DNA of 20,000 bases from an uncultured virus (IMG/VR IMGVR_UViG_3300006927_000005) (Duplodnaviria > Heunggongvirae > Uroviricota > Caudoviricetes), in IMG/VR virus record IMGVR_UViG_3300006927_000005, one strand, 5' to 3'. Both the position numbers and the translations under genes were made by a program. The notes under the pieces were generated by a model. It did no database searches, had not been told where the DNA came from, and saw only the letters and a program-made list of their open reading frames with translations. This document shows positions 1 through 20,000 of this stretch, one piece after another (the stretch's first letter is position 1; every line of letters starts with the position of its first letter).

Positions 1-427
1 CAACTCCGTCTAAAAATGTAACGAGTTGATTACGACAGTTTTCAACAGTATCCACCGGAACATATTTTACATTTGAAACATCAAGACCTACGTTTTCAGC
101 TCCTTCTTTTTCAATAGCAACCTCAGTATCAAATATTACAGGTACCATTCCTTTTTTTTGAGCTTTGGCAAGAATTTTATTTAAAATAAAAGTTTTACCA
201 CATTGAGGTTCTCCAGCAAAAATTGTTATTCTTCCTTTGGGAACACCACCATATAGTGAACCAGATAAAATAGAATTTAATACTAAGCATCCAGTATCAA
301 CCCATTCAGTTACATTACTCAGTGTATTTTCTTCTAGAGTGGTTGCGTTTCTATTAAGCTTCTGTAATTTAGCGAACGCCTTATCCACGAGAGATGTATC
401 ATACGCTTTTTCAGCATATTTTGACAT
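1..427 (-). CDS. uvsX: RecA-like recombinase UvsX, N-terminal part (runs off the window edge)
   Basis: Not in the ORF track; manual translation from ATG at 427 gives MSKYAEKAY...WVDTGCLVLNSILSGSLYGGVPKGRITIFAGEPQCGKTF...IFDTE, a RecA signature with Walker A GEPQCGKT. GAGG SD-like motif upstream; downstream of gp43 as in T4-like phages. Confidence 0.93.
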   Translation of the reverse strand, partial: MSKYAEKAYDTSLVDKAFAKLQKLNRNATTLEENTLSNVTEWVDTGCLVLNSILSGSLYGGVPKGRITIFAGEPQCGKTFILNKILAKAQKKGMVPVIFDTEVAIEKEGAENVGLDVSNVKYVPVDTVENCRNQLVTFLDGV

Positions 428-428
428 A

Positions 429-788
429 TTATTCCTCGAATAATGTTACTTCCGGTACATTTTCCTCTAAGACGTCTACAGGAGGTTCTGGGTTTGGTTC
501 TGGAATGGTCTTTACATTAATCTTATTACTATAATGTTCTAGGATTTTTGGAGAAATAATAACCTCAACCTCAGTATACTGATCATTAGTATAGTTGAAG
601 ATAGGTGGTTCTCCAGACGAAAATTCGGTAAAAAATAAAGGCATAACATCTACTTTCATGTTTTGCGCATCATTAGGCGTAACCATGATCATTGCGGGAG
701 CCTTTACTCGTATATTTGATTCTTTCTTTTCAACTAATTCTCCAAAACAAGTCCTACCAATACTGTCGATATATGTAATAACATCCAT
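429..788 (-). CDS. Hypothetical protein, beta-rich N-terminus (possibly Sm-like fold), acidic Pro-rich tail
   Basis: 119-aa ORF packed between gp43 and uvsX (1 nt gap to the uvsX ATG), with its own promoter-like motif. The fold is a guess from the residue pattern. Confidence 0.75.
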   Translation of the reverse strand: MDVITYIDSIGRTCFGELVEKKESNIRVKAPAMIMVTPNDAQNMKVDVMPLFFTEFSSGEPPIFNYTNDQYTEVEVIISPKILEHYSNKINVKTIPEPNPEPPVDVLEENVPEVTLFEE

Positions 789-794
789 ACAAAT

Positions 795-822
795 ATTATA
801 TTAACTATATTTTAATTTGCAA
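795..822 (-). promoter_or_regulatory. Sigma70-like promoter TTGCAA-N16-TATAAT, 6 nt before ATG at 788
   Basis: Minus strand reads TTGCAAattaaaatatagttaaTATAATatttgtATG. Confidence 0.55.
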
Positions 823-3469
823 GGTCAATTTTAAAGAAATCAAATAGATCTGTATTTACAGCTTGACCGGGACGAAAAGACTTCCAATTTACATTTTCAT
901 AAAATCTGTCTATTACACTATAGACAATTTTTTCAAACATTTTCTCATAGTCAATTTTAAAGTCTTTTTTAAATTCTTTAGGTAAATCATATTTAAATCC
1001 TAATGAACTTATGCCAAACTTATTAGGAGTTATTGTATAGAAATATCGAATTTTATCACCGGAGCTAATATTTTCATGTTTACTTGAAATATTATAGTAA
1101 TCTAAAAGTTTATTATAATATATAGACGACTTGACGTGAATTGGAGTTCCCTTTTTCACTTTCCAATCTTTTGTGTGAATACTGTATTTTTCGTAATCTC
1201 TTACTCCCATAACAAACGCAATGTCTTTTATAGGTAATGACTTAAAAATTTCATATGTCTCTTCAAAGATTTCATTTGTAGATTTTTGATTTTCGGTCGT
1301 AATCATATGTTCGATAATTTTTTTAACATATGGCTTGATTGGCCCGGGCATTGTGGTTCGAACCACCTCAACACCAGTATATTTAAATTTATTACATACA
1401 ATTCCTTCGTCGTCTAATTTATGTAGTACGTATCGTTTTTTTTGTAAAAATAATCCTCTATCACAAATCGACTCTCTTTTAAAAACAAACCTAGGATCAT
1501 TAGTTAGTAGTGTTTCTTTTGCCCATTTTTTAATATGCACGTTTAAATCGTCTTCTATATCTTGAACAAGATTATATACCTCTTCATTAATATTATTGTC
1601 CTCATGTAAAGATACTCCCATATGATCGAGTAAAGGAGTAATAGTACAATATAAACTATCTGTGTCATTATACAGGATTGGATCGGATTTTTCGATATCT
1701 TTATCAGTTAAATTAGTTTTTCTTTTAATATAATTTCTTAAAATAATATTACTTTGTTTTATGACGTCACGACCAGTTAATGTAATTGACCGTGCAATAT
1801 CTCCATCCGCCATAGCAGAGTTTTTATTACCAAAATACCCATAAATACGGTTAATAAGAATTTTTAATGTAAATTGCCCAATCCAAAGTTGATCAATCTT
1901 ATATTGTGTGTTTGTAATTTTTTTCTCCAATTTAATCTTGTTGTCTTTATTTTTCTCTTTTTTAAGTTGGAGAGATAATTGGTGTTTTTTTTCACGAGCT
2001 TTATTCCATTGTTCTTTTTTCTGTGATCTTCTTTTATAGAAGTGCTCTGTAATACGCGGAAAAACTCCTTTCACTTTTTGTGAAAAAAGCTTTTTTGCTC
2101 TCGTGACTGCTATTTCATTTTTAGTGCACCACTTGTTAAAATCCCCGTAAGACATCTCAATATCTTTGTTATTTACTGTCTTTATATATACTTTACCGTT
2201 ATCAGTACCAACAATGCTTCCTACTTTAGTTTCTGGGCTTAAGTTAAGAGTTATCATGACACTAGGGTATAGGGAATTAGCATCAAATGATATAATATTC
2301 TCCTGAAACCCACGTTTTGGTTCACTTACATATGCACCTTCGTATTTCCCAGATTGATCGGCATCTTTTATAAAAGTTGGAATGACACGTGGCGGGTCTG
2401 ACTTTCTTGCTTCGACAATGGCCCTACCGTTTACAGTGCTAATAGTACCGAGAGCAGCGTTAAATGGTGTTAGCCCTATGTATGACAGCATTCTTGCTAA
2501 GTCCATATACATAAGCTTAGCTTCAAGCTTTACTAACAGTCTCACATCGTGGATGTTATAGTCTACAAACTTGTCCCAATTGTCAATAGACAGTGTCGCA
2601 AGGTTAGTTTCTCCTATATCTACCTTGTTCTCTCCTAGTTCTATGTGAGCTATGTTATCTAGCTTATAACTGTCCTTCATCCCCGGACTGAAGGTTTTAT
2701 ACACATCGAGATAATCTAACATTGATACCCCCTCAACCACGTATTTCGATGTTTGCTTACCAAAATTACCGCGATACACTCGTTGATAAATTGGCTTCAT
2801 AATTTCATCATGAACAGGTGAAAATAGGCGCGTAGTATCTTCTCCTAGTACATTTCTAACTCGGTTAATTACATATGGAATATCAAAAGTCTCACTAGCC
2901 CACCCTGATAAAATATCTGGACGTTCTTTACAATAAAAGTCTAAAAATTTTTGTAATAAGTCTGTTTCATTCTTGCAATGTACATATTTTACATCATCTG
3001 TTTTTGGTTTATATTTGTTAATTCCCCATGTAAAATACATTTTTTCTACAGTATCGTAGACTGTGATTACATTGACCATATGACTCGCTTCTTCCGGTTT
3101 TGGAAACTCATCCGGGGAATATGTTTCAATATCAAAGAACCATATTTTTAGTGGAAATTTACTAAAATTATCTGTTTCGTTTATTTGCCAAAATCTATCA
3201 ACTAAAAATTGCTGGTACGGGGAAATATTTTCATAAATTTTATGATCATTAAGATCTTCAATTTTTCTTCTTCTATCTAGTTCACTGTTAGAAGCAATCC
3301 TGCGTAATTTTGTACCGTATAATGATATTGCATCTTGACGGTTTGAATTTGTCTCACAATAGAAATATGGCTGATATGGGCAATCAGTTTCAATTCTATT
3401 TCCCTCCTCATCCCATGTGTAGAGCCGCATTACACGCTGGTTTGGTATGTATGCTAAATTTCTATACAC
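812..3469 (-). CDS. gp43: Family B DNA polymerase, T4 gp43-like
   Basis: Exo I FFDIET, Exo II GWASETFDIPY, Exo III YNIHDV, motif A SFDANSLYPS, motif B KILINRIYG, motif C YNDTDS, KKRY, C-terminal clamp-binding-like DLFDFF. GTG start. Confidence 0.97.
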   Translation of the reverse strand: MYRNLAYIPNQRVMRLYTWDEEGNRIETDCPYQPYFYCETNSNRQDAISLYGTKLRRIASNSELDRRRKIEDLNDHKIYENISPYQQFLVDRFWQINETDNFSKFPLKIWFFDIETYSPDEFPKPEEASHMVNVITVYDTVEKMYFTWGINKYKPKTDDVKYVHCKNETDLLQKFLDFYCKERPDILSGWASETFDIPYVINRVRNVLGEDTTRLFSPVHDEIMKPIYQRVYRGNFGKQTSKYVVEGVSMLDYLDVYKTFSPGMKDSYKLDNIAHIELGENKVDIGETNLATLSIDNWDKFVDYNIHDVRLLVKLEAKLMYMDLARMLSYIGLTPFNAALGTISTVNGRAIVEARKSDPPRVIPTFIKDADQSGKYEGAYVSEPKRGFQENIISFDANSLYPSVMITLNLSPETKVGSIVGTDNGKVYIKTVNNKDIEMSYGDFNKWCTKNEIAVTRAKKLFSQKVKGVFPRITEHFYKRRSQKKEQWNKAREKKHQLSLQLKKEKNKDNKIKLEKKITNTQYKIDQLWIGQFTLKILINRIYGYFGNKNSAMADGDIARSITLTGRDVIKQSNIILRNYIKRKTNLTDKDIEKSDPILYNDTDSLYCTITPLLDHMGVSLHEDNNINEEVYNLVQDIEDDLNVHIKKWAKETLLTNDPRFVFKRESICDRGLFLQKKRYVLHKLDDEGIVCNKFKYTGVEVVRTTMPGPIKPYVKKIIEHMITTENQKSTNEIFEETYEIFKSLPIKDIAFVMGVRDYEKYSIHTKDWKVKKGTPIHVKSSIYYNKLLDYYNISSKHENISSGDKIRYFYTITPNKFGISSLGFKYDLPKEFKKDFKIDYEKMFEKIVYSVIDRFYENVNWKSFRPGQAVNTDLFDFFKIDLAN

Positions 3470-3475
3470 GCGCTT

Positions 3476-3504
3476 AGTATAATAGGAATTAAGAAAAAAA
3501 TCAA
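3476..3504 (-). promoter_or_regulatory. Sigma70-like promoter TTGATT-N17-TATACT, 6 nt before the gp43 GTG
   Basis: Minus strand reads agTTGATTtttttcttaattcctatTATACTaagcgcGTG. Confidence 0.65.
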
Positions 3505-4733
3505 CTGATTTCGTTTTTTAGATTAATTAATTTTCGGCGTTTATCTCCATATGGAAATGAGTAAAGTTCAGTATAGAAATCAATATTATCTTCCATCCAT
3601 TTATTCTTCATATAATCACGAGCCTTTTTAACTTCCTTAATATATTTTTTATAATCTTTAGTTAAGTATTCTATTTTATTTACTAAGTCATCCCCAGTTT
3701 TAAATTTATGAAATGCGGTTTCATATGTACATAAATCCTGACAAATACATGGTATTCCGAAAGCACAAGATTCAATAAATTTTAAATTACTCTTAGCTTT
3801 ATTAAAAATACTATCTTCTAACGGTGCGTAAAAAAGAGTTGGATTAAAGCTATTAATATATTCTGGATAATCGACAAGATTTGTCCATGTCCAGTATTCA
3901 ATTTTTTTTGTATGAACTAAATCTCTAAGAGATAGAGGAAATCCTCCTACAAAAACCCATGTAAATTTATCTACAGTTTTTCTTATTGTATCAATGATGT
4001 GATGGAAGTCGTCTCGTTGTCCGACTTTGTTATCAACGTCAAAATGCGCACCACTTCCGCAATAAACAATCCGAGGTTTGCTTTTATATTTTTGATAATT
4101 TTCACGTATAGTATTAAAATCAAAAAATCGGTCCATCCAGAATTTAGGAATAAAATTAGGTATTACTGTAACATTATTATTGCCTGTTTTTTCTCTATAA
4201 TATTTTTGCATGAATTTATTTGTAACGGTAATTTCATCACACATTTGCATAATCTCCATGCTTGTTTTTCTGATATTTGGATCGTCGAAGGCAAATTTAA
4301 ATTTATTATAATTAGGAATATCTTCCTTAAAAATTATATCGTCAATTTCATATATAATTTTAAAGTTAAGCTCCTTCGATAGTTCTTTTAACCATTTTAT
4401 ATAACTAAATTGAGCGTCTGTAGCTTGTCTTTGTATGCGAACTGTTTTGACTCCTCTATAAAAATTTTTATCTCCTATCATTACAGTACCTCCTTGCACG
4501 TTTACCCTGTTACCATAACAATTAAGTAGTAACTCAGGCCATATCATCCTCCAATGACCACAGCCAGAATAGTCGGCATAAAAATTTAGAGCGCGTGGTA
4601 AATCTGGCGCCTTATGACCAGTCTGGCTCGTCGCTGTTTGGGGTGGGATAGGTAGAGCATTTACGAGCGGATTGTTTATTGACACCGGTGAGAATGGTAA
4701 TCGGTTTGTTGTATACTGAGACGGTGTAATCAT
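3501..4733 (-). CDS. Glycosyltransferase, GT-B fold (GT4-like)
   Basis: ADYSGCGHWRMIWP, YEIDD, DEITV, VIPNF and C-terminal APLEDSIFNKAKSNLKFIE motifs typical of phage GT-B enzymes. Confidence 0.8.
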   Translation of the reverse strand: MITPSQYTTNRLPFSPVSINNPLVNALPIPPQTATSQTGHKAPDLPRALNFYADYSGCGHWRMIWPELLLNCYGNRVNVQGGTVMIGDKNFYRGVKTVRIQRQATDAQFSYIKWLKELSKELNFKIIYEIDDIIFKEDIPNYNKFKFAFDDPNIRKTSMEIMQMCDEITVTNKFMQKYYREKTGNNNVTVIPNFIPKFWMDRFFDFNTIRENYQKYKSKPRIVYCGSGAHFDVDNKVGQRDDFHHIIDTIRKTVDKFTWVFVGGFPLSLRDLVHTKKIEYWTWTNLVDYPEYINSFNPTLFYAPLEDSIFNKAKSNLKFIESCAFGIPCICQDLCTYETAFHKFKTGDDLVNKIEYLTKDYKKYIKEVKKARDYMKNKWMEDNIDFYTELYSFPYGDKRRKLINLKNEIS

Positions 4734-4742
4734 TACAAAAAT

Positions 4743-6569
4743 TTATATTAAATTGTTAGTTAAATCCACTCTATTAGTGATGCTATTTTTCTTTTCTAAA
4801 ACTATAACGTCACCAGTGGCTGCTTTTACTGATTCCTTTCTATGTGAAATAATATATATACTTTCCTTATGTTGCTCAACTCGTTCTTTAATTATATTCA
4901 ATATTAACTCTACTCCTTTTTCATCTAAAGAAGTATCTAGTAATTCATCAAATATTACCAAATTATACGCTATGTCTCCTTGTAGTCTCCTCATATCCAT
5001 AAACGTAAACAGCATAGCGAGGTCTATACTTTTTCTTTCAGCACCAGAAAAGTTAAAATAAGAGCATTCTTGATTTTTTTCATTTACTATCTCTTCTTCA
5101 AAGTATTCATTAAACCTACAAATACAGTTGGCATCCATTTTTTGTAAATAATAGAGCAATCGATTATTTAGTACATCTAAAATCTTTTTTACTATAAAGG
5201 ATTTAACACCTTCTTCTGATAAAATATATTTTACTATTTCTAATATTTCTAAATCTGAATATATATTATTTGACGATTCTTCTAATTCACTGACTTCTTT
5301 TATTTTTGTTTTTATTTTAAAATCTAAATCCTGTATCTCTACATTAGTTTCTTTTTTTTGTACTTCACATAATTCTTTTTTATTTGCTTTAAGATCCTTT
5401 GTAAGAGCATTAATATATGTTATTGTTAGTTTATTATTATTGTGTACAGTTTTAATATTAGAAATATATTCATTAAGTTGGTCTTCTGCTAATAAATTGT
5501 TATTTTTTAAGTCTAAAATACTTTTTTGCTGTTGATTAATACTTTCAATATCTTGATCACAGTTATTAATATCTTTTTCAATTTTATTTTTTTCTTTTTT
5601 TATGTGAGTTCTATCATGATTAGTAATTTGATGTAAACATGTAGGGCAAACATTTTCATCAGTACCTATGCTAATAAGTTGTTTGTTATAGAACTTTATT
5701 TCTGTTTGATGTTGAGTGATTTTAGTAGAATTGGAATCTAATTGCTTTTGTATTTCATTTAATTTAATTTTAATCTGTTGTAATTTATTTTTACTTTTAT
5801 CATATAGATCTTTATTTATATCTTTTATTTTTTGTTTATTTTTCTCTATATCCTTATTAATAATTTCGACCCGCTCTTTAATTTTATTTTTTTGCTCGGC
5901 AATATTAGTTATAATTTTATTTTTTTGTTCTTCAAGAAGCTTATAGATATTACTTGCATGATCAAAATCTTTTGTAATATGTTCGTATTTTTTTTGTACC
6001 TCGTTATATTCTGATCTAGCTCTTAACAGCATATCAGAGAAGATTTCTAAATTTAAAATACCTTCGATAAACTTTCTTTTTTCTACTTTCTTTTGCGCCA
6101 TAAATGGTAAAGTAGAATTAACAGACATTATTACGCAGTTCTGAAAGACTTCTGGAGAACTGTTAAGTATTAATTTTATTTTTTTGTTTGTATTAGGAAT
6201 AGTACTCTCAGTAACATCAATATCATCAACAAATAAATAACACTTTGTTGGTTTTAATTTACGTACTATTCTATAGTTTTTAATTTTATTGTTTTCGTTT
6301 ATTGAAAAATCTAAATCAACATATGTATTTTTTTTATTTATATAATTTACGATAAACTCTTTTGATAGTTCTCTTATTGTTTCTCCAAATATAGCAAAAT
6401 GTATAGCATCAGCTATTGTAGACTTACCGACACCGTTTCTTCTATCTTCTTTATCTCTGTTTATACCGGTAATAATATTTAAACCGGTACGAAAATTAAT
6501 TTCGATCGGTTTTTTCCCAATAGAAAGAAAATTACAAATTTTTACACATTTAAAATTTACGTATTTCAT
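4743..6569 (-). CDS. gp46: Recombination endonuclease ATPase subunit (gp46/Rad50/SbcC-like)
   Basis: Walker A NGVGKST, long coiled coil with CPTC zinc hook, signature FSGAE, Walker B LVIFDE, H-loop IISH. Confidence 0.95.
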   Translation of the reverse strand: MKYVNFKCVKICNFLSIGKKPIEINFRTGLNIITGINRDKEDRRNGVGKSTIADAIHFAIFGETIRELSKEFIVNYINKKNTYVDLDFSINENNKIKNYRIVRKLKPTKCYLFVDDIDVTESTIPNTNKKIKLILNSSPEVFQNCVIMSVNSTLPFMAQKKVEKRKFIEGILNLEIFSDMLLRARSEYNEVQKKYEHITKDFDHASNIYKLLEEQKNKIITNIAEQKNKIKERVEIINKDIEKNKQKIKDINKDLYDKSKNKLQQIKIKLNEIQKQLDSNSTKITQHQTEIKFYNKQLISIGTDENVCPTCLHQITNHDRTHIKKEKNKIEKDINNCDQDIESINQQQKSILDLKNNNLLAEDQLNEYISNIKTVHNNNKLTITYINALTKDLKANKKELCEVQKKETNVEIQDLDFKIKTKIKEVSELEESSNNIYSDLEILEIVKYILSEEGVKSFIVKKILDVLNNRLLYYLQKMDANCICRFNEYFEEEIVNEKNQECSYFNFSGAERKSIDLAMLFTFMDMRRLQGDIAYNLVIFDELLDTSLDEKGVELILNIIKERVEQHKESIYIISHRKESVKAATGDVIVLEKKNSITNRVDLTNNLI

Positions 6570-7609
6570 GTAAACTGATTATATAATTGTACTGTTTTCA
6601 TTATTACCTTGTCTTTATTATCTATATCTAAAGAGTCAATGTATTCTATAATACATTGTTTTATATTTAAATCACCAAGTTCGTTTGTTAGTTCAATATT
6701 ATCTCCTATGTTAAATTTATGTAAATAGTCTGTCGTTAGAGAGAATGGAGATTCAAAAGTTATAGATGCAATTATTTTATCAAGTAGATTTGTTTTAATA
6801 TCCTTATCTATAACGATTTTTATAGCGAGATTCGACCATCCTTTATCTTTTGCTATGTCTTTTAGCTTTTGAAGTTCACTTAAATTAACCTTTACGTGTA
6901 TTGGAGATACATTATTTTCGAAAAATTCATACTTTACATCTTTACCACTAAGATCCAATATATAATATCCTTTTTGATCTCCGATATCGTGAAAATCCAT
7001 TTGAAATGGATTACCTGCGTAAATTATTTCTCCGTTTGAATACTTTCGTCGTTGTCTTTTGTGAAAATGACCGGAAAAAATAAGTTTAGACTTTAAGAGT
7101 AGATCACAAGATTCGAATCCAAACTCACAAATTTTAAAGCTATTAAAATTAAAGTTTTGAACTTCGAGATGTCCTATTAATAGGTCACAGGCTGGTATTT
7201 CTTTAATAGGGGTTCCCCACGGACAAAAGCCAACCTTTTTATTACAAATTGTTTGTATGGTTGGTTTGTCGATAATTGTAATGTTTTTTCTGTTGTTTAA
7301 TATTGATAATGAGTGTACAGTAGAATTATCTTTATAATAAGCATCGTGATTACCGGGAATCATGACTATGTCAAAATCTTTAAATAAATCTAATACATCA
7401 TTTGTAAAATGAAGAGATTTTACGTTTATTTCATCTCGATAGTGGAAAAAGTCTCCTCCAAAAATTAATTCTGTAATTTTTTGTGATTTTAACTGGGCTG
7501 AAAACCACTTGGCCCATGAGAAAGTAACATCATGCCATTTTTCGCTATTTTGATGTAAGCCTATATGTAAATCAGAAAAGAATCCGATTCTCTTGCTATT
7601 TAAAGACAT
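6566..7609 (-). CDS. gp47: Recombination endonuclease nuclease subunit (gp47/Mre11/SbcD-like)
   Basis: Metallophosphoesterase motifs SDLH, GGDFF, GNHD, GHLE, GHFH; 4-nt overlap with gp46. Confidence 0.95.
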   Translation of the reverse strand: MSLNSKRIGFFSDLHIGLHQNSEKWHDVTFSWAKWFSAQLKSQKITELIFGGDFFHYRDEINVKSLHFTNDVLDLFKDFDIVMIPGNHDAYYKDNSTVHSLSILNNRKNITIIDKPTIQTICNKKVGFCPWGTPIKEIPACDLLIGHLEVQNFNFNSFKICEFGFESCDLLLKSKLIFSGHFHKRQRRKYSNGEIIYAGNPFQMDFHDIGDQKGYYILDLSGKDVKYEFFENNVSPIHVKVNLSELQKLKDIAKDKGWSNLAIKIVIDKDIKTNLLDKIIASITFESPFSLTTDYLHKFNIGDNIELTNELGDLNIKQCIIEYIDSLDIDNKDKVIMKTVQLYNQFT

Positions 7610-8056
7610 TTATATGTATAATTCTCGGTCGTAATCCTTGCTAGGAGCCTTATTAGTAGTATCCTCCTCATTTACTAATTCTCCATAAATTTGCTGTTGA
7701 TAGTCACTAATTGTTTGTCGATATTTTTTTTCTTTTTTTATTCTATTAATAAATGCATGATAGGCGATCGTCGTAAAATAAGAGAATGGATTTGAGGGGG
7801 AATCTATTCTAAATTTTTTATTTTTCACGGCTGCAACCATTTTTACTACTGCATCGCCAATCATTTCGTCTTTGTAGCTATAATTTATGAAGTTTGGAGA
7901 ATAGCTTAATCCAACTGCAATTTTATAAACTGATTCAGCTAATTCATCTATTAAATCGTCAGACTCATAATAATCTTTTAAGTATTGTAAAAATTCTTTT
8001 GGATTAACATAGTAAGCTTTTTTATTAGGTTTTTTCTTTTTTATTTTGGGCTTCAT
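7610..8056 (-). CDS. gp55: Late-transcription sigma factor (T4 gp55-like)
   Basis: YYVNPKEF, LSYSPNFINYSYKDEMIGD, NPFSYFTTIAYHAFINRIKKEKK; canonical position between uvsW and gp47. Confidence 0.93.
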   Translation of the reverse strand: MKPKIKKKKPNKKAYYVNPKEFLQYLKDYYESDDLIDELAESVYKIAVGLSYSPNFINYSYKDEMIGDAVVKMVAAVKNKKFRIDSPSNPFSYFTTIAYHAFINRIKKEKKYRQTISDYQQQIYGELVNEEDTTNKAPSKDYDRELYI

Positions 8057-9479
8057 GGTATTGCGTAAAATTATAATTTATATGTTCGCTGTCATATAAC
8101 GATAAACGCTGCTCTATATGACGTTGGCCATAACGTAAATTATCAGCGATATCAAAGATTATAAGCTCTTTCTTATCAATATGCAACCGAAGGCCTCGGC
8201 CTATACTTTGTATTATTTTAATTTTTGCTTTACCGCCGTTAGCAAATATTATATAATGTAAATTTTTTATATTAATACCTGTAGAAAATATTTTTGATAT
8301 AGCGACAACTACTATGTTATTTTGTTCCTCCATTAGGGTTTGTATTTTTTTACGTTCATCTACATCTACTTCCCCTCTAATAAAATATACTTGTTTACCT
8401 TTACAGGAATTGTGTAATATATTCATTAATATTTCACCATGCTCTATGTAATCAATTAATATTAATACATTGTTATCTAGTTTATTTGAAAGTTTTGCCA
8501 ATAGATTATTTCTGAAACAATTTTTACGTATAAATTCATTTTCCTGTAAATAATAAGCGTTAGAATTATTACCATGATATATTTCCGTTGAAGGTGTATC
8601 GTAATTTAATTCTAAAACATGAACCTTAGCTGGTACGACATATTTTTCTTTTCTTAATTCATGAGCTTTTTTTTCAAATAATTGAGGTCCTATTTTACCA
8701 TATATGTTCCATTTATCTAATAGCTCGGATGGTAAGGTCCCGGTAAATCCAAATCGATGAGATGTATCTATTTTTTTAAGAATGTTATTTATTTTATTTC
8801 CTTTTCTTACTTTATGTACTTCATCTACAATAAGAAAGTCTATATGCTTTATCCATGATATATCTTGCTTTGAGCTTTGTAAAATACCTAAATTAGCAAT
8901 AATAACATTGTTAGATAAATTTAATTTATTTTTTCCTGTATATATAGTAGTAGAAAAGGAAACATTGTATTGTTTAAAATCAGACATAGTTTGATTAACT
9001 AATCCTAGATCTGGAACTATAACTAGTCCTTTAAAATTTTTACTATAATTTTTGTAATAAAATTCTAATAACCCAGCCATTGTAAGAGTCTTGCCGCCGG
9101 CAGTCGCAAGGACTACTGTTCCTCTCCCTCTGTCAATGCATTTGTTAATTATATCTTGTTGATATTGTCTATACTCTAAACTTAAATTATAATCAATAAT
9201 ATTATCTTTACGTAATGTAGGTATTAGTGCGTTTTTTATTTCTTTTGAAAAATCAATTTTTATATCTTTCGTTTTACAGAATTTTGTAATTTCTATTAAT
9301 AATCCAATATCAGTTTTTCCTTGTTGAGTAATTACGTACGTGCGTTGTGGTACAAACCTGCCAAATCTTCTTTGAAAGTGTGCAGCTTCGTTTTTTACAC
9401 TAAAATGCTCTCTGATGATATCTAACTCAGGTCCCTCTAGTACTGCTTGAGAGTTTGAATTTAATGTTATATTGATCAT
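8025..9479 (-). CDS. uvsW: SF2 DNA helicase UvsW
   Basis: YRQYQ, ATAGGKT, DEVH, GFTGT and QSIGRGLR motifs; synteny with uvsY and gp55. Confidence 0.93.
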   Translation of the reverse strand: MINITLNSNSQAVLEGPELDIIREHFSVKNEAAHFQRRFGRFVPQRTYVITQQGKTDIGLLIEITKFCKTKDIKIDFSKEIKNALIPTLRKDNIIDYNLSLEYRQYQQDIINKCIDRGRGTVVLATAGGKTLTMAGLLEFYYKNYSKNFKGLVIVPDLGLVNQTMSDFKQYNVSFSTTIYTGKNKLNLSNNVIIANLGILQSSKQDISWIKHIDFLIVDEVHKVRKGNKINNILKKIDTSHRFGFTGTLPSELLDKWNIYGKIGPQLFEKKAHELRKEKYVVPAKVHVLELNYDTPSTEIYHGNNSNAYYLQENEFIRKNCFRNNLLAKLSNKLDNNVLILIDYIEHGEILMNILHNSCKGKQVYFIRGEVDVDERKKIQTLMEEQNNIVVVAISKIFSTGINIKNLHYIIFANGGKAKIKIIQSIGRGLRLHIDKKELIIFDIADNLRYGQRHIEQRLSLYDSEHINYNFTQYHEAQNKKEKT

Positions 9480-9880
9480 TGAGTCTCAAGCTTTATTAAT
9501 TCTACTAGATTTTTTATATCATTCGTAGCGAAGCTTATGTTTTTATATATATTTTCTAAGAAACTGATAATAAGTGTTTCATTGTCAATGTTTTGATCTA
9601 TAGTTTTTATTTCTTTTTTGTTTTGTACTGCCTTTTCTGCTATAGATCTATTTACTCGAACAGGTTCTTTATCCTGATAAGCGGTTACATATTCATTAAT
9701 AAGAGAAGAGCGTTTAAATTTAAACTTATTTAATTTAATTTTATGATTAATTAATCTTGCAGACCATTTATGCTTATTGGCGACTAATTGCTCTTGAGTG
9801 GAAGTTACTTCTAGTCTAGAAAGATTCGTATCTATCTTTGCTTCATCTAAATACTGATTGATAATATCACCAATCTCCAT
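9476..9880 (-). CDS. uvsY: Recombination mediator UvsY-like protein
   Basis: 134-aa helical protein (HKWS..., ...DIKNLVE) directly upstream of uvsW with ATGA overlap. Based on size, synteny and weak motif similarity. Confidence 0.7.
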   Translation of the reverse strand: MEIGDIINQYLDEAKIDTNLSRLEVTSTQEQLVANKHKWSARLINHKIKLNKFKFKRSSLINEYVTAYQDKEPVRVNRSIAEKAVQNKKEIKTIDQNIDNETLIISFLENIYKNISFATNDIKNLVELIKLETQ

Positions 9881-9886
9881 TTATTT

Positions 9887-9920
9887 ATTATAGTCTCTTA
9901 TTTAGAAAGTCAACTAAATA
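9887..9920. promoter_or_regulatory. Back-to-back promoters: minus TTGACT-N15-TATAAT (uvsY operon) and plus late-type TAAATA (9915-9920)
   Basis: TATAAT is 6 nt before the uvsY ATG; TAAATA is 5 nt before ATG 9926. The 15-nt spacer is shorter than ideal. Confidence 0.55.
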
Positions 9921-9925
9921 TATAT

Positions 9926-10765
9926 ATGAGTAATACTTTTGAGCACATGTTAAATAAAATTAACGAAGCTCAATTAATTCTAGATCCATGGCCGTATATA
10001 TTTATCAAGGAGTACACACCGGCGATGTTTTATAAGAAACTGTGTAATGAAACCACTAGTATACATCTTCAATTAGACTATGATAATTATACTGGAAGAA
10101 CGGAAGAAATTGGATGGCGACAAACAGAGGAAGTATCTAATACTTGGTACGATGTTTCCCCAGCGTCACTTAATTATGGTGGTGCAGTGTTACAGGAGTA
10201 TTGCGATATTGTTTCTAGTAAAGAGATACAGTCTGCTATTTCTCTTAAATTTGCTGATTTTCTGAAAAAATATGGTCATGTTAATTACGTTAATAAATCA
10301 CAAGATATAGTTGGTGTTGTAACATCATATGATGTTATAACTACAGGATGGAAATATCCAATACATTCTGAGATAAGGAAGAAGCTTTTTACTCATTTGC
10401 ATTATCTAGCAATTGAAGGTGATGATAAATCTATAGGAACACGTGTGTATCCTAATACAGGAAAAGGAAACTCATTAGATTATGATAAAGATTGCTTGAT
10501 GACGTTACCTTATCTTCCTAATAGTGCATTAATATTTTGTCCGAGTAATGTGAATGAACATAGAACTAATCATGCAGTATGTAATACATCTAAACAAACA
10601 AGATATAGAAGATCTCTTCACACATTCTATCACTGTGAGTTCCCAGCCCCGGCAATACATAAAGTAGATAAATGGGCGTTAATACCTGAAGATAAAAATT
10701 TAGGTTATTATTATTCTAATGAGAAGGAATATATGTATAACCGCTCTCGTATAGACTTAATTTAA
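9926..10765 (+). CDS. 2OG-Fe(II) oxygenase superfamily protein
   Basis: DPWPYIFI start, YPIHSE (HxE), [28 protein letters not shown]: jelly-roll pattern with H-x-E...H...R. Confidence 0.7.
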
Positions 10766-11395
10766 ATCTCTTACGAAATTATAGAATTCTTGTCTTGTAA
10801 GATCAGTTTTATCTAAGAAGGCCCCGGACATTCTAGCAGTTTTCATTGTACTATCATGCTTTACACCTCTTACACAAGCACACATATGATTAGCTTCTAC
10901 TAATACTGCTACACCGTTATTTTCATCACATACTTTATCTATATGTGTATGAATTTGCATAGTTAGGTTTTCTTGTACCTGAGGTCTTCTCGCAAACCAT
11001 TCAACAATTCTATTTAATTTACTTAAACCAATCACCTTACCATCTCTTCCAGGTATATAAGCTACATGCGCAACGCCAATAAACGGTAAATGATGATGCG
11101 AACAAAAGGAATGTACTGTAATATTACCTTGAAATACAATTCCATCGTATTTATCAATATTATCAAATGCAGTAATTTTAGGTGGCTCTGTATAACATCC
11201 TTCCGCTAAGTCATTTACAAATGCTTTAGCTACTCTCTTAGGTGTATTTGAGCTATTAGGATCATTTCTCCAGTCAAACCCTAGAGCATCCATATATTTT
11301 TCATATGCCGCCGCTGCATTATTAATAATGCTCTCTTTTTCTTCAGGAGTCCGTGGTTGGTTTTGATTGGCATATTGAAGTAAATCCTCATTCAT
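10757..11395 (-). CDS. folE: GTP cyclohydrolase I
   Basis: [47 protein letters not shown]. Confidence 0.96.
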
Positions 11396-11402
11396 ATGAA
11401 TC

Positions 11403-11441
11403 AGTATAATATAATTGAATTATAAATCAACTAATTAAATA
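11403..11441. promoter_or_regulatory. Back-to-back promoters: minus TTGATT-N16-TATACT (folE) and plus late-type TAAATA (11436-11441)
   Basis: TATACT is 7 nt before the folE ATG; TAAATA is 5 nt before ATG 11447. Confidence 0.6.
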
Positions 11442-11446
11442 ATTAT

Positions 11447-12403
11447 ATGGATTACGTTATTTTAAATAATGGTTGTTCTTTTTCTGCAGATTGGTCCTTA
11501 CATCGTTACGGTTATGAGCGCCAGCCATTGCATCCGCGCCGCCAAGCTGATGCACCGGAGTCGCTGGGCGTTCACCCGAATGTGTACTACGCGCCCGGTG
11601 AGAAGAAGAAACTCTCCGATGCCCCTGGATCCGTGATCCGTTCGGATCAGTTTGGCTGGACTACATATTGTAAATACTTACCTGGAAAAATATATAATAT
11701 TGCGATGGGTGGTACAGGTATTGAGTCAGATAGATTAGCTAGTTTTATTAGTGATGTTGAAACCGGGCTCACGGACCGTAGGAACCTATATACATTTCAG
11801 GAGAATTTCGGTCCGACGGTACCGTCACCAAAGACCGGTGAGCCAAACTCAATACCTGCAGATCTTAAGGTAACACATTTTATTTATCAGCTACCATCAT
11901 TATGTCGGCAAGTCATGCACACAACATTAAATTATGAAGATTTTATAAAGGCACCTATAGGCCTCCGGGAGGCGTGGGAGGAGTATAGAAAATCTTTATC
12001 AGAACCGTATGATCATGCGGAAGAAAAACGTAAATGGAAAGATAGAGAAGATTTATGGCGTAATATTGCAGCAGAATCATCTAATTTAGACAAATACGTA
12101 ACAAAAGCATTAAATTCAATCCATGAAAGTGTAACCATGGTCCGGAAGAAATGGCCGGGTATAAAAATTATACTATTAAAATATGTACATTCACATGAAA
12201 ACAATACAGTAGCATATGTATTTAGTAAACTTTTTTATAAAAATGATATACGTAAGTACTGTGATGACAATAATGTCGCATATATATATGAAAAAAACTT
12301 TCATACCCATTGGTTTGCTGAGAATGGGCTGGCGAATGATCGACGGCACCCTAACGAAGCAGGAGCAAGACTTATAGCCAGTAAAATTAAAGAATATTTA
12401 TGA
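11447..12403 (+). CDS. SGNH/GDSL-like hydrolase (paralog 1) with two GC-rich in-frame insertions
   Basis: N-terminal NGCSFS, NIAMGGTG and C-terminal DRRHPNEAG motifs; aligns by eye to 13013..13729. Confidence 0.7.
   Translation: MDYVILNNGCSFSADWSLHRYGYERQPLHPRRQADAPESLGVHPNVYYAPGEKKKLSDAPGSVIRSDQFGWTTYCKYLPGKIYNIAMGGTGIESDRLASFISDVETGLTDRRNLYTFQENFGPTVPSPKTGEPNSIPADLKVTHFIYQLPSLCRQVMHTTLNYEDFIKAPIGLREAWEEYRKSLSEPYDHAEEKRKWKDREDLWRNIAAESSNLDKYVTKALNSIHESVTMVRKKWPGIKIILLKYVHSHENNTVAYVFSKLFYKNDIRKYCDDNNVAYIYEKNFHTHWFAENGLANDRRHPNEAGARLIASKIKEYL
11521..11659. repeat. GC-rich multi-stem inverted-repeat element inside CDS
   Basis: Outer stem CCAGCCA/TGGCTGG; inner TGCATC/GATGCA, CGGAG/CTCCG, GGGCG/CGCCC, TGATCC-GTTC-GGATCA. 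Hand count 95/160 G+C over 11501-11660. Confidence 0.6.
11766..11844. repeat. Second GC-rich multi-stem inverted-repeat element inside CDS
   Basis: Outer stem GGCTCAC/GTGAGCC; inner GGACCG/CGGTCC; 12-bp palindrome GACGGTACCGTC. Hand count 48/90 G+C over 11761-11850. Confidence 0.6.
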
Positions 12404-12519
12404 GAAAGATATGGTTTAAAATTAGAATTAGATGTGCGCAATTAAAGCAGTGGCTTTATTGTAAAATTAAAAGGATAAAAAACAAGCCGGATGATCCTAA
12501 TATATATCCTTTTTGGTAG
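12400..12519 (+). CDS. Small basic protein, 39 aa (MRKIWFKIRIRCAQLKQWLYCKIKRIKNKPDDPNIYPFW)
   Basis: Not in the ORF track; ATGA overlap with the upstream stop and fills the gap to the next promoter. Confidence 0.65.
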   Translation: MRKIWFKIRIRCAQLKQWLYCKIKRIKNKPDDPNIYPFW

Positions 12520-12523
12520 TTGA

Positions 12524-12531
12524 TATAAATA
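12524..12531 (+). promoter_or_regulatory. T4 late promoter consensus TATAAATA
   Basis: Exact match, 5 nt before ATG 12537; gp55 is encoded in the window. Confidence 0.7.
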
Positions 12532-12536
12532 ATTTT

Positions 12537-12707
12537 ATGAAATCTGTTTTATTATGTGGAGGTAAAGCCTGTTGTCCAACTCTTACGTTAATTGAAGATA
12601 AAAAAATAGTTCAAATTACAGATGATACTGGTAATATTGTTAAAATGGATATATCTCAAGCTCGATTAATCGATCAAGCTTTAAAGGATCTTGAGAAGGA
12701 GGAATAA
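12537..12707 (+). CDS. Small hypothetical protein with CGGKACCP motif (56 aa)
   Basis: ATG at 12537 preferred over the TTG at 12513 because it follows TATAAATA at the recurring 5-nt spacing. Confidence 0.7.
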   Translation: MKSVLLCGGKACCPTLTLIEDKKIVQITDDTGNIVKMDISQARLIDQALKDLEKEE

Positions 12708-12742
12708 TTATTTTTATTGATTTATTAGCGTGTATCGGTTTA

Positions 12743-13006
12743 ATGTTTATTCTTAAATACGGTACTATTCTTAATTTTCCACGGAAACTCATTTCAAAAA
12801 TATCTTTTATCAGAGAACTATTTAAGTGTAGTTTATGTTTAGGTTTTTGGACTGGTGTTATTGTGTATTTTGCTAGTAATAATAAGTATATATTATTACC
12901 TTTCGCGAGCGCAGGTGTATGTTGGATAATAGATAATTTTAATAACGTTTTACAGTCTCTTGAAATTGTAATAGATGAGTTTTTAAGAGACCATAAAGAC
13001 AAATGA
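12743..13006 (+). CDS. Small membrane protein with CxxC (ELFKCSLCLGFW), possibly DUF1360-like; true start may be 12707 or 12710
   Basis: Hydrophobic segments and CxxCxxFW motif; frame is open back to 12695 with AAGGAGG at 12696-12702. Confidence 0.65.
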   Translation: MFILKYGTILNFPRKLISKISFIRELFKCSLCLGFWTGVIVYFASNNKYILLPFASAGVCWIIDNFNNVLQSLEIVIDEFLRDHKDK

Positions 13007-13012
13007 GAATAT

Positions 13013-13729
13013 ATGAACTGGAAAGAGAGAGAAGAGTTATGGCGGATAGAAAAAGGTAAATATTGTATATTAAATAATGGGTGCTCTCATTCAGCAAAAA
13101 CTACATCTACTCGAACTTCTTATTGTGATTTTTTACCTGGAGATGTATATAATATTGCTACACCAAATTCTGCGATTCAATGTGATACATTAAGAGATTT
13201 TTTACATGAAAATAATGATACAATGTTCACACATTACATATATCAAATACCATCTCCGGTTAAGCAGTTACAATATCTAGGATTAAACGACAATGAACTT
13301 TCTGAAACACCTATGGCCATAGTAGCTGATGTACAGAAGCATATTAATATAATTTGTAATCATTATCGCACTCAAGCAAAGTCTCGTGGCACTTGGGAGT
13401 CCCGGATCACAAATCCTATAACTAAAATTATACTTTTACGGTATGAAGAAACTAAATATCCTCTCGTTTATGAACTTGGCAAAAAAGATGATCCACTCGA
13501 GTATTGGTTTTATATTTGCGTTAGATTTTTTGTGTCAACTTTTTATAAAGACTTATTAGATTTAAGACGTGGTTTCCATGGAACAAACTTTCATAATGTT
13601 AGATATATATATGAAAATGATTTTAATACGGAGCGGTTTAAAGCTAATGGGTGGGCTAATGATGAGTACGGTCATCCCAATGAAATAGGCGCTAAAGTAA
13701 TAGCTGATAAAATTAAGGAATATCTATAA
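13013..13729 (+). CDS. SGNH/GDSL-like hydrolase (paralog 2)
   Basis: ILNNGCSHS, YNIA, THYIYQIPS, DEYGHPNEIGAKVIADKIKEYL; shares these blocks with 11447..12403. Confidence 0.68.
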   Translation: MNWKEREELWRIEKGKYCILNNGCSHSAKTTSTRTSYCDFLPGDVYNIATPNSAIQCDTLRDFLHENNDTMFTHYIYQIPSPVKQLQYLGLNDNELSETPMAIVADVQKHINIICNHYRTQAKSRGTWESRITNPITKIILLRYEETKYPLVYELGKKDDPLEYWFYICVRFFVSTFYKDLLDLRRGFHGTNFHNVRYIYENDFNTERFKANGWANDEYGHPNEIGAKVIADKIKEYL

Positions 13730-13744
13730 AGAGTAAAATATAAC

Positions 13745-13772
13745 TTGATAAAGAGAATTTTTAATATATAAT
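13745..13772 (+). promoter_or_regulatory. Sigma70-like promoter TTGATA-N16-TATAAT, 8 nt before the queD ATG
   Basis: TTGATAaagagaatttttaataTATAATaagaatatATG. Confidence 0.6.
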
Positions 13773-13780
13773 AAGAATAT

Positions 13781-14269
13781 ATGAGTTTTACCAGTACAAA
13801 AATCCTAGAACTTGGTAGTTGTGCATTTAGACAACCTAATGCGAAATCTCATTGTAGGTTTTTGCACGGATACAGATTAACAGCTAAGTTTTGGTTTGGA
13901 GCTAATCAATTAGATGGAAATAATTGGGGTGTAGATTTTGGGAGCCTTAGTCCTTTAAAAAAGCTCCTTCGAGATCAATTTGATCACACAACGGTTATAG
14001 ATAAAAATGATCCTTATATTGAGAGTTTTCAAGGTCTCAATGACGCTGATGTATTAGATTTGCGAGTAACGGATGGAGTCGGTATTGAAAAATTTGCTCA
14101 ATATTGCTTTAAAGTAGGTAACGACTTTATTAAAAAGGAATCTGAAGGTAGATGCTGGGTAGATAAAGTCGAAGTATTTGAACATGAAAACAATTCTGCT
14201 ATTTATACTGAAAATATAACTACCACTATGAGATTTGCTGATCCTGAAACCGGATACCAAAATGGGTAA
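13781..14269 (+). CDS. queD: 6-carboxytetrahydropterin synthase QueD/PTPS-like
   Basis: HCRFLHGY, VDFG, FDH, EKFA, VFEHENNSA; lies between folE and queE. Confidence 0.88.
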   Translation: MSFTSTKILELGSCAFRQPNAKSHCRFLHGYRLTAKFWFGANQLDGNNWGVDFGSLSPLKKLLRDQFDHTTVIDKNDPYIESFQGLNDADVLDLRVTDGVGIEKFAQYCFKVGNDFIKKESEGRCWVDKVEVFEHENNSAIYTENITTTMRFADPETGYQNG

Positions 14270-14417
14270 AGGAAGTAAAAGAAGAAAAGGAGAGAGTACA
14301 AGGCGTATTGTATCCAATTGGGACGAAATCGATTGGGGATATATAAAGTTTACTAAAGACGAAGAAGCCGATAAAAAGAAAGATGATCGAAAAAGAATCA
14401 ACGATAATGAAAGCTGA
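14262..14417 (+). CDS. Small hypothetical protein (MGKGSKRR...NWDEIDW, 51 aa)
   Basis: ATG at 14262 overlaps the queD end and the ORF bridges to queE. Confidence 0.6.
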   Translation: MGKGSKRRKGESTRRIVSNWDEIDWGYIKFTKDEEADKKKDDRKRINDNES

Positions 14418-15153
14418 CGGGACTGAGACAATATACTTATCCGACGATAAGATATTTTATACAGTTGAAGGAGAGGGAGAGTTCATGGGCTACCCCTCTG
14501 TGTTTATGCGTCTTTCGATGTGTAATTTAACATGTCAGGGGTTCGCGACAGCAGACTCACCGCACGGTTGTGATAGTTATATTTCCTGGAGTGTAAAAAA
14601 TAAGCTTACTCTTAAAGAAGTTTTCGACCTCTTTAAAAGTAGTGGATATAAAGATCATTTATACAACGGTGCTATATTAAAAATTACTGGAGGTGAGCCT
14701 CTAGTACAACAAAAGGCGCTATTAAAGTTTATAGAGTACATGGAGGTTGAATGGGGCTGGATTCCTCGGATAGATTTTGAAACTAACGCAACTATTCTAC
14801 CAGATAAAGAATGGACAAGAGTCGGTGCCACTTTTACTACTTCCCCTAAAATGAGTAATAATGGAGATCCAGTGGATAGGCGCTATAAGCGTAATGTTTT
14901 AGATTGGCACTCTATAAACGGATCTGGTTTTAAGTTTGTCATTGATAAGGAGTCAGATATAGACGAGGTTTTCGGTAAATATATTACACCGTTTGATATT
15001 CCTACAGGTAGAGTATGGTTAATGCCGTGTTGCGGTAGCAGAGAGGAGCATATAGAAAAGGCTCCCATGGTTGCTGAACTGGCTAAGAGGTATAGGTTTA
15101 ATTTTAGTCCTAGATTACATTTATTAATATGGGATATGGCCTTAAAAGTATAG
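14383..15153 (+). CDS. queE: 7-carboxy-7-deazaguanine synthase QueE (radical SAM); start may be 14407
   Basis: IFYTVEGEG, PSVFMRLSMCNLTC...CDS, ITGGEP, FETN, SPK, KFVI, VWLMP, PRLH. Confidence 0.93.
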   Translation: MIEKESTIMKADGTETIYLSDDKIFYTVEGEGEFMGYPSVFMRLSMCNLTCQGFATADSPHGCDSYISWSVKNKLTLKEVFDLFKSSGYKDHLYNGAILKITGGEPLVQQKALLKFIEYMEVEWGWIPRIDFETNATILPDKEWTRVGATFTTSPKMSNNGDPVDRRYKRNVLDWHSINGSGFKFVIDKESDIDEVFGKYITPFDIPTGRVWLMPCCGSREEHIEKAPMVAELAKRYRFNFSPRLHLLIWDMALKV

Positions 15154-15173
15154 TTAAATAAATATTAAATAAT

Positions 15174-15857
15174 ATGAGAATTGCAATTAGTGGAACTGGG
15201 TGTCAAGGTAAAACTACTCTTATAAGAGATTTTCTCGATCAATGGCCTTCTTATACTACATCAAAAAAAACTTATAGAGACGTTATTAAAGATAATAACC
15301 TTTCTCATTCATCAAAAACAAATAAAGACACACAATGGGATGTTCTTAATTTTATGATTGATGAACTACAAAAAACTACGAAAGGAGATAAAGTTATTTT
15401 CGATAGATGTCCTTTAGATAATTTAGTTTATAGTATCTGGTCAAATGAAAAGAAAAATTCTAATATTACAGAGAAATTTATTAAAAAGTGTATACCGTTA
15501 GTTAGAGAGAGCTTAAGATTTATTGATATTATATTTTTTACTCCTATTACTAAGGTAGCTCCCGTAGAAATAGAAGAAGACGATTTAAGGGATTCTGATT
15601 TAGATTTTATAGAAGAAGTTGATCATTTATTTAAAGCAGTTCATAGAGATCATCAGACTAATGCTAAGAGTAGTTTTTTTGTTGATGATGATAAGCCTGC
15701 TATGCTTGAAGTATTTGGAAATAGAAGAGAGCGTATAGAAATAATTAAATTATATCTTGATAAAGATGGTGATTTTATACAGCCTGGTAATATTCTTGAT
15801 GAAGAAACATTACATGAAATGGAAAAGATGAAGAAAGCCTTTAATGTAAAAGATTAA
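15174..15857 (+). CDS. P-loop nucleoside/nucleotide kinase-like protein (AAA_28/dNMP-kinase-like)
   Basis: MRIAISGTGCQGKTTL Walker A; IFDRCPLDNLVYS motif. Confidence 0.75.
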   Translation: MRIAISGTGCQGKTTLIRDFLDQWPSYTTSKKTYRDVIKDNNLSHSSKTNKDTQWDVLNFMIDELQKTTKGDKVIFDRCPLDNLVYSIWSNEKKNSNITEKFIKKCIPLVRESLRFIDIIFFTPITKVAPVEIEEDDLRDSDLDFIEEVDHLFKAVHRDHQTNAKSSFFVDDDKPAMLEVFGNRRERIEIIKLYLDKDGDFIQPGNILDEETLHEMEKMKKAFNVKD

Positions 15858-15860
15858 ATA
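15855..15860 (+). promoter_or_regulatory. Late-type promoter TAAATA, 5 nt before ATG 15866
   Basis: TTAAATAattatATG, identical to the context at 11435-11449. Confidence 0.6.
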
Positions 15861-15865
15861 ATTAT

Positions 15866-16057
15866 ATGACCGATTATGATAAATTATGTGAGAGATATAT
15901 GACGAGACAAGTCCGGTCTTTTTATCCTCGTAAATTTGAACTCTCACGTGAGTTTATTGAAGCATTTAAATTAGAATATTCAAGATTATCTGAATCTGGT
16001 CAAAATAGAAGAACTCTCTTAGAGAGGATACGTAAAGCATTATCCTTTCACCTTTAA
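15866..16057 (+). CDS. Hypothetical protein, 63 aa
   Basis: ORF preceded by the late-type motif; 18-nt convergent overlap with phoH. Confidence 0.65.
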   Translation: MTDYDKLCERYMTRQVRSFYPRKFELSREFIEAFKLEYSRLSESGQNRRTLLERIRKALSFHL

Positions 16058-16840
16058 TGTTTGTAATACTCTAACAATATACTTAAGTATTTCAGATCTT
16101 ACAATATCTAATTCATCAAACTTAAACGTATATATGCCATGATCGTAAGATTCTTTTTTATCAAAAGCATTTATAATTGATTTAAAACCAGATTTAGTTC
16201 CTATATCACTCTGTTGAGTGTCACCAGTAACTATATATTTTGTACCTTCACCAAACCTTGTTAATATTGTAGTTAGCTCTACTTGTGTTAAATTTTGAGC
16301 CTCATCTACAATAACACATGCATTATTAAACGTTAATCCGCGGACATAATTAACAGGTACACATTTGATATACTCTTCTGCTATTAAGCTAGATGCTATT
16401 GATTTATCGATAAATTCAGTTAATTTTTCAAATAAAGGAAAACACCATGGTAAAAATTTCTCATCTACTTCCCCAGGTAAAGACCCCATACTCTTTGAAG
16501 CAGACTCTACAATACTTCTAATATAAACAATTTCTTGTATTTTGTGCGTACGTAATAACTGTAATGCTATATATACTGAAAGATATGTTTTTGCTGACCC
16601 AGCTGGGCCGTCGACAACTGCCATTTTACAAGTATCTTTAAAGCAAGTTTCGAGAAACCTGTCATGTACGGGAGTTATTTCGTATTTTTGTTTTACATCA
16701 AAATCTAAGAATCTATTTTCTTGTATGCTTTCTTCAATTTCGTTATTCTTTATTACTGTTTTTCTACTAACTCGACGTCCGCTAAGCGCAGTCTTCTTAG
16801 TTGAGTTAGAAACCGACGTAACACGTCCTTTTCTAGCCAT
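16040..16840 (-). CDS. phoH: PhoH-like ATPase
   Basis: GPAGSAKTY, MGSLPG, YVRGLTF, IVDEAQN, LTRFG, GDTQQSD, DIVRS. Confidence 0.95.
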   Translation of the reverse strand: MARKGRVTSVSNSTKKTALSGRRVSRKTVIKNNEIEESIQENRFLDFDVKQKYEITPVHDRFLETCFKDTCKMAVVDGPAGSAKTYLSVYIALQLLRTHKIQEIVYIRSIVESASKSMGSLPGEVDEKFLPWCFPLFEKLTEFIDKSIASSLIAEEYIKCVPVNYVRGLTFNNACVIVDEAQNLTQVELTTILTRFGEGTKYIVTGDTQQSDIGTKSGFKSIINAFDKKESYDHGIYTFKFDELDIVRSEILKYIVRVLQTLKVKG

Positions 16841-16849
16841 ATCTTTAAC

Positions 16850-16884
16850 TATTTAATGGATTTATGTCAATTATAAACTAAAAT
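16850..16884. promoter_or_regulatory. Back-to-back promoters: minus TAAATA (phoH) and plus TGGATT-N16-TAAAAT (glycosyltransferase operon)
   Basis: TAAATA is 9 nt before the phoH ATG; TAAAAT is 3 nt before ATG 16888. Same geometry as 9887-9920 but weaker consensus. Confidence 0.45.
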
Positions 16885-16887
16885 ATT

Positions 16888-17745
16888 ATGGTGGATATAT
16901 TGCTATCATGTTTGACGTTCAAGGAATATACAGGTTCCGAGATTTATTTTTATGAAATAGCCACCGCACTACATAAAGCAGGTCATAATGTACATCTCTT
17001 CTCACCTATTCATGGGTCACCTCTCACTGATAAAATAGACAATGTATTTTTCGCAGATAGATATAGTGTAGATAACATGCAATACGATATAGTTATATTT
17101 TCACATGGAAATGTTATATGGGATTACATAAAAAATGTTAAGGCAAAAAAATTTATAAATGTTGTTCATTCAGAAGTACTAGAATTAGAAGAACCACTTA
17201 TTAATTCAAAAGTAGATTTATATGTAGGCATAAGACCATCAATTGTTGAGTTTATTAAAAGTAAAATAACTCCTACACACCAGTTTCAACTGGACTTCTG
17301 TCAAGTTGAATTAATATATAATCCATTTGATTTCGATAGATTTAATTCTAAAAAATGTAAGAAGAATAATAAAAAAGATAAAACAGTCCTCTTTCCAGGA
17401 AGCTTGGATTATTTGCGATATAAACCGTTAAGATATTTACTTGATCTCTCCGAAAAACAAAATTTTAAAGTTATACACGTTGGTAGAAACGACTATTCTA
17501 TAGTACACCCTAATTTTATTACCTATGAGCCCGCTTGGAACGTGGAAAAATATTATAAAAAATGTGATATTGTATCAGGTATATTTTTAGGCCGAACTTC
17601 TATAGAGGGACTATTATGCGGTAAAAAGATATTACAATTTGATGTTGATAATAAAGGTAATATAAAACAAGTATATTGGCATACTGAAGATAATTTACAA
17701 AAATTTAATAAACATACAATAGCAAAACAACTTCTTTGTGAATAA
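16888..17745 (+). CDS. Glycosyltransferase, GT-B (GT4-like)
   Basis: TGSEIY...LHKAGHNVHLFS, IYNPFDFDRF, GRTSIEGLLCGK. Confidence 0.8.
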   Translation: MVDILLSCLTFKEYTGSEIYFYEIATALHKAGHNVHLFSPIHGSPLTDKIDNVFFADRYSVDNMQYDIVIFSHGNVIWDYIKNVKAKKFINVVHSEVLELEEPLINSKVDLYVGIRPSIVEFIKSKITPTHQFQLDFCQVELIYNPFDFDRFNSKKCKKNNKKDKTVLFPGSLDYLRYKPLRYLLDLSEKQNFKVIHVGRNDYSIVHPNFITYEPAWNVEKYYKKCDIVSGIFLGRTSIEGLLCGKKILQFDVDNKGNIKQVYWHTEDNLQKFNKHTIAKQLLCE

Positions 17746-19498
17746 GAAAATACATATAGTTTTAAGTTACAAAAATAGAAAGACTCAATTTCTTTATACA
17801 TTAAAAAAATTAGATGAATTTAATTTTTTAGATAAGTCCACAAATAGATTAACAGTCATAGTTGTTGATGACGGTAGTGATGATGATAATAGATTAGAGG
17901 ATATTATAGATAATTATAATTTTAAAATAACTTTATTTAGAATAGAGCCTGAACAAAAAACTTGGGAAAATTATACTTGTGTACAATATAATATAGGATT
18001 TCGCTTAATTGACGGTAACGATGATGATCTTGTAATTTTACAAAACCCTGAATGTGTACATAAAGGTAATATTTTAAAATATTCTTTAGATAATGTAACT
18101 CATAAAGATTATCTTGTATATAGCTGTATTAACTTATTTGAAAAGCAAACTCAAAGTATACTGACAACAGATACTTGTCAGCTTGGCCCGGACCACGTCG
18201 GTCCTGAAGGATCGCGAGGTATTCTAGTAGGCGGTATTGACTGGTATGTTCATCCAAAGTGGAATCCTAGATATTTTCATTTTTGCAGTTGTATGACGTA
18301 TAAAAATTTAAAAAAACTTAACGGTTTTGATATGAGATTTATATACGGTCATGCATTTGATGATGATGAACTTGCTTTAAGAATTGAGAGGTTAGGTTTA
18401 AATAGAAAAATTATTTTAGATCCGTATGTTTGTCATTTATATCATAAAAGGTTCGATCCAACCCCAGATGATAAAAAACGGTGGTCTAGTCTGTTTTATA
18501 ATAGAGACTTATTTGAAAGTATAAAAAAATCAGATACTGAAACTTATGCAGTTAATAAAAATACTTTATTTGGACTACCTGACGACATTACTACTATATT
18601 TTCCCAAGATTGGGGATTTGATCAGATTCCTAATTTTGAATTAGTTACAACAAAAATACCAAAAATTGCTAATTTTTATTGGGGTGGAGATAAGATGTCT
18701 TTTTTGCGCTATTTGACTCTTTTTTCTTTTGTGAAATATAATCCAGAATGGGAAGTTCGGTTATATGTACCACGTAAACCTTCGAATAGTACAGGTAATG
18801 ATGGTATTCATTCTTGGAAAGATCAAGTTGACGATAAAGATTACCTTAAACTCTTACCGAAGGAAGTAAAAATAATTAAAGCGGATTTTGCAAACAGCTT
18901 CATAGGAGATGACGCACCTGAAGCACATAGATCTGATCTGTTAGGGTGGCAAATATTATCTACCACAGGAGGTCTTTGGTGTGATATGGATATTTTATTT
19001 TGTAAACCAGTCATTCCAATTGATGGCTCTCAGGTATTTTATTCTCACGATACATTTATATGTTTTGACGACAGAACTCAGTCAATACCTATAGGATTCT
19101 TTTTCTCTAGTCCAAAAAATCAAGCTTTTAAAACGGTATTACAGGCAAGTAAGAGACTTTATGATAAAAACGATTATCAATGTATAGGTACTAAAGCCAT
19201 ATCTTCTGTATTTGATAGTTTTGAAGACTGTAAGCGAAAATTCCCTGGCTTAAACATTGCAGCTATAAATCACGACGTCGTGTATAGGTATGATTTTTTA
19301 AATTTAGATAAATTATATAAAGAAAATAATTTCTCTCACATACTTCATAGTCAGGAGAGTGTAGGAATTCACTGGTACGGAGGACATCCACTAAGCCAGG
19401 AGTTTAATAATAAAATTAATATAGATAATTATGATAAATTAGAACTTAATACTATTACTGCAGCAATAAAATATTTGAATATAAAAGAAAATGAGTAA
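17738..19498 (+). CDS. Two-domain glycosyltransferase: N-terminal GT2-like plus C-terminal GT32-like DxD domain
   Basis: VIVVDDGSDD, NGFDMRF..G...DDDE; then IPKIANFYWGG, RSDLLGWQILSTTGGLWCDMD, IG, HWY. GTG start overlapping the upstream gene. Confidence 0.85.
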   Translation: MNKKIHIVLSYKNRKTQFLYTLKKLDEFNFLDKSTNRLTVIVVDDGSDDDNRLEDIIDNYNFKITLFRIEPEQKTWENYTCVQYNIGFRLIDGNDDDLVILQNPECVHKGNILKYSLDNVTHKDYLVYSCINLFEKQTQSILTTDTCQLGPDHVGPEGSRGILVGGIDWYVHPKWNPRYFHFCSCMTYKNLKKLNGFDMRFIYGHAFDDDELALRIERLGLNRKIILDPYVCHLYHKRFDPTPDDKKRWSSLFYNRDLFESIKKSDTETYAVNKNTLFGLPDDITTIFSQDWGFDQIPNFELVTTKIPKIANFYWGGDKMSFLRYLTLFSFVKYNPEWEVRLYVPRKPSNSTGNDGIHSWKDQVDDKDYLKLLPKEVKIIKADFANSFIGDDAPEAHRSDLLGWQILSTTGGLWCDMDILFCKPVIPIDGSQVFYSHDTFICFDDRTQSIPIGFFFSSPKNQAFKTVLQASKRLYDKNDYQCIGTKAISSVFDSFEDCKRKFPGLNIAAINHDVVYRYDFLNLDKLYKENNFSHILHSQESVGIHWYGGHPLSQEFNNKINIDNYDKLELNTITAAIKYLNIKENE

Positions 19499-20000
19499 AA
19501 AAACTATTATAACGGTTACTGGTATCAGGCCAGATTTTATAAGAATGTCTGAAATATTTAGATGTTTAGATGAAGATAAAGATATTAATCATATCTTAAT
19601 ACATACCGGTCAACATTATGATAAATTATTATCAGATGTTTTTTTTGATGATCTAGATATAAGACAACCGGATTATAATTTAGAAGTAGGTTCCTCCGAT
19701 AAAAAGCATTATCATCAACAAGCTGAGCTCGGCCCAAAAATGATTGAAACTATAGAAAAAAATAACTTAAACCCGGATATAATATTATTCTTAGGTGATA
19801 GTAATTCTATTCTCGCATCAGTACCTCTTAAAAAAGAAGGTTATAAAATTGGTCATATCGAAGCCGCGATGAGAAGTTATGATGAAAGGATGTTAGAAGA
19901 GATTAATCGTAAAGTTTGTGACCATGTCAGTGATATATTATTTGTATATCATGATAATTATAAGCAAAAAGCTTTAAGAGAAGGAATTCCTGAGAATAGA
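19491..20000 (+). CDS. wecB: UDP-N-acetylglucosamine 2-epimerase (WecB-like), N-terminal part
   Basis: Not in the ORF track; manual translation MSKKTIITVTGIRPDFIRM...HTGQHYD...PDYNL...LGDSNS...HIEAAMRSYDERMLEEINR. Confidence 0.88.
   Translation, partial: MSKKTIITVTGIRPDFIRMSEIFRCLDEDKDINHILIHTGQHYDKLLSDVFFDDLDIRQPDYNLEVGSSDKKHYHQQAELGPKMIETIEKNNLNPDIILFLGDSNSILASVPLKKEGYKIGHIEAAMRSYDERMLEEINRKVCDHVSDILFVYHDNYKQKALREGIPENR

Follow-up and report, generated by a model that had tools for sequence, protein, structure and literature searches.

A GC-rich variable loop beside the putative nucleophile of an SGNH-like protein in a T4-like marine phage

Insertions of disordered, lineage-specific loops are known in enzymes, at surface loops that tolerate insertions and deletions, and hypervariable accessory genes are known from the plastic regions of T4-like phage genomes. 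In-frame insertions of another kind are the Rickettsia palindromic elements (RPEs), which are described as multi-copy families, with 44 insertions and ten families in R. conorii and a conserved peptide for each family (PMC10969869). The coding gap of T4 gene 60 is a non-coding segment of 50 nt that opens on a stop or hungry codon, itself conserved, and has AU-rich sequence flanking its Shine-Dalgarno site (10.1101/2022.08.31.505936). The bypass cassette to which it belongs is described as part of a mobile element targeting topoisomerase genes.

The locus considered here was found in a 20,000-nt stretch of DNA, called the window throughout, which is a fragment of a T4-like marine phage and has 30.8% GC. 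The window codes for a family-B DNA polymerase, gp46/47-like SbcCD proteins, a UvsW-like helicase, PhoH and glycosyltransferases, and a gene lying among those for 7-deazaguanine precursors carries a GC-rich segment in its reading frame. The features needed to follow the comparison are these:

10757-11395, minus strand: folE, a 7-deazaguanine precursor gene
11447..12403, plus strand: SGNH-like gene carrying the GC-rich loop, 318 aa, an uninterrupted ORF
11477-11479, plus strand: codon of the putative nucleophile S11, in the G9-C10-S11 motif
11489..11662, plus strand: variable loop 1, 58 codons between GCSFSA and TYC, predicted to be disordered
11516..11653, plus strand: GC-rich core of loop 1, 46 codons between the HRYG and GW anchors, from alignment with the relatives L019 and L017
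12338-12340 and 12347-12349, plus strand: codons of D298 and H301, in the D-x-x-H motif
13013..13729, plus strand: paralog with a 7-codon loop of ordinary composition, matching the 318-aa protein by BLASTP at E 2e-22
13781-14269: queD, a 7-deazaguanine precursor gene
14383-15153: queE, a 7-deazaguanine precursor gene

With indel-tolerant loops and plastic accessory genes, loop 1 shares its in-frame position, a length of 7-86 residues among relatives, predicted disorder and conserved flanking genes; it differs from them in the GC-rich synonymous sites of the insert (z 7.1), which ordinary drift at 31% GC does not predict. With the RPEs it shares a length of about 140-150 bp, a palindromic appearance and an in-frame, apparently fold-compatible position in an enzyme gene, but the phage insert had neither a second copy nor a related peptide in the searches made. 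The likeness to T4 gene 60 lies in an extra, hairpin-bearing segment within a coding sequence of a T4-like phage, whereas the phage insert is open in frame, three times longer, 59% GC (unlike the AU-rich gap) and located in an unrelated host gene.

The 318-aa protein was matched by Pfam Lipase_GDSL_2 (PF13472) at 16.9 bits, under the gathering cutoff of 32.9, and is for this reason called SGNH-like and not a member of the family; the paralog gave no match to PF13472, and the NCBIfam search of the 318-aa protein gave none. S11, D298 and H301 were invariant among the aligned family members (16 of 16), N84 was also invariant and G89 and G91 were nearly so, which makes them candidates for the Asn of block III and the Gly of block II (oxyanion hole). 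The motif positions of S11 (block I Ser) and of D298 and H301 (block V Asp-x-x-His) suggest that these three residues form the catalytic triad. An AlphaFold2 model built from the 16-sequence alignment presented a confident alpha/beta core (mean pLDDT 68.9, pTM 0.71), with residues 19-68 at pLDDT values below 50 and assigned no secondary structure. The best Foldseek match was 4dev_A (E 5.3e-4, TM 0.39/0.34), the sole one at E<=0.001, and nearly all of the best 50 matches listed were solved SGNH/GDSL esterases, while the sequence profile search of the PDB remained at noise level (best E 0.044). In common with SGNH/GDSL hydrolases such as acetyl-xylan esterases and GDSL lipases, the phage protein has an N-terminal G-x-S, a C-terminal D-x-x-H and an alpha/beta fold, predicted in this case; it differs from them in having G-C-S in place of G-D-S and in its sub-threshold Pfam score. 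The SGNH-like family to which this gene belongs is uncharacterised.

The nearest record, a 34-kb IMG/VR fragment of the same phage (G001), was 100% identical across the 318-aa gene. The identical insert sequence was present in three IMG/VR contigs and one JGI contig, and 18 runs from 17 studies contained half or more of the words sampled from it, so that it is no assembly artefact. None of the runs listed as containing it was RNA; two sequencing runs taken to be RNA contained a small share of the insert words, and one of them, X19, had no coverage of the insert. The SGNH-like gene was located within 2.5 kb of folE, queD and/or queE in all 12 related loci examined, and between folE and queD/queE in the window and three related loci. 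FolE was 96-97% identical in five loci (tblastn local match) and the SGNH-like gene 34-43% in the same loci; the latter evolves much faster than its folE, queD and queE neighbours. In one relative (L018) a frameshifting deletion of 56 nt was found elsewhere in the SGNH-like gene.

An original prediction, made from the letters of the window, had described an in-frame insertion with 59% G+C placed directly after the putative catalytic serine, and these parts of it were borne out: 95 of the 160 nt of 11501-11660 are G or C (0.594), the loop from GCS[FH]SA to [ST]YC holds 58 codons versus 7 in the paralog, and the insert follows G9-C10-S11 of the SGNH-like protein. The paralog loop had a GC3 of 0.0 and the remainder of the paralog 0.20, as read from row L036 of the family table, which was taken as the window paralog because both translations read alike. 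The anchors DWS..R.G and GW recur in relatives whose loops are short, which puts the additional DNA at about 11516-11653, and 11516..11653 are the probable boundaries of the lineage-specific core; the loop of L019 reads DWSLSRHGKIHGWA. The data support an in-frame insertion that is specific to the lineage and looks foreign in composition.

The richest 100-nt GC stretch of the window sits in loop 1, with a maximum of 0.64 (mean 0.308, sd 0.068). The codon usage was evaluated by re-coding 54 loop codons according to the usage of the 17 other window genes in 2000 simulations, and for the same peptide the observed GC of 0.586 compared with 0.436 expected (z 7.2) and the observed GC3 of 0.61 with 0.22 expected (z 7.1), a GC3 value that none of the 2000 simulations reached. 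The conserved parts of the gene were typical in GC3, with observed versus expected values of 0.25 versus 0.23 and 0.14 versus 0.22. The stretch of 30 codons at 11555-11644 exhibited the highest GC3 among the 20 window ORFs (0.73, followed by 0.57 for the runner-up). About half of the GC excess is due to the content of Pro, Arg, Gly and Ala and about half to atypical synonymous codons, and the atypical codon usage of loop 1 is real and unexplained by a protein-level reading alone. Family loops other than those of the window lineage had GC3 values of 0.0-0.50. A related 122-kb record (G002) contained many intragenic GC-rich patches, most of them encoding Pro/Gly/Ala-rich low-complexity stretches that look disordered by composition, with GC3 modestly raised; GC-rich, disordered-looking coding islands are thus common in the lineage, and loop 1 is an outlier in degree.

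The segment had also been proposed to form a cloverleaf, as follows:

11521..11659, strand not given: cloverleaf with closing stem 11521-27/11653-59
11529-34/11549-54: arm
11556-60/11614-18: arm, enclosing 11566-70/11592-96
11634-39/11644-49: arm

The pairing was correctly drawn, each of the ten arm sequences occurring once at these coordinates and the minimum free energy fold of 11521-11659 being the cloverleaf itself. The folding energy was compared with that of sequences shuffled with dinucleotides preserved or in codon-aware fashion, with these results:

11501-11670, plus strand, RNA fold: z -1.49, 16 of 200 shuffles equal or better
11501-11670, minus strand, RNA fold: z -1.12, 28 of 200 equal or better
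Synonymous codons permuted: z -1.40, 24 of 300
Codon order shuffled: z -1.37, 28 of 300
Synonymous codons resampled within GC3 class: z -1.68, 15 of 300
Repeat on 11498-11662: z -1.81, 9 of 200
DNA parameters: z -1.87, 11 of 200
Control, 165 nt from an unremarkable part of the gene's core (12000-12164): z -1.73, 9 of 200

Every test gave a fold slightly better than the shuffle mean, and this fold was equalled by 5-14% of the shuffles. A z-score near zero had been named beforehand as the outcome that speaks against a structured element, and this outcome was obtained loosely, in that the values of -1.1 to -1.9 are not near zero and the control folded like the insert. Perfect inverted repeats of at least 6 nt numbered five in the insert, compared with 2.4 in dinucleotide shuffles (P 0.11) and 4.3 after permutation of synonymous codons (P 0.45). 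An enrichment of inverted repeats was also considered as a sign of template switching and was rejected, the insert not being significant. The hairpins of loop 1 are such as chance would yield at 59% GC and this length, although a weak structure may be present in the loop.

For the comparison among relatives, 14 non-redundant genes were kept out of 24 loci; those left out were L014 and L015 (the same as L013), L018 (frameshifted), L021 and L022 (protein the same as that of L020), L024 (the same as L023), L027 (the same as L026) and L029, L030 and L032 (near-identical to L028). Loop 1 measured 7, 8, 12, 13, 14, 17, 18, 29, 31, 36, 38, 42, 58 and 86 codons in the 14 genes, and the reading frame was kept in all of these variants. 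In the closest relative, L012/L016, the flanking DNA was almost identical to that of the window, and the loop presented a net deletion of 30 nt, which removed the 5' arms of the closing stem and of arm 1, and an in-frame insertion of 114 nt inside arm 2, both lengths being multiples of three; point changes broke one pair in each of two other arms. Counted over the 29 pairs of the cloverleaf, L012 had lost 13 to the gap, with 2 broken, 1 changed to G-U and 0 compensated. The L016 loop folded worse than its shuffles (z +0.63). The L016 allele recurred in an independent run (X17), and a flank-anchored scan of JGI metagenome contigs found two, one the same as the window and the other of the L016 type. 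The predicted structured element found no backing in conservation or covariation, with 0 compensatory pairs in L012 and two relatives in all close enough for pairing to be compared.

Another relative, L017, has 73% protein identity and flanks that align at high identity, and its loop DNA was unalignable with that of the window; the L017 loop has 42 codons of unrelated sequence except at the ends, and a fold z of -1.20. Between the window and L017, the core of the gene gave a dS of 0.28 and a dN/dS of 0.28, and loop 1 a dN of 0.83 with dS saturated and not computable. Divergence of loop 1 is beyond what is neutral at a dS of 0.28, so that replacement, not drift, accounts for its content; the GC-rich synonymous sites and the non-homology to the loop of a 73%-identical relative both point to segment replacement. 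Between the window and L016, 3 synonymous and 14 nonsynonymous changes were counted in the core (dN/dS about 1.2), so that short-term constraint on the gene appears weak, and 1.5 synonymous and 8.5 nonsynonymous changes in the aligned loop codons, with few changes overall. A contig from run X15 had 22 nt in place of 175 nt of the loop (net -51 codons, in frame), but because its flank was only about 82% identical it was assigned to a different member of the family and not counted as an empty site.

A further segment of the gene behaves similarly in composition:

11747..11863, plus strand: insertion 2, a further 39 GC-rich codons added in frame that the paralog lacks, characterised by GC3 and dN/dS
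11715..11858, strand not given: 12-bp perfect inverted repeat (11715-26/11847-58) that closes a long hairpin around insertion 2

Insertion 2 had a GC3 of 0.44 versus 0.20 expected (z 3.7). Its dN/dS against L017 was 0.27, like that of the core (0.28), so that it is constrained as protein, and it is probably translated. The 12-bp stem was the longest within 11498-11863 (P 0.000-0.003), and the fold of 11710-11865 gave a z of -3.12 that none of 200 shuffles equalled. In the relatives, 13 of the 43 pairs of this hairpin were broken in one or both, with 0 compensatory changes.

Several readings other than that of a translated loop were weighed against these results. One is that a palindromic mobile element, comparable to RPEs, MITEs or GC clusters, inserted without a frame change into a loop that could accommodate it and has since been translated as part of the gene. 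This would agree with a GC-rich segment of atypical codon usage within an AT-rich genome, with the nested inverted repeats and with a host loop that tolerates insertions, and the ORF of 318 codons continues through the insert, as in-frame read-through calls for, with translation presumed. It is nevertheless quite improbable. No second copy of the insert was found in the 34 kb of G001 and none of the loop DNA within the 20-kb window, and blastn-short and tblastx against the window and the collected loci revealed no further copy. None of the five related records (45-132 kb) matched at E<=10, GenBank phages gave no match, and plasmids gave one match of 57 nt (78% identity, E 0.5). In IMG/VR, a 24-mer of the insert was confined to three contigs identical to the window, whereas short hairpins recurred (18 times for a 16-mer of the window, 12 times for a 17-mer of L017), the non-self matches having unrelated flanks and lying in contigs whose local GC ranged over 0.31-0.65 and was for the most part 0.4-0.65, as by chance. 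The 3' terminal arm, TGGCTGG, falls within the conserved F-G-W codons of relatives lacking the insert, and is therefore host-gene sequence and not the terminus of an element. Nor was there a near-identical empty-site allele, as L012/L016 differs by internal indels and not by clean presence or absence. The mobile palindromic element of the original prediction is thus not supported, neither a second copy nor terminal repeats of its own nor an empty site having been found in the sequences searched. As a separate candidate, a target of a diversity-generating retroelement was considered and set aside, no template copy of the loop DNA being present in the 34 kb or in the window. A role of the nucleic acid itself, with GC-rich codons kept for mRNA structure, for slowing of ribosomes at rare G/C-ending codons after the first strand or for a DNA recombination or replication site, is improbable as well. 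The GC3 of 0.61 versus 0.22 expected, the slight negative lean of all fold tests and the fold of insertion 2 (z -3.1) are in its favour; however, no fold test was significant for the loop 1 segment, the pairs lost by L012 (13 of 29, with 2 more broken) and those broken in the insertion-2 hairpin (13 of 43) were without compensation, and the L016 loop had its z of +0.63. Additionally, the whole window gave 0 Rfam matches at gathering score and, at E<=10, three chance-level snoRNA/lncRNA rows, none of them within 11504-11693, and the scan for promoters and terminators gave no pattern within the segment. With no repeat copy and no Rfam match, the BLASTN and Infernal searches that had been suggested as a check left the mobile and non-coding RNA readings unsupported. 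A tRNA or other cloverleaf RNA was rejected, ARAGORN having found 0 tRNA genes and Rfam nothing in the segment even at E<=10.

Removal or skipping of the segment, as an intron, an intein or a bypass of the T4 gene-60 type, is very hard to credit, although local hairpins are present and the site is intragenic in a T4-like phage. The frame is without a stop over 11447-12403, so that nothing needs skipping, and all natural variants keep it; the segment is 138-174 nt long and GC-rich against the 50 nt of the gene-60 gap; and neither an Rfam intron family nor a Pfam intein or Hint domain (E<=0.01) was matched. The spliced, bypassed and embedded-RNA versions of the original prediction were therefore not upheld, in view of the open frame, the frame-keeping variants and the lack of an Rfam or tRNA match. 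Recent capture of the GC-rich segment as foreign DNA, whether it came from the host, from a different phage or from a micro-element that forms hairpins, in a lineage that swaps loop cassettes, is likewise considered unlikely. It draws on the non-homology of the loop at a core dS of 0.28, on the deviating codon usage of both inserts and not of the core, and on the contrast in identity between FolE and the SGNH-like gene. No donor sequence for the GC-rich DNA was found in peptide, antisense or DNA searches. A phmmer search with the peptide of the sense strand, run over 1.84 billion representative proteins, produced one match (E 5.6e-5), to a mucin-like low-complexity repeat protein of 3494 aa that was matched seven times; it was judged compositional and rejected as a homologue. 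The antisense frame in phase is open across the insert with a gene-like GC3 of 0.69, and gave no protein at E<=1 among longer proteins. A scan for exact 21-mers in 596 Gb of genomes returned one match, which could be extended to no more than 26 of 27 nt and had flanks of unrelated sequence, roughly as expected by chance.

The reading that accounts best for these results, and that is considered likely, is that loop 1 is the coding sequence of a translated, disordered and hypervariable loop in a fast-evolving SGNH-like phage protein, with its hairpins formed by chance; translation of the loop is itself presumed from the sequence. Under this reading, the loop would contribute 58 residues, about 46 of them extra, directly after the nucleophile motif G-C-S, at a site that seems to tolerate almost any length and sequence and would hence change by in-frame insertions, deletions and replacement of whole segments. 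As the loop begins 4-8 residues after S11, it would probably act as a flexible flap near the entrance of the active site. The present GC-rich version would have arrived as non-homologous, GC-richer DNA and not by point mutation.

The proposed class of structured in-frame element is unsupported, and on present evidence the segment is a variable loop of an ordinary sort; where the genome is AT-rich, a GC-rich island can resemble a cloverleaf by eye and yet not be one. At their synonymous sites, both inserted segments depart in composition from the other phage sequence (z 7.1 and 3.7), and if the reading of recent capture were true, phages of this lineage would remodel the active-site flap of an esterase-like protein by whole cassettes and not by point mutation. 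Located beside 7-deazaguanine genes and evolving faster than they do, the SGNH-like gene may take part in the chemistry of DNA modification or in host conflict, and its loop, which was replaced and not mutated between close relatives, offers a modest example, open to testing, of loop gain in phage accessory proteins.

Genes of the 7-deazaguanine precursor pathway were found beside the SGNH-like family in every related locus, with folE and/or queD/queE lying no more than 2.5 kb from a family member in 12 of 12 cases (window 10757-15153; loci L016-L035), and in several cases two SGNH-like paralogs were carried per phage. In five loci compared by tblastn, FolE was 96-97% identical, whereas the SGNH-like protein from the same loci reached only 34-43%; the SGNH-like gene position is therefore a hypervariable slot flanked by conserved neighbours. 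A further feature of the region is:

12513-13006: two small conserved ORFs, between the SGNH-like paralogs

One of these ORFs encodes 64 aa with a weak match to an Arc-like repressor PHROG (E 0.004) and the other a hydrophobic-looking 87 aa, and both were found again in 9 of the 12 related loci, with identities of 69-100%. The stretch 9926-15857 contains folE, queD and queE, and no Pfam match to QueC or a transglycosylase was obtained among the 19 window ORFs scanned (all but 2-427, 429-788 and 9476-9880). A 279-aa protein encoded at 9926-10765 gave no match in Pfam, PHROG or NCBIfam. Possibly 7-carboxy-7-deazaguanine is the end point of the pathway; alternatively, the genes for the later steps may be located beyond the window.

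Within the SGNH-like gene, the second GC-rich insertion is enclosed by a long hairpin, closed by:

11715-26 / 11847-58: 12-bp perfect inverted repeat

The fold of 11710-11865 (z -3.12, matched by 0 of 200 shuffles) exceeded that of the GC-rich element reported in the original prediction. However, 13 of its 43 pairs were broken in relatives and none was compensated, and the left arm of the repeat falls within the codons of the GGTGIES motif, which is conserved family-wide. The related 122-kb record G002 (L044-L049) also holds about 25 GC-rich patches, defined by a GC content of 0.55 or more across 100 nt and reaching 0.74, the majority within long ORFs and coding for low-complexity Pro/Gly/Ala/Thr-rich stretches. 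Examples in G002 are:

116399-116688: GC-rich patch
4399-4630: GC-rich patch
39168-39592: GC-rich patch

Differences between close alleles were also recorded. The L018 gene is identical to that of L017 save for one deletion, which shifts the frame and breaks the gene; L018 is thus an allele in decay, unless the deletion is a mistake of assembly:

L018 about 3001-3010 versus L017:3010-3065: 56-nt deletion in a different variable region, about codons 170-189 of the L017 gene

In its core, the window gene (11447-12403) differs from its closest allele, L016, by 14 nonsynonymous changes against just 3 synonymous ones, a dN/dS of about 1.2, which suggests that over short time spans selection on the core of the SGNH-like gene is relaxed or else diversifying.
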